64,000 bases of DNA. Source: Candidatus Latescibacterota bacterium. Its GTDB lineage: Bacteria; Latescibacterota; UBA2968. The notes under the pieces were generated by a model, which was given only the letters and a program-made list of their open reading frames with translations, ran no database searches and was not told where the DNA came from. A program made the position numbers and the translations under genes. The stretch spans positions 384,001 to 448,000 of the forward strand of contig OZ240241.1 of the NCBI GenBank assembly GCA_965198115.1. Direction: 5' to 3'. Shown piece after piece: positions 1 to 64,000 of this stretch (positions are counted from its first letter, which is position 1; every line of letters starts with the position of its first letter).

Positions 1-1063
1 TAGCTCCATCAGTGATGAGGTCCACGATCAACTCGAGTCATTGTCTCGTTCGCGTAGCATGTCTCACGCTTTGGTGCGTCGCGCGAAGATCGTCTTGATG
101 AGCGATTGCGGTCTGACCAATCAGGAGATCGCGGAACGAGTCGGGTTGTCCGGAGCGTCTGTCGGCAAGTGGCGTCGTCGCTTCTGCGAGCAAGGCTTGA
201 TGGGACTGTATGACGAATTGCGTCCTGGAGGGCCACGGTCGGTCAGCGACGAAGAGATCTCCTCCCTCATCTACAAGACGCTCAAGAAGCAACCGAAGGG
301 TGCCACCCACTGGACCTGTCGTTCGATGGCCGACGAGACGGGGCTCTCCAAGTCCTCGGTTCAACGTGTATGGAAAGCTTTTGGACTGCAACCGCATCGA
401 CAGAAGCACTTCAAACTGTCGAACGATCCCTTCTTCGTCGAGAAAGTCAGGGATATCGTCGGTCTATACCTGAACCCACCGGACAACGCGATGGTGCTCT
501 GTGTAGACGAGAAGAGCCAGATTCAAGCACTCGAACGGACACAACCGATTCTTCCTTTGGGTCTCGGATACGTCGAGGGCGTCACTCACAGCTATATCCG
601 GAACGGCACGACCACCCTCTTTGCAGCGCTCAACATCGCATCCGGCAAAGTTCTGACTCAGTGCAAGCCCAGACACCGCAACAAAGAGTTCCTTCAGTTC
701 CTCAAGCACATCGACAAGAACGTCCCAAAGGATCTCGACATCCATCTGGTCGTCGATAATTACGGCACGCACAAGCACCCGAACGTCAAGCGTTGGCTCG
801 CCTCACGGAAACGATATCACGTGCACTACACACCAACATATGCCTCCTGGCTGAACCAGGTAGAGATCTGGTTCGGTATCATCACCCAAAGAGCCATTCG
901 ACGAGGCACCTTCAGAAGCGTCAAGGACCTGATCGCCTGCATCAAGAAATTCACTGATCACTACAACGAGAATTCTACACCCTTCGTCTGGACCGCCACG
1001 GCAGATTCAATCCTCGAGAAAGTCCATAAACTTTTGAAGCTTATACGCGGGACGTGACACTAG
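1..1063 (+). mobile_element. IS630-family insertion sequence, 5' end outside the window
   Basis: Transposase ORF ends at ...GGGACGTGACACTAG with CTAG target at 1060-1063; a close paralog lies at 38929-41473 (-). Confidence 0.9.
2..1057 (+). CDS. IS630-family transposase (frame open from window start)
   Basis: N-terminal HTH and DDE motifs (CVDEKSQIQAL, LVVDNYGTHK, SWLNQVEIWF). The frame upstream of 41 matches the paralog N-terminus (ISDEVxDQL). Confidence 0.93.
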   Translation, partial: SSISDEVHDQLESLSRSRSMSHALVRRAKIVLMSDCGLTNQEIAERVGLSGASVGKWRRRFCEQGLMGLYDELRPGGPRSVSDEEISSLIYKTLKKQPKGATHWTCRSMADETGLSKSSVQRVWKAFGLQPHRQKHFKLSNDPFFVEKVRDIVGLYLNPPDNAMVLCVDEKSQIQALERTQPILPLGLGYVEGVTHSYIRNGTTTLFAALNIASGKVLTQCKPRHRNKEFLQFLKHIDKNVPKDLDIHLVVDNYGTHKHPNVKRWLASRKRYHVHYTPTYASWLNQVEIWFGIITQRAIRRGTFRSVKDLIACIKKFTDHYNENSTPFVWTATADSILEKVHKLLKLIRGT

Positions 1064-1253
1064 TGGCCTGTTACGTAATCGCCCTTAAAATCAGAAGAGC
1101 AGGGTCACTTCGAGCCCTTCGTCAGGCTCAGAATAAACTCCGTCGAGAAGTCCCTATTCGCGATTCGTAATGGGCGTGTTCTCGACTACGCTCGAACTGA
1201 CGCCGCTCAGTCTGGCAGCAAAAGTCCAGTACTACTTCGTGACAGGCCACTAG
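1060..1253. mobile_element. MITE-like non-autonomous element with CTAG ends containing a REPIN-like core
   Basis: Terminal inverted repeats CTAGTGGCCTGTTACG / CGTGACAGGCCACTAG. Internal inverted REP-like pair GTCACTTCGAGC...GTCGAGAA (from 1104) / TTCTCGACTACGCTCGAACTGAC (to 1201). Confidence 0.7.
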
Positions 1254-1307
1254 TTCTTCTTCGTGGGGCTGAAAAGTGACTCAAAGAGCAGTGATTCAAT
1301 TCAGTTC

Positions 1308-2679
1308 GAGCTATAATCAAAAGGTGTGGAAAAAGAGAAAGGGCGACCCTACCCTTCCCGTGAGATAGTTGATTCACACAAAACCGGGTGAGAGGCCCGG
1401 TTGGGAAGGAGGATCGCCGTGAAGGAACATACGCATAGAGCCCCATTGAAGTCCATGCCGACGTGGGAGACGGTTGACGATTGGATCCGTGAAGAGATCC
1501 AGGGCCGGTTCCAGTCCATTCTGGAGGAGGAGGCGACCGCGTTCTTGGGCCGGTCGTGGTATGAGCGCCGAGCCGAGGTCGATAGCTCCACGGGCTACAG
1601 GAACGGCTACGGCAAGCCCCGGCGTCTCTCGACGAGCTGCGGAACGATCAAGGTCCGGCGTCCCCGGGTTCGTGGTCTGGAAGAGCGGTTTGAAAGCCGC
1701 ATCCTCCTCCTGTTCGCCCGGAGAACCAGGGCCATTGGAGATCTGCTTCCCGACCTTTATCTCCACGGTCTCTCCCAGGGCGACTTCGAGTTGTCTTTGC
1801 GTGCGCTGCTCGGTGATGGCGCGCCGCTTTCGCCGACCTCGATCGCTCGTCTTCGAGGGAAGTGGGAGGTCGACTTCCAGGACTGGAAAGAAAGGCGTCT
1901 GGATAATCGCGAACTGGTCTACGCCTGGGCTGATGGCATCTACGTCAAAGCCGGGCTCGAGCGCGAGAAGGCGTGTCTGCTGGTCGTGATCGGCGCGATG
2001 AGCGACGGCAGCAAGGAGATCCTGGCGATAGAACCCGGTTATCGAGTCTACAGAATCCTGGCTCACGGTGCTCCGGGATCTCCGGGATCGCGGGCTCGAA
2101 CATCCTGTCCTGATCGCCGCGGACGGGAATATGGGCATCTGGGCGGCCGTTGATCAGGTCTGGCCAGAGAGCCGGCAACAACGGTGCTGGAACCACAAGA
2201 TCCTCAACGTGCTCGACAAGGTCGCCAAGCGTGCACAGGCTGAAGCCCGCGCACTGCTCGTCCAGATCCCCTATGCCGGCACGAAAAAGGAGGCCGAGAA
2301 GCTCCGGAAACGCTTTGCCGCACGGTATCGCTCACAGTTCCCTGCCGCCGTGGAGACGCTCGAAAGAGACTGGGATCGGATGGTCACGTTCTACGACTTC
2401 CCGAAGGAACACTGGAAACACCTGAGAACCACGAACGTCGTCGAGAGCCCCTTTGCTTCCGTTCGGCTTCGCACAAACGCCGCCAGGCGATTCAAGAAAG
2501 TCAGGAACGCCACGACTCTCATCTGGCGTACGCTCAAGGTCGCAGAGAGCCGATTCAGGAAACTCACCGCGCCACACTTGCTACAACAAGTCTACGATCA
2601 GAAACACTCAACCGGACCGCAGGTCGAAGCCGGGAAGATGGCCGCCTGATTTCATTTACACACCTATTGACCTGAACTC
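1308..2679 (+). mobile_element. IS256-family element, copy A
   Basis: Ends GAGCTATAATCAAAAGGTGTG / CACACCTATTGACCTGAACTC; 8-bp TSD TTCAGTTC at 1300-1307 and 2680-2687. Confidence 0.95.
1401..2649 (+). pseudogene. IS256 transposase, frameshifted
   Basis: Split into 1401..2153 and 2068..2649 by a 2-bp deletion near 2044 (CGAGTC vs CGAGAGTC in the intact copies). Confidence 0.9.
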
Positions 2680-2753
2680 TTCAGTTCCACCCCACTTCAA
2701 CAGAACTATAGACCGTGATGTAAGCGTCTTATTCCCTCACCCAGGACCCCATC

Positions 2754-3551
2754 GTGAAAATCGGCGCCTCCACCATCCTCTACCGTGACCGTCCGCTAAC
2801 CCGGGAACTCTTCCAGGAATTCCAGAAAGCGGGTATCGACTCGCTGGAACTGACAGACTATCACCCGGACTTTTCCTACAGGGATCTCGACGAACTCGCA
2901 TCCCTGCGCCTGGCAATGGCCGACCTGTCATTGCATCTCAATACGCTGCACATCCACCTCGAGATCTTCGACGACTACGACCTCGCGACCCTCGACGCGG
3001 CCCAGCGGGACAAGACGCTCACGGCTTACCGTCAGGCGGTCGATGCGATGGAGGTTCTTGGCGGCGGCATCCTCGTGACACATCACATCCAGATTCCGGA
3101 ACCCGATGGAGTGTCACACGCCGCAAAGCGAGCGTCCTTCATCGACAATCTTCGCACCGTTGCGGCCTATGCGGCCCCCAAGGAGGTCTCTTTCGCGGTG
3201 GAGAACACCTCCGGGGGCTACACCCGCGAGCCCACACGACTCGTCCAGTTGATCACGGACATCGATGCACCGAACGTTGGCATCGTCATCGACACCGGGC
3301 ACCGTAACATGGTCGGCGATCCGGTCGAAGCCTTGCGCATCGCCGGACCCCATCTCATCACGCTGCACCTCCACGACAACCACGGCAAACAGGATGAACA
3401 TCTGCTCCCGGGACGCGGCAACATCGATTGGAACGGCGTCGTTGAGGCGTTGGATGAGATTGCGTACCCCGGCGTCTTCTTGTACGAGCTCGACCGATCT
3501 GAAGACCTGCCGGACATCCGCGAGAACGCTGAGCAACTCCAGAAACACTGA
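2754..3551 (+). CDS. Sugar phosphate isomerase/epimerase (xylose isomerase-like TIM barrel)
   Basis: Motifs FAVEN, IDTGH, LHLHDNHGKQDEHLLPGRGNIDW, LYE. Confidence 0.88.
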   Translation: MKIGASTILYRDRPLTRELFQEFQKAGIDSLELTDYHPDFSYRDLDELASLRLAMADLSLHLNTLHIHLEIFDDYDLATLDAAQRDKTLTAYRQAVDAMEVLGGGILVTHHIQIPEPDGVSHAAKRASFIDNLRTVAAYAAPKEVSFAVENTSGGYTREPTRLVQLITDIDAPNVGIVIDTGHRNMVGDPVEALRIAGPHLITLHLHDNHGKQDEHLLPGRGNIDWNGVVEALDEIAYPGVFLYELDRSEDLPDIRENAEQLQKH

Positions 3552-3581
3552 ACCATCAAGACTCCAAGCGGAGACTTCATT

Positions 3582-3618
3582 AAGCCCTGAGTTTTCCAGA
3601 TCAGAAATTCAGGGTTTT
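3582..3618 (+). terminator. Probable intrinsic terminator
   Basis: Hairpin AAGCCCTGAGTTT...AAATTCAGGGTTTT after the isomerase gene. Confidence 0.5.
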
Positions 3619-3649
3619 CCGCAGCCCACAAGGTACCACTTCAATCTCC

Positions 3650-3760
3650 GCCTAATCTCCTCGATCAGCCACGCTTGCCCGCGAGCCCCGCTTGCACGGG
3701 GCTCCTCACCGTCGCATCTTGAGTTGCGATGCACCTGTGCCACCATCGTTTGCTGCTGGT
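3650..3760 (+). promoter_or_regulatory. Copy of the sensor-kinase promoter module plus a decayed kinase N-terminus
   Basis: TTGCAC-17-CATCTT-GAGTTGCG-ATG followed by CACCTGTGCCACCATC, matching 5460-5545. Confidence 0.6.
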
Positions 3761-3932
3761 GTTCGTCCAGTTGATGCACGTCAGTGGTTGGGATTGATTC
3801 ACTGGATCGAAAGAGGAAAGAAGGACATCTCACTTGGGGCACGCACTCTCGAATGGACATTGCTCCCGGAGCCGTCAACGGGGTCCCGTCTCTCTACGGG
3901 CACTCTTTCGCTTTCAATCTGAAAGGTAAAGG

Positions 3933-5441
3933 TTGGCAGACCGACCGAAGTTTCTCGAAGCGATGGAACCGACCGTATGGTTCGGGTCGGCTGGGCTGGT
4001 CATCTTGTTCTGTGTCTATGGCGGTCTTTTCACCGAACACGCCGCCGATGTCTTCAACACAGCTCAGAGCTTTATCGCGACCAAGTTTGGGTGGTTCTAC
4101 ATCCTGTCGGTGAGCTTTTTCCTCGGGTTTGTAGTCTGGCTGTTGTTCAGTCCCTACGGTCGAATCAAACTCGGCGCAGACGATCAAGAGCCGGAGTTCG
4201 GTTACTTCGCCTGGTTCACGATGCTCTTCAGTGCGGGGATGGGTATCGGATTGGTCTTCTGGGGCATTGCCGAACCTATCATGCACTACCATAGTCCGCC
4301 AATCGCCGAGCCAGAATCTCCGGACGCCCTCGTCGAGTCGATGAAATTCACGTTCTTCCACTGGGGATTCCACCCGTGGGCAGTCTACATCATCTTTGGG
4401 CTGGGTATCGCCTACTATCACTTCCGGCACGATCTCCCGCTTGCTCCCCGCTCTTTGCTCTACCCCGTACTCGGCGAGCGATACCGGGGGATGGTCGGTC
4501 ACGTGACAGATATTCTGTGTACCGTCGGCACGTTGTTCGGCGTGGCCACCTCGCTTGGACTGGGTGCGATGCAGATCAACGCAGGGATCAACGCGTACAC
4601 CACGATTCCGATAACTACAACCGCCCAGATCTGGATCATCGTGCTGATCACGCTCGCGGCGACCGTTTCGGTCGTTTCGGGGATCGAGCGAGGCATCCGC
4701 CTGGTCAGCGAATTCAACATCATCCTGGGCGGGCTGGTCTTGCTGTTTGTGTTTCTCGCTGGGCCAACTCTGTTTCAGCTGAAGCTGTTGACCAACACGC
4801 TCGGGAGCTACGTATCGGGCCTGGTCAACCTCAGCCTGTGGATAGATCTGACCGAGGAGGCTTCGTGGCAGAAGAGCTGGACCATCTTCTACTGGGGTTG
4901 GTGGATTTCGTGGTCGCCGTTCGTGGGGATCTTCATTGCCCGGATCTCGAAAGGCAGGACGATCCGAGAGTTCGTCCTGAACGTCTTTCTGGCACCTACC
5001 GCGGTCACGTTTCTTTGGTTGGCCGTCTTCGGGGGAACAGGGCTGCATATGGAAATCTTTCAAAATGGAGAGATTTCCAAAGCCGTATCTGAGAACGTGG
5101 CGCTCTCCATGAACGCCTTGTTTTCGAATCTGCCCTTCGCCACGGTCATGCCCGCCATTGGAACCTTGCTCGTCATTACCTTTTTCATCACATCGTCGGA
5201 CTCCGGGTCCCTCGTGGACGACATGGTGACGTCCGGGGGCCATCCTGATCCACCGACGGCGCAGCGTGTGTTCTGGGCCATCGCCGAGGGAGCGGTAGCG
5301 GGTGTCCTGCTCTATACCGGCGGGCTGTCGGCCCTCCAGACGGCTTCGATTACCTCCGGACTTCCTCTCACGGTCCTCCTCCTGCTCACCTGCTATGGTC
5401 TGACCAAAGCACTTCGAATCGACCTGGCCGACCAAAGCTGA
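3933..5441 (+). CDS. BCCT family (betaine/choline/carnitine) transporter
   Basis: Motifs WFTMLFSAGMGIGLVFWG, FHWGFHPWAVY, WTIFYWGWWISWSPFVG, ISKGRTIREF; start may be ATG 3963. Confidence 0.95.
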   Translation: MADRPKFLEAMEPTVWFGSAGLVILFCVYGGLFTEHAADVFNTAQSFIATKFGWFYILSVSFFLGFVVWLLFSPYGRIKLGADDQEPEFGYFAWFTMLFSAGMGIGLVFWGIAEPIMHYHSPPIAEPESPDALVESMKFTFFHWGFHPWAVYIIFGLGIAYYHFRHDLPLAPRSLLYPVLGERYRGMVGHVTDILCTVGTLFGVATSLGLGAMQINAGINAYTTIPITTTAQIWIIVLITLAATVSVVSGIERGIRLVSEFNIILGGLVLLFVFLAGPTLFQLKLLTNTLGSYVSGLVNLSLWIDLTEEASWQKSWTIFYWGWWISWSPFVGIFIARISKGRTIREFVLNVFLAPTAVTFLWLAVFGGTGLHMEIFQNGEISKAVSENVALSMNALFSNLPFATVMPAIGTLLVITFFITSSDSGSLVDDMVTSGGHPDPPTAQRVFWAIAEGAVAGVLLYTGGLSALQTASITSGLPLTVLLLLTCYGLTKALRIDLADQS

Positions 5442-5484
5442 ACCATCCTCATTCAGCTTCTGTAATCCCCTCCATCAACCGCCC

Positions 5485-5521
5485 TTGCCCGCCATTCCTC
5501 GCCGTCGCATCTTGGGTTGCG
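5485..5521 (+). promoter_or_regulatory. Sigma70-like promoter, probably leaderless
   Basis: TTGCCC-17-CATCTT, then 8 nt to ATG 5522 with no Shine-Dalgarno; the module is conserved in 3 copies. Confidence 0.55.
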
Positions 5522-7705
5522 ATGCGCACCTATGCCACCATCCTTGTCCTGCTGCTGACGTTGGGGCCGTCTTGGTCCGCCGAGCCGACGCTCGCACGGC
5601 TCTCATTTTGGGTGCCGCCCGAGCGGATGGACGCGTTCGCGACGGCCTACCGAGAAAAGTTGCTGCCCATCCTCAAGAGCCACGGCCTCGTCGAATCGTC
5701 CCAACCTGCACGCGCCACGGTGGACAGCGTGTTCAGCCGATTGTTCGAGTTCGATTCGCCGGCAGAAGTGGTGGCGATGCGTCTGATCCTCATCTATGAC
5801 AAGAAGTGGGCGGAACAGCTGGAGGAGCTCGGCCTCGAGGCCACTTGGTGGCCAGGAAGAAGATTCAGGTTCGGTCATTACGCGACACCAGCCGGTCCAG
5901 GCAGGGTTGTCAAGGCAGGGCCCGGTAAGGTCGTGCCCGCCGGCCGGGGACGCGGACAGTGGCGGACCTACGACACGGTGGATGGTCTGGCTACTCAAGA
6001 AACGCGGACGATTCTGCAGGACCGGAGGGGCTATCTCTGGTTCGGGACGTGGGGTGGTGGGGTGAGTCGCTACGACGGGCAGACCTTCACAACCTACACC
6101 AGGAACGATGTAATCAAATCAAACATAGTCTTTTCGATGGTGGAGGATCGTGACGGGAACATCCTGATTCCCGGCGGGGGAGGCATAAGCCGGTATGACG
6201 GCCAATCCTGGACATTCCTCGCCAACGAGGAGTTGTTTGGGGTGTATCGCGCCCTCGAGGATCGTGACGGTAACCTGTGGTTCGTGACGCGCCAAGGGGT
6301 GATTCGCTACGATCCCCGGGTCACGCCTCTCTCGACGGAGTCCATCCGGAAGGAAAAAGAAAGGCCTGGGACAGGCGCGGCAGACTCTTCCACTATCTCG
6401 CAGGCTGCTTGGACCTCTTTCACTGCGGACGATGTAGGCGAGGAGGGGGTCAATGCGGTGTTTCAGGATCGGGATGGCTACCTCTGGTTCGGGACGGATG
6501 GTGGGGGCCAAGGGGATAGGCTGGGTCGCATCGGTGCAAGTCGCTACGATGGACATACGTGGACGACCTTTAGCACCGAGGATGGTCTGGCAGAGAACCG
6601 GGTGATGGTGATTTTTCAGGATCGAGATGGGAATCTGTGGTTCGGGACACACACCTTCACGACGGCGGAAGGTCTTCCCAGCAACCGCACCATCTCGGCG
6701 CTTCGTGATCGTGAGGGCCAACTGTGGTTCGCCACAGGTCGTGGTCTGACTCGATTCGATGGCCGGACTTTCACGACCTATGGCACCGAGGATGGATTGG
6801 GTTCGAATGCGGCTCAGAAGATCTATCAGGACCGGAGTGGCGATCTGTGGATTACTCAGAGGGCTGGCTTGAGCCGATACGATGGTGTGACTTTCACCGC
6901 CTACACGGATGAGGATGGGCTGGGAGCTGCGCGTCATCGTGGTGGCAACCCGATCCAACAGGACCGGAACGGGGACCTCTGGTTCGGATTGTGGGCAGGT
7001 GGCGGAGTGAGCCGCTACGATGGCCGCACCTTTGTCACTTTCAATGTCGAAGACGGTCTGTCCCGGAACTCGTCTCAGGTCAACTCGATTCTCCAGGACC
7101 GTCGAAACTCCCTCTGGATCGGCAACGGCGCTGGCCTGAGCCAATACGAACCTGACCCGGATCCTGGACAGGTTGCATTCACGGCGATCGATGCGCTGGC
7201 GGGCAAAGGAGCCTGGACGAGCCTGGAGGACCGGGATGGTAACCTATGGTTCGGCACCTGGGGAGACGGCGTGGCTTGCTATGACGGTCGCGACTTCACG
7301 ATGTACACCACGGAAGATGGGCTGGCACATAATGACGTGCTGGCGATCATTCAGGACCGACACGGCCATCTGTGGTTCGGCACCGACGGCGGCCTGGTGA
7401 GCCGCTACGACGGCCAAGTCTTTCAGACGCTCACCCGCGAGGATGGCCTCACCGGGCAGGCTGTGCGGGGGATGTTCGCGGACAAAAATGGCGACATCTG
7501 GATGATGACGCTCAACGGCATCGTCCGCTATCGCGAACCGGAGCCCTATCCGCCCGGCGTGTTCGTCGACGCAGTCGTCGCGGACCGGCGCTATGACGAT
7601 CCGTCGAACATTGCTATCTCCTCCGAAGTCACCCTGACCTCGTTCGAGTTCCACGGGATGAGCCTCAAGACCCGTCCTGGCGCAATGGTCACCGGTATCG
7701 ATTGA
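5522..7705 (+). CDS. Sensor kinase N-terminal part: signal peptide plus two-component regulator beta-propeller (Reg_prop) repeats
   Basis: Many QDRDGNLWFGT/GVSRYDG repeats. A 1-nt deletion near 7691 (ATGGTC[T]ACCGGTATCGATTG = MVYRYRL) joins it to the next ORF. Confidence 0.88.
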   Translation: MRTYATILVLLLTLGPSWSAEPTLARLSFWVPPERMDAFATAYREKLLPILKSHGLVESSQPARATVDSVFSRLFEFDSPAEVVAMRLILIYDKKWAEQLEELGLEATWWPGRRFRFGHYATPAGPGRVVKAGPGKVVPAGRGRGQWRTYDTVDGLATQETRTILQDRRGYLWFGTWGGGVSRYDGQTFTTYTRNDVIKSNIVFSMVEDRDGNILIPGGGGISRYDGQSWTFLANEELFGVYRALEDRDGNLWFVTRQGVIRYDPRVTPLSTESIRKEKERPGTGAADSSTISQAAWTSFTADDVGEEGVNAVFQDRDGYLWFGTDGGGQGDRLGRIGASRYDGHTWTTFSTEDGLAENRVMVIFQDRDGNLWFGTHTFTTAEGLPSNRTISALRDREGQLWFATGRGLTRFDGRTFTTYGTEDGLGSNAAQKIYQDRSGDLWITQRAGLSRYDGVTFTAYTDEDGLGAARHRGGNPIQQDRNGDLWFGLWAGGGVSRYDGRTFVTFNVEDGLSRNSSQVNSILQDRRNSLWIGNGAGLSQYEPDPDPGQVAFTAIDALAGKGAWTSLEDRDGNLWFGTWGDGVACYDGRDFTMYTTEDGLAHNDVLAIIQDRHGHLWFGTDGGLVSRYDGQVFQTLTREDGLTGQAVRGMFADKNGDIWMMTLNGIVRYREPEPYPPGVFVDAVVADRRYDDPSNIAISSEVTLTSFEFHGMSLKTRPGAMVTGID

Positions 7706-9768
7706 ACCCACATCACGACTGGCGAAACACGCGAGAGCAACGCGTCGAGTATCAGGATCTGCCGCGAGGCGATTACACGTTCGAGGTCGAGGCAGTGGAT
7801 CGGGACCTGGTCTACTCGGAGTCTCCCGCCGTCGTCGCGCTGACGGTTCACCTTCCGCGAGAACGGGTCGCGCTCTGGTTGGGGCTATGCGTCACCATCG
7901 TGTTGGTCGGCTGGCAGACGGCGCGTGTGGTGCGTCGCGACCGTCGTCTGCGGCAATCCAACGAGGCCCTCTCCGCCGCAAACAACGAGCTGTTCCAGGT
8001 CAACGTGGACCTCCAGCGCGAGCAGGTGCTGGAGCGGCTGCGGGGTCAGGCGCAGGGGATGCAGTCGAGCGAGGATATCGGGCCGGTTGTTGAGGCTGTG
8101 CATCGGGAGTTGAGCGGGCTTGGACTGCCTCTGATCCATTCGGGAATCTCTATCCACCTGTCGGAAACGAAAACGGAACAATGGGGCGTAGCAGAAGACG
8201 GCCGTGCTCACGTACCGTTTATCAGGGACCGAAGCAATGCAAGCATCGAAGCTCGCCGCCGCGGCGATGATTACGTGTATACTCGAAGCGAAGGCGAGGC
8301 AGCAAAAGACCGGGTGCGCCATCTAATTGCGCAGGGCAATCCCCGATGGAAGGGTGTTCCAGAGGAGCGGTGGCCGCGAAAGCTGGACACGTACGTCATC
8401 CACTTTAAAGGAGGCGACGCGGGTGTGAACTCTGAAGAACCCATTGCCGAGGAGTACCTCACGCTCTTCAAGCGGTTTGGGGAGGTATTCGGGTATGCCC
8501 ATTCACGGTACAAGGAACTTCAGCAGAAGGAAGCGCAGAACCGCCGCCTTGCCGTCGAGGCATCCGTTCAACGACTTCGCGCCGAAGTGCAGTCGATGGA
8601 CGAGGCGAGCGACTTTGAGCGCATCCTCTCGCTGCTGACGGAGAGCCTGAAGACGGTGGAACTCGCGTTCGATGGCTGCGAAATTGACGTGCTGGACGAG
8701 CCCGTCGAGAACCCCACGATGGCACACTTTGTAGCAAACGGGTTCCGATATACAACCTTCAGACTGGACCCCGATGGAAACGTGGCTCCCCAATCCTACA
8801 ACGTTGCCGCGCCTTTCCAACCCGTGAACGAGCAGACTATCGAACGCTTCATTGCTGGTGAGCCGTGGCAAGGTTTGAGCGATGACCTGAGGATTGTAGA
8901 AGTTCCAGCAGGAAGTTATGGTCGCCTTCGACTCACCGAGACAGACAGGGAGCAATTCGCAGACGATGAAGTCGCCACGCTTCGCGAGTTCGCCGACGCT
9001 GTCGCCCTTGGCTACGCCCGCTACCTCGATATTCGTGAAATCCAATTGAACACTGAACGAAAATCGGAGTTCCTCGCCTCGATGTCGCACGAACTCCGTA
9101 CGCCGATGAACGCTATCAAAGGCTTTACTAACCTTGTGCTGCGCCGTGAGAAGACTCTGAGTGACCGGGGACAAGAGAATCTACAGAAGGCCACTCAGGC
9201 GTCAGACCGACTATTGGCAATGATTGACGACCTGATGGACCTGTCGAAGATTGAAGCGGGCCGGATGGACGTGAACCCCGAGCGGTTCAATGTGCGGGGC
9301 CTGATTGCGTCGGCGTGTGACACGGTCAGTCCACTGGTACAGGAGGGCGTGGAGCTACGCCAGGACGTGGCCGGCCCTTCGGCAAGCTCAGGGCAGGCTC
9401 AGCTAATGGCGAACACCGACAAGGCACGGGTCCAGCAGATGGTCATCAACCTGCTGAGCAACGCTATCAAATTCACCGACAGCGGCAGCGTGACCGTGAG
9501 CGCGTTACAGGCTGAAGATCAACTGGTCATCGCCGTCAGCGACACCGGCAAGGGCATCCCCGCCGACGAGCTACCGAGCATCTTCGACGAATATCGTCAG
9601 GCCGAGGGGTCAGAGAGCGGTGTGCAGAAGGGGACTGGCCTGGGGCTGTCGATTACGAAGAAGTTCGCGGAGTTGCTGGGCGGGTCGATTGGTGTGGAGA
9701 GCGAGGTGGGCAAGGGGAGCACGTTCACGGTGCGGGTGCCGGTGGAATACGGGGAATCTTCGTCTTAA
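7702..9768 (+). CDS. Sensor histidine kinase C-terminal part (Y_Y_Y, TM, HisKA, HATPase_c)
   Basis: GDYTFEVEAVD, FLASMSHELRTPMNAI, NLLSNAIKFT, DTGKGI, GTGLGL. Likely one gene with 5522..7705. Confidence 0.92.
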   Translation: MNPHHDWRNTREQRVEYQDLPRGDYTFEVEAVDRDLVYSESPAVVALTVHLPRERVALWLGLCVTIVLVGWQTARVVRRDRRLRQSNEALSAANNELFQVNVDLQREQVLERLRGQAQGMQSSEDIGPVVEAVHRELSGLGLPLIHSGISIHLSETKTEQWGVAEDGRAHVPFIRDRSNASIEARRRGDDYVYTRSEGEAAKDRVRHLIAQGNPRWKGVPEERWPRKLDTYVIHFKGGDAGVNSEEPIAEEYLTLFKRFGEVFGYAHSRYKELQQKEAQNRRLAVEASVQRLRAEVQSMDEASDFERILSLLTESLKTVELAFDGCEIDVLDEPVENPTMAHFVANGFRYTTFRLDPDGNVAPQSYNVAAPFQPVNEQTIERFIAGEPWQGLSDDLRIVEVPAGSYGRLRLTETDREQFADDEVATLREFADAVALGYARYLDIREIQLNTERKSEFLASMSHELRTPMNAIKGFTNLVLRREKTLSDRGQENLQKATQASDRLLAMIDDLMDLSKIEAGRMDVNPERFNVRGLIASACDTVSPLVQEGVELRQDVAGPSASSGQAQLMANTDKARVQQMVINLLSNAIKFTDSGSVTVSALQAEDQLVIAVSDTGKGIPADELPSIFDEYRQAEGSESGVQKGTGLGLSITKKFAELLGGSIGVESEVGKGSTFTVRVPVEYGESSS
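9375..9398 (+). repeat. REP-like palindrome inserted in frame in the kinase
   Basis: CCCTTCGGCAAGCTCAGGGCAGGC (24 bp, peptide PSASSGQA) matches the intergenic copy at 17295-17319 (-). Confidence 0.7.
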
Positions 9769-9816
9769 GACAACGACTTGCAGGCTACCCACGAGCATTG
9801 GGGAGGATGGACCACG

Positions 9817-11278
9817 ATGAAGAAAATCCTGCTGGCCCTCGGCTTGGGTCTCTTGGTCCTCGTTTCCCTGCTTCTCGTTCGTACAGTCCTGTTCACCTCC
9901 AAGCAGGTCGTAGTTGAACCCGCTCCTGCCATCGCATTCGATGCTGAGGCGGCCGCCGACCACCTGGCGAAAGCGCTTCGTTTCCCAACAATCTCCCACC
10001 TCGACTCGGCTCAACGGAATAACGAAGCGTTTTCGGCCTTCCGCAGTCACTTGGCCCAGACCTTCCCCCGTCTCCACGGGACGCTTTCCCGAGAGAGTGT
10101 GGGGGAACGTGGAGTGCTATATACGTGGCAGGGCGAAGTGCCGGGCCTGAAGCCTGCCCTGCTCATGGGCCACATCGACGTGGTCCCGGTAGAGCTTGGG
10201 ACAGAGGGAGATTGGGTACACCCACCTTTCGAGGGCCGCATCGCAGACGGCTTCATTTGGGGGCGAGGTGCGATGGACAATAAGGGCGGAGTCCTCGCCC
10301 AGCTTGAGGCTGTTGAGCTCTTGCTCGGAGAGGGGTACCAGCCCGAGCGCACAGTTTACCTCGCCTTTGGGGAGGACGAGGAGGTCGGTGGCCGTTCTGG
10401 TGCCGCACGTATTGCGGATCTGCTTGCCACGCGTGGGGTAGAGCTCGAGTACGTTCTGGACGAAGGCGGAGGCGTTGTTACGGGGGTGCTGCCCCTAACT
10501 GCTCCGGTGGCCTTGGTGGGTATTGCTGAGAAAGGCTACATCAGCCTGGCACTTTCGGCGGTGGGCGAAGGCGGCCACTCTTCACATGCCGCCTCGGCAG
10601 ACCACCGTGGGAATCTTGAGCAGTGCCATCGGCAGGCTCCAGGATAATCCGTTCCCTGGTGGTCTTCGGGGACCCACACGAAAGTTGTTTGCTTATGTGG
10701 GTCTGGAGATGGCGTTCGTTCCTCGAATGCTCTTTGCCAACGTCTGGCTCTTCGGGTCGCTGCTTGAACGGCAGCTGGCCGCCTCACCATCTACAGACGC
10801 CATGCTTCGCACCACCACCGCCCCCACTATGTTCGAAGGAAGCATCAAGGACAACGTATTGCCGGCTCGAGCAGAGGCCGTGGTGAACTTCCGGATCTTC
10901 CCAGGGGAGACCGCTGGGACCGTGATGGAACGAGTGCGAAGTGTGGTTGATGATTCGCGTGTAAAAGTCGAGCCGTTTGCCAACATCAGCGTAGACCCCT
11001 CTCCTGTCTCTCCTACTGACGTGGCGACTTTCGACGTCCTCCAGCGAACCATTCACCAGGTGTTCCTCGATGCCGTAGTTGCACCGTTTTTGGTAATGGG
11101 TGCCACTGATTCCCGATACTACCAAAGGTTGACCGAAACCGTGTATCGCTTTGGGCCGCTTCGGCTGCGCAAAGAAGACCTGGCCCGTCTACATGGCACC
11201 AATGAGCGTATTTCGGTCGAGCACCATGCGGATGCTATCAAGTTCTACAGGCAATTAATTCTCAACTCGGACCCGTGA
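9817..11278 (+). pseudogene. M20 family peptidase (carboxypeptidase S/PM20D1-like), one frameshift
   Basis: GHIDVVP, GRGAMDNK, EDEEVGG, GGHSS|MPP (extra C near 10585), GATDSR, HGTNER. Confidence 0.88.
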
Positions 11279-11319
11279 AGCACATCCACAGGCTCCCACC
11301 TGCCTATCCCAAGGAGCGG

Positions 11320-11360
11320 GGGCAGCACGTTCACGGTGCGGGTGCCGGTCGAGTATCGGG
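11320..11360 (+). repeat. Orphan copy of the histidine kinase 3' tail
   Basis: GGGCAGCACGTTCACGGTGCGGGTGCCGGTCGAGTATCGGG matches 9714-9754. Confidence 0.75.
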
Positions 11361-11454
11361 CCCTTCTGTCTGATGTTTATTGGAAACAGAGGCCGGACAG
11401 GCAGGATTCCCTTGGCCTCGTGTAGAAGTAGCAAACCGTCCTTTGGAGGATGTT

Positions 11455-11934
11455 ATGAGATTCTCAATTAGCACTTTTCTATCTGTCCCGTTCTTGTCCT
11501 TTGCGCTGCTTTCTTGCACCAAACCCTCAATGGATGTGGCTACGGTCCGTAAGGCCATTGAGGACGCGGAAGCCACATTTACAGCGGCGTTCAATCGAGG
11601 TGACGCCGCAGGTGTGGCCGCCTTGTACACAGAAAATGCGACTCTATTGCCACCGAACAGTGAGATGATTCAAGGGAGGCAGGGAATCCAAGATTTTTGG
11701 AATGGCGGTCTCCAAATGGGCCTAAAAGATGTGACCTTAACCACAGTAGATGTTGGCGGTAATGGTGATACCGCTTACTCAACTGGTAAGTACACCCTCA
11801 ATATCCAACCCGAGGGTCAAGAAGGTATGTCGGACTCGGGCAAGTATGTCGTTATCTGGAAACGGCTGGCCGACGGTACGTGGAAGTATCACGTGGATAT
11901 CTGGAACAGCAGCTTGCCGATGCCTGGGCAGTAA
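11455..11934 (+). CDS. DUF4440/SnoaL (NTF2-like) protein with lipoprotein-like signal
   Basis: GGAGG RBS; AAFNRGDAAGVAALYTENA, GKYVVIWKR, WKYHVDIWNS. Confidence 0.88.
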   Translation: MRFSISTFLSVPFLSFALLSCTKPSMDVATVRKAIEDAEATFTAAFNRGDAAGVAALYTENATLLPPNSEMIQGRQGIQDFWNGGLQMGLKDVTLTTVDVGGNGDTAYSTGKYTLNIQPEGQEGMSDSGKYVVIWKRLADGTWKYHVDIWNSSLPMPGQ

Positions 11935-12093
11935 GCTGAGACCGCAGCCCGAACCTACGAGAGCCTCAACAGAAACCGAACGAAGAAGTGGAAAACATGA
12001 ACAGATAAAGGCGTGTGTGTTTGCCGTAGTCCTTCTGAAACGAGATAAACGGAGGGGTTGAAGAACGAACGCTCATCTCCAAACGTCCCCATC

Positions 12094-12179
12094 GTGGAGC
12101 TACTTGTTGGGACCATTGGCGTGGAGAGCGAAGTCGGAAAGGGCAGCACGTTTTACGGTGCGGGTGCCGGTGGAGTATC
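12094..12179 (+). repeat. Second orphan copy of the histidine kinase 3' tail
   Basis: Encodes ELLVGTIGVESEVGKGSTF..., matching the kinase end at 9670-9752, with a 1-nt indel. Confidence 0.75.
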
Positions 12180-12211
12180 AAGAAATCTCGTAAATGTTTA
12201 CGATAAAAAGC

Positions 12212-13631
12212 GGCTCTATCCGGGTTTCTCAACGGTGAAACTATAGAATGACAAGGTCATAGATCGTTCCCTACGCTTGGTTGTGTGTGTAGGACAATCA
12301 AAGCGAAGGGGGTGCGACCTATGACCGGGAGCAGATTACTATCGAAACTGCTGAGATTCAAGGGGTTCCGTGTTGTCAGCTGGTGGTTTGAGGGGAGAAG
12401 CTGTTTCGTCATCGCCGTAAAGCCACATAAGAATGGTTGTTGTTGTCCGGAGTGCGGCCGTCGAGGTAAAATCGTCCGCACAATGCCCCATCCGCGTCGG
12501 TGGCGTGACATTCCGGTGTGCGGGTGGAGGGTCTGGCTTCTCTACCATCCTCGGGAGATTCGGTGTCCTACCCACGGTCGTGTGGTCGAGGAGATTCCGT
12601 GGGCGGAGCGGTTCTCTCGGGTGACGTATCGCTTCGAGTATGCCATGCTGCGCTACTGCCAGACCATGACGCAGAAGGCGGCGTCCGAGTTACTGCGCAT
12701 CTCTGCCTCGACGCTGTCGGATCTCCTTCACCGATCCATCACGCGGCTTCGTGAAGGTCATCGTATCCGAGGGCTCAAAACCATCGGGATCGACGAGATC
12801 TCCTACGCCAAGCGTCACAGGTACGCCACGCTCGTTTACGATCTGGACCGCTCCTGCGTGGTGTGGGTTGGCCGCGGCAGGGCGCGTAAAACGATCGATC
12901 GGTTCTTCACAGAGGCTCTCAGTCCCTACCAGAGATCCAAGATCGAGTGGGCCTGCTGCGACATGAGCGAAGCTTACATCGGAGCCATCCAGGAACACTG
13001 TCCGAATGCCAAGCTGGTCCTCGATCGCTTTCACATCGTCAAGGCTCTCAATGCCGCCGTTGACGAGGTCCGTAAGGACCAGTGGCGTAAAGCTGCCCCG
13101 GATGAGCGCAAAGCCATGAAGGGCCTCCGATGGCTCCTCTACCGGCACTCAGCGACACGCTCCAGAGGGGATACTCGGACACTCAAAGCACTGGAGAAGG
13201 CGAACTACCGAATCTATAGAGCCTGGAGACTCAAGGACGAGTTCGAGCAGTTCTGGGAATACAAAGCGCCCTGGGCTGCCGAACGCTTCCTGAAATGCTG
13301 GACGACGTCCGCACTCAGAAGTCGACTTGAACCCCTGCGAAAGTTCGTCAGGACCCTGCGACAGCACTTCTTCGGCGTCCTCGCATTCGTGAACACGCGT
13401 CTTACCAACGCCATCGCCGAAGGCCTCAACCGAATCGTCCAAATCGTCAAGAACCGAGCCAGCGGATTCCGCACACTCGACGCATTCAACGATATGATCT
13501 TCCTTACCGTCGGAGACATAAACATCCCTGAGCAGATTCCGAAGAGGTTCCGCACACTCTAACCGCGCCCCCATGCCAGGAACCACGGCACCTTCACCCA
13601 CTTCATCTCGTTGAGAGATCCGGATATAGCC
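12212..13631 (+). mobile_element. ISL3-family element, copy A
   Basis: IRs GGCTCTATCCGGGTTTCTCAACG / CGTTGAGAGATCCGGATATAGCC; flanks TAAAAAGC / AAAAAAGC (7 of 8 match). Confidence 0.95.
12321..13562 (+). CDS. ISL3 transposase (intact)
   Basis: Zinc finger CPECG...CPTHG, IGIDE, CDMS, LDRFH, TNAIAEGLN. Confidence 0.95.
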   Translation: MTGSRLLSKLLRFKGFRVVSWWFEGRSCFVIAVKPHKNGCCCPECGRRGKIVRTMPHPRRWRDIPVCGWRVWLLYHPREIRCPTHGRVVEEIPWAERFSRVTYRFEYAMLRYCQTMTQKAASELLRISASTLSDLLHRSITRLREGHRIRGLKTIGIDEISYAKRHRYATLVYDLDRSCVVWVGRGRARKTIDRFFTEALSPYQRSKIEWACCDMSEAYIGAIQEHCPNAKLVLDRFHIVKALNAAVDEVRKDQWRKAAPDERKAMKGLRWLLYRHSATRSRGDTRTLKALEKANYRIYRAWRLKDEFEQFWEYKAPWAAERFLKCWTTSALRSRLEPLRKFVRTLRQHFFGVLAFVNTRLTNAIAEGLNRIVQIVKNRASGFRTLDAFNDMIFLTVGDINIPEQIPKRFRTL

Positions 13632-13676
13632 AAAAAAGCTGATACCAGACTACATACTCAATCACTGGAGGATACG

Positions 13677-14021
13677 ATGCCAACACTCTACGTCAGGAAA
13701 TTCGATCTGAAACCGTCACTGAGCGAGAGCGAAGTTCTCGATTTCTGGAAGCTCGGCATGAACGAGATGATGCCCGCGATGCGTCAGATTGAAGGCGTTA
13801 ATTCCGTGAAGGTCTATTCAGGTGCTGGTGGTTTGGTCGGGGACCTTCGGGTCATGGCCGAACTGGACAATGCAGGTGTATACGAGCAGATATTGGTGGA
13901 TCCCAAGACGAGCAAGCTAAACGCCAGGGCCTACACGAACATTGACATGAGGACTTCGTCTCAGCTCTGGATGCGAGAGATTACGCCTGAGCTCGTGGAC
14001 GCGATGGGTACTACAGAGTAG
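13677..14021 (+). CDS. Hypothetical protein (possible dimeric alpha/beta barrel)
   Basis: GGAGG RBS before ATG 13677; globular composition. Confidence 0.65.
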   Translation: MPTLYVRKFDLKPSLSESEVLDFWKLGMNEMMPAMRQIEGVNSVKVYSGAGGLVGDLRVMAELDNAGVYEQILVDPKTSKLNARAYTNIDMRTSSQLWMREITPELVDAMGTTE

Positions 14022-14054
14022 GAGAGAGTTTTTTTAAGCTGGGAGGATCCCAAG

Positions 14055-14152
14055 ATGTCGAACCTGACCGATGAGGATGTGAACGCGATTCACCAGCTCG
14101 TCGATGAGTGGTCGGCGGCTGGTGAGGTTTCAGATTGGGACAAGACGCTTAG
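14055..14152 (+). pseudogene. 5' fragment of a SnoaL/NTF2-like gene cut by IS1380
   Basis: GGGAGG RBS, MSNLTDEDVNAIHQLVDEWSAA...; ends at the IS terminus and no continuation is seen. Confidence 0.5.
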
Positions 14153-15683
14153 CCTGAATTATGCCTAAAAAAGGTAGTCTCCTTGTACAAGTGTTTGTTT
14201 TTACCTACATTAGGGCTGACACATCAAAACAACCACTTGGAAGGAACTACCGTGATAGAACCTAGTCAGATCCGGTTACCATTCGCAAGCATTTCGGGCA
14301 AGGTAGTTGAGGCTGATTTTGCCGGTGGCGCCGTCAGGAGTGACGGTGGAGTTCTGTTGCTTCGCGCCCTTGAGTCTCAGATGGGATTGATCGCCAGAAT
14401 GGTAGATGCTTTGCGAGATCGTCGTCACCCAAGCTATATCGATCACACGCTTTTGGATCTTGTGAAGCAGCGTGTTTTTCAGATCGCTTGCGGCTATGAA
14501 GATGCCGTCGATTGTGATGATTTGCGACGCTCGGATTTGTATCGGCTCGCACGGGCTTTTGTAGACGGGTTCATCGCATCGTATGACCAGGCACCCCCAA
14601 GCATCATTCTCGATATCGACGACACGGATGACCCAACGCACGGTGCGCAACAATTTTCACTCTTCAACGCGTATTACAATGAACACTGCTATATGCCGCT
14701 ACATATCTATGAAGGCCAAAGCGGCAAGCTCATTACGACGATCTTGAGACCCGGGCATCCGACGAACGGTAAACAGGTCGTTTCTATTCTCAAGCGCTTG
14801 GTGGAACACCTACGCGGATCTTGGCCAAACGTGGAGATCATCGTTCGCGCAGACTCAAAGTTCAGCTCACCAGAGATGCACGATTTCTGCGAAGACAACG
14901 GTATCTACTACGTTCTGGGCCAGGGCGCCAACTCCAAGCTCAAAGCGGCTGGACAAAACCTGATGGACCAAGCGCTACGTCTGAGCGAGCATAAGGAGAC
15001 GATTCGCTTGTTCTCATCCTTCTCATATCAGGCTGGCACCTACCGGCAGCCTCGCCGGATCATTCACAAGGCTGAAGTCACAAACGGCGAAGCAAATCCA
15101 AGATACCGCGTGACCAATTTACAGAGTAATCGAGACGGCTTTATCTATGATCGTATCTACTGCGCAAGGGGACGCACGGAAGGCTTCATCAAGGACCACA
15201 AAACATTCCTTCACTCCGATCGAACATCGTGCCACAAGTTTGAAGCCAACCAGTTCCGACTCTTTCTACACAGTGCTGCATACGCCTTGCTTCACGCACT
15301 CCGATCACAGGGACTCAAGGGCACCGCGTGGACCAAACCTCAGGTCAACACGATACAGAACCGTTTCCTCAAAATCGGCGCGAGAGTCATTGAAAGCGCA
15401 CGAAGAATCCGATTCCATTTTCCAACATCGTATCCACTCAAAAACGTCTTGGTGTCAATCATCACCAGGCTCGAAACGAACACGCAGTAACAACGCCGAT
15501 CTATACCGGGGACAGCTATGTACACGTCGCAAAACAACACCTGTTCCGGACGAAAATCGTGACTCTTGCGACTCGTAGAGACCGCTTACGGGACCTTGGA
15601 CATCCGAAGAAGCCGAGAACAAATCCTGTGCGTGATCACATCACTCCAAAACAACCTAAACTCAAATTCATGCATGATTCAGG
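14153..15683 (+). mobile_element. IS1380-family element, copy A (99-bp internal deletion)
   Basis: IRs CCTGAATTATGC / GCATGATTCAGG; near-identical to 28180-31189 (-). Confidence 0.93.
14252..15490 (+). CDS. IS1380 transposase lacking 33 aa (probably inactive)
   Basis: SDGGVLL, LDIDDTDDPTHGAQQ, VRADS, YCARGRTE; lacks the HDPG...ENDVR segment present in copy B. Confidence 0.88.
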   Translation: MIEPSQIRLPFASISGKVVEADFAGGAVRSDGGVLLLRALESQMGLIARMVDALRDRRHPSYIDHTLLDLVKQRVFQIACGYEDAVDCDDLRRSDLYRLARAFVDGFIASYDQAPPSIILDIDDTDDPTHGAQQFSLFNAYYNEHCYMPLHIYEGQSGKLITTILRPGHPTNGKQVVSILKRLVEHLRGSWPNVEIIVRADSKFSSPEMHDFCEDNGIYYVLGQGANSKLKAAGQNLMDQALRLSEHKETIRLFSSFSYQAGTYRQPRRIIHKAEVTNGEANPRYRVTNLQSNRDGFIYDRIYCARGRTEGFIKDHKTFLHSDRTSCHKFEANQFRLFLHSAAYALLHALRSQGLKGTAWTKPQVNTIQNRFLKIGARVIESARRIRFHFPTSYPLKNVLVSIITRLETNTQ

Positions 15684-15887
15684 CTAGAGAATCTGTGCCT
15701 AATTGGTTCTAGGCTGGCGCGGACACTTCCCATAGACCGCGGCCACCATCGCCTCCGATGCGGCGCATCCTGCGGCGAAGACCCGACCTAGTGATCGAGT
15801 TTCTCGGTCAGTTGCTTAATCTTGAACGTGAACTTTCGGAGATCCGGGCCCAACTCATAACCCACAGAGCATCGCACCCATCTGTTG

Positions 15888-17039
15888 CTACGACTGACCC
15901 AGTGTCCACCTCGTCGCAGCCACGTGGGTCACGCTGTCGCCGAGGGTGAAGTAGTAGACCGTGAACAGCGAGCCATCCGAAAGCTCGACAGTCCGCGGGT
16001 ATCCCAGATCGGAGGACGCGCCTTTTCCCGCGACAGTTCCGTCGGTAGTCAGACCGTCATCGCGCAGCACAATCTCGTTGTCGATATCCCACGTCTCGCA
16101 TCCATCGTGAGACAGACAGGCGCGCACGCCGTAAGGGGCGCGCCGGTGACCGTAGCTGCACAGCACATCTCCGTTGCTGAGTAGCAGCAGCTGGGGTGGA
16201 TACCCCCACATGCCGGTCTTCTTCACCTCGCTCCAGGTCTTACCCCCATCGTCCGAGTGCGTCTGCCAAAGGAACTTCTCTTCCACCGGGACCGACTTGC
16301 TGGCGCTGGCTATTCGGACCAGCGCCACGATGCGTCCGCTAGGGAGATACAAAAGAGAGCTTTCGTTAAACGGATGCACATCCCCGTCGTAGGCCATCGT
16401 GACCATGTCCCAGGTCTCGCCCGCATCCTCCGACCGAAGCACCCACGCTCGAAATGGATCGCCGGCAGCCGCGCTGCCGTAAGCCTGGTGGACGATCGTA
16501 TCGTCGGGTAGCACACAGCTCTTCAGGTCCGTCCCGCTTCGAATCAGCGCGAAAAAAGGCAGCTCTTCGCCACTACCCAGAGTGCGAGACTCCCAGTATT
16601 CTTCACCTGCTCTTTTTCGATGCATTTCCAAGCTGTGTTCAACGCTGATCTGGTCAGGGTACTCACCCACAGCGAATCCGCGGTTGGCGAACGCTTCCTT
16701 CTGCTCGAGCGGATAGGTGTTGACCGGCTTTGAGATCCTGATCTGTGTGCCATCGCTTAACACACCGCTCCTCAGCGTTTCGGGACACGAGCAGTACGCT
16801 TCGTCTTTCCCTTCCTCGAACCAGCTATCACCCTCGTCTGGTGAATAGAGTTCCACGTGACCCGTCGCCCCTCCCGCTAGACCGCCTGCGTGAGAGTGCG
16901 CAGCCCCTTCAATGCCCCGCGCCAGTGGGGTATGTGAATTCCAACTGAATTCGATCCAGAGTTCATCGCTTTCTCCCTTCGCGACTGAGGGAAAGCTGGA
17001 ATAGCGAGTTTCGTCCCAATAGAGCACTGAATGTTTCAT
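15888..17039 (-). CDS. Sialidase-family / BNR Asp-box beta-propeller protein
   Basis: Asp boxes SPDEGDSW, SEDAGETW, SDDGGKTW, SHDGCETW; DLGYP motif. Confidence 0.85.
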   Translation of the reverse strand: MKHSVLYWDETRYSSFPSVAKGESDELWIEFSWNSHTPLARGIEGAAHSHAGGLAGGATGHVELYSPDEGDSWFEEGKDEAYCSCPETLRSGVLSDGTQIRISKPVNTYPLEQKEAFANRGFAVGEYPDQISVEHSLEMHRKRAGEEYWESRTLGSGEELPFFALIRSGTDLKSCVLPDDTIVHQAYGSAAAGDPFRAWVLRSEDAGETWDMVTMAYDGDVHPFNESSLLYLPSGRIVALVRIASASKSVPVEEKFLWQTHSDDGGKTWSEVKKTGMWGYPPQLLLLSNGDVLCSYGHRRAPYGVRACLSHDGCETWDIDNEIVLRDDGLTTDGTVAGKGASSDLGYPRTVELSDGSLFTVYYFTLGDSVTHVAATRWTLGQS

Positions 17040-17294
17040 GCTTATCTCCAGCTGTTTATCATAGATTCAGATCGCTCGTTCGAAATCGTTCGGAAAAGGT
17101 TCTTCAGGATTACAGTGGACCCACCAGAGACAAGACGCCTCAGACTATTGAGAAGCCTATCGCCCACACGTTAGCGGCCCAGGTAGAGGCGGCAGCGAAC
17201 AATATCGTTGTTTCACCTCCAGGGGTGATAGGGCGGGGTGGGGAGGCACTTGGGGGTTGTCACAGGTGTCGTCACCGAGCAGGATCGTACTGGA

Positions 17295-17390
17295 GCCTGC
17301 CCTGAGCGGAGTCGAAGGGGCCTGGGCCCACAAGCCCCCGCGGCGCCTGAGCGGGACTTTTCTGGTTCTCTTTTGGTCACAAAAGAGAAC
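17295..17390. repeat. REP-like element plus a dispersed repeat ending in a hairpin
   Basis: GCCTGCCCTGAGCGGAGTCGAAGGG, then GCCCCCGCGGCGCCTGAGCGGGACTTTTCTG + GTTCTCTTTTG-GTCA-CAAAAGAGAAC; second copy at 56715-56772 (-). Confidence 0.7.
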
Positions 17391-17507
17391 ACACAAATAA
17401 GATCGCGAAAAAGGAAGCGCGTTAGCCATCCACAATTCTGCGTGAGAAACCGTGATGGAGAAGCTTCAGGTACGAGAAACGCACGTGAGTGCCAACGGAG
17501 ACGTCCC

Positions 17508-19046
17508 ATGCAACCGATTGACGTAGGATCGAGCAAGCAACTTTTCGTCGACGACAGGTTCATCGCCTCCAGCAGGGATGTGGACCTCGTGATGAATCCC
17601 CCCTACCAATTCCCGGACCCGGTCCTGATCCCCGAGGCCCCGTGGGAGGATCCGCCTACGATGAGCTTCGGGATCTACAACAGCGTGCTGCAGGAGGAGG
17701 ACGGGCGGATCCGCATCTGGTACTCCATTCGATCCGAAGGCGAGCCAGGTGAAGGCCTCGAAAAAGACTACGTCGCGTATGCCGAGTCGACCGACGGCAT
17801 CCACTTCGAGAAACCCGAACTTGGCCTCGTCGAACACGGCGGCTCAACGGCCAACAACATAACCATACCTGGGAAGCCCGGCGGCAGCTCGATCTGGATC
17901 GACCCGAACGCCCCGCCTCAAGAGCGGTACAAGAACCAGTGTAAAGTCTACAATCCCGACGTGGCCATGCAGTTACACATGCACGGCTCGCCGGACGGCA
18001 TCAACTGGACGTTTCTCCGCCGGATTCAACTCAAGTGGCGCGGGGGCTGGGACACCCAGAGCATCGTCTTCTGGGACCCCGCCATCGGTCGCTACGTCCT
18101 CTACACCCGTCACTGGTACGCCAAACGGCATACCACGGCCGAGGGAAACGAGAACTATCGAACGGTTAGAAGACTCGAGTCGGACGACCTGGCCAACTGG
18201 GACAACCAACGTATCGTCATGTGGCCGGACGACGTCGATCGCGCGACGTATGACGTCGACCCGCCGCTCGATCCGCAAGGCCCCGAGAAACCCTACGGTA
18301 AAGTGCCCGTCGACTACTACGGCGCCCCGGTCTTCAAGTACCCCGACGAACACGGTATCTACGTCATGCTGGCCGGCGCCAACTGGGATTTCTATCCCCG
18401 CGACCGCGTCGTGACGCGAGTCCGCGACGACCTGGAGGTCGCCCGCGAAGAAACGGAGGAGGTCTACGGCCCCAGCCGCTTCGACAGCCGCTTGTCCGTG
18501 AGTCGAGACGGCATCCACTTCCATCGCTGTGGTGGACGCCGGCCGTTCCTGAGCCCCGGGCCCGAGGGCAGCTTTTCGTCTCGCATGGTTTGGACCATGC
18601 TGCACCCCGTTCGGATGGGAGACGAGCTGTGGTTCTACTTCAGCGGAACCAGCCGGGACCACAGCGGTACGCTCGATCCGGCGGCCAATGGCCGGTCGGG
18701 GATCGGGCGCGCCGTCATGCGCCTGGATGGATTCGTATCGGCCGATGCCGGCTACGGGGGCGGCGAGCTCGTCACGCCCATCATCCGTTTCGAGGGGAAT
18801 CGCCTCGAGCTGAACCTCGACACGGGCGGCGGGGGTTCGGTGAGAGTGGAAATCCAGGATGCATACGGCACGCCAATCGGCTCCTACACCGAACAGGATG
18901 CGACCTTCATATGCGGCAACTCGGTCCGCATGCCGGTCTCCTGGGGCGAGAATCAGGACATCAGCGAGCTGGCGGGAAAACCCATACGACTACGCTTTGT
19001 CATGCGCGACTGCAAGCTCTACGCGTTTCAATTCACCGGTGCTTAG
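17508..19046 (+). CDS. Glycoside hydrolase-like five-bladed propeller protein
   Basis: KQLFVDD, YAESTDGIHFEKPELG, SPDGINW, SRDGIHF, MRLDGFVS, KLYAFQF; GGAG RBS before ATG 17508. Confidence 0.75.
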   Translation: MQPIDVGSSKQLFVDDRFIASSRDVDLVMNPPYQFPDPVLIPEAPWEDPPTMSFGIYNSVLQEEDGRIRIWYSIRSEGEPGEGLEKDYVAYAESTDGIHFEKPELGLVEHGGSTANNITIPGKPGGSSIWIDPNAPPQERYKNQCKVYNPDVAMQLHMHGSPDGINWTFLRRIQLKWRGGWDTQSIVFWDPAIGRYVLYTRHWYAKRHTTAEGNENYRTVRRLESDDLANWDNQRIVMWPDDVDRATYDVDPPLDPQGPEKPYGKVPVDYYGAPVFKYPDEHGIYVMLAGANWDFYPRDRVVTRVRDDLEVAREETEEVYGPSRFDSRLSVSRDGIHFHRCGGRRPFLSPGPEGSFSSRMVWTMLHPVRMGDELWFYFSGTSRDHSGTLDPAANGRSGIGRAVMRLDGFVSADAGYGGGELVTPIIRFEGNRLELNLDTGGGGSVRVEIQDAYGTPIGSYTEQDATFICGNSVRMPVSWGENQDISELAGKPIRLRFVMRDCKLYAFQFTGA

Positions 19047-19103
19047 CAACGGAGTGCCCCTTTGCGACAGCGTACATAGCGGGTACATCGGAGGAATCTA
19101 CAC

Positions 19104-19904
19104 GTGAAAAGACGCTTCACGAGAACCGGACTCGGAATCGTTGGCATCTATGTCCTGATCTGCGTGAGCGTATACTTCGTACAGGAGAAACTCATCTTCA
19201 GACCGGCCGCGCTGCCTGAGGATCACGTTTTCAAATTCGAAGGAGACTGGGAGGAGATTTGGCTCGATGCCGCCGATTCCGCAAGGGTGAACGGCGTCCT
19301 TTTCCGACAGCGGAGCCCTGGAGGTGTGGTCTATTTTCTTCACGGCAACGCTTACAACATCGAGAGGGTCACGTCGTTCTGGAAAGCAACGCGAAGCAAT
19401 GGCTACGACATGCTGGCCATCGATTACCGAACCTATGGTAAGAGCACGGGCCCACTATCTATGGAAGGCATCTACAAAGATGCCGAAGCCGGCTGGCAAT
19501 ACCTGAGCGAACAATATGGATCAGACAAGATTGTGCTCTACGGCGCTTCGCTTGGCACCGGCATCGCCACACATATCGCCAGGAGCCATCCTCCCAGGAA
19601 GTTGATTCTCCAGGCGCCCTATACCAGCATTGAGGACATCGCCCGGGAGCGATACCCCTGGCTGCCGGTCCGTCTATTGCTCGAATATCCTTTCCCCAGT
19701 GTCGACAACTTGAAGGGTCTTCCCAGCGAGGTGCTCATTCTCCACGGCACAGAGGACAGAATCATCCCGTATGCACACGGAAAAGCAATGGCCGAAGCTG
19801 CCCATTCGGCATCGCTCATCACACTCGTTGGTGCCGGTCACAACAACCTCCTCGGAAGACCTGGATTCCACCAGGCATTCGATGCCTTCCTGAACAGCCC
19901 CTGA
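19104..19904 (+). CDS. Alpha/beta hydrolase (ABHD13/Bem46-like)
   Basis: FLHGNA, GASLGT nucleophile, LHGTEDRII, GAGHN. Confidence 0.9.
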   Translation: MKRRFTRTGLGIVGIYVLICVSVYFVQEKLIFRPAALPEDHVFKFEGDWEEIWLDAADSARVNGVLFRQRSPGGVVYFLHGNAYNIERVTSFWKATRSNGYDMLAIDYRTYGKSTGPLSMEGIYKDAEAGWQYLSEQYGSDKIVLYGASLGTGIATHIARSHPPRKLILQAPYTSIEDIARERYPWLPVRLLLEYPFPSVDNLKGLPSEVLILHGTEDRIIPYAHGKAMAEAAHSASLITLVGAGHNNLLGRPGFHQAFDAFLNSP

Positions 19905-20064
19905 AGCCGGTAGCCTCCAGCACAGACACGCATCCGCTTCGGATATCAGCACGGACAATCACGAGGAGCGAAACAGATGCAGCACCTGGACGAAGCGGCA
20001 GTCATCAACAGCAGGCACTGGGAAGAAATGGTCAAGCAGGGGAGTCCAAACGTCCGATACTCCG

Positions 20065-20431
20065 CTATTTCTTCACCCACTGCTGGAACCAGATCTCGTA
20101 CTCATCAGGACCCATCAACAGGAAGGTTCTAGCTCCGTAGTCCTGGTCCTGGATCTCGGACACCTCGTATCCTTTGGCCCCGAGTTTCGCGTGAAGGTCA
20201 TCGACGTCCCGCAGTTCAAAGTAAAGACGCATCCGCTTCGGATCCCCCGACTCTTCATCAGGCAGCATGTGATGAAGATACAGCGTCCAATCTCCGTGTT
20301 TGAGCACTGCGAAATCGAGCTCCCCTCGTCCTCGAACTTGAAGCCCACCGTGAATCCAAGGGCCCCCGTGAAGAATTCGACAGCCTTTCGACGTCGGATA
20401 CGTGGAGTTCTGGAAACATCTTTGTGAACAT
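20065..20431 (-). pseudogene. VOC/glyoxalase family protein, frameshifted
   Basis: Pieces in three frames: MFTKMFPELHVSDVER, GFKFEDEG, LYFELRDVDDLHAKL...QDYGARTF. Confidence 0.7.
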
Positions 20432-20519
20432 GTGCTCGGTCTCTCTGTAGGTGTTGGTGGGTTGGGGGCTTCCTTCGTGCACTGTTCCGCGGTGAATGGT
20501 GGCCTGTATGGGGCTATTC

Positions 20520-20719
20520 GGTCTTGCAGCATCGCCTGGCCGGTAGCTTACATCGCGGTCGGCGATTGGCTGCAGAACTTCGCGTATCGCGTGGACGTCG
20601 CTTGGTGGGCATTCGCGTTGGCGGGTGCGACCGCGCTGTTGATTGCATTGGGGACGGTGAGCTATCAGGCATTGCGTGCGGCAGTGGCCAATCCAATAGA
20701 CGCGCTGAGGTATGAATAG
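20520..20719 (+). pseudogene. 3' fragment of a MacB/FtsX-type ABC permease
   Basis: IAWPVAY...WLQNFAYR...TVSYQALRAAVANPIDALRYE. Confidence 0.8.
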
Positions 20720-20846
20720 GACCTTAGGCTCATCCTTCGACGAGATGCGGAATACATAGGCGAAGGTGTGCACGATGGACGCGCTCATTCTTCGCGACTG
20801 ATGAACCAGAAAAGCATGCCGACGACGCTGTCGTATGCTAAAGTCT

Positions 20847-20968
20847 GCCCGGAGCGGATACAGTAAGCGTCTCGTGAATCTGACAGGCGAAGCGCCTGAT
20901 CGGAGGGTGGCTCTCCGACGTCTCCATAGGCCGCGTTATCACTAGGTCAAGGAGTCAGCTCGCTCCGC
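20847..20968 (+). ncRNA. Candidate structured RNA upstream of the PcfJ-like gene
   Basis: Closing stem CGGAGCG(20850)/CGCTCCG(20967), internal hairpins CAGGCG-AAG-CGCCTG and TCGGAGGG-TGG-CTCTCCGA, -10-like TATGCT at 20834. Confidence 0.35.
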
Positions 20969-20990
20969 ATTCTGCAAGACGGATCGGAGG

Positions 20991-22556
20991 TTGAAAGTGT
21001 TCACATCTACTTTGGACGTCGACGACCGGATCCGCCGGCACATCGACACCCTCGGCTTCGTTTCCCTCTCCGCCTACAAGCTATGGTACAGGCGCAACGG
21101 CTTCTCGATGTCCTTGGATAAGTCGCCCGACGATCTTCAGACGGAAATCGACCAGTTCACCGCCCCAACCGCACCCTCTGATCCCCGTATCGACAAGAAT
21201 CACTCGCCCCGACGCGCCGAATACATACGCCGCATCGCCGACGGCGAGTTTGAGGGTCAGCCCCTCAGCTCCGGGATGTCATCAATCCGGAAGCTCTTCG
21301 AGGAGGTCCGTAACGTGGACGGCGCCCACTCCGCGCTTCAGCGCCTCCTCCTGCACGTCGAAAAGTACGGCGACCTGCTTCACACAAAGACCGTCTTCAA
21401 TCGGCTCGGCAATGGCTGGCGCAACCAGCTCATCGCCGGCTTATCGCAGCTCGCGCGGTATCACGGAAAATGGATCCGCCCAGTCGAGGAGTGGTTCCCG
21501 ACCCAGCACGGCCGCCACCAGGAGCGGCAGTTCTTCGAGCTCGCCGAGCACCTGTTCATTCGCTACGAGATGCCTCGAACGCTCCATAATGCCTGGTTCG
21601 AGCTGGACGACGAAGAGCGCCACATTCAACAGGGATGGATCGTGCACATCGCGGATGGTAAAAACATTCGCGCGGCGGACAACCTGCCGTTCGCGCTCAC
21701 GAAACGCGCGGCTCACATCTTCACGAATTCGAGGGCCTTGGCGCCGCCGCTGATCGCCCTGCGCGACGCTCAAATCCACGCAATCGGGACCGTCCGTCAC
21801 TTTTCCTGGCATCTGTCGCACAACGAGTACATCTACGGGCGGGAGCACGCCGACTTTTGGACCGGGATCGTCCACTTCTTCCTGAACAACCCGATGCTCG
21901 AGCGGAGCTACCTCTGGCCGATCATCAACTATATCCATCACCAGAAATTCGTCCCTCAGCGGATCCCACAGCCAGACGGGACGGTCGTCGAGCGGCCGGC
22001 GGCGCATCCGAACTTCTGCATCAAGAGCCGCAGCATTAACCGCCTGATCCAGGAAGTGGACAACTGGCACGAAACAATCACGGGTGAGGAAAGTGAAAAG
22101 GTCCAGCAGTGGAAACCGACGGACTTCGGCTCCTTCGAGCTGGAAGAATACATCGAGGAGCTGAAAGTTAAAGTGAAGTGGACGGTCGAAGAACTGTATA
22201 CGTCCTCGCTTCTGTATCTCGAGGGACGTCGCCTCCACCACTGTGTGGGTTCCTATACGCGAAGGTGCGTGGCGGGCGAAGCCGCCATCTTCTCGATCAA
22301 GGCCCAACCGATCCTGAAAGACCCTGCCCCGGACGACGAGGAGCCGGAGAGGACCCACGTTCTGACTATCGCCATCGACCCGAAGAAGCGGCAGGTGACT
22401 CAGGCCCGCGGCAAGTTCAACCTCCAACCCGACGGGAAGGTCACCCGGACAAAGGCGCGGAAGACCAACGGGCCGTATCAGATCCTCCTTCGCGAGTCCG
22501 CGAGGATCCTGGCCCAATGGCGCGCCCGAGAAGGCATCAGCTACGGCCAGAGTTGA
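20991..22556 (+). CDS. PcfJ domain-containing protein
   Basis: C-terminal L..EGRRLHHCVGSY..C..G..IFS, LTIAID, QARGKFN; central G.NIR...TKRAAH motif. Confidence 0.8.
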   Translation: MKVFTSTLDVDDRIRRHIDTLGFVSLSAYKLWYRRNGFSMSLDKSPDDLQTEIDQFTAPTAPSDPRIDKNHSPRRAEYIRRIADGEFEGQPLSSGMSSIRKLFEEVRNVDGAHSALQRLLLHVEKYGDLLHTKTVFNRLGNGWRNQLIAGLSQLARYHGKWIRPVEEWFPTQHGRHQERQFFELAEHLFIRYEMPRTLHNAWFELDDEERHIQQGWIVHIADGKNIRAADNLPFALTKRAAHIFTNSRALAPPLIALRDAQIHAIGTVRHFSWHLSHNEYIYGREHADFWTGIVHFFLNNPMLERSYLWPIINYIHHQKFVPQRIPQPDGTVVERPAAHPNFCIKSRSINRLIQEVDNWHETITGEESEKVQQWKPTDFGSFELEEYIEELKVKVKWTVEELYTSSLLYLEGRRLHHCVGSYTRRCVAGEAAIFSIKAQPILKDPAPDDEEPERTHVLTIAIDPKKRQVTQARGKFNLQPDGKVTRTKARKTNGPYQILLRESARILAQWRAREGISYGQS

Positions 22557-23050
22557 TGACTCCGCGGTGGCTTGCGACCAGCCAACACGGACATTTTAAT
22601 AGGAAGCAACTGATCCTTTAGTCGTCGAGAAACTTATGCGTCCCGATCCTGACGGACCCTACGGCTCCAACAGGAGGTAGTACAGATACTTCTGGGATTG
22701 CCTTTCGTTCGGCTGATCAGGCTCGGAGGATCAATTGTCGAAGGACCGAAAGCTTTGAAGCCTTCTGAGCCCTCCGGAGAATGTCCTCGTTGTGACGATG
22801 GAGACCAACCGCTCTACGCAGCGCATCGTGTAGGGGCAATGACACTGAAGGTGAGTGCGTCGGCAGACGCCAAATGCGACTTCGCAGTTAATACGCTTGC
22901 CAATCTAACTGATATCGGTAAAGTCGATCGGGGCTGGGTACTAACTGTTGGTCAGAAGCCAGTGGTAGAGGTCGCAACAGGCACGTAGCACGAGTCCCCG
23001 GCTTCGGCGCAGAGGATGAAGTGAGGTTTTGACAGTCAGGGGCGGATCGC

Positions 23051-24067
23051 TCACCACCCCTGAATCACGCTGGGCAGCAGTTTCTCCTGAACGGTGAACG
23101 GCCCCTCGAGGGCAAGGGTCACCACGTTCAACAATCGGAACTGGTATGTTCGGACAGGATTACGCGGATCGGATAGATCGTAGGTAATGTCGGAGATCTC
23201 CGCAGCCACCAAGTGATCCGGGGGAACACCGAGCGAGCTGCCCGCCTGATGTCTGATGTCGATCAGCGCCTTGTGTAGCGGACGTTGCTGCTCCGGGCCA
23301 GTCATGTCCAGAAATCCGAAATCCAGTGTGAAACTGACGTCTACGCACGTCATGCTGGTGTCCGGAAGCTCGAACACAGGGCGGATCAGGAGCAGTTCGT
23401 CGAAATGCGTGAACGCGACCTGGTCAGGGTGCATTCGGGCGACCGCTCTCGGATCCTTCGAGAAGTGGTCGAACACGACGGAGTCCTTCCCCAGCGTCGC
23501 TTTGATGAAGAAGCTGCCTCCATGCTCGAAGTCTATAAGCAGCGCATCACCCTCCAGGCTGTAGTAGCCACGAAGAAACTGCCGAAACCGTTCCTGGTCC
23601 GGTTCCCACTTGAGTTTATACTGGTCGTTGTCCAGAAAAAGGCGGATCACCCCTGGACTGTCGATGGCCCGTTGATCGTCCTCGCTCAGGAAGACCACTC
23701 GATAGTCGTCGACGAAGAACAGGTAGTTACTCAGAACCCGGTCCGAATTCAGCAGCGCAACAGCCTCATCGCGTGGCATCCGATCGAGTTCGGAGTTGAG
23801 CAGCGTTCGGTAGCTCGGGAAGGTCTTCCCGCCCTCTGTTCGCTGCGTCTTGATCGTCTTCCACTCGTAGTAATGAAACTCGCCGTCGTGAAGGTAGAAC
23901 GGGTCCTTCGTTCGAACCTGTCCCGACCGATACGCTCGATCGTATCGGGTAACGAAATAGGCACCCTCCTCCGGTCGCTGCACGCTGAACCAGCCTCGAC
24001 TCCCGAAGGGTGCGGTCGTGCATCCGGTCAGAACGACGAGTGCGGTCGCCGTGACGATCGATTTCAT
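23051..24067 (-). CDS. Hypothetical lipoprotein
   Basis: MKSIVTATALVVLTGC lipobox; its start overlaps the upstream stop (ATGA). Confidence 0.7.
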   Translation of the reverse strand: MKSIVTATALVVLTGCTTAPFGSRGWFSVQRPEEGAYFVTRYDRAYRSGQVRTKDPFYLHDGEFHYYEWKTIKTQRTEGGKTFPSYRTLLNSELDRMPRDEAVALLNSDRVLSNYLFFVDDYRVVFLSEDDQRAIDSPGVIRLFLDNDQYKLKWEPDQERFRQFLRGYYSLEGDALLIDFEHGGSFFIKATLGKDSVVFDHFSKDPRAVARMHPDQVAFTHFDELLLIRPVFELPDTSMTCVDVSFTLDFGFLDMTGPEQQRPLHKALIDIRHQAGSSLGVPPDHLVAAEISDITYDLSDPRNPVRTYQFRLLNVVTLALEGPFTVQEKLLPSVIQGW

Positions 24068-24880
24068 TCGTGAAACACTCCGTAGACTTCGACGTCCCAA
24101 TATGGCTCTTCGATCTTGTAGTGATACGGGCTGTGGGTCAGATCTCGATGCAGGAAGTCTTGGAAGTCGAACCGCTCGTTCCAGCGATTGATCGAGACCC
24201 CGAATCGCCGGTCGAAGTCGACGAACTTCAATGTGTAACGGCCGGAGTTGAACCCGACCTGCTCCAGGTTTGCGTAAACGACGTTGTCGATAAACAACCG
24301 GCTCGTCGCCTGATAAGCCAGAGGTGTGAACCCCGTGAACTTGTCGAAGGCGAACTCGACCATCCGCCCCTTGTCCTCCGCATCATCCCGTCTGAAGCTG
24401 TAGCCGATCGTCCCGCCCCCCGTCCAGTAGCGATCCTCGTTGTCGCCCAGAAGGCCGGCCGGCGGACCTCCGTCGTTGTAATAGACGAGATACGCGCCGT
24501 GCGCTGACAGCGTGAAGCTGCCGACGGTCTGGCTCGAGAATCCGCGGTTCTGGATCCCGGAATGAAGCACGTGGCCCCGGACGAAACCCAGGTTGTAGGT
24601 GTATGCGTTGTTGGGCCCGTGTGCGAAGGATCGCCGGCAATGAGGGCCCCGTAGGACAGCGTCACGTTCGCGCTGAACGGAATGAAGTTTCGCAGAACGG
24701 ACGTCCCCAGATGAGCCCGAAAGACCGATACGCGTGCCTCGGCCAGCGGCGTGAACGCCACCTTGCCCTGCCGGTCGAAGCGCGCACGCACGTGGTACGC
24801 ATACGACAGGTGGATCTTGAGCTTCTCGAACCCCGAGAGACTCAAGCGCAACGTATGGATGTCCCGTACATCGCTGGCCT
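24064..24880 (-). pseudogene. Polymorphic toxin type 23 (Ntox23)-like protein, frameshifted and 5' truncated
   Basis: YYNDGG...GDNEDRYWTGGG motif; coding split across 24228..24851 and 24064..24570. Confidence 0.55.
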
Positions 24881-24944
24881 TAACGCCGTGTGGAAGACCT
24901 GCGACGAGCAGGACGACAACAGTTTGAGGAACCGTCTACTCACG

Positions 24945-25151
24945 TCAGCTCAACCGGGTGGCGTCGGGCACTTCACGATTCACGAGCTGTCCACCGGTGA
25001 CGTGTCCGACCGTATCCGGCACCTCGTAGACCTCGCAGACGTGACCTGTGAGCTCCCTGTGCTTGTCCCGACGTGCGTAAGCCTCCTCCTCGTCATCCGT
25101 CTTCAGCAAAGTCAGCTGCTTGGTTCGGCAAACCACCCGGTATTTCGGCAT
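24945..25151 (-). CDS. Small hypothetical protein
   Basis: GAGGAAAGAAGAG upstream of ATG; 68 aa with plausible composition. Confidence 0.5.
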   Translation of the reverse strand: MPKYRVVCRTKQLTLLKTDDEEEAYARRDKHRELTGHVCEVYEVPDTVGHVTGGQLVNREVPDATRLS

Positions 25152-25453
25152 CTCTTCTTTCCTCGACGTTTCTGAACATGACTTGTCGCCATTGTGCGTG
25201 CATCACGACCTTGAAATAGGATAGGCATTCAAAGCAGCCGATGGCACAGAAAACCGGTGGCCATCCCTGAGGGATCCCGATTCGCCCGATGGGTGGCAGA
25301 TTGTTTATCATGCACTGAGATGTATCACGAAGCCATTCGAGAGTGGCGCCATGTCGTGACGATTTGAGACGTTCTCTAAACACCGGCTTGCTATTCCGGA
25401 ACTCGCTCGGATCGCCGAGCGGCCGAACCAACATACCCGAGAAGAGACGGTCA

Positions 25454-26260
25454 ATGATCAGCATCCTCCTCTTCCTACTATCTACCGTGCCGTATTCATC
25501 CAAGAAGCCCAATCGATTGAGGAGGTGTACATCGTCGTCGACCAGGATACCGCCTCGAGCCTTTCCATTGGCACACCCCAGATCCGGGAGATTATCGGCC
25601 AGGACACGATCTTTGCCTACTCCAACAGTGACACGATCCAGACAACCTCGATCGTAGGCGACACGCTCGTTGTCGAGTTTCACGTTAAGAACTGGCCTGA
25701 TATCATTGGGTACGCGTTCCGAATCGCCACTCGGATTCGGGCTCGCGAGGGTTCGTTCTACCGCCCCGGCGGCTTCTACCTGGAATCCGGTCCAACCACC
25801 CAAAGCGGCCTCGTTTGGGACGGAAGAGTCGCTGAGATCAGCCAGGTTGGTATCGGCATCAATGGCAAAGAGTCTGGACATTTGGGCGACCTCGTCGTGG
25901 TCTTCGACCGATCAGGCGGTGAAGAGCTCAACGTTGTATCAGGCTTCTACATCATCCCGACCGACCTCGCATTCGGGACAATTTGATACACTCAGCGTCG
26001 ACACGGGCATGAATGTCTTCATTTCCGTGGCTCCCCAGCTCATCGAAGTAACGGCCGATCTGGACGGCGACGGCGTGATTGGATTTGGAACCTCCTGCAT
26101 TTCGCTTCCGGTTTCGGGTCTCATCGTGGCGACACCGGCTACTCCGATGGCCTGGATTTCGATGACGATGGCTCGATCGGCTTTCAAGATCTCCTCCTGA
26201 TGGCCGCAGACTTCGGAATGCCCCCGACGGTATACCGCACGATCTCACGTGGCTGACAAA
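25454..26260 (+). pseudogene. Secreted protein with C-terminal dockerin/EF-hand-like pair, multiply frameshifted
   Basis: Reconstructs to ADLDGDGVIGFG.LLHFASGFG...LDFDDDGSIGFQDLLLMAADFG across frames. Confidence 0.6.
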
Positions 26261-26620
26261 GATTTCGGCGAGATGGTACACATCGGTACTCAACTCCTCC
26301 GTTAACACGTTCGTTATCTGGCCCCCCGGCAGACCGCATTCACGGGTTCGCCCGTTATCTCCACACTGCGGATGACCGCCCGTCCAATGCAGGACACCCT
26401 AACTCGAACTCGCCAGAATCACGAGGGATGCGCTCTCGCTCAGCTGCACGGTGATCGTTCCCGAACCGCGAGCAGAAAAGAACCGGCGGCAGCATCAGCA
26501 GCCGATATCGAACCGGTCGGTCGCCAACAGCAGAAAGAAAACCTGCCACGCCAGCGTAACCCCGATGAACCCGTAAAAATTCTCTGGATGGGTCACCGGC
26601 GGAGGAAACTCGACCCCTAG

Positions 26621-28175
26621 GAGCCTGTCGGAGTACCCAGCCGGAGGAAGATTTCGTATTGTAGAAGTGCGATCAAGGTTCCGACTCTGAATTGGAGGTT
26701 TCCGTTGAGCACTTCTACTCGGTTTCGTGTCTACAATCCGGCTCAGTTGATGTTGCTGCCTCCGGATCTCCGGAGTTGGCTTCCCAAGGGTCATCCGACC
26801 TACTTCATTCTGGATATCGTCGGACAACTTGATTTGTCCGCGATCTACGAGACCTACGATGGGTCTCAAGGTGGCCAGCCACCGTATGATCCCCGGATGA
26901 TGGTGAGCCCTACTGCTGTATGGTTACTGTGAAGGCATCAGGAGTTCCCGCAAGATCGAGCGTGCGACCTATGACTCGGTTGCTTTCCGTGTGCTCAGCC
27001 TGGATCAGCATCCTGATCACGACACGATATCGACCTTTCGTCAACGGCATCTGGATGCCCTCTCAGGTCTGTTCAGGCAAGTGCTGTGTCTCTGCGTGAA
27101 GGCAGGTCTGGTGAAGCTGGGACACGTGGCGTTGGATGGCACGAAAGTCAAAGCAAATGCCTCAAAACACAAAGCGATGAGCTACGGCCGGATGAAGAAG
27201 AAAGAAGCCGAGATCGAGGCCGAAGTGCGCAGACTCTTGACCGAGGCCGAAGCCACTGACGCGGCCGAAGACGAACTCTACGGAAAGGACAACCGCGGCG
27301 ACGAGTTGCCCGAGGAGTTGCAGCACCGGGAGACTCGACTCAAAGTAATCCGCGACGCAATAGCCGAGATCGAAGCCGAAGCGGAGGCTGAGTTTCCTGA
27401 GAAGCAGGCAGCGTATGAAGAGAAGGTAAAGGCCCGGGAGCGCCGCGGCGGTCGTGGACGTAAGCCCAAGCCTCCATCGAAAGAGCCCGACTGAAAGGAA
27501 CAACTGAACTTCACCGATCCCGACTCACGGATCATGGTCTCAGGGGGCCAATTCCTTCAAGCCTACAACTGCCAAGCTGCTGTGGATGACAAGGCCCAGA
27601 TTGTCGTTGCTGCCGACGTCACCCAAGAAGCTGATGACAAGAACCAGATGACACCTATGGTCAACCAGATCAGAGCGAATATGGGCGGCACGACACCCAA
27701 GCACCTCACTGCCGACACCGGATACTTCAACCAAAGTCAGGTCGATCAGGTTCAATCAGATGGCGTCGACCTCTATGTGGCGACGACAAAACAGAAACAT
27801 GGAACGCCCATCGCGACCTGCCCCAGGGGACGGATCCCCAAGGGCGCAACGACGAAAGACAAAATGGCGAGAAAGCTTCTCACACAGAAAGGTCGCTGCA
27901 CCTACTGGAAAAGAAAACAGATCATCGAACCCGTGTTTGGACAGATCAAATCCGTTCGGAACTTCACCCGATTCTCATTCCGCCGAATCCACAAAGTCAT
28001 CAGAGAATGGAACCTGATCTGTCTCACACACAACCTTCTGAAACTCTATCGACTCTCATTGGCTACCTGATCCCGAAGAGGAACTCGGCTCAAGGAAAAA
28101 ACGAAGGTAACCGGTCGCTGACAGACTCAGCTGGACTTAATCTCAACGAGCTTCCGGGTGTAACCCGACAGGCTC
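26621..28175 (+). mobile_element. IS1182-family element
   Basis: IRs GAGCCTGTCGG / CCGACAGGCTC; CTAG duplicated at 26617-26620 and 28176-28179. Confidence 0.9.
26705..28070 (+). pseudogene. IS1182 transposase (frameshift near 26905, stop at 27492)
   Basis: GQPPYDPRMM, PDHDTISTFR, ALDGTKVKANAS, TDPDSRIM, ADTGY, IEPVFGQIK. Confidence 0.9.
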
Positions 28176-28300
28176 CTAGCCTGAATTATGCATGAATTTG
28201 AGTTTAGGTTGTTTTGGAGTGATGTGATCACGCACAGGATTTGTTCTCGGCTTCTTCGGATGTCCAAGGTCCCGTAAGCGGTCTCTACGAGTCGCAAGAG

Positions 28301-29672
28301 GAGCTATAATCAAAAGGTGTGGAAAAAGAGAAAGGGCGACCCTACCCTTCCCGTGAGATAGTTGATTCACACAAAACCGGGTGAGAGGCCCGGTTGGGAA
28401 GGAGGATCGCCGTGAAGGAACATACGCATAGAGCCCCATTGAAGTCCATGCCGACGTGGGAGACGGTTGACGATTGGATCCGTGAAGAGATCCAGGGCCG
28501 GTTCCAGTCCATTCTGGAGGAGGAGGCGACCGCGTTCTTGGGCCGGTCGTGGTATGAGCGCCGAGCCGAGGTCGATAGCTCCAGGGGCTACAGGAACGGC
28601 TACGGCAAGCCCCGGCGTCTCTCGACGAGCTGCGGAACGATCAAGGTCCGGCGTCCCCGGGTTCGTGGTCTGGAAGAGCGGTTTGAAAGCCGCATCCTCC
28701 CCCTGTTCGCCCGGAGAACCAGGGCCATTGGAGATCTGCTTCCCGACCTTTATCTCCACGGTCTCTCCCAGGGCGACTTCGAGTTGTCTTTGCGTGCGCT
28801 GCTCGGTGATGGCGCGCCGCTTTCGCCGACCTCGATCGCTCGTCTTCGAGGGAAGTGGGAGGTCGACTTCCAGGACTGGAAAGAAAGGCGTCTGGATAAT
28901 CGCGAACTGGTCTACGCCTGGGCTGATGGCATCTACGTCAAAGCCGGGCTCGAGCGCGAGAAGGCGTGTCTGCTGGTCGTGATCGGCGCGATGAGCGACG
29001 GCAGCAAGGAGATCCTGGCGATAGAACCCGGTTATCGAGTCTACAGAATCCTGGCTCACGGTGCTCCGGGATCTCCGGGATCGCGGGCTCGAACATCCTG
29101 TCCTGATCGCCGCGGACGGGAATATGGGCATCTGGGCGGCCGTTGATCAGGTCTGGCCAGAGAGCCGGCAACAACGGTGCTGGAACCACAAGATCCTCAA
29201 CGTGCTCGACAAGGTCGCCAAGCGTGCACAGGCTGAAGCCCGCGCACTGCTCGTCCAGATCCCCTATGCCGGCACGAAAAAGGAGGCCGAGAAGCTCCGG
29301 AAACGCTTTGCCGCACGGTATCGCTCACAGTTCCCTGCCGCCGTGGAGACGCTCGAAAGAGACTGGGATCGGATGGTCACGTTCTACGACTTCCCGAAGG
29401 AACACTGGAAACACCTGAGAACCACGAACGTCGTCGAGAGCCCCTTTGCTTCCGTTCGGCTTCGCACAAACGCCGCCAGGCGATTCAAGAAAGTCAGGAA
29501 CGCCACGACTCTCATCTGGCGTACGCTCAAGGTCGCAGAGAGCCGATTCAGGAAACTCACCGCGCCACACTTGCTACAACAAGTCTACGATCAGAAACAC
29601 TCAACCGGACCGCAGGTCGAAGCCGGGAAGATGGCCGCCTGATTTCTTTTACACACCTATTGACCTGAGCTC
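28301..29672 (+). mobile_element. IS256-family element, copy B
   Basis: Same ends as copy A; 8-bp TSD CGCAAGAG at 28293-28300 and 29673-29680. Confidence 0.95.
28394..29642 (+). pseudogene. IS256 transposase with the same 2-bp deletion as copy A
   Basis: Split ORFs 28394..29146 and 29061..29642. Confidence 0.9.
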
Positions 29673-29752
29673 CGCAAGAGTCACGATTTTCGTCCGGAAC
29701 AGGTGTTGTTTTGCGACGTGTACATAGCTGTCCCCGGTATAGATCGGCGTTG

Positions 29753-31090
29753 TTACTGCGTGTTCGTTTCGAGCCTGGTGATGATTGACACCAAGACGTT
29801 TTTGAGTGGATACGATGTTGGAAAATGGAATCGGATTCTTCGTGCGCTTTCAATGACTCTCGCGCCGATTTTGAGGAAACGGTTCTGTATCGTGTTGACC
29901 TGAGGTTTGGTCCACGCGGTGCCCTTGAGTCCCTGTGATCGGAGTGCGTGAAGCAAGGCGTATGCAGCACTGTGTAGAAAGAGTCGGAACTGGTTGGCTT
30001 CAAACTTGTGGCACGATGTTCGATCGGAGTGAAGGAATGTTTTGTGGTCCTTGATGAAGCCTTCCGTGCGTCCCCTTGCGCAGTAGATACGATCATAGAT
30101 AAAGCCGTCTCGATTACTCTGTAAATTGGTCACGCGGTATCTTGGATTTGCTTCGCCGTTTGTGACTTCAGCCTTGTGAATGATCCGGCGAGGCTGCCGG
30201 TAGGTGCCAGCCTGATATGAGAAGGATGAGAACAAGCGAATCGTCTCCTTATGCTCGCTCAGACGTAGCGCTTGGTCCATCAGGTTTTGTCCAGCCGCTT
30301 TGAGCTTGGAGTTGGCGCCCTGGCCCAGAACGTAGTAGATACCGTTGTCTTCGCAGAAATCGTGCATCTCTGGTGAGCTGAACTTTGAGTCTGCGCGAAC
30401 GATGATCTCCACGTTTGGCCAAGATCCGCGTAGGTGTTCCACCAAGCGCTTGAGAATAGAAACGACCTGTTTACCGTTCGTCGGATGCCCGGGTCTCAAG
30501 ATCGTCGTAATGAGCTTGCCGCTTTGGCCTTCATAGATATGTAGCGGCATATAGCAGTGTTCATTGTAATACGCGTTGAAGAGTGAAAATTGTTGCGCAC
30601 CGTGCGTTGGGTCATCCGTGTCGTCGATATCGAGAATGATGCTTGGGGGTGCCTGGTCATACGATGCGATGAACCCGTCTACAAAAGCCCGTGCGAGCCG
30701 ATACAAATCCGAGCGTCGCACATCATTCTCAAGTCGTGTCATCGTTGATTGGCTCCCGAGATCAGGACCGGAAAGAGGAAGCCGATCGCAGGCAGCCTTG
30801 ACGCCCGGATCGTGGCGCAAATCATCACAATCGACGGCATCTTCATAGCCGCAAGCGATCTGAAAAACACGCTGCTTCACAAGATCCAAAAGCGTGTGAT
30901 CGATATAGCTTGGGTGACGACGATCTCGCAAAGCATCTACCATTCTGGCGATCAATCCCATCTGAGACTCAAGGGCGCGAAGCAACAGAACTCCACCGTC
31001 ACTCCTGACGGCGCCACCGGCAAAATCAGCCTCAACTACCTTGCCCGAAATGCTTGCGAATGGTAACCGGATCTGACTAGGTTCTATCAC
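29753..31090 (-). CDS. IS1380 transposase (full length)
   Basis: Same motifs as copy A plus the HDPGVKAACDR...SQSTMTRLEN segment; GTG start after GGAAGG. Confidence 0.92.
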   Translation of the reverse strand: MIEPSQIRLPFASISGKVVEADFAGGAVRSDGGVLLLRALESQMGLIARMVDALRDRRHPSYIDHTLLDLVKQRVFQIACGYEDAVDCDDLRHDPGVKAACDRLPLSGPDLGSQSTMTRLENDVRRSDLYRLARAFVDGFIASYDQAPPSIILDIDDTDDPTHGAQQFSLFNAYYNEHCYMPLHIYEGQSGKLITTILRPGHPTNGKQVVSILKRLVEHLRGSWPNVEIIVRADSKFSSPEMHDFCEDNGIYYVLGQGANSKLKAAGQNLMDQALRLSEHKETIRLFSSFSYQAGTYRQPRRIIHKAEVTNGEANPRYRVTNLQSNRDGFIYDRIYCARGRTEGFIKDHKTFLHSDRTSCHKFEANQFRLFLHSAAYALLHALRSQGLKGTAWTKPQVNTIQNRFLKIGARVIESARRIRFHFPTSYPLKNVLVSIITRLETNTQ

Positions 31091-31189
31091 GGTAGTTCCT
31101 TCCAAGTGTTGTTTTGATGTGTCAGCCCTAATGTAGGGAAAAACAAACACTTGTACAAGGAGACTACCTTTTTTTATGCATAATTCAGG

Positions 31190-31444
31190 TGTATGTCGTT
31201 CTGAGCGGAAAGATCGACATCCAGATCGAAGGAAGGGTCGTCGAAACGGTCGAGCCCGGCGGCATCTTTGGGGAACTCGCGCTGATCGACGACGACAGAA
31301 GGAGTGCGGACGCCGTCGCACAGACGAGCACAGCTGGCACTGGTCGACAAGAAGCGATTCACTTTTCTCGTGCAGAATCACCCCTTCTTCGCGCTCGATG
31401 TCCTGAAACTGCTCGCCGAACGGTTGCGTCGCTATAGCACGTAG
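31190..31444 (+). pseudogene. Cyclic nucleotide-binding domain protein fragment
   Basis: MYVVLSGKI...GGIFGELALID..RSADAVA, continuing in another frame as KRFTFLVQNHPFFALDVLKLLAERLR; 5' end cut by IS1380. Confidence 0.75.
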
Positions 31445-31571
31445 ATTCGCCGGGATTTCGAAGCGACCTCTCGCCCCAAGAGGTTGCCTGTTGCGTCGGC
31501 AGAGCGGGTGATCCTGCTCCTCCCGCTTCCTCCTCTCCCAGTCATACGCTCAGGCCTATCCCTCCCCTCTC

Positions 31572-31600
31572 TTGACGCTCCTTCAAAGCACGTCTATTTT
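31572..31600 (+). promoter_or_regulatory. Sigma70 promoter of tRNA-Leu
   Basis: TTGACG-17-TATTTT, 21 bp upstream of the tRNA. Confidence 0.6.
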
Positions 31601-31621
31601 CCCCGAAGTTGAAGGAACGAT

Positions 31622-31708
31622 ACCCGGGTGGCGGAATTGGTAGACGCAGGAGACTTAAAATCTCCCGGCCTTCGGGTCATGCCGGTTCAAGTCCGGCTCC
31701 GGGTACCA
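31622..31708 (+). tRNA. trnL: tRNA-Leu(TAA)
   Basis: Acceptor ACCCGGG/TCCGGGT, D-loop GGCGGAATTGGTAGACGC, anticodon arm GGAGA-CTTAAAA-TCTCC, long variable arm, GGTTCAAGTCC, encoded CCA. Confidence 0.97.
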
Positions 31709-31729
31709 GCTTAAGTATCAGTTTGTATT

Positions 31730-31781
31730 AGAGTTGCGTGTGATTCTCGCGTCCTCTGGACGTGAGAATCACCACAACTCT
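31730..31781. terminator. Long hairpin after the tRNA
   Basis: AGAGTTG..GTGATTCTCGCGTCC-TCT-GGACGTGAGAATCAC..CAACTCT. Confidence 0.55.
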
Positions 31782-31883
31782 TGGCTGTGATATCCATAAA
31801 GTATCCATCGAGGCCGGCTTCCTCACGAGCGTGGCGGCAAGTCTGAGCGCACCGGCCGAAAGCTGACGCCCAAGCAGATAACG

Positions 31884-32417
31884 ATGGCCAAAGAAACGAT
31901 CGAGGATCAGGGCAACCTGATCGAGGCGTTCGACAAGGCTTTAAAGCAGCTCCGCCAGGACGCGGGTATTTGGGAAAAGGAAGACAGCACAGGCCGGAAC
32001 GTCTTCACCGGCGATTACTATCCCGAAAAGCTGAGGAAGTTCGGAGCCGAAGCGGTTGCCGATTCCACGATGACGGCAAAGCAGTGGGCCAGAAAGCAGG
32101 CGGCAGAGAATCTTCAGCTCGACCAGGACGGGCTTGGCGGCGACCAGGTGGGCTTCCAGGAGCCCGGCATCCCCGAGGGTGGCAATGTTGCTGCCCCCGA
32201 TTTTTCGTCCATCGTGCATTCCCGTATCGCCTCGGGTGTCGATCCGGTCCAGGATACGAACTTTAAGGAAGTCCTCGAGACGCCCCCTTCGCCGGTTCCC
32301 ACATCGACAGACACGGTAAAGTTCTTAAAGAAGAAGGAAGATGAACTCGTAGGGCGCGGATACACCAGAGAACAGGCCCGAACGATGATCGAAAGGGCAC
32401 TTGCCAAGCAAGGATAG
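31884..32417 (+). CDS. Phage-like hypothetical protein, probably 5' truncated
   Basis: The frame upstream of the ATG reads GKSERTGRKLTPKQITMAKETIEDQ, a module repeated inside the next gene; stop lies 2 nt before the next ATG. Confidence 0.65.
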   Translation: MAKETIEDQGNLIEAFDKALKQLRQDAGIWEKEDSTGRNVFTGDYYPEKLRKFGAEAVADSTMTAKQWARKQAAENLQLDQDGLGGDQVGFQEPGIPEGGNVAAPDFSSIVHSRIASGVDPVQDTNFKEVLETPPSPVPTSTDTVKFLKKKEDELVGRGYTREQARTMIERALAKQG

Positions 32418-32419
32418 CA

Positions 32420-35400
32420 ATGGAATTTGCCTCTCTTGACAGCCTCATAGAAACAGAGCGTAAGAGGTTCGACAGGCTCAACGCCCTGATCGACTCTGAA
32501 GCGGATGCCTTCAAGATCGAAGACCCCGTTCAGCGTCAAAAGGTGAAGTCTGATGCGCTGACAAGCCGGTTGGCCAAAACCACGCCCGTCCGTGAAACCC
32601 CCGAACTTGAAGACAACCTTTACGGCCGCGATGAGTTGCCGACACCGACACCGCCGAAACCCCAAGGCATCGGCGCGGAGTTCGTGAAAGGCGTCAAAGG
32701 AGCAGCTACAGGCGGCATTCCGGCGATGGCGGGGTCCTCTATCCAGATGGGGGCAAGACAGCTCGAGGGTCTTTCTGAGCCCAAGACGTTCTTTGACTAC
32801 GTCGCGAAAGCAGCCTTGACGGTGGCTTCTCCTGCTGTCAGCGGTGCTCTGTCCTTCACATCGAACGAGACCAAAAAGGCTGCCACAAACTGGCTCCGTG
32901 AGGTCGGATCAAACATCCGGGAATATGGACGGAAACGACAGCTGGCAAACGCACCCGAAGTGACGCTCGCCGATGCGATCGAAAACCCCAGGAAGTTTGA
33001 CAGGTGGGCCGCCTACGCCTTGGGATCTGGCGGCGTCTACATGGCCCCGTCGATGGTGGGCTCCCTGATCTTCGGCCCTGCAGGGGCCATCCTGCCCTCC
33101 TACGCTCTGGCCCACGGCGAAATTTCCGATGAATTGATCGAGGAGGGAATTGAAGATCCCGCCTTTGCCGCTGCACTTGCGGTGCCGGTGGCCGGGCTCG
33201 ATGCGATCGGCGCCACTCGTGCCACAGCACCCGTGCGGAAAGAGGCCATCAAGCGCCTCATAAAAACCGGGATGACCAGGACGCCGTTGCGCGAGGTACT
33301 CGGGGGAGCAGGGACCGAGAGCGCAACCGAAGGCGGACAGGAACTGATGATGGCCATTGCCAACGGCCTCCGTGCGGACAAGAGCTGGGACACGATCTGG
33401 GAGGATGTGAAGGTCCGCGTGCCCGAGGGGATGGCGCAAGGCGGCTTGGTCGGCGGAACGATGACGGCGGGAACGACACTCGCCGGAAGGCTCCAGAAGG
33501 GTCAAGACCTGACCGACGAGCAGAAGACACAGCTTGAGGCCGACATCGAAGAACTGGTAGCCACCGAGCCGGTCGCCGAGCCTGAGCCGGTCGCCGAGCC
33601 TGAGCCGGTCGCCGAGCCTGAACCAGCCGAAGGTTCTCAGGTCCCCATCTTGGGTAGCCAAACCGTCATAGAGGAAATTCGCCGGGAGCTGACTGGGCGA
33701 CAAGACGTGATAAACCGCGCTACTGCTATGCTCGAATCCGGCAAGTCTGAGCGCACCGGCTACAAGCTGACGCCCAAGCAGATCAAGATGGCTGAAGAAA
33801 CGATTGAGGAGCAGAACAACCTGATAGAGGCGAAGCTGAAAGAAGTGGAGCGGGATTTCAACAAGGGCACCGCCGACAAGCTGAGAGCGGAACTTCAGTT
33901 TGAACCCAAAGCTGCCCCTCCAAAGAAGGCCACTGAGGAGGAGCCAGCTATCGAGGAGCCGGCTGCCGAACCCGCCGAGCAGCCGGCACGCTTGAGAGAT
34001 AAGTGGAAAAGCGATCTTCACCGCCTCGACGCGGAGATCCACGACCTTCAAGATGCGCGAGACGCCGTCGACGCGATGCCGGCTCGATGGGAAGATCTAC
34101 AGCCTCTGTGGAAAAAGCACGACAGTATTGAAAAGATGGTCGACGAAGCCAACGAGAAGGGACCCCTGGGTCGATCCGTCAGGATTGATCGAATCGAAAA
34201 GGCAATCACGGATCTCGCGGCCGGTATCGAGGATAGGAGAAGGCAACAGCAGTCTGAAGCCGCTGAGGAAGCGCCCGCCGATGCGCCCATCGTCCTTGAA
34301 GGTGCAGATGCTACCGAGCCCACCGCCACTGAGGAGCCCACCGCCGCAACCCCGACAAAATTGACCTCAGGCGCTTGGGTTGCTCGTGTCCAGAGCGCAA
34401 CCAGGCCCGAGCACGGTGACGAGCTCACGATCACCACACGGTCAGGAAAAACCTGGACCGCATACGTTCTTTCCGTTGAGAGTGTCACCCGCGACGGGGC
34501 GTTCGTCGTCTCCACCACAAAACAGCGTCCCATGCGTGCGATCGTCGTCCCAGAGGAGGAGCCTACCGCCACGGAGGAGCCTACCGCCACGGAGGAGCCC
34601 ACCGCCGTCGATGACATCCTCAAGACCTTCAACGACAAGTTCGTGAATATCCCCTGGGAGGACGCGGACCGGGTTCGACGCCTCATTGCAAAGGAGATTC
34701 CGGCCGAGGTTGCCGAGGACACCGCCTATCGCAACGTCCGGGAAAGCTCCGACATGCAGAACGCCTGGATCGAGCATGACGAAGCCCTGAAGCGCGTGAT
34801 GACGACGGACGTGCTCAACGACGACGTGCAACTCTACAAGGAGTTCACAGACAACGAGGGATTCCGGCAATGGCTCACGGATAAAGTTTTCGAGATGACC
34901 TATAAGCCTGCAAAATGGTCTTTCGAGCCCGTCTTCCCAGCAGCTACCGGCAGCGCCCTCAATGAGGACGCACCACCTACCGCGCCTGCCACTGAGGATG
35001 CGCCCACCGCTGCCGAACCTACCGCCCTTGATACGATGAAAAGCGAGCTTCAGCGCCTCGATAAGAAGATCCTCGACCTGCGAGGACCTGACACGACATC
35101 AGCTCTATGGGCAGAGCACGACAGGCTCCGAAAAAGAAAGACGGAGATTCAAAAGATGATCGAAAAAGCCCCAGGTATTCGGGGCCTGGGTCATGCCAAC
35201 ATGATCAATCGAATCGAAAAGGCAATCCAGGATCTCACGGTCGAGATCCGCAAGGCTGCACCCACCAAGCCGGCCGCCGAGCCCACCGCTGCCGAGGCGA
35301 TGACGGAGAAGTGGAAAGACGAGCTTATGCGCCTCGACGTGGCGATTCTCGACCTGGCTCGCGATGACGTTTCTGGCGTGACTGATCTACGGGCAGATCA

Positions 35401-35875
35401 CAGCAGGATTTTCGAGATGATCGAAAAGCTCCCAAAGGAGCAAGTCGAACAGGTAATCACGGATCTCGCAGCCTCGGTCGATGATCTTCAAAGACGCCAG
35501 CAGGCTACAGCAGAAGGGGAGCCCGCCGAGGCCGGCGAAGATGCACAGCCTACCACACCCACCGAGGAGCCCGCCGATGAACGAACACGCAAAGAAGGAG
35601 AACCTGATGGGGTTCGGGTGGATGGCGATGAACCACTGGGAGGAGTTTCTACCACGGATGTACAAGAAACTGAAGGAGGAGGGGACACTGATACAGAGGG
35701 CCTACGAGGCCCAGGAGATGACGACGGATCTGGTGATGCGTCTGACCGACAGGGGGAGGATGCAGATGCACGAGGCGAAGGAACTGGCCCTACCCGAGTG
35801 GATACTCCTGCCAGCAGAGAGCGAGAGCGACGACCTGCCATAAAGGGCGGACTTCACGGCCCCGGAGGGCTTTGA
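32420..35875 (+). CDS. Large polyvalent (virion-injected-type) protein, N-terminal part
   Basis: Gly/Ala-rich hydrophobic N-terminal region, EPVAEP/EEPTAT linkers, three helical repeats and an HsdR-C-terminal-like domain; continues into the MTase after a +1 shift near 35844. Confidence 0.75.
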   Translation: MEFASLDSLIETERKRFDRLNALIDSEADAFKIEDPVQRQKVKSDALTSRLAKTTPVRETPELEDNLYGRDELPTPTPPKPQGIGAEFVKGVKGAATGGIPAMAGSSIQMGARQLEGLSEPKTFFDYVAKAALTVASPAVSGALSFTSNETKKAATNWLREVGSNIREYGRKRQLANAPEVTLADAIENPRKFDRWAAYALGSGGVYMAPSMVGSLIFGPAGAILPSYALAHGEISDELIEEGIEDPAFAAALAVPVAGLDAIGATRATAPVRKEAIKRLIKTGMTRTPLREVLGGAGTESATEGGQELMMAIANGLRADKSWDTIWEDVKVRVPEGMAQGGLVGGTMTAGTTLAGRLQKGQDLTDEQKTQLEADIEELVATEPVAEPEPVAEPEPVAEPEPAEGSQVPILGSQTVIEEIRRELTGRQDVINRATAMLESGKSERTGYKLTPKQIKMAEETIEEQNNLIEAKLKEVERDFNKGTADKLRAELQFEPKAAPPKKATEEEPAIEEPAAEPAEQPARLRDKWKSDLHRLDAEIHDLQDARDAVDAMPARWEDLQPLWKKHDSIEKMVDEANEKGPLGRSVRIDRIEKAITDLAAGIEDRRRQQQSEAAEEAPADAPIVLEGADATEPTATEEPTAATPTKLTSGAWVARVQSATRPEHGDELTITTRSGKTWTAYVLSVESVTRDGAFVVSTTKQRPMRAIVVPEEEPTATEEPTATEEPTAVDDILKTFNDKFVNIPWEDADRVRRLIAKEIPAEVAEDTAYRNVRESSDMQNAWIEHDEALKRVMTTDVLNDDVQLYKEFTDNEGFRQWLTDKVFEMTYKPAKWSFEPVFPAATGSALNEDAPPTAPATEDAPTAAEPTALDTMKSELQRLDKKILDLRGPDTTSALWAEHDRLRKRKTEIQKMIEKAPGIRGLGHANMINRIEKAIQDLTVEIRKAAPTKPAAEPTAAEAMTEKWKDELMRLDVAILDLARDDVSGVTDLRADHSRIFEMIEKLPKEQVEQVITDLAASVDDLQRRQQATAEGEPAEAGEDAQPTTPTEEPADERTRKEGEPDGVRVDGDEPLGGVSTTDVQETEGGGDTDTEGLRGPGDDDGSGDASDRQGEDADARGEGTGPTRVDTPASRERERRPAIKGGLHGPGGL
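35577..35843 (+). CDS. Small helical protein overprinted on the polyvalent-protein linker
   Basis: GAGGAG before ATG 35577 and AAGGAG before ATG 35607; W/M/Y-rich sequence (HWEEFLPRMYKKLKEEG...EAKELALPEWILLP) over a low-complexity host frame. Confidence 0.6.
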   Translation: MNEHAKKENLMGFGWMAMNHWEEFLPRMYKKLKEEGTLIQRAYEAQEMTTDLVMRLTDRGRMQMHEAKELALPEWILLPAESESDDLP

Positions 35876-37661
35876 GGCCGAGATCGAAAAGGGCGGGCAG
35901 AAAACCAAGTATCGCAAGAACGTGGCCGCCGTTAAACTCCTGAAGACGCTCGAAGCCGAAAATCGCGCCGCTACCCCAGCCGAAAAGGAGACATTGGCCC
36001 AATACACCGGCTGGGGCCACTCTCCCCAAGCGTTCGTTTATACCCTACAGGAGCGCGCCAGGCTGAGACAGCTGTTTCCCGAGGATCAGGCCGAAGGGAT
36101 TTTCGACCAGTGGAACAACGAAAAATGGGAGAAAGAACAGGCCGAGCTACAGGATCTCTTTACCGAAGATGAGTACACTTCGGCGCGGGACTCGATCGCC
36201 AATGCCCACTACACGAGCCTTCCGGTGATAAGGTGGATGTGGGATGCCACCCAAAGGTTCGGCTTCCAGGGCGGGAAGATTCTCGAACCGGGTCTTGGCA
36301 TCGGCAACTTCTTCTCGGTGATGCCATCAGGAGAGATGAGGGGGAAATCAAAACTCACCGGTATCGAGATGGACGACCTCTCCGGCCGCATTGCTCAAAA
36401 GCTCTACGAGCGGGCCGATGTGCGTATCTCCCCTTACCAGAAGACGCGGCTCCCCGACGGTTATTTCGACTTGGCCATTTCCAACGTTCCCTTTGCCGAT
36501 GTCCGAATTCAAGACAAGGCTTACAAGGAACAGCTGACCCTCCACAACTATTATTTCCGTAAGTCTTTGGACAAGGTGAGGCCGGGCGGGGTCGTGGCCT
36601 TTATCACGTCGCGCTTCACGATGGACGGTTCCAAAAATCAGGAATTCCGCCGTCGGATTTCTGAGGAGGCCGAGTTCATCGGCGCGATCCGGTTGCCCAA
36701 CACGGCCTTTAAGAAAAACGCCCACACAGAAGTCACGACCGATGTGATCTTTTTGCGCAAGCTCAACGCCGGCGAGGCCCCCACCGGAGAGAATTGGGTC
36801 GACCTTGTCGATAAGAAGATCAAAGACAAAGAAGGCCGACCGGTCGAAATGGCACTCAATTCCTACTACGACCGGCACCCCGATATGATGATGGGCCGCC
36901 TCACGGCCACAGGGTCGATGTATAGTGCGGGAGAACCCACCCTTGCCCCCTACGGCGATCTTGACAAGCTGATGGCAACGGCCCTTGAAAAGCTGCCCGA
37001 GAATGTAGTGGCTGGGCCCGAGTCGAGCCTGTCCAAGCCGGCTGAGGAGACCCTACTGGCCCCCGACAGCGTGCGAGAAGGGCAGTTCGTTGTCAACGAA
37101 AACGGGGATTTGACCCAGAATTCTAAGGGAAAGTTGGAAGCCTACAAGGCTCCCAACGATACTGCCGTCCTCCGCATCAAGGGGATGGACAGCATCAGGG
37201 CAAAGGTGCGCGACCTGCTTTTCTCCCAGACCGAAGGGATCGAGGAAGCCGATCTCAAGAAGAAGCAGGCGAACCTTCTTAAGACCTACAAGTCCTTTGC
37301 CAAGAAATACGGCCCCCTCAACAACGCGGTCAACAAGCGGCTGTTTTCCAGTGACCCCGATGTGGCGTTGCTTTCGTCCCTGGAAGTCATGGACTACGAT
37401 GAGTCTGGAAAGAATTTCGCAGAGATCGAGACCACCCCTCAGCAATCTTTGAAAGCCATACCTGAAGGAAAGAGGAACACTGAGTTGACGTCCATGGCGG
37501 GCGCGATGCGGAGTAGAGGGATGAGCGGGACAGAGATCGCCGCTGCACTTAACGTCGCAAATCGAGAGCGCTGCCAGCCTCCGCTACCGGATGAGGAAGT
37601 TCACTCTATAGCCCTCAGCATTGATCGCTACGAGGCCGGCTCGCCGGGGGAAGGAAGATAG
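35844..37661 (+). CDS. DarB-like N6-adenine DNA methyltransferase, helicase part missing, fused to a PriCT-1-like domain
   Basis: GGQKTKYRKNVAAVKLLK, YTGWG, NAHYT, LEPGLGIGNF (motif I), SNVPF (motif IV), GAIRLPNTAF; tail IPEGKRNTELTSMAG...N..CQPPLPDEEV. Confidence 0.85.
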   Translation, partial: RADFTAPEGFEAEIEKGGQKTKYRKNVAAVKLLKTLEAENRAATPAEKETLAQYTGWGHSPQAFVYTLQERARLRQLFPEDQAEGIFDQWNNEKWEKEQAELQDLFTEDEYTSARDSIANAHYTSLPVIRWMWDATQRFGFQGGKILEPGLGIGNFFSVMPSGEMRGKSKLTGIEMDDLSGRIAQKLYERADVRISPYQKTRLPDGYFDLAISNVPFADVRIQDKAYKEQLTLHNYYFRKSLDKVRPGGVVAFITSRFTMDGSKNQEFRRRISEEAEFIGAIRLPNTAFKKNAHTEVTTDVIFLRKLNAGEAPTGENWVDLVDKKIKDKEGRPVEMALNSYYDRHPDMMMGRLTATGSMYSAGEPTLAPYGDLDKLMATALEKLPENVVAGPESSLSKPAEETLLAPDSVREGQFVVNENGDLTQNSKGKLEAYKAPNDTAVLRIKGMDSIRAKVRDLLFSQTEGIEEADLKKKQANLLKTYKSFAKKYGPLNNAVNKRLFSSDPDVALLSSLEVMDYDESGKNFAEIETTPQQSLKAIPEGKRNTELTSMAGAMRSRGMSGTEIAAALNVANRERCQPPLPDEEVHSIALSIDRYEAGSPGEGR

Positions 37662-37664
37662 TTG

Positions 37665-37725
37665 ACCAGCTTTAGATCTGGTGGCCGAGAGGCCGTGGGG
37701 GTTCGAATCCCCCCCTTTCGCACCA
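37665..37725 (+). other. 3' half of a tRNA-Leu(TAG-like); att-site relic
   Basis: CCAGCTTTAGATCTGG, variable arm GGCCGAGAGGCC, GGGGGTTCGAATCCCCC, ...TTTCGCACCA; no D arm or 5' acceptor strand. Confidence 0.8.
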
Positions 37726-37756
37726 ATTATAAACACCATAATACAGGACAGGAATT

Positions 37757-37795
37757 TACGGAAGGGCTCCCCGCTTTGAGGAGCCTTTCGTATTT
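37757..37795 (+). terminator. Hairpin after the tRNA fragment
   Basis: TACGGAAGGGCTCC...GGAGCCTTTCGTA-TTT. Confidence 0.55.
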
Positions 37796-37937
37796 GGCAG
37801 TAAAGTTCAGTGTCCATAGAAGTGTCCACGAGCCTACACGAAAACCCCAGTTTTCAGAGGGCCGTAGGGGGTAGCTCCCCCGCACGGCTCCGTCTCGCCG
37901 GCGGCCCTCGTAAACCCTCAGACGGGAGGGAAAAGCG

Positions 37938-38381
37938 ATGCTACCTGCGGAAGACTGGAATCGGCACAACCGTGAGCTCATCTCTCAGCCAACACCTGGC
38001 GCGCCCGCAGATTGCAACCAGTTGAGAGAGGATATCCTCTCAGGTTTGGAGAAGTTTCGTCGGTCGAGCATCGAGCCCTCGCCGCTTTGGACGGACGTGC
38101 CGTTCACCGAGGAGCTGTTTGCTGATCTTGACGAGGATGATGTTGACCTGTATCAGCGCTGTCTGTGCCCGGAGTATCTGCGAGTGAACGTCTACTTTAC
38201 TCTCTTAACGCTCGTCCTCTTCGTCAGCGAGCAGGCCATCGCCCACGGATCCCCTCAGCAGGTATCCGAGATCGTTGAGACACTCACCCGCCTTTCCAAG
38301 AAGCACAGCGGAGTTGGCCAAGTGCCCGTGGCCGGTTATCTTCTTTCTCTGCAGCAACGCTTGGACAGCGTATGTCGGTAG
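37938..38381 (+). CDS. Hypothetical protein
   Basis: GGGAGG RBS; 147 aa. Confidence 0.55.
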   Translation: MLPAEDWNRHNRELISQPTPGAPADCNQLREDILSGLEKFRRSSIEPSPLWTDVPFTEELFADLDEDDVDLYQRCLCPEYLRVNVYFTLLTLVLFVSEQAIAHGSPQQVSEIVETLTRLSKKHSGVGQVPVAGYLLSLQQRLDSVCR

Positions 38382-38388
38382 GGAATCC

Positions 38389-38874
38389 ATGCAGGCAATG
38401 AGGAAGGCCGAGGAAGCTGGGCTTGCGGTCGCCATCGAGCGGGCGACTGAACTCACGGCGGCCATCCACCGGATAATCCGATTCGTGTCGCCCGGCCACG
38501 TGCTGAACGATTTCCTTGGAGCGATTGATGCAGGCGATGAGAGCCTGCGACTCTGGAATGTTGTAGGAGAGAAGATCCAGGAACTCGGACTGAGAAGACC
38601 CCTCCAGGAGCTCGAGGACAGTATCGAACTAGAGTTGGGACGTCTCCAAGCAGAGCACAAAGAATGGGCTGAAAGGGTGTTCGGTGATCGACCGAGGCAG
38701 ATATCCTACTTGCCTCAGGACGTGTATCGTGCTTGCCAGGGCATCGCGGAAGCCTTTGAGCTTGGACGGGGATCTGACTATGGGACCCGCAAGGACGCTT
38801 GTGAATTGCTGACTCTTTGCGGAATCGGGATAGATGTCGACACACTTCGGAAGTGGCGTTCTCGGAACCCGTGA
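38389..38874 (+). CDS. Hypothetical protein with a possible C-terminal HTH
   Basis: Follows the previous ORF closely; ends RKDACELL...IDVDTLRKWR. Confidence 0.55.
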   Translation: MQAMRKAEEAGLAVAIERATELTAAIHRIIRFVSPGHVLNDFLGAIDAGDESLRLWNVVGEKIQELGLRRPLQELEDSIELELGRLQAEHKEWAERVFGDRPRQISYLPQDVYRACQGIAEAFELGRGSDYGTRKDACELLTLCGIGIDVDTLRKWRSRNP

Positions 38875-39125
38875 ACATGCCCCCTTTGCGAGAAAGTGAG
38901 ATGTTCACGGGTTTTATGAGAAGTTGGACTAGTGTCGTGTCCCGCGAATAAGTTTTAGAAGTCTGTTGAGTTTATCGAGGACCGAGTCAGCGGTTGCCGT
39001 CCACACGAAAGGCTTTGAGTTCTGATTGTATTGGTCTGTGAACTTCTGGATGCAGGTGATCAGATCCTTGACGTTCCGAAAGGTTCCTCGTCGGATTGCT
39101 CTTTGTGTGATGATGCCGAACCAGA

Positions 39126-40499
39126 GAGCTATAATCAAAAGGTGTGGAAAAAGAGAAAGGGCGACCCTACCCTTCCCGTGAGATAGTTGATTCACACAAA
39201 ACCGGGTGAGAGGCCCGGTTGGGAAGGAGGATCGCCGTGAAGGAACATACGCATAGAGCCCCATTGAAGTCCATGCCGACGTGGGAGACGGTTGACGATT
39301 GGATCCGTGAAGAGATCCAGAGCCGGTTCCAGTCCATTCTGGAGGAGGAGGCGACCGCGTTCTTGGGCCGGTCGTGGTATGAGCGCCGAGCCGAGGTCGA
39401 TAGCTCCAGGGGCTACAGGAACGGCTACGGCAAGCCCCGGCGTCTCTCGACGAGCTGCGGAACGATCAAGGTCCGGCGTCCCCGGGTTCGTGGTCTGGAA
39501 GAGCGGTTTGAAAGCCGCATCCTCCCCCTGTTCGCCCGGAGAACCAGGGCCATTGGAGATCTGCTTCCCGACCTTTATCTCCACGGTCTCTCCCAGGGCG
39601 ACTTCGAGTTGTCTTTGCGTGCGCTGCTCGGTGATGGCGCGCCGCTTTCGCCGACCTCGATCGCTCGTCTTCGAGGGAAGTGGGAGGTCGACTTCCAGGA
39701 CTGGAAAGAAAGGCGTCTGGATAATCGCGAACTGGTCTACGCCTGGGCTGATGGCATCTACGTCAAAGCCGGGCTCGAGCGCGAGAAGGCGTGTCTGCTG
39801 GTCGTGATCGGCGCGATGAGCGACGGCAGCAAGGAGATCCTGGCGATAGAACCCGGTTATCGAGAGTCTACAGAATCCTGGCTCACGGTGCTCCGGGATC
39901 TCCGGGATCGCGGGCTCGAACATCCTGTCCTGATCGCCGCGGACGGGAATATGGGCATCTGGGCGGCCGTTGATCAGGTCTGGCCAGAGAGCCGGCAACA
40001 ACGGTGCTGGAACCACAAGATCCTCAACGTGCTCGACAAGGTCGCCAAGCGTGCACAGGCTGAAGCCCGCGCACTGCTCGTCCAGATCCCCTATGCCGGC
40101 ACGAAAAAGGAGGCCGAGAAGCTCCGGAAACGCTTTGCCGCACGGTATCGCTCACAGTTCCCTGCCGCCGTGGAGACGCTCGAAAGAGACTGGGATCGGA
40201 TGGTCACGTTCTACGACTTCCCGAAGGAACACTGGAAACACCTGAGAACCACGAACGTCGTCGAGAGCCCCTTTGCTTCCGTTCGGCTTCGCACAAACGC
40301 CGCCAGGCGATTCAAGAAAGTCAGGAACGCCACGGCTCTCATCTGGCGTACGCTCAAGGTCGCAGAGAGCCGATTCAGGAAACTCACCGCGCCACACTTG
40401 CTACAACAAGTCTACGATCAGAAACACTCAACCGGACCGCAGGTCGAAACCGGGAAGATGGCCGCCTGATTTCTTTTACACACCTATTGACCTGAGCTC
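39126..40499 (+). mobile_element. IS256-family element, copy C
   Basis: Same ends as the other copies; only a 6-bp duplication ACCAGA is visible. Confidence 0.95.
39219..40469 (+). CDS. IS256 transposase (intact)
   Basis: YRNGY, WADGIY, AADG, QRCWNH, RTTNVVES. Confidence 0.95.
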   Translation: MGRRIAVKEHTHRAPLKSMPTWETVDDWIREEIQSRFQSILEEEATAFLGRSWYERRAEVDSSRGYRNGYGKPRRLSTSCGTIKVRRPRVRGLEERFESRILPLFARRTRAIGDLLPDLYLHGLSQGDFELSLRALLGDGAPLSPTSIARLRGKWEVDFQDWKERRLDNRELVYAWADGIYVKAGLEREKACLLVVIGAMSDGSKEILAIEPGYRESTESWLTVLRDLRDRGLEHPVLIAADGNMGIWAAVDQVWPESRQQRCWNHKILNVLDKVAKRAQAEARALLVQIPYAGTKKEAEKLRKRFAARYRSQFPAAVETLERDWDRMVTFYDFPKEHWKHLRTTNVVESPFASVRLRTNAARRFKKVRNATALIWRTLKVAESRFRKLTAPHLLQQVYDQKHSTGPQVETGKMAA

Positions 40500-41470
40500 A
40501 CCAGATCTCTACCTGGTTTAGCCAGGAGGCATACGTTGGTGTGTAGTGCACGTGGTATCTTTTACGTGAGGTGAGCCAACGTTTGACGTTCTGGTGCTTG
40601 TGAGTGCCGTAGTTATCGACGACCAGATGGATGTCGAGATCCTTCGGGACGTTTTTGTCAATGTGCTTGAGGAACTGAAGGAACTCTCTGTTGCGATGTC
40701 TGGGCTTGCACTGAGTCAGGACTTTTCCTGATGCGATGTTGAGCGCCGCAAAGAGGGTAGTCGTGCCGTGCCGTGTATAGCTGTGAGTGACGCCCTCGAC
40801 ATACCCGAGGCCCAAAGGGAGAATCGGTTGCGTCCGTTCGAGTGCTTGAATCTGGCTCTTCTCGTCTATGCAGAGCACCATTGCGTTGTCCGGCGGGTTC
40901 AGGTATAAACCGACGATATCCCTGACTTTCTCGACGAAGAAGGGATCGTTCGACAGCTTGAAGTGCTTCTGCCGATGCGGCTGCAGTCCAAAGGCTCTCC
41001 ATACACGTTGCACTGTGGACTTTGAGAGGCCCGTCTCATCGGCCATCGCTCGACAGGTCCAGTGGGTGGCATTCTTCGGCTTCTTCTTGAGCGTCTTGTA
41101 GATGAGTGAGGAGATCTCTTCGTCGCTAACGGACCGCGGACCACCAGGACGTAACTCGTCATACAGTCCCATCAAGCCTTGCTCGCAGAAGCGACGGCGC
41201 CATTTGCCAACGGACGCTCCGGACAACCCGACTCGTTCGGCGATCTCCTGATTGGTCAGACCACCATCGCTCAGCAGGACGATCTTCGCCCGACGCACCA
41301 GAGCGTGAGGCATGCTGCGCGAACCGGACAACGACTGGAGTTGATCGCGGACTTCATCACTGATGTTCAGTGGTTGTAACGGACGACCTCTTGCCATCGG
41401 TTCCTCCTCACAATGAGTGCCTGAGGAACCTTACGACTGTATCACGAATTTTTCTAGTTATTCCTGAGAT

Positions 41471-41863
41471 GGGTTACAACACCCGGAAGCTCGTTGAGAT
41501 TAAGTCCAGCTGAGTCTGTCAGCGACCGGTTACCTTCGTTTTTCCTTGAGCCGAGTTTCTCTTCGGGATCAGGTAGCCAATGAGAGTCGATAGAGTTTCA
41601 GAAGGTTGTGTGTGAGACAGATCAGGTTCCATTCTCTGATGACTTTGTGGATTCGGCGGAATGAGAATCGGGTGAAGTTCCGAACGGATTTGATCTGTCC
41701 AAACACGGGTTCGATGATCTGTTTTCTTTTCCAGTAGGTGCAGCGACCTTTCTGTGTGAGAAGCTTTCTCGCCATTTTGTCTTTCGTCGTTGCGCCCTTG
41801 GGGATCCGTCCCCTGGGGCAGGTCGCGATGGGCGTTCCATTGTGGCGACGACAAAACAGAAAC
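41471..41863 (-). mobile_element. 3' fragment of IS1182
   Basis: Near-identical to 27776-28167; the last 23 bp (41841-41863) are locally inverted. Confidence 0.88.
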
Positions 41864-42046
41864 GGGGTGCGGGAGGAAGCTGTAAACCGCCTCAAGGAGG
41901 CGGGGATAACAGCGTCGGCGAGGATGGTCGATGCGGCGCTCCGCGCCCGGACGAGCGACGGTGAGGACAATGGGCAGGGACAACGTCTTCTGCTCACCGA
42001 CCCCGAGCCGTGGGACGGCCCCGTGGACGGTGCTGACTTGATAGAT
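41864..42046 (+). pseudogene. Fragment resembling the N-terminal region of DUF3631 (satellite/ICE replication) proteins
   Basis: GQGQRLLLTDPEPWDGPVDGADLID; cut by ISL3. Confidence 0.55.
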
Positions 42047-43466
42047 GGCTATATCCGGATCTCTCAACGAGATGAAGTGGGTGAAGGTGCCGTGGTTCCT
42101 GGCATGGGGGCGCGGTTAGAGTGTGCGGAACCTCTTCGGAATCTGCTCAGGGATGTTTATGTCTCCGACGGTAAGGAAGATCATATCGTTGAATGCGTCG
42201 AGTGTGCGGAATCCGCTGGCTCGGTTCTTGACGATTTGGACGATTCGGTTGAGGCCTTCGGCGATGGCGTTGGTAAGACGCGTGTTCACGAATGCGAGGA
42301 CGCCGAAGAAGTGCTGTCGCAGGGTCCTGACGAACTTTCGCAGGGGTTCAAGTCGACTTCTGAGTGCGGACGTCGTCCAGCATTTCAGGAAGCGTTCGGC
42401 AGCCCAGGGCGCTTTGTATTCCCAGAACTGCTCGAACTCGTCCTTGAGTCTCCAGGCTCTATAGATTCGGTAGTTCGCCTTCTCCAGTGCTTTGAGTGTC
42501 CGAGTATCCCCTCTGGAGCGTGTCGCTGAGTGCCGGTAGAGGAGCCATCGGAGGCCCTTCATGGCTTTGCGCTCATCCGGGGCAGCTTTACGCCACTGGT
42601 CCTTACGGACCTCGTCAACGGCGGCATTGAGAGCCTTGACGATGTGAAAGCGATCGAGGACCAGCTTGGCATTCGGACAGTGTTCCTGGATGGCTCCGAT
42701 GTAAGCTTCGCTCATGTCGCAGCAGGCCCACTCGATCTTGGATCTCTGGTAGGGACTGAGAGCCTCTGTGAAGAACCGATCGATCGTTTTACGCGCCCTG
42801 CCGCGGCCAACCCACACCACGCAGGAGCGGTCCAGATCGTAAACGAGCGTGGCGTACCTGTGACGCTTGGCGTAGGAGATCTCGTCGATCCCGATGGTTT
42901 TGAGCCCTCGGATACGATGACCTTCACGAAGCCGCGTGATGGATCGGTGAAGGAGATCCGACAGCGTCGAGGCAGAGATGCGCAGTAACTCGGACGCCGC
43001 CTTCTGCGTCATGGTCTGGCAGTAGCGCAGCATGGCATACTCGAAGCGATACGTCACCCGAGAGAACCGCTCCGCCCACGGAATCTCCTCGACCACACGA
43101 CCGTGGGTAGGACACCGAATCTCCCGAGGATGGTAGAGAAGCCAGACCCTCCACCCGCACACCGGAATGTCACGCCACCGACGCGGATGGGGCATTGTGC
43201 GGACGATTTTACCTCGACGGCCGCACTCCGGACAACAACAACCATTCTTATGTGGCTTTACGGCGATGACGAAGCAGCTTCTCCCCTCAAACCACCAGCT
43301 GACAACACGGAACCCCTTGAATCTCAGCAGTTTCGATAGTAATCTGCTCCCGGTCATAGGTCGCACCCCCTTCGCTTTGATTGTCCTACACACACAACCA
43401 AGCGTAGGGAACGATCTATGACCTTGTCATTCTATAGTTTCACCGTTGAGAAACCCGGATAGAGCC
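42047..43466 (-). mobile_element. ISL3 copy B
   Basis: Both IRs present; near-identical to copy A. Confidence 0.95.
42116..43357 (-). CDS. ISL3 transposase (intact)
   Basis: Identical protein to 12321..13562. Confidence 0.95.
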   Translation of the reverse strand: MTGSRLLSKLLRFKGFRVVSWWFEGRSCFVIAVKPHKNGCCCPECGRRGKIVRTMPHPRRWRDIPVCGWRVWLLYHPREIRCPTHGRVVEEIPWAERFSRVTYRFEYAMLRYCQTMTQKAASELLRISASTLSDLLHRSITRLREGHRIRGLKTIGIDEISYAKRHRYATLVYDLDRSCVVWVGRGRARKTIDRFFTEALSPYQRSKIEWACCDMSEAYIGAIQEHCPNAKLVLDRFHIVKALNAAVDEVRKDQWRKAAPDERKAMKGLRWLLYRHSATRSRGDTRTLKALEKANYRIYRAWRLKDEFEQFWEYKAPWAAERFLKCWTTSALRSRLEPLRKFVRTLRQHFFGVLAFVNTRLTNAIAEGLNRIVQIVKNRASGFRTLDAFNDMIFLTVGDINIPEQIPKRFRTL

Positions 43467-43471
43467 TTATT

Positions 43472-44898
43472 GGCTATATCTGGATCTCTCAACGAGCTGA
43501 AGTGGGTGAAGGTGCCGTGGTTCCTGGCATGGGGGCGCGGTTAGCGTGTGCGGAACCTCTTCGGAATCTGCTCAGGGATGTTTATGTCTCCGACGGTAAG
43601 GAAGATCATATCGTTGAATGCGTCGAGTGTGCGGAATCCGCTGGCTCGGTTCTTGACGATTTGGACGATTCGGTTGAGGCCTTCGGCGATGGCGTTGGTA
43701 AGACGCGTGTTCACGAATGCGAGGACGCCGAAGAAGTGCTGTCGCAGGGTCCTGACGAACTTTCGCAGGGGTTCAAGTCGACTTCTGAGTGCGGACGTCG
43801 TCCAGCATTTCAGGAAGCGTTCGGCAGCCCAGGGCGCTTTGTATTCCCAGAACTGCTCGAACTCGTCCTTGAGTCTCCAGGCTCTATAGATTCGGTAGTT
43901 CGCCTTCTCCAGTGCTTTGAGTGTCCGAGTATCCCCTCTGGAGCGTGTCGCTGAGTGCCGGTAGAGGAGCCATCGGAGGCCCTTCATGGCTTTGCGCTCA
44001 TCCGGGGCAGCTTTACGCCACTGGTCCTTACGGACCTCGTCAACGGCGGCATTGAGAGCCTTGACGATGTGAAAGCGATCGAGGACCAGCTTGGCATTCG
44101 GACAGTGTTCCTGGATGGCTCCGATGTAAGCTTCAAGCTTCGCTCATGTCGCAGCAGGCCCACTCGATCTTGGATCTCCGGTAGGGACTGAGAGCCTCTG
44201 TGAAGAACCGATCGATCGTTTTACGCGCCCTGCCGCGGCCAACCCACACCACGCAGGAGCGGTCCAGATCGTAAACGAGCGTGGCGTACCTGTGACGCTT
44301 GGCGTAGGAGATCTCGTCGATCCCGATGGTTTTGAGCCCTCGGATACGATGACCTTCACGAAGCCGCGTGATGGATCGGTGAAGGAGATCCGACAGCGTC
44401 GAGGCAGAGATGCGCAGCAACTCGGACGCCGCCTTCTGCGTCATGGTCTGGCAGTAGCGCAGCATGGCATACTCGAAGCGATACGTCACCCGAGAGAACC
44501 GCTCCGCCCACGGAATCTCCTCGACCACACGACCGTGGGTAGGACACCGAATCTCCCGAGGATGGTAGAGAAGCCAGACCCTCCACCCGCACACCGGAAT
44601 GTCACGCCACCGACGCGGATGGGGCATTGTGCGGACGATTTTACCTCGACGGCCGCACTCCGGACAACAACAACCATTCTTATGTGGCTTTACGGCGATG
44701 ACGAAGCAGCTTCTCCCCTCAAACCACCAGCTGACAACACGGAACCCCTTGAATCTCAGCAGTTTCGATAGTAATCTGCTCCCGGTCATAGGTCGCACCC
44801 CCTTCGCTTTGATTGTCCTACACACACAACCAAGCGTAGGGAACGATCTATGACCTTGTCATTCTATAGTTTCACCGTTGAGAAACCCGGATAGAGCC
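43472..44898 (-). mobile_element. ISL3 copy C, tandem with copy B, transposase frameshifted
   Basis: 5-bp spacer TTATT to copy B; 7-bp duplication AAGCTTC at 44128-44141. Confidence 0.95.
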
Positions 44899-44900
44899 TA

Positions 44901-45134
44901 AAAAAAGCGCTCGCTGATTTCGAGTTCAACGCGCTCGGACAGCTTGAAAAGGCGGCCAAGTTAGATCCGCGATCGTGGACGGCCCTTGCGTGGATCCTCG
45001 AGCGCCGATTCAATCACTGGCGGCGACCAGCGGATCGAGTGTCAATGGAACAATCGGGCACGATCACACTCGCCCAGATAGTGAAGGCTGCAGCGGATCG
45101 GCGTGAGCGCGAGGGACTTGCTTCGAAGAGATGA
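44901..45134 (+). pseudogene. 3' fragment of a phage small-terminase-like gene
   Basis: KKALADFEFNALGQLEKAAKLDPRSWTALAWILERRF (WxAxAWxLERR motif); 5' end removed at the ISL3 junction. Confidence 0.5.
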
Positions 45135-45269
45135 GAGAGAGTGATTCATCGTAGCGTGGAAACTAACCGCATGTCAACCGTATCGAGCGATCGGATGCTA
45201 CGGAAGAACACGCGCCACTCCCAGACAAATCCATAGACTCCGCCCAGGAGAAAACCATGATTGCAAAGT

Positions 45270-45316
45270 TGGTGGGCCCAGCAGGACTCGAACCTGCGAC
45301 CGATCGATGATGAGTC
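45270..45316 (-). other. 3' part of a CAT-anticodon tRNA (Ile2-like); att-site relic
   Basis: GACTCATCATCGATCGGTCGCAGGTTCGAGTCCTGCTGGGCCCACCA on the minus strand; 5' half absent. Confidence 0.8.
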
Positions 45317-45683
45317 ACTATCCGGTGCCTTCCACTTTGCATCGGTTTATCCGGGTTTACCCAGGTTTGTTCCAAGAGGTCACCGTGATATGCGCCCTAT
45401 GTCATAACACGTTGTCCACTAAATAGTTGTCCTCCAAGTATCGGGGATGGACACTTTTTGGACACCTTGGGCGGACGGGTTGGTTGAGCCATTTGGACTG
45501 TCCACCGTCCACGATCTCCAGGTAAAGGGTTCTTTGTACATCAGCTTGACAGGTGTTTACAATGTCAATCCGTCTGATTTGGCCAGAACTCACTCTATGA
45601 ATGGGTTTTCTCTATTTACGTGTCGGTGTGCGCGTTACAATCTGGGAGAGCTCTTCCGATTTCTTTACGCATAACCGGGTTCG

Positions 45684-46519
45684 ATGAAACTCAAGAACAA
45701 ACATTTCGAGGCAATCGAGCAGATCGTGGCCTGTCAAATTGAGGGCGACGGCATCTCGGAGATGGCACGTCGTTGTGCGGTGTCACGCCAGACGATCTAC
45801 AGCTGGCTGCGCGATTCAGCCTTTCGGGAGGTGCTCGATCAGCGTCGTGCCCTGTGGGATCGCGACATCGGCCAAATCAGGTTGACGCGCCGAAGGGCAA
45901 GGATTGAGGATTTGGCTGCGATCGCCGAGGATCCGGCGACGAATGACTCGATCAAGCTGCGGGCTTTGAAGCAGATAGCCGATGAGACGGCCGCTGACGT
46001 GGAGGGGATGTTGGAAGCCCTGCAGGAGCAAATTGATCTTCTCGAGCGCCAGATCGCCGGTGAGGTCGGGTTGGCCCTTCACCGTCCAGAAGGCAAAAGT
46101 CCGATGAAACTCAAGAACAAACATTTCGAGTCGATCGAGCAGATCGTGGCCTGTCAAATTGAGGGCGACGGCATCTCGGAGATGGCACGTCGTTGTGCGG
46201 TGTCACGCCAGACGATCTACAGATGGCTGCGCGATTCAGCCTTTCGTCAGGTGCTCAATCAGCGTCGTGCCCTGTGGGATCGCGACATCGGCCAAATCAG
46301 GTTGACGCACCGAAGGGCAAGGATTGAGGATTTGGCTGCGATCGCCGAGGATCCGGCGACGAATAACTCGATCAAGCTGCGGGCTTTGAAGCAGATCGCC
46401 GATGAGACGGCCGCTGACGTTGAGGGGACGATCGAGTCCCTGCAGGAGCGAATTGATCTTCTCGAGCGCCAGATCGTCGGTGAGGTCGGGTTGGCCCTTC
46501 ACCGTCCAGAAGGCAAAAG
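45684..46519 (+). CDS. Phage HTH protein (phBC6A51/small-terminase-like), in-frame 420-bp tandem duplication
   Basis: MKLKNKHFE...ISEMARRCAVSRQTIYxWLRDSAF occurs twice, at 45684 and 46104; a third homolog lies at 50372. Confidence 0.7.
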
Positions 46520-47368
46520 CACAATCCGTGGTCACGGTTGGTCGGGGAAGCGGAAGCTTACTATCCGACGCTCGCTCGTGACGGTGCGGCGGACACGGGC
46601 TATGAGGTGTGCGGGTCGATGGTCGTCGCCGTTAATGCGGCTGAGAGGGACACTTTCGAAGAGGCGAGCGTGGGTGTGGTGCGGGGGGATGGACGCGGCG
46701 ACAAGGCCGCCGTCGTGGATGGCGCGCGTGCTGGAGCAGTCGGGCGTGGCTCACGGGCTCGAGGTGCGGCGCGCTTCCGTCGATCGTGTCGAGGTCGAAG
46801 GTGGGACAGCGACAGCGGTTGTCGCGGACGGTGAGGAGCTGACCACGGGGCTCCGTCGTCATCGCCGGGGGGCGTGGTCTAACGCGTTTGGCGAGCAACT
46901 CGGGGTTCGTCTCCCGGTCGGGCCGATGCGGGGGCAGATCGCGCATCTGGATCTTGGGGAGACGGATACATCGGGCTGGGTCATCGTGAGCGGGTTTCGC
47001 GGTCACTACCTGGTACCGTGGGACGACAATCGTGTGGTTGCCGGTGCGACACGGGAGATGGATGCGGGCTATCGGGTCGAGACGACGGTCGAGGGGATGC
47101 TCGAGGTGTTGTCCGAAGCGATCCGGGTCGCCCCCGGTCTCCGAGGAGCTCGGGTGAAAAGGAGTTTCGCGTCGGACTGCGGCCGGCGACGTCCGACGGC
47201 TTTCCCATCATCGGCGTCATCCCCGACGCAGCGAATGTGCACGTGGCGACGGGTCACGGCCCGATGGGGCTCCACCTGGGACCCTACAGCGGAAAGGTTG
47301 TGGCCGATGCGATTCTCGGCGAGAGAGACGAGACTTTTGCCGTGTTTGGAGTCGAACGATTCGGTTGA
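46520..47368 (+). pseudogene. FAD-dependent oxidoreductase (glycine oxidase/DadA-like) fragments
   Basis: GAWS, PMRGQI, YLVP, VAGAT, VGLRPATSDGFPIIG, ATGHGPMGL across frames. Confidence 0.78.
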
Positions 47369-47993
47369 TGCGACGAGACAGCTACTGAGGACACAGAGGT
47401 GATGGAACAAAGTTCCAATGACCACCGCGGTACCAAGGTCTTTGACGTAGCAAAGTGAGGTGAAGTGATGGAGTACCGAAAACTCGGGCGAAGTGGGGTG
47501 AAGGTTTCGGGTGGATCATCGAACGTCACGGCTACAAGACGCCCTGAACAGGCTAGAAACGCACTCACGGCGACTCGAAAGGCCGCCTGAATACACTCAC
47601 CCGAGTGTCCAGACAACCGCGGGCTTTACACTCCTGCTGTGCGGTCTCGGGATTCGCGCGACCCGGCTAAGGACGCCGAACCCGTCCGGCAGGTACCGCA
47701 TGGGAGGGTGTCCAGAATCTTTCACATAGTGAGAGCGGCAACCCTCGGTCTGCGTGATGACGCCGCCGAAGCGTCATGGCGACGTCGAGGGCGAGGAGAC
47801 GTCGGTAGGAAGGACTCGTCGCGCTCGAGCGTCGACGCCGACGCCTCCGCGAATTAAGAGCGGATCCTTGAACACACGTCCGGAGCCAGGGGATTGCACA
47901 ACCGGTCTTTTCTACAATCGTCCGGGTGTCCTCCGACACGGAGCTGCTCAGGGCGCAGCACGCGACTTGCCCGCGGATCGGTCGCGGTCTAGA

Positions 47994-48881
47994 TCAGCCG
48001 CCGAACACGTGCCTGACGGTGAACAGCAGCGTCCAGTAACGCGTGCCGGTAAACGTGTCGGTGTGGGTGAAGTTCGGGTCCAGAGCGTGGGCCGAGTGCA
48101 GCTGGTATCCGCCGGTGTATTCGATGTCGGCGAGCATCGAGTACGTCAGCTTCGCGCCCAACGCGGTCCGTTCGTTCAGGCCGAAGTCGGTCCCGGCGTG
48201 CAGGTGCCCGGCCAGCACGGTGTCGGAGAAATCGGCGTCCAGGCGGGCGTTGTAGGACGACAGGGGCGGGTCGTGGGCGGCGCCGTTTCCTGCCGTATCC
48301 AGGTACTCATCGGTGAAGCGCACCCCATGGATGTCGACGAATGCGGGTCCCACCCCGCCGCCAACGTAGGGGGAAAACCCGGATGCCGCATCGCGGAAGT
48401 CGTAGTACGCGTTGAACGCGAGGATACGGACGGCAAGGTCGTCAATCGAGGACTCTGTATGCGAGGTGACCGCAGTGTTTTGCCGATCCTCCATCGCTAT
48501 ACCCTCGAGCGTGGTGACGCTGCGAAACATCTGATCGATGTCGTTCCTACGTTGTGCGAACAACAGCTCGAGGCGTGCGCGGTTGAGGATGAACCCGGTC
48601 GAGAGCTCGAACATGGCGCCCGCCCCGGCATCGAGGTCGTAGCCCCAGCGGTATCCGGATACTTCGGGACGGGGGTCTTCGTCGAAGCAGGCGTCCGTCG
48701 GATAGCACAGCGGATCCCGGTTGAAACCCGTCTGGTTGATGTCGGAAGCCCAGTTCGCCCCACCGCCGCTGCCGACGTACCAACCGGACCGCCGCGTGCC
48801 GCTCTGAGCCGACGCGTCCGAGACGGAACAGAGTACCAGGATGCCACCCAGGACTGGTGCAACAAGTGATGCAATACGCAT
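47994..48881 (-). CDS. Outer-membrane beta-barrel protein (OmpA-TM/P44-Msp2-like)
   Basis: Signal peptide, GWYVG, RLEL, NAYYDF, PYVGGGVG, C-terminal aromatic VRHVF; GGAGG RBS. Confidence 0.78.
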   Translation of the reverse strand: MRIASLVAPVLGGILVLCSVSDASAQSGTRRSGWYVGSGGGANWASDINQTGFNRDPLCYPTDACFDEDPRPEVSGYRWGYDLDAGAGAMFELSTGFILNRARLELLFAQRRNDIDQMFRSVTTLEGIAMEDRQNTAVTSHTESSIDDLAVRILAFNAYYDFRDAASGFSPYVGGGVGPAFVDIHGVRFTDEYLDTAGNGAAHDPPLSSYNARLDADFSDTVLAGHLHAGTDFGLNERTALGAKLTYSMLADIEYTGGYQLHSAHALDPNFTHTDTFTGTRYWTLLFTVRHVFGG

Positions 48882-48965
48882 GAATATCCTCCGCAGGGTC
48901 GTGAAGAAAACCGGATGACTCCTATCGCATCGGCCTGGCGGGCATCCGGTGTCCCGTGTCGGTCG

Positions 48966-49310
48966 TCACGTGGGAAAAGGCAACCAGACGCTTACGTGGC
49001 CCCATCCGATCGGCGAACGCGGCCACTTGCTCATCGCGATCGGCCACGAGCGGCGCCTTGACGACTCGGACGCCTCTTGCGCCGTGATCAGAATCTCATC
49101 ACCCTCGCACCAGTCCAGCCCGCGCAGGACCGTTTGGAACGCTTCGCTCACCCCTCGAGTCAACGCAAGGTCCCCAGGGCCCACACTCAGGAAGCTCGCA
49201 ATCCGGTCGATCGACGCGGTCCGTCTGGGCATCTCCTCGTCGGGATAGGCGATGTGCATCGGCCCGCGCGTCGTCAGTTCTTCCATCAGGGCGGCGTGGG
49301 CGTCTGCCAC
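48966..49310 (-). pseudogene. Class V aminotransferase/cysteine desulfurase-like fragment
   Basis: IASFLSVGPGDLALTRGVSEA...GLDWCEGDEILIT. Confidence 0.6.
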
Positions 49311-49699
49311 CGGCCGTGGCGTGATATCTGTTATAAGTTACTTATAATAATAGACTTATTATCTGCCATACCAACCTTGATGGTGATGACATCGTCGATC
49401 ACGGGTCGGCGCTGGTGTGATTTGGGTAAGGACGAGGGCATTACATCGCTGCGGCGACCGATACTCAGCAAGATAACCCTCGTCAGATGGGGGCTGCAAA
49501 CAAAGCAGCTGTTGCGTCTGCCACCGATTACGAAGACCAGCATTCGAGATATAGAAGAGTGGTCGTCTAAGACAGGCTCTCTCGTCCAAGATCTTTAAAA
49601 GGCGGTTTTCTGGAGCGAGTGTCAGGTAGTTCGATACACAACGAAACGCGTACCTGAAAGCTCCCGCTGGCATACAACTCTATTGTACCATCCCAGTCT

Positions 49700-49767
49700 G
49701 ACTTCAGTTCCCGTAATCCACTCCATCAGCCACGCTTGCCCACCGTTCCCCACTTCGTATCTTGGGT
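49700..49767 (+). promoter_or_regulatory. Third copy of the kinase promoter module, cut by IS3
   Basis: TAATCCACTCCATCAGCCACGCTTGCCC-16-TATCTTGGGT. Confidence 0.55.
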
Positions 49768-50358
49768 TGACCTGCCCCCATCTATGTGTCCACATCCAGA
49801 GTTAGGATATGGCTGCGGTGAGCGGTTTGGTGACCGCTTCAGGTGCAGGTGGGCGATAGCCCAATGAGCTGTGTGGTCTGATGTGATTGTACTGCCAGCG
49901 CCACCACTTGGTCAACACCCTAGCCTCCTCCAAGGTCGTGAAGATCTCACCGTTGAGTAGCTCGTCTCTGAGCTTCCCGTTGAAGCTCTCGATGTATCCG
50001 TTCTCCCACGGGCTGCCCGGCTCGATGAACAAAGTTCCGACCTCCAACCTCGAGAGCCAGTCCCGAACCGCTTTGGCTACAAACTCCGGCCCGTTATCCG
50101 ATCTGATGTGTTTCGGGACACCATACCTCAGCATCAGCTTCGCCAACGTCCGCAGAACGTCCCGTGATGTTTGCTTGCGAGCGACCTCGATGGTCAGGCA
50201 CTCACGCGTGTATTCATCCACGACTGTCAGGAACTTCAACGGCCTCCCTTCACGTGTGCGATCGAACACGAAGTCGTAGGCCCAGACGTGGTTACGATGC
50301 TCGGGTCTGAGTCTGATGCAGGAGCCGTCGTTGAGCCAAAGTCGACCCCGCGCCCTTT
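49768..50358 (-). mobile_element. IS3-family (IS407-like) 3' fragment, OrfB integrase core
   Basis: End TGACCTGCCCC; WAYDF, SDNGPEF, PGSPWENGYIESFNG, RPHSSLG. Confidence 0.88.
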
Positions 50359-50371
50359 GACGGGAGGACCG

Positions 50372-50759
50372 ATGAAGCTCACCGAAAAGCATCGAATGCG
50401 CGGGGGTGTGTGCCAGGTTGGAATTAGCAGGCCAGGGCTCGAAAACTATGGCTCGAGAGTGTGGGGTTTCGCGGCAGACGATATACAACTGGTGCAAAAT
50501 CCCCGAGTTTTTGGCTGAAAAACTCCGTCGTAAAGCGGTTTTCCGGGTTGACTTGTCCGATATTCCGCTCACGCATCGCCGGAATCGCATCGAGCTCCTC
50601 GCCGGGATTGCGAACGACGCCGGCGAGAGGTCGGGAGATCGGATTCGTGCGGTGAGGGCTATCGCGGATGAGGCGGCGGCCGACGTGGAGGGGATGATCG
50701 AGTCGCTCCAGGAGCAGATCGACCTTTTCGAGCGCCAGATGGCTGGCGACATGTCGTGA
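50372..50759 (+). pseudogene. Homolog of the phage HTH protein, frameshift near the start
   Basis: GGAGG-ATG MKLTEKH, then MARECGVSRQTIYNW...ADVEGMIESLQEQIDLFERQ. Confidence 0.65.
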
Positions 50760-50833
50760 CACGTTGCTGACCATCAATCAAGAGCCATCGAGTGAAGGAT
50801 ACTACTTGGCGATGCAGGTTTCCGGAAATAAAA

Positions 50834-51694
50834 GGCTCTATCCGGGTTTCTCAACGGTGAAACTATAGAATGACAAGGTCATAGATCGTTCCCTACGCTT
50901 GGTTGTGTGTGTAGGACAATCAAAGCGAAGGGGGTGCGACCTATGACCGGGAGCAGATTACTATCGAAACTGCTGAGATTCAAGGGGTTCCGTGTTGTCA
51001 GCTGGTGGTTTGAGGGGAGAAGCTGCTTCGTCATCGCCGTAAAGCCACATAAGAATGGTTATTGTTGTCCGGAGTGCGGCCGTCGAGGTAAAATCGTCCG
51101 CACAATGCCCCATCCGCGTCGGTGGCGTGACATTCCGGTGTGCGGGTGGAGGGTCTGGCTTCTTTACCATCCTCGGGAGATTCGGTGTCCTACCCACGGT
51201 CGTGTGGTCGAGGAGATTCCGTGGGCGGGACCGCTCCTGCGTGGTGTGGGTTGGCCGCGGCAGGGCGCGTAAAACGATCGATCGGTTCTTCACAGAGGCT
51301 CTCAGTCCCTACCGGAGATCCAAGATCGAGTGGGCCTGCTGCGACATGAGCGAAGCTTACATCGGAGCCATCCAGGAACACTGTCCGAATGCCAAGCTGG
51401 TCCTCGATCGCTTTCACATCGTCAAGGCTCTCAATGCCGCCGTTGACGAGGTCCGTAAGGACCAGTGGCGTAAAGCTGCCCCGGATGAGCGCAAAGCCAT
51501 GAAGGGCCTCCGATGGCTCCTCTACCGGCACTCAGCGACACGCTCCAGAGGGGATACTCGGACACTCAAAGCACTGGAGAAGGCGAACTACCGAATCTAT
51601 AGAGCCTGGAGACTCAAGGACGAGTTCGAGCAGTTCTGGGAATACAAAGCGCCCTGGGCTGCCGAACGCTTCCTGAAATGCTGGACGACGTCCG
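50834..51694 (+). mobile_element. ISL3 copy D, internal deletion (about 239 bp) and 3' truncation
   Basis: Left IR present; junction TGGGCGG|GACCGC; fused to IS256 at 51694/51695. Confidence 0.9.
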
Positions 51695-52905
51695 GCCGTG
51701 GCGTTCCTGGCTTTCTTGAATCGCCTGGCGGCGTTTGTGCGAAGCCGAACGGAAGCAAAGGGGCTCTCGACGACGTTCGTGGTTCTCAGGTGTTTCCAGT
51801 GTTCCTTCGGGAAGTCGTAGAACGTGACCATCCGATCCCAGTCTCTTTCGAGCGTCTCCACGGCGGCAGGGAACTGTGAGCGATACCGTGCGGCAAAGCG
51901 TTTCCGGAGCTTCTCGGCCTCCTTTTTCGTGCCGGCATAGGGGATCTGGACGAGCAGTGCGCGGGCTTCAGCCTGTGCACGCTTGGCGACCTTGTCGAGC
52001 ACGTTGAGGATCTTGTGGTTCCAGCACCGTTGTTGCCGGCTCTCTGGCCAGACCTGATCAACGGCCGCCCAGATGCCCATATTCCCGTCCGCGGCGATCA
52101 GGACAGGATGTTCGAGCCCGCGATCCCGGAGATTCCGGAGCACCGTGAGCCAGGATTCTGTAGACTCTCGATAACCGGGTTCTATCGCCAGGATCTCCTT
52201 GCTGCCGTCGCTCATCGCGCCGATCACGACCAGCAGACACGCCTTCTCGCGCTCGAGCCCGGCTTTGACGTAGATGCCATCAGCCCAGGCGTAGACCAGT
52301 TCGCGATTATCCAGACGCCTTTCTTTCCAGTCCTGGAAGTCGACCTCCCACTTCCCTCGAAGACGAGCGATCGAGGTCGGCGAAAGCGGCGCGCCATCAC
52401 CGAGCAGCGCACGCAAAGACAACTCGAAGTCGCCCTGGGAGAGACCGTGGAGATAAAGGTCGGGAAGCAGATCTCCAATGGCCCTGGTTCTCCGGGCGAA
52501 CAGGGGGAGGATGCGGCTTTCAAACCGCTCTTCCAGACCACGAGCCCGGGGACGCCGGACCTTGATCGTTCCGCAGCTCGTCGAGAGACGCCGGGGCTTG
52601 CCGTAGCCGTTCCTGTAGCCCCTGGAGCTATCGACCTCGGCTCGGCGCTCATACCACGACCGGCCCAAGAACGCGGTCGCCTCCTCCTCCGGAATGGACT
52701 GGAACCGGCCCTGGATCTCTTCACGGATCCAATCGTCAACCGTCTCCCACGTCGGCATGGACTTCAATGGGGCTCTATGCGTATGTTCCTTCACGGCGAT
52801 CCTCCTTCCCAACCGGGCCTCTCACCCGGTTTTGTGTGAATCAACTATCTCACGGGAAGGGTAGGGTCGCCCTTTCTCTTTTTCCACACCTTTTGATTAT
52901 AGCTC
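51695..52905 (-). mobile_element. IS256 copy D, 3' truncated
   Basis: Left end at 52905; transposase runs to ...RNATA and then into ISL3 sequence. Confidence 0.9.
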
Positions 52906-53117
52906 GTTGGATTTTGCCCACAACAGGTCGGTGGATTGGGTGGTCTTCTTCTTGTCCCTGCACGTTTATCAGTCCGTGTAGAGCTGGTAATGTCTTAGGT
53001 TTCCTGCAAAAGAAGCGGCGTGAACTATCTTCCTGAGGTCCCAAAAAACCTCACGCCCCGAGTGGGCACAGGCCACGCCGTATGAAGAAGCTATCGCCGA
53101 GTGTTAAGCTTCGGGTC

Positions 53118-54498
53118 AAGTCCCATAGTCAGTTGAAACTCATCGGGCTCCGTGGTATTCATGCTCTCTGCCGAGCATCTTGATTGTCGCCGAGATTCAG
53201 GTTGTTTTTCAGTGCTTGCCTGAGCAGCGGGAGGTGTTTGTATCCGCTCACGCGTCGCAGGCGTGGTTCGATGTCGAGGAGTGCGGCCGCGACCCATCTG
53301 TGTCGCTGAGGAGAGTTGTTCCAGCGGTTGACCTTCCGTATCAGGTTGCCGGTCATGCTGTTGAGCGCCTCGATGCAATTGGTGGTTCGGAAGCTTCGCT
53401 TCAAGAACGGGAGCATCCCCAGCCGGTGGAGGGTCAGGGTTTCCTCCAGTCCTTCCTCGAGGCTTGCCACGGCAGACTGATTCATCAGCTTGAGTTCGGG
53501 TTTGAGTGATTCGAGTGCGGCCTTTGCCTCCTCGTAGGTGTCGCAGTCATAGGCTTTCTGAAGTTTCCGTCGAACTCTTGGACGTTCTGCCTCCGGGAGG
53601 TAGCTGACGACGTTCTCGCGCTTGTGCCACTGACAGCGATGCACGCACACATCCCCTTTGAGGGCTTTGGTGACGGCACTGCGGAGTCCCTTTGAGCCGT
53701 CCAGCACAACGAGAAGGCCCTGGTCGTAGCACAGGCCTCTCCGGATGAGATCCTGGATCAGCTGACGGCAGATCCGTTCGTTCTCCGTCGCCGATTCGAC
53801 GAAGCCCAGGGGGATCTTCTGGCCGTCCGTCGTGACGCCCGGAGCGATCACGATCTCTTCGTCGGCAAAGCTCTTTCCGTCGATGAACAGGGCGACCAAG
53901 TCGTAGTCGTCGAGCGGTCGTTCCTGGAACTGCTTCAGCTTCTTTGCGGTGGCTTTGATGAACCGTCGCGAGACGGAGGATGCCGAGATTCCGAACGCTT
54001 CGGGTACCGACTCTGCACAGGCTCTGTAGTTGCGACAGGAGATTCCCTTGAGCACACGAAGCAGCAGCTTCTCATCCATCGCTCTGGGCCTCTGCATCCC
54101 CCGGTATGCGGCCAGAGAAACCTCCGTATCGGACTCGACGTCGCGCACACGGGGAACGGCCACCGGCAGCTTCTGGTCCATCAGATACACGGACCCTTTC
54201 TGGCTTCCCCATCGACGATGCGACTGCTCTGAACCCTTACGCGCATACCGAACGCCTGCGAGCTGCTCCACCTCCTGCTGGAGCACGTCGGCAACGGCCT
54301 CCAGACCCAGCGGAATCAGCGCCCGGATCACCGATAAACGCGTCTCCAAATCCATAACGTCTGACCCAACCTTGACTTCGCCATCCCCCTGCAAATAGCT
54401 TCTCCATCGTGGGCTCCTTTCTTACGGGTACACGCTCTCACACGTCTACCCACAACGTAAGTTTGGAGCCCTTTAAGTTTCAACTAGGATAGGGACCT
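53118..54498 (-). mobile_element. Second, distinct IS256-family element
   Basis: IRs GTCCCTATCCTAGTTGAAAC / GTCCCATAGTCAGTTGAAAC; no TSD seen. Confidence 0.85.
53159..54394 (-). CDS. IS256-family transposase
   Basis: LFIDG, VLDGSKGL, HRCQWHK, RTTNCIEALN. Confidence 0.9.
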   Translation of the reverse strand: MQGDGEVKVGSDVMDLETRLSVIRALIPLGLEAVADVLQQEVEQLAGVRYARKGSEQSHRRWGSQKGSVYLMDQKLPVAVPRVRDVESDTEVSLAAYRGMQRPRAMDEKLLLRVLKGISCRNYRACAESVPEAFGISASSVSRRFIKATAKKLKQFQERPLDDYDLVALFIDGKSFADEEIVIAPGVTTDGQKIPLGFVESATENERICRQLIQDLIRRGLCYDQGLLVVLDGSKGLRSAVTKALKGDVCVHRCQWHKRENVVSYLPEAERPRVRRKLQKAYDCDTYEEAKAALESLKPELKLMNQSAVASLEEGLEETLTLHRLGMLPFLKRSFRTTNCIEALNSMTGNLIRKVNRWNNSPQRHRWVAAALLDIEPRLRRVSGYKHLPLLRQALKNNLNLGDNQDARQRA

Positions 54499-54704
54499 CA
54501 CCCCCCAGCCTCGTTCGTGTGGTAGACGTGAAAAAGGCGCTCCGCGTTGACGTGGTAGTCGTCGCGATTGTATTCGTAGTGAAGGAAGATGAACAGAATC
54601 AAGGCGCAGGTGATGCCGAGACTGAGGCTCACGACGCTGATGAGGGTGACCATCTTCTCAGCGACGACGTATTGCCAGGCGATTTTGATGTAGTTGGCCA
54701 GCAC
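54498..54704 (-). pseudogene. 5' fragment of a MacB-type ABC permease
   Basis: LANYIKIAW...ISVVSLSLGITC...YNRDDYHVNAERLF; cut by IS256. Confidence 0.75.
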
Positions 54705-54714
54705 AGATTTTTTG

Positions 54715-56133
54715 GGCTATATCCGGATCTCTCAACGAGATGAAGTGGGTGAAGGTGCCGTGGTTCCTGGCATGGGGGCGCGGTTAGCGTGTGCGGAACC
54801 TCTTCGGAATCTGCTCAGGGATGTTTATGTCTCCGACGGTAAGGAAGATCATATCGTAATGCGTCGAGTGTGCGGAATCCGCTGGCTCGGTTTCTTGACG
54901 ATTTGGACGATTCGGTTGAGGCCTTCGGCGATGGCGTTGGTAAGACGCGTGTTCACGAATGCGAGGACGCCGAAGAAGTGCTGTCGCAGGGTCCTGACGA
55001 ACTTTCGCAGGGGTTCAAGTCGACTTCTGAGTGCGGACGTCGTCCAGCATTTCAGGAAGCGTTCGGCAGCCCAGGGCGCTTTGTATTCCCAGAACTGCTC
55101 GAACTCGTCCTTGAGTCTCCAGGCTCTATAGATTCGGTAGTTCGCCTTCTCCAGTGCTTTGAGTGTCCGAGTATCCCCTCTGGAGCGTGTCGCTGAGTGC
55201 CGGTAGAGGAGCCATCGGAGGCCCTTCATGGCTTTGCGCTCATCCGGGGCAGCTTTACGCCACTGGTCCTTACGGACCTCGTCAACGGCGGCATTGAGAG
55301 CCTTGACGATGTGAAAGCGATCGAGGACCAGCTTGGCATTCGGACAGTGTTCCTGGATGGCTCCGATGTAAGCTTCGCTCATGTCGCAGCAGGCCCACTC
55401 GATCTTGGATCTCTGGTAGGGACTGAGAGCCTCTGTGAAGAACCGATCGATCGTTTTACGCGCCCTGCCGCGGCCAACCCACACCACGCAGGAGCGGTCC
55501 AGATCGTAAACGAGCGTGGCGTACCTGTGACGCTTGGCGTAGGAGATCTCGTCGATCCCGATGGTTTTGAGCCCTCGGATACGATGACCTTCACGAAGCC
55601 GCGTGATGGATCGGTGAAGGAGATCCGACAGCGTCGAGGCAGAGATGCGCAGTAACTCGGACGCCGCCTTCTGCGTCATGGTCTGGCAGTAGCGCAGCAT
55701 GGCATACTCGAAGCGATACGTCACCCGAGAGAACCGCTCCGCCCACGGAATCTCCTCGACCACACGACCGTGGGTAGGACACCGAATCTCCCGAGGATGG
55801 TAGAGAAGCCAGACCCTCCACCCGCACACCGGAATGTCACGCCACCGACGCGGATGGGGCATTGTGCGGACGATTTTACCTCGACGGCCGCACTCCGGAC
55901 AACAACAACCATTCTTATGTGGCTTTACGGCGATGACGAAACAGCTTCTCCCCTCAAACCACCAGCTGACAACACGGAACCCCTTGAATCTCAGCAGTTT
56001 CGATAGTAATCTGCTCCCGGTCATAGGTCGCACCCCCTTCGCTTTGATTGTCCTACACACACAACCAAGCGTAGGGAACGATCTATGACCTTATCATTCT
56101 ATAGTTTCACCGTTGAGAAACCCGGATAGAGCC
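54715..56133 (-). mobile_element. ISL3 copy E (small indels near the 3' end of the transposase)
   Basis: Both IRs present; 8-bp TSD ATTTTTTG at 54707-54714 and 56134-56141; ORF 54849..56060 diverges at its C-terminus. Confidence 0.93.
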
Positions 56134-56182
56134 ATTTTTTGGCTCTCACTCGTGCGTTTGTGAGGAAGTGTCCGAAGCGCGC

Positions 56183-56645
56183 TTACTCATAACGCAAGGC
56201 TGTGACCGGATCCTGGCGCGCGGCATGAACCGCTTGCCATCCGATCGCCAGCACTGCGACGATCAGTCCCGTCATGACCCCAGCCACGAATGGTGCGGCG
56301 TCTGGCTGGATTCGGTAGGCGAATCCCTCGAGCCAGGCACTGGACGCGTGGTAGGTCACTGGTGTGGCGATGACGCCCGCGATGAGGACGAGCGTGAGAA
56401 ACTCACGCGTGAGCATCGCTACGATGTGCCGTTCTGTTGCGCCAACGGCTTTTCGGACGCCGATTTCGCGGGTTTGCTGCTGGACCGTGTATTAGGCGAG
56501 TCCGACGAGTTCGAAACACGCCATGAGTCCTACGAGGAGGCATACACCGATCCCGACGGCAAGACCGAGGATGTTGATCAGAGAATAGCCGGGATGACGG
56601 GTCGGGCTCTGAAGGCGATGGTGAGTTAGTTTCGGAGCACCTCAT
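56183..56645 (-). pseudogene. 3' fragment of a MacB-type ABC permease
   Basis: REIGVRKAVGA..., WLEGFAYRI...AARQDPVTALRYE. Confidence 0.75.
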
Positions 56646-56714
56646 CCTTTCAGGTCGCCTCGCTGTGATAGTGCGATCGTTACGCTAAATCTCCACACGC
56701 TATCAGTTTGTAGT

Positions 56715-56772
56715 CCACTCTTTTGTGACCAAAAGAGTGGCAGAAAAGTCCCGCTCAGTCGCCGCGGGGGCT
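56715..56772 (-). repeat. Second copy of the hairpin-ended dispersed repeat
   Basis: AGCCCCCGCGGCGACTGAGCGGGACTTTTCTG + CCACTCTTTTG-GTCA-CAAAAGAGTGG on the minus strand. Confidence 0.7.
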
Positions 56773-57711
56773 GGTAGCCTCGGCCGGCAGTCTATGCGGT
56801 GCCAAGGACGAACATCCAGTAGCCGACATGCTCCACCCCCCTCCCTTGCCGTCCGCCGGTATCTGGGTCGCCTTACAGCAGAACCGCTTAACATGTTGCG
56901 TTGGCGGACCAGCAGCCGTAGGCGGTGGAAGGAACATCGGGGCCGCCTTTCGCCTTTCCCTCGGCGCCATCCCGTGGACTGCAGGAACTACATAAGGGGC
57001 CCACCAGAGCAAGAGCGCGTTCACCGGTCGATACCAACGTCATTTCGGATCCGTTATCATTCAGTGGGAACGACTAAACGTGGGAACGAGTGGTTTCAGA
57101 CTTCAAAGATACTGTAGGGAGATGCGATTGTGGACACCTTCATCGATCGAGGGACGCGGATCAACGTCGAGGTCGGCAGCGTGCGCAGGCCGGAGATGAT
57201 ATAGTAGACTGTCGATCTGCAGCAGCTTCTGCGGAGCCGCACTTGACATTGTCGTGCAGCCGCGTGATCATTCCGGCACTGAAGGGGGCGCACTTCCGGG
57301 GCTAAGCTGGATCCTTAGCAATGGAGTGCGCCTTTTGCGCATTCCGTTCAAGGGGGAAGTTACGCCTCTTACGGGGCGGGCGGCACTGTAAGCGGTGTTC
57401 TGTCGAAGAGATAGTTGGCGGTTGTGACAAGAGTCGGAGGCTGTGCCGTGACCTTACACAAGTATCAAGAGTTCATAAATCTGGACGTTGCACGAAAGTT
57501 CCCAGGGGGCAGAAGCGAGGGTATCCAAGTCTATGTGTCTGAGATTGCGTGCTATACCGAGCATCCTGACTTGCGCCACAACATGCGTCGCCTAGGGCCC
57601 GATCGGTTTACCGAACATCGGCGCTATCACCAGTTCGTCGATCACGGGACCCAAGTGTGTGGGATCATTGGGTGCTGACGAGGACGAAAAGGGTGCGACA
57701 GGCCTCGCGCC

Positions 57712-59085
57712 GAGCTATAATCAAAAGGTGTGGAAAAAGAGAAAGGGCGACCCTACCCTTCCCGTGAGATAGTTGATTCACACAAAACCGGGTGAGAGGC
57801 CCGGTTGGGAAGGAGGATCGCCGTGAAGGAACATACGCATAGAGCCCCATTGAAGTCCATGCCGACGTGGGAGACGGTTGACGATTGGATCCGTGAAGAG
57901 ATCCAGGGCCGGTTCCAGTCCATTCTGGAGGAGGAGGCGACCGCGTTCTTGGGCCGGTCGTGGTATGAGCGCCGAGCCGAGGTCGATAGCTCCAGGGGCT
58001 ACAGGAACGGCTACGGCAAGCCCCGGCGTCTCTCGACGAGCTGCGGAACGATCAAGGTCCGGCGTCCCCGGGTTCGTGGTCTGGAAGAGCGGTTTGAAAG
58101 CCGCATCCTCCCCCTGTTCGCCCGGAGAACCAGGGCCATTGGAGATCTGCTTCCCGACCTTTATCTCCACGGTCTCTCCCAGGGCGACTTCGAGTTGTCT
58201 TTGCGTGCGCTGCTCGGTGATGGCGCGCCGCTTTCGCCGACCTCGATCGCTCGTCTTCGAGGGAAGTGGGAGGTCGACTTCCAGGACTGGAAAGAAAGGC
58301 GTCTGGATAATCGCGAACTGGTCTACGCCTGGGCTGATGGCATCTACGTCAAAGCCGGGCTCGAGCGCGAGAAGGCGTGTCTGCTGGTCGTGATCGGCGC
58401 GATGAGCGACGGCAGCAAGGAGATCCTGGCGATAGAACCCGGTTATCGAGAGTCTACAGAATCCTGGCTCACGGTGCTCCGGGATCTCCGGGATCGCGGG
58501 CTCGAACATCCTGTCCTGATCGCCGCGGACGGGAATATGGGCATCTGGGCGGCCGTTGATCAGGTCTGGCCAGAGAGCCGGCAACAACGGTGCTGGAACC
58601 ACAAGATCCTCAACGTGCTCGACAAGGTCGCCAAGCGTGCACAGGCTGAAGCCCGCGCACTGCTCGTCCAGATCCCCTATGCCGGCACGAAAAAGGAGGC
58701 CGAGAAGCTCCGGAAACGCTTTGCCGCACGGTATCGCTCACAGTTCCCTGCCGCCGTGGAGACGCTCGAAAGAGACTGGGATCGGATGGTCACGTTCTAC
58801 GACTTCCCGAAGGAACACTGGAAACACCTGAGAACCACGAACGTCGTCGAGAGCCCCTTTGCTTCCGTTCGGCTTCGCACAAACGCCGCCAGGCGATTCA
58901 AGAAAGTCAGGAACGCCACGACTCTCATCTGGCGTACGCTCAAGGTCGCAGAGAGCCGATTCAGGAAACTCACCGCGCCACACTTGCTACAACAAGTCTA
59001 CGATCAGAAACACTCAACCGGACCGCAGGTCGAAGCCGGGAAGATGGCCGCCTGATTTCTTTTACACACCTATTGACCTGAGCTC
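57712..59085 (+). mobile_element. IS256 copy E
   Basis: 8-bp TSD CTCGCGCC at 57704-57711 and 59086-59093. Confidence 0.96.
57805..59055 (+). CDS. IS256 transposase (intact)
   Basis: Same motifs as copy C. Confidence 0.95.
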   Translation: MGRRIAVKEHTHRAPLKSMPTWETVDDWIREEIQGRFQSILEEEATAFLGRSWYERRAEVDSSRGYRNGYGKPRRLSTSCGTIKVRRPRVRGLEERFESRILPLFARRTRAIGDLLPDLYLHGLSQGDFELSLRALLGDGAPLSPTSIARLRGKWEVDFQDWKERRLDNRELVYAWADGIYVKAGLEREKACLLVVIGAMSDGSKEILAIEPGYRESTESWLTVLRDLRDRGLEHPVLIAADGNMGIWAAVDQVWPESRQQRCWNHKILNVLDKVAKRAQAEARALLVQIPYAGTKKEAEKLRKRFAARYRSQFPAAVETLERDWDRMVTFYDFPKEHWKHLRTTNVVESPFASVRLRTNAARRFKKVRNATTLIWRTLKVAESRFRKLTAPHLLQQVYDQKHSTGPQVEAGKMAA

Positions 59086-59873
59086 CTCGCGCCTGAGGCC
59101 ATGCTCTCATTCATACCGAATAATGATTCCAACTACGTTGCGGGAAAGGTGCTCGAGCATGCCCACCCGGGCGATATTCTGAGCTTGTCGTTAGGGTCGA
59201 TTGGTGGTGGGTCGGTCGAGTACCAGTGGGGGTCAGCACTTAGCGATCTAAGGGATTCGGGCATCATTGTTGTGTGCAGTGCGGGCAACCGCAACAAGTT
59301 CCTCGATGCGCTCGACACTGAGGACCACCCGCACGGGACGTTCGACGCAGGGTGCATCGTCGTGGGTGCAGCAAGTCCAAATCAGCGGGAACTGATCCTC
59401 CCCATTCACCAAACTTCGTATGGGTCGCGGGTGAGCGCCAGTGGGCCGGGTAGTGGCGTTTATACGACCGAGTACGATCTCACGACCGAGGATGATGAGG
59501 ACTACGGGTTCTTCTCTCTGACGTCGGCCGCCGTACCTGTTGTCGCCGGCTGTTGTGCGGTGGTGCAAGGCATTCGAAAAGCCCGTGGATTCGGACCCTA
59601 CACACCCGCTGAGATGCGGACCGAGATCGAGGCCACCGGCAAGCCGCTCGACTTCAGATACGCTCCCGAGAAGGAAGGGTATCTTGGCAACTTCATGGAT
59701 CTTGATCCGCTGGTGAAGCGTGCTTTGCAAGTGCCGGATTATGACAACGATGGCAGGGTTGGATTCTATGATCTGACGGAGTGGACGAGGCAAGGGGCGA
59801 CGACATTCGATCGCCTTCTCGAGTTCGCACGCCACTACGGCAGGGCGTGGCCCGATGACTATCCACTGGCTTA

Positions 59874-60372
59874 GTGCATGGTTTCATAAATATTATTACG
59901 TATGTCCTGAACATTATTTGTAGCTTATGTTCTCCTTCAAAAGGAGGAGAACAATGCCAATACGTTCGCCTTATGTGGTGCTACTGTCTGAGAAGGAACG
60001 GGTCGACCTCGAGCGAATGGCTGGACAATATACGTTACCGTATTATCAAGTGATCCGATCGAAAATCGTGCTTCTCGCCGCCGAGGGATTATCCAACAAG
60101 ATTATCGCCCAACGGTTGGATGTCCCGCGTCCGATCGTAAGCAAATGGCGTAAGCGCTTTTTCGAAGAGCGTCTTTCGGGACTCGAAGATAGATCTCGTC
60201 CCGGGCGCCCGCCCGGTTTTCCCCCCTCAGGTGGTCGTTCAGATCAAGGCGCTGGCGTGTGAACTACCGAGCGAGAGCGGGATACCGCTCTCGCGGTTCA
60301 GCTGTTCCGAGATTGCCGCCGAGGCAGTGCAAAGGGGCTTCGTTGCCAAGATCAGCGGCGCCACTGTCTGGC
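59874..60372 (+). mobile_element. IS630-family 5' fragment (orfA plus start of orfB)
   Basis: RSKIVLLAAEGLSN...VSKWRKRF..GLEDRSRPGRP; frame switch at TTTTCCCCCCTC into IKALACELP...SRFS; truncated. Confidence 0.8.
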
Positions 60373-60388
60373 GTGGGGAAACGGCGAT

Positions 60389-61039
60389 TTGCAGCAGTCC
60401 TTCCTGTTGCTGACGAAAGAAGGGGCTGTGCTCGTCGACCCTGTGGAACCCAAGAGCAGAGCGGCGCTCGAACTATTGCGGACCCATGCGGGAGGGTCGT
60501 TCCTGGCCATCGTCAACACGAGTGTTCTGCACGATCGAGATGTCGAGTTTTTCAAGAAGCGTTTCAAGATACCCCTCTACGGGCCGCAGGCCTCGCCGCC
60601 ACGATCCAAGTTCTTCAAGAAAGTGGATGAATTCTACTCGGAGGGGAGTGCGCTCCCTGGTGGAATCCAGGCCATCGATTCGGGGGATGCGAACGGAGAG
60701 ACGTGGCTCTCCTGGAAGACACCGAGAGGTAAGCACGTGTTGATCAACGCCGACACGATCTATGGGCAGTCGCGTCGGGGCGGCCTCGACGGGGCGGCTT
60801 CTTCGTACTGGATGCAAGAGGGGGGCATTCGACTACGCATGACGGGTAAGTGCAGCCGCCGCGAAATGCGGAAGCGCTACGGCAAGCTGAGCGACCTCCC
60901 CGTCGACGTCATCATAAATGGTCACAATTCACTGCCGCTGGACGACAGCCCCAAGGACGCGATCGAGCAGGTGTTGGCCAAGGGCCAGTTCGAGAACAGT
61001 CGCGGGGTGACCTATATGTATATGGATTGGGGGGAGTAG
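60389..61039 (+). CDS. MBL-fold-like hypothetical protein, 5' end lost
   Basis: VLVDP, NTSVLHDRD, LINAD, INGH. Confidence 0.55.
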   Translation: MQQSFLLLTKEGAVLVDPVEPKSRAALELLRTHAGGSFLAIVNTSVLHDRDVEFFKKRFKIPLYGPQASPPRSKFFKKVDEFYSEGSALPGGIQAIDSGDANGETWLSWKTPRGKHVLINADTIYGQSRRGGLDGAASSYWMQEGGIRLRMTGKCSRREMRKRYGKLSDLPVDVIINGHNSLPLDDSPKDAIEQVLAKGQFENSRGVTYMYMDWGE

Positions 61040-61054
61040 CCGGTGGGCGGTTAG

Positions 61055-61090
61055 CCCTTCGCTACGCCTGCTGCGCAGGCTACTCAGGAC
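61055..61090 (+). repeat. REP-like palindrome with a nested hairpin
   Basis: CCCTTCGCTAC-GCCTGCTGCGCAGGC-TACTCAGG. Confidence 0.5.
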
Positions 61091-61128
61091 GGGTGGTGGG
61101 ACGAAGAGGCGGCCTATCGTATGAGAAT

Positions 61129-61160
61129 AGGGGATCGCGAGCGTATGCGATCCCTTTTCT
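61129..61160 (+). terminator. Intrinsic terminator
   Basis: GGGGATCGC...GCGATCCCT followed by TTT. Confidence 0.6.
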
Positions 61161-61319
61161 GTTTCTGGTGAAGTCGAGAAATCAAGGGTTGACGTTCGGC
61201 TGCCTTCCTCGCCGTGGATAACAGCGGCGATTCCAACTGCAACGAACAACCGTGACCCACTGGCTCACGGGTATCCCCTTCTTATCCGGAAGTCGCCTGA
61301 AACAGCGGTCGCGCCTTTC

Positions 61320-61543
61320 CAGTTTTTGCAAAATGCAATTTTGAAGTGTCGCATAGAATCACATACTAGTAGATATAAATATCATATTTACAGTATATTG
61401 AGTTAATATTTGGGATTCTATGTCTCGCAAAATGCAAAACGCGAGACTTTTAGCTGACTGTATCTTGGCAGTGATAACTGTCTAAAAAAACAAAGCTTAA
61501 TGAAGCGCAACCGTCTCAACTACGATGTGGCATTCGTGTTGCA
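61320..61543 (+). promoter_or_regulatory. Sigma54 promoter with upstream enhancer-like repeats
   Basis: TGGCATTCGTGTTGCA (-24/-12) at 61528-61543; repeated GCAAAATGCAA near 61328 and 61427; AT-rich IHF-like tract near 61485. Confidence 0.7.
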
Positions 61544-61754
61544 AGGGTGGGCGCGTGAGATGAAAACCATTCCACCTGGAGGTTGCGATGACCGATGCCG
61601 AGCACCATCACATCAAGACGATCCAATCGGCCATGCTTGCGTTCGATGTGGCTGTCGCAGCTGCCTGTCTTCGGCTCGGGGCCCACGACCGGGATCGAGT
61701 GCCGTCCATCCACTCAGACCGGGTCGATCGTCTCAGGGCTTCGAGGGAGGACGT

Positions 61755-62888
61755 ATGGGACACGTGAAAAGTAAACTCACACCTGCTCTGTGGGTGGCCA
61801 ATCTGATCATCGGCTTCGAGATCCTGTTCATGATTAGCCCATTTGCCGTCCATTTCTACTCCGCGTACGGACCGAGTCTGAACCTCTTGCATCAGTGGCC
61901 GGAGACCGCGTGGCTTTCATCGTTTTTCCTTCCCCATTTCGCTGAAACTTCATCCGGACTGCTGAACGCACTCCACGAGGCAGGCAGGGTGCTGGTCGTT
62001 CTGGGTGGCGTTCTTTTCGGGATCGGCGCGGGTCAAATCTACTACGCCAAATTCACGGGCAAAGGCGCCGTGACGGGCGGCCTGTATCGATTCAGCCGGA
62101 ATCCGCAGTATGTGGCATTCGCGGTGATGGGACTGGGCGTCGTTCTGGTCTGGCCCCGATTCACGGTTCTGATCGTGTTCGGCATCATGCTGTTCGCCTA
62201 CTATTTCCTGGCGTCGTGGGAAGAGAAGCTCTGCCGGGAAAAGTACGGGTGTGAATTCGCGGCTTACGCGGCACGGACTCCGATGTTCTTCCCGGGGTTC
62301 AATGGGCCTCGTCTGAGCCGAGTGACCTCGGCGATCGAATCGGCGTTCCGAAGGAACTCGGTTCGCGCCGTGGTCGTCGTGTGCACGGTAGAACTGATGG
62401 TTCTGGGAGGGCTCCAACTACAGAGCCACGTGATCGACCGGCTGTCTACATCCTACACGAAGGATACGGCAACGATCTCCGTGGTTGCCCAGCTGACCTC
62501 CGAAGAGATCGATCGAATCGTCGGGGTCGCGTTGAAAGATCCGACTGTGATGGAAAAATTGAAAGCAGCGGGCCTCGGTTCCGGCGTGAAATTTCTGAAC
62601 TACATCGTGCCGGCCGAGTGGTATCTGCCCGACGTTCCGCTCGAGGTCATTCCGGAAGGCATCCAGGGCCATCATCAGCCCACGCCTTCTGGAGACGGTT
62701 ACAAAGTTCTGTTCACGCGGGCGAAGACGACGGGGTGTGAGGGAGACGGGAAGACGATCATCCAGTGTACGTTCGGCAGAGAGCCCATCGTTGTCGCCAG
62801 TGTCGATGCTGCATCCGGCGCGCTGTTGTCGATCGCCGATCCTCCTCCCCACGTTCGTTGGGGCGACATACCGACTCCGCTGTTCTGA
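61755..62888 (+). CDS. Isoprenylcysteine carboxyl methyltransferase (ICMT/PEMT) family membrane protein
   Basis: VTGGLYRFSRNPQY, EEKLC..KYG..F.AY...TPMF; GGGAGG RBS. Confidence 0.85.
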   Translation: MGHVKSKLTPALWVANLIIGFEILFMISPFAVHFYSAYGPSLNLLHQWPETAWLSSFFLPHFAETSSGLLNALHEAGRVLVVLGGVLFGIGAGQIYYAKFTGKGAVTGGLYRFSRNPQYVAFAVMGLGVVLVWPRFTVLIVFGIMLFAYYFLASWEEKLCREKYGCEFAAYAARTPMFFPGFNGPRLSRVTSAIESAFRRNSVRAVVVVCTVELMVLGGLQLQSHVIDRLSTSYTKDTATISVVAQLTSEEIDRIVGVALKDPTVMEKLKAAGLGSGVKFLNYIVPAEWYLPDVPLEVIPEGIQGHHQPTPSGDGYKVLFTRAKTTGCEGDGKTIIQCTFGREPIVVASVDAASGALLSIADPPPHVRWGDIPTPLF

Positions 62889-62900
62889 TCGGAGCATAGC

Positions 62901-64000
62901 ATGATCTGGGTCGTTCGATTGATACTGACGATGGCGTTCATCGGTACCGCGATGGTCGGCGGATATGTGATCATCCGTGACGCCCGAGACAAGGTGCACC
63001 GGCTTTTCGGGCTGATCGCGCTCAGCGCGCTCGGATGGATGTTCACGAGCCTCGTCCACGCTTGGGACCCGGACCACCTGTTCCATTCGCCCCCTCTCTG
63101 GGGCCCTGCGGGCGGATTCTTTTCCACGTGGGTTATCCCGATCGCCGTGCACTTCGTCCTGCACTTTCCGAAGCCCCTCCGACCCGTGAGAGGATGGCAC
63201 CTGGCTCTCCTCTACGTGCCGACCACCTTCCTGGCTTTCAGCTGGCTGACGGGCGGGATGGTCGACTACTCGGGGTGGCCAGACGAAGGAGGCCGGCCGA
63301 CGCGTCTGTCCTCCGCGCTGGTCGTGTGGATCGCACTCCTGGTTCCTTCGTCGATCGCCCTGATGCTGCTGAAGCTTCGCAGAATCAAGCACGCGGTCGA
63401 GCGGAACCAGATGAAAACGGTGATCATCGGGTTCTCTCTGAGCGCATCGCTGTGCCTCACCACGGCCGGCATTCTGCCGCTCCTGGGTTTCAACGCGCTG
63501 TCGCCCGTCAGCTCTGCCTTCTTCCTGATCTGGATCGAGTGTACGGCCTTCGCGATCGTTCGGTTCGGGCTGTTTCACTCCGCGGTCACGAAAGTCCGTT
63601 CACGATCACTCTCCCACAAGCTTCAGGTTTCGCTCGGTCTGATCATCGTGGTTCTGTTCTTCTCCGTACAGTTTCCGCTGATCGTCTACCTGACGCCGGG
63701 CGATCAGCCGTTCGAGTGGTGGTGGCAGATGGGGCTGCTGGTCCTGGGCGCTCAGGTTCTTCAAGGTCTGCTGATCGGACTCGCTTTCTGGAAGTTGCGG
63801 CTCCGTTGAAGCGATTGACCGAATCCTCCGGCCGGATCGCCGATGGCGCGCTGGGCGAGCGTGTTCACGTTCACGGGGACGAATCGAGAGTGATTGCGCG
63901 CTATCGTGGGCGTGACGAGATGGACGAGCTCGCTGAGACCTTCAACCGGATGTCGTCCACTTTGGAAAGGAACTTCAGCGATCTGGAGAGTCTGAACACG
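62901..64000 (+). CDS. Membrane sensor (HisKA_7TM-like) with HAMP domain, frameshift near 63800, runs off the window
   Basis: Multi-TM N-terminus; continues in another frame as PLKRLTESSGRIADG...DEMDELAETFNRM. Confidence 0.72.

Follow-up and report, generated by a model that had tools for sequence, protein, structure and literature searches.

The closest described relatives of the proteins considered here are the virion protein DarB of phage P1, which gives DNA protection in cis from type I enzymes, and the methylase-SNF2 helicase dyad of polyvalent proteins (Iyer et al. 2017, PMC5512222). Polyvalent proteins, that paper proposes, may undergo processing by peptidases; they have in common with the two families described below a giant multi-module architecture and a proposed counter-restriction role. 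The words 'hsdr' and 'decoy' occur 0 times in its main text. Ocr and ArdA, in the same text, inhibit type I enzymes by direct binding. On the side of the restriction enzyme, the C-terminal region of the EcoR124I HsdR subunit is 'proposed' or 'believed', in the available text of PMC5248579 and PMC2878639, to bind the HsdM-HsdS core. Full-length, cleavage-dead HsdR is described as trans-dominant in EcoR124I, competing in trans (available text of PMC5248579), and a C-terminal HsdR mutation as changing R1 to R2 assembly (available text of PMC12707154). In another defence system, the stand-alone structural mimic AcrIF3 follows, as presented in the available text of bioRxiv 10.1101/453720, a proposed logic by which a docking piece of the defence complex is turned into an inhibitor. 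In the accessible text of the open papers searched, no mention of an HsdR tail within a DarB-like protein was found.

The window, a stretch of 64,000 nucleotides (positions 384,001 to 448,000 of contig OZ240241.1) from a Candidatus Latescibacterota bacterium, lies in an 8.4-Mb single-contig genome. Within it, positions 34610-34903 are, by sequence comparison, the 3' end of an hsdR gene, in frame within a mobile-element gene. Translation of the forward strand yields the 98 residues quoted in the preliminary description, residues 731-828 of an open 1151-aa frame (32420-35875, here P0002), and the linkers on either side consist to 62% and 72% of Pro, Glu, Ala, Thr and Asp. A similarity search with the isolated domain, a check that description had proposed, returned 218 homologues. 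The best 120 of the 218 are 72-79% identical to the block; all 120 are type I HsdR subunits or pieces thereof, each at least 90% covered by a full-length HsdR, and in all 120 the match ends 3-21 aa before the C-terminus. The block is thus homologous to the C-terminus of full-length HsdR as encoded in hsdMSR operons, the genes of the host operon having been typed by PADLOC. The earlier claim of an HsdR C-terminal domain of about 98 aa between Pro/Glu/Thr linkers was therefore right; the further claim that it ends where HsdR proteins end holds for the extreme C-terminal region, but the block stops about 11 residues before the HsdR C-terminus.

The host's own intact hsdR is 88.1% identical in nucleotides to window positions 34614-34908 (295 nt), and a second, frameshifted hsdR 3' remnant in the genome is 86.9% identical to the block. 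Since the nearest of 79 gap-free hsdR blocks from other genomes, those of Acidobacteriota MAGs, reach only 84-87%, the host's own hsdR is the closest donor seen; its clade extends to these Acidobacteriota MAGs. The window block differs from every hsdR by at least 11%. It corresponds to the last 100 or so residues of HsdRs with PF04313, PF18766 and PF22679, such as the host HsdR and the plasmid HsdR of Meiothermus taiwanensis. Unlike those proteins, P0002 is not a whole HsdR: its similarity to hsdR is confined to the block, it has no Pfam or NCBIfam HsdR match, the nuclease and SF2 motor domains are absent, and no hsdM or hsdS adjoins it. The block itself was matched by no family in Pfam, PHROG, NCBIfam or PADLOC. 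Six HsdRs of the block's family (P0259, P0296, P0299, P0301, P0308 and P0390) carry C-terminal extensions past the block, one of them with Peptidase_S24.

An AlphaFold2 model from 40 sequences shows the block as a six-helix domain (mean pLDDT 91.6); because the alignment is mostly native HsdR, the model speaks for compatibility with that fold and not for folding of the window copy. Foldseek (PDB, BFVD) and VIA-align gave no clear match for the block (best Z 5.9). It occupies the same position in the type I R subunit as the EcoR124I HsdR C-terminal region, and this equivalence is one of position only, since the searches run gave no match to that region in sequence or fold; the host HsdR matches EcoR124I only at residues 139-438.

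The mobile-element remnant holding the block is 6 kb long and runs from a tRNA-Leu(taa) gene (31622-31708), likely its integration site, to a 98.4% copy of a stretch that starts in another tRNA-Leu gene (Table 1). No Pfam, PHROG or NCBIfam family was assigned to P0002, whose relatives are P0243, P0267, P0244 and P0245, and the 205-codon frame at 31800-32417 has no Pfam or PHROG match. A DarB-type adenine methylase with its N-terminal helical domain is present at the locus and matches 125 phage records; the similarity to phrog_10089 (E 1e-154), which it shares with the complete relative P0395 introduced below, links both to the P1 DarB dyad in the text of PMC5512222 and upholds the DarB-like context recognized earlier. 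The 120 best relatives of this methylase extend a median of 1117 aa beyond the point at which the window copy breaks off. A genome-wide search with P0395 failed to turn up a helicase half; Pfam and PHROG revealed no structural genes in the 6 kb of the remnant, and no promoter-like site was found in 31600-38000.

Table 1. Features of the mobile-element remnant, in positions of the window.
Feature	Position	Strand	Basis or remark
tRNA-Leu(taa), left border	31622..31708	+	ARAGORN
5'-truncated 205-codon frame, same element	31800..32417	+	Holds 87% copy of 33739-33832
1151-aa ORF P0002, N-terminal part of giant polyvalent protein	32420..35875	+	Modules split by acidic Pro-rich linkers
Helical repeat 1 of three related repeats	33989..34255	+	68.6% nt match to 35030-35243; boundaries by eye
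Small module, no family	34361..34552	+	In P0002, absent from P0243 by alignment
Captured HsdR C-terminal block, 98 aa	34610..34903	+	One-residue insertion, 19 departures from closest-HsdR consensus
Helical repeats 2 and 3	35015..35509	+	Repeat 2 35015-35263, repeat 3 35291-35509
Nested 88-aa ORF in second frame over linker end	35577..35843	+	phrog_938 positions 2073-2159, E 1e-5
Frameshift zone uncoupling P0002 from methylase frame	35820..35845	+	Alignment with copy near genome 7497.9 kb
DarB-like adenine methylase part, ends before SNF2 helicase	35844..37391	+	phrog_10089 1576-2066 of 4647, E 1.1e-154
PriCT_1 domain replacing helicase	37452..37634	+	Pfam PF08708, E 4.7e-12; frame ends 37661
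Right border: 98.4% copy of genome 4955255-4956524, starting inside tRNA-Leu(tag)	37666..38938	+	blastn and ARAGORN

In another genomic copy and in P0243 the linker reads in frame into the methylase start, and short pieces of the polyvalent gene are scattered elsewhere over the genome. With its frameshift at about 35820-35845, its helicase lost and its pieces scattered, the window locus is a dead remnant of one giant gene. Because the locus is broken it departs from DarB in two respects, having neither the SNF2 helicase nor a single polypeptide; a captured HsdR tail further sets it apart from the dyad as described. Placement of the domain within a DarB-like protein, as first claimed, is correct for P0243, which is joined to the methylase, but the window ORF is now in a separate frame. 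The claim of delivery with a DarB-like methylase is not supported for the window copy, which is frameshifted, truncated and evolving on a branch with dN/dS about 1; a gene so broken can no longer bring in the block together with a functional methylase-helicase.

Several further features of the remnant and its surroundings were recorded. A rough DNA alignment of helical repeats 1 and 2 counts 43 nonsynonymous against 6 synonymous differences, which hints at diversifying selection. The module at 34361-34552 found its best Atlas score (0.81) among viral hypothetical clusters, a lead only, and the Atlas searches as a whole gave nothing usable. The nested 88-aa ORF (35577-35843) has a dN/dS of 0.5 in its own frame versus 1.5 in the linker frame; its start and frame are preserved in the copy near genome 7497.7 kb, and it weakly matches the C-terminal end of PHROG 938 giant proteins, making this a dual-coding stretch just before the DarB methylase. 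At 37452-37661 the DarB-like methylase is joined in frame to a primase C-terminal PriCT_1 domain. A 6-kb segment holding another piece of the polyvalent gene occurs twice at 99.9% identity (L002:8257-14323 and G000:C1:8405245-8411309). Mobile-element debris elsewhere in the window includes a PcfJ-like frame (20991-22556) and a frame joining terminase-small-subunit-like HTH units to a piece of an FAD oxidoreductase (45684-47402). Twenty tRNA genes are arrayed on one strand at G000:C1:2870558-2872531.

Runs X1 and X2 represent one sample, probably the one from which the genome came; their contigs cross the junctions on both sides of the block as well as the downstream frameshift, with 0-1 differences, and no single listed contig spans the whole block. 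A second sample yielded six exact pieces at low depth, with neither junction bridged. It is extremely improbable that the fusion is an assembly artefact in which hsdR reads were merged with the element. Such a merger would be favoured by the great depth of the hsdR family in the same sample, but the bridged junctions speak against it, as do the distance of the block from every hsdR and the presence of its derived changes in P0243 and P0267, which come from other assemblies. In run X2, 1937 contig pieces fall on the host's hsd locus at 97% identity or more, their summed depth giving no copy number. At that locus hsdR (1009 aa) and hsdS are intact, and a transposase-like insertion divides hsdM into two parts. 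The insertion (L001:13665-17115) is a single one of a multi-copy kind, and run X3 contains a weakly supported joint without it. The orphan, frameshifted hsdR 3' remnant of locus L003 (G000:C1:7746427-7746742) starts 7 nt upstream of the capture point in the window, and short open frames with the same block are common in relatives; together these suggest a breakage hotspot at the domain boundary of the HsdR block.

A search of the whole library with the 1151-aa protein returned 1095 matches, and the block is present in 144 of the best 150. It was counted as embedded where at least 60 foreign residues lie upstream and at least 60 downstream. By this measure it is embedded in six of the 144 listed matches, four of which (P0243, P0333, P0362 and P0375) are DarB-type; the other two were read by eye as HsdS/HsdR deletion fusions. 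In a further 20 of the 144, foreign sequence lies upstream and the protein ends at the block. All fused relatives are metagenome proteins known at the protein level only. They form two families. Family A comprises, besides the window copy, P0243 (549 aa) and P0267 (248 aa) from other assemblies, in which the block lies between the same repeats and shares the insertion and several substitutions of the window block; the three blocks form a clade with support of 0.998. Family B comprises P0362, P0375 and P0333, the last a fragment without an enzyme domain placed here by its flanks, and the cluster mates P0393 and P0395, the latter a mate of P0375. P0395 is a complete methylase-SNF2 protein of 2625 aa in one intact frame (phrog_10089 at aa 14-1706, E=0), with the block at 2038-2137, after the helicase and within acidic Pro-rich linkers. 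Identity to the window copy is 36% for its methylase and 48% for its block. The metagenome polyvalent proteins with the same insertion that the preliminary description had said should be sought were thus found in both families, and its proviso that the fusion might be unique to this locus does not hold.

Searches elsewhere produced no further case, and HsdR-tail fusion in DarB-like proteins is rare. None of the 120 closest DarB relatives of the window methylase carries it (0/120). The phages with the insertion that had likewise been anticipated did not appear, either in the GenBank phage set, whose one real match is an ordinary hsdMSR operon, or in the IMG/VR loci recovered. There, the block alignment found 19 loci, all 19 ordinary HsdR, and two motif patterns found 35 loci, a set overlapping the 19, of which 34 lie in HsdR frames and one is a remnant; when IMG/VR was scanned with the N-terminal part, with the block, with the methylase or with the family B alignment, no relative was confirmed. 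HsdR-type matches were all that 167 other genomes of the phylum, among which no fusion was found, and sixty relatives contained. The three matches to the family B query in JGI metagenomes were ordinary HsdR (3/3), and among plasmids (31 and 32 matching records) those with a name are named HsdR. At E 1e-33 family B was not found in 351, 201 and 55 genomes of three other groups, in which one DarB match was without the block in the 4 kb examined. A search of long proteins (P0002 640-960 against 2016-5000 aa) gave 0 of 3037 candidates and was insensitive, since P0395, at 2625 aa, carries the block.

The captured blocks of both families begin at the SNI position and end at TY. In a 45-row tree, family A falls inside the close hsdR clade (98/99) and family B on a long stem (0.58), and a single clade of A and B is compatible with the tree (p-AU 0.426, the bootstrap being not fully settled). 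Two independent captures are favoured, though not proven, by the different position of the block, the 36% identity of the proteins that hold it and the absence of family A's insertion from family B; a single capture followed by transfer between genes is possible.

Within family B the block is the best-conserved region, at 96-98% versus 93% for the helicase and 77-82% for the linkers and first tail. P0333 and P0362 differ at 4 of 34 strongly conserved columns versus 23 of 61 others (Fisher 0.0056, Mann-Whitney 0.0002); true HsdR pairs at a similar distance average 2.0 in this comparison. W16 and G12 have been lost by family B members. The pattern points, at the protein level, to purifying selection on the family B block after capture.

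The window copy has a different history. Measured against the two host hsdR copies, its branch has 17 changes at about 225 nonsynonymous sites and 5 at about 63 synonymous sites, together with a one-codon insertion and one ambiguous codon (18 nonsynonymous if counted). Its dN/dS is about 1; with 18:5, values of 0.2 (P=0.0004) and 0.3 (P=0.008) are rejected, and 0.5 (P=0.11) is compatible, as is 1. Three-point distances give the window a dN of 0.082-0.095 and a dS of 0.05-0.10, and the host hsdR a dN of 0.006-0.019; beside these, 44 pairs of intact hsdR alleles have a median dN/dS of 0.25. Two changes of the window branch, found as well in hsdR allele L038, may have been inherited. The block is off the consensus of the 120 nearest HsdRs in 19 of 95 columns (true HsdRs: mean 5.1, maximum 11) and alters three of 29 invariant columns (G12V, A43V and R53W). 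Between the window and P0243 conserved columns are not spared (5/33 versus 13/60 others, P=0.32); between the window and close alleles the counts are 3/34 and 14/61 (P=0.07). The block is nonetheless the best-conserved region of family A, at 82.5% versus 59-78%. It has been under weak constraint on its branch, and the window copy is a relic. In simulations of the block's neutral divergence of about 8%, the long frames stayed open in 1/400 and 0/400 runs, and the block alone in 49%. Because long frames almost never survive such change, the block most likely diverged inside a still-working gene, the alternative being drift before insertion. Of the other two explanations entertained for the window block, a diversity-generating retroelement was ruled out since the changes are not adenine-specific, and unique neutral junk was discarded once the same block had been found in other DarB-like proteins. 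The preliminary description had also allowed for an absence of purifying selection, and here its caution was apt for the window branch but not for family B; with the fusion recurring and family B under selection, neither of these two objections to its reading stands.

It is rather unlikely that the block is a tolerated passenger with no anti-restriction role, whereby abundant hsdR 3' fragments recombine into low-complexity linkers and persist in frame because a folded domain is harmless and the frame must stay open. The neutral rate and altered invariant residues of the window branch fit such an origin, as do the commonness of orphan hsdR 3' remnants and chimeras, the gain and loss of neighbouring modules between relatives, and a genome littered with short pieces of the element. 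Against it, all four embedded cases outside restriction-modification genes among the 144 listed matches are DarB-type, and in family B the block is better kept than the helicase, its conserved columns spared, for which selection to stay folded could account in part. The best reading is that the HsdR-tail block is a recurrently retained module of DarB-like proteins.

Net charge is -10, -9, -9 and -10 in those blocks of both families that have diverged further, compared with an average of -1.9 (sd 1.9, minimum -8) over 107 HsdR blocks; those of P0243 and P0333 are not unusually acidic (-6 and -3). At the conserved Arg53, the window copy and every family B member shown carry another residue. The EcoR124 C-terminal domain has a role in DNA binding, and the block could accordingly have been reused as a DNA-binding or structural domain that helps the methylase-helicase hold incoming DNA. 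We consider this improbable. Purifying selection in family B is silent on which function is kept, but basic residues have been lost and net charge approaches -10 in the derived blocks of both families; acidity and the Arg53 change would sooner be expected if a surface facing DNA had been lost than if the block served to bind DNA. The acidic character is shared with Ocr and ArdA, from which the block differs in kind, these proteins being mimics of DNA and the block a copy of a host subunit domain.

Our tentative reading, plausible but held with reserve, is that the HsdR tail copied into DarB-like proteins serves as a decoy and would sit where the R subunit docks on the host methylase core. This reading rests directly on the source gene, the in-frame position, the near-identical boundaries in both families and the purifying selection in family B; delivery with the DNA is carried over from P1 DarB, docking from the position in HsdR and the EcoR124I work, and competition is likewise inferred. 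In its favour, the target is common, given the spread of the donor clade over Acidobacteriota MAGs and the contig pieces on the host's hsd locus in run X2. The sequence of events would be as follows: the element would arrive in cells of a community where the hsd family of the window block is abundant; the giant DarB-like protein would be delivered together with the element's DNA; the HsdR tail would then, by analogy, take the R-docking site on the host methylase core; and no cleaving R2M2S complex would form while the incoming DNA is methylated. A quite improbable variant is that the block acts as a tether that holds the DarB-like enzyme to the host methylase, with element DNA being modified at the host's own target sites, or shielded around them, as a result. 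The low copy number to be expected of a stoichiometric decoy that travels within a methylase-helicase polypeptide would favour the tether, as would the protection in cis by DarB; the proposal, in the main text of PMC5512222, that polyvalent proteins are cut into parts by peptidases tells against it. For the decoy reading, the nearest parallel is AcrIF3: if anything, the HsdR tail would work like AcrIF3-type mimicry set in a DarB-like chassis, unlike AcrIF3 being embedded in a giant enzyme and having its source at 88% identity in DNA.

That DarB-like giants have repeatedly taken over the docking tail of whichever type I R subunit dominates locally, and deliver it with their DNA as a dominant-negative assembly decoy, is possible, though somewhat doubtful. 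If true, it would constitute a subunit-mimicry mode of anti-restriction, the restriction-modification counterpart of AcrIF3, with a donor gene still 88% identical. Anti-restriction proteins in the cited papers, so far as their consulted text goes, use DNA mimicry, shielding or methylation. Capture of a docking domain from the host would add a further route; it would also provide a compact and concrete starting point, open to experiment, for asking how type I enzymes are overcome by DarB-like proteins. The capture boundaries delimit a domain of about 100 aa, for which we found no Pfam family or solved fold, in a widespread HsdR family. This HsdR tail is a candidate assembly interface and a possible tool for lowering restriction barriers in laboratory strains.
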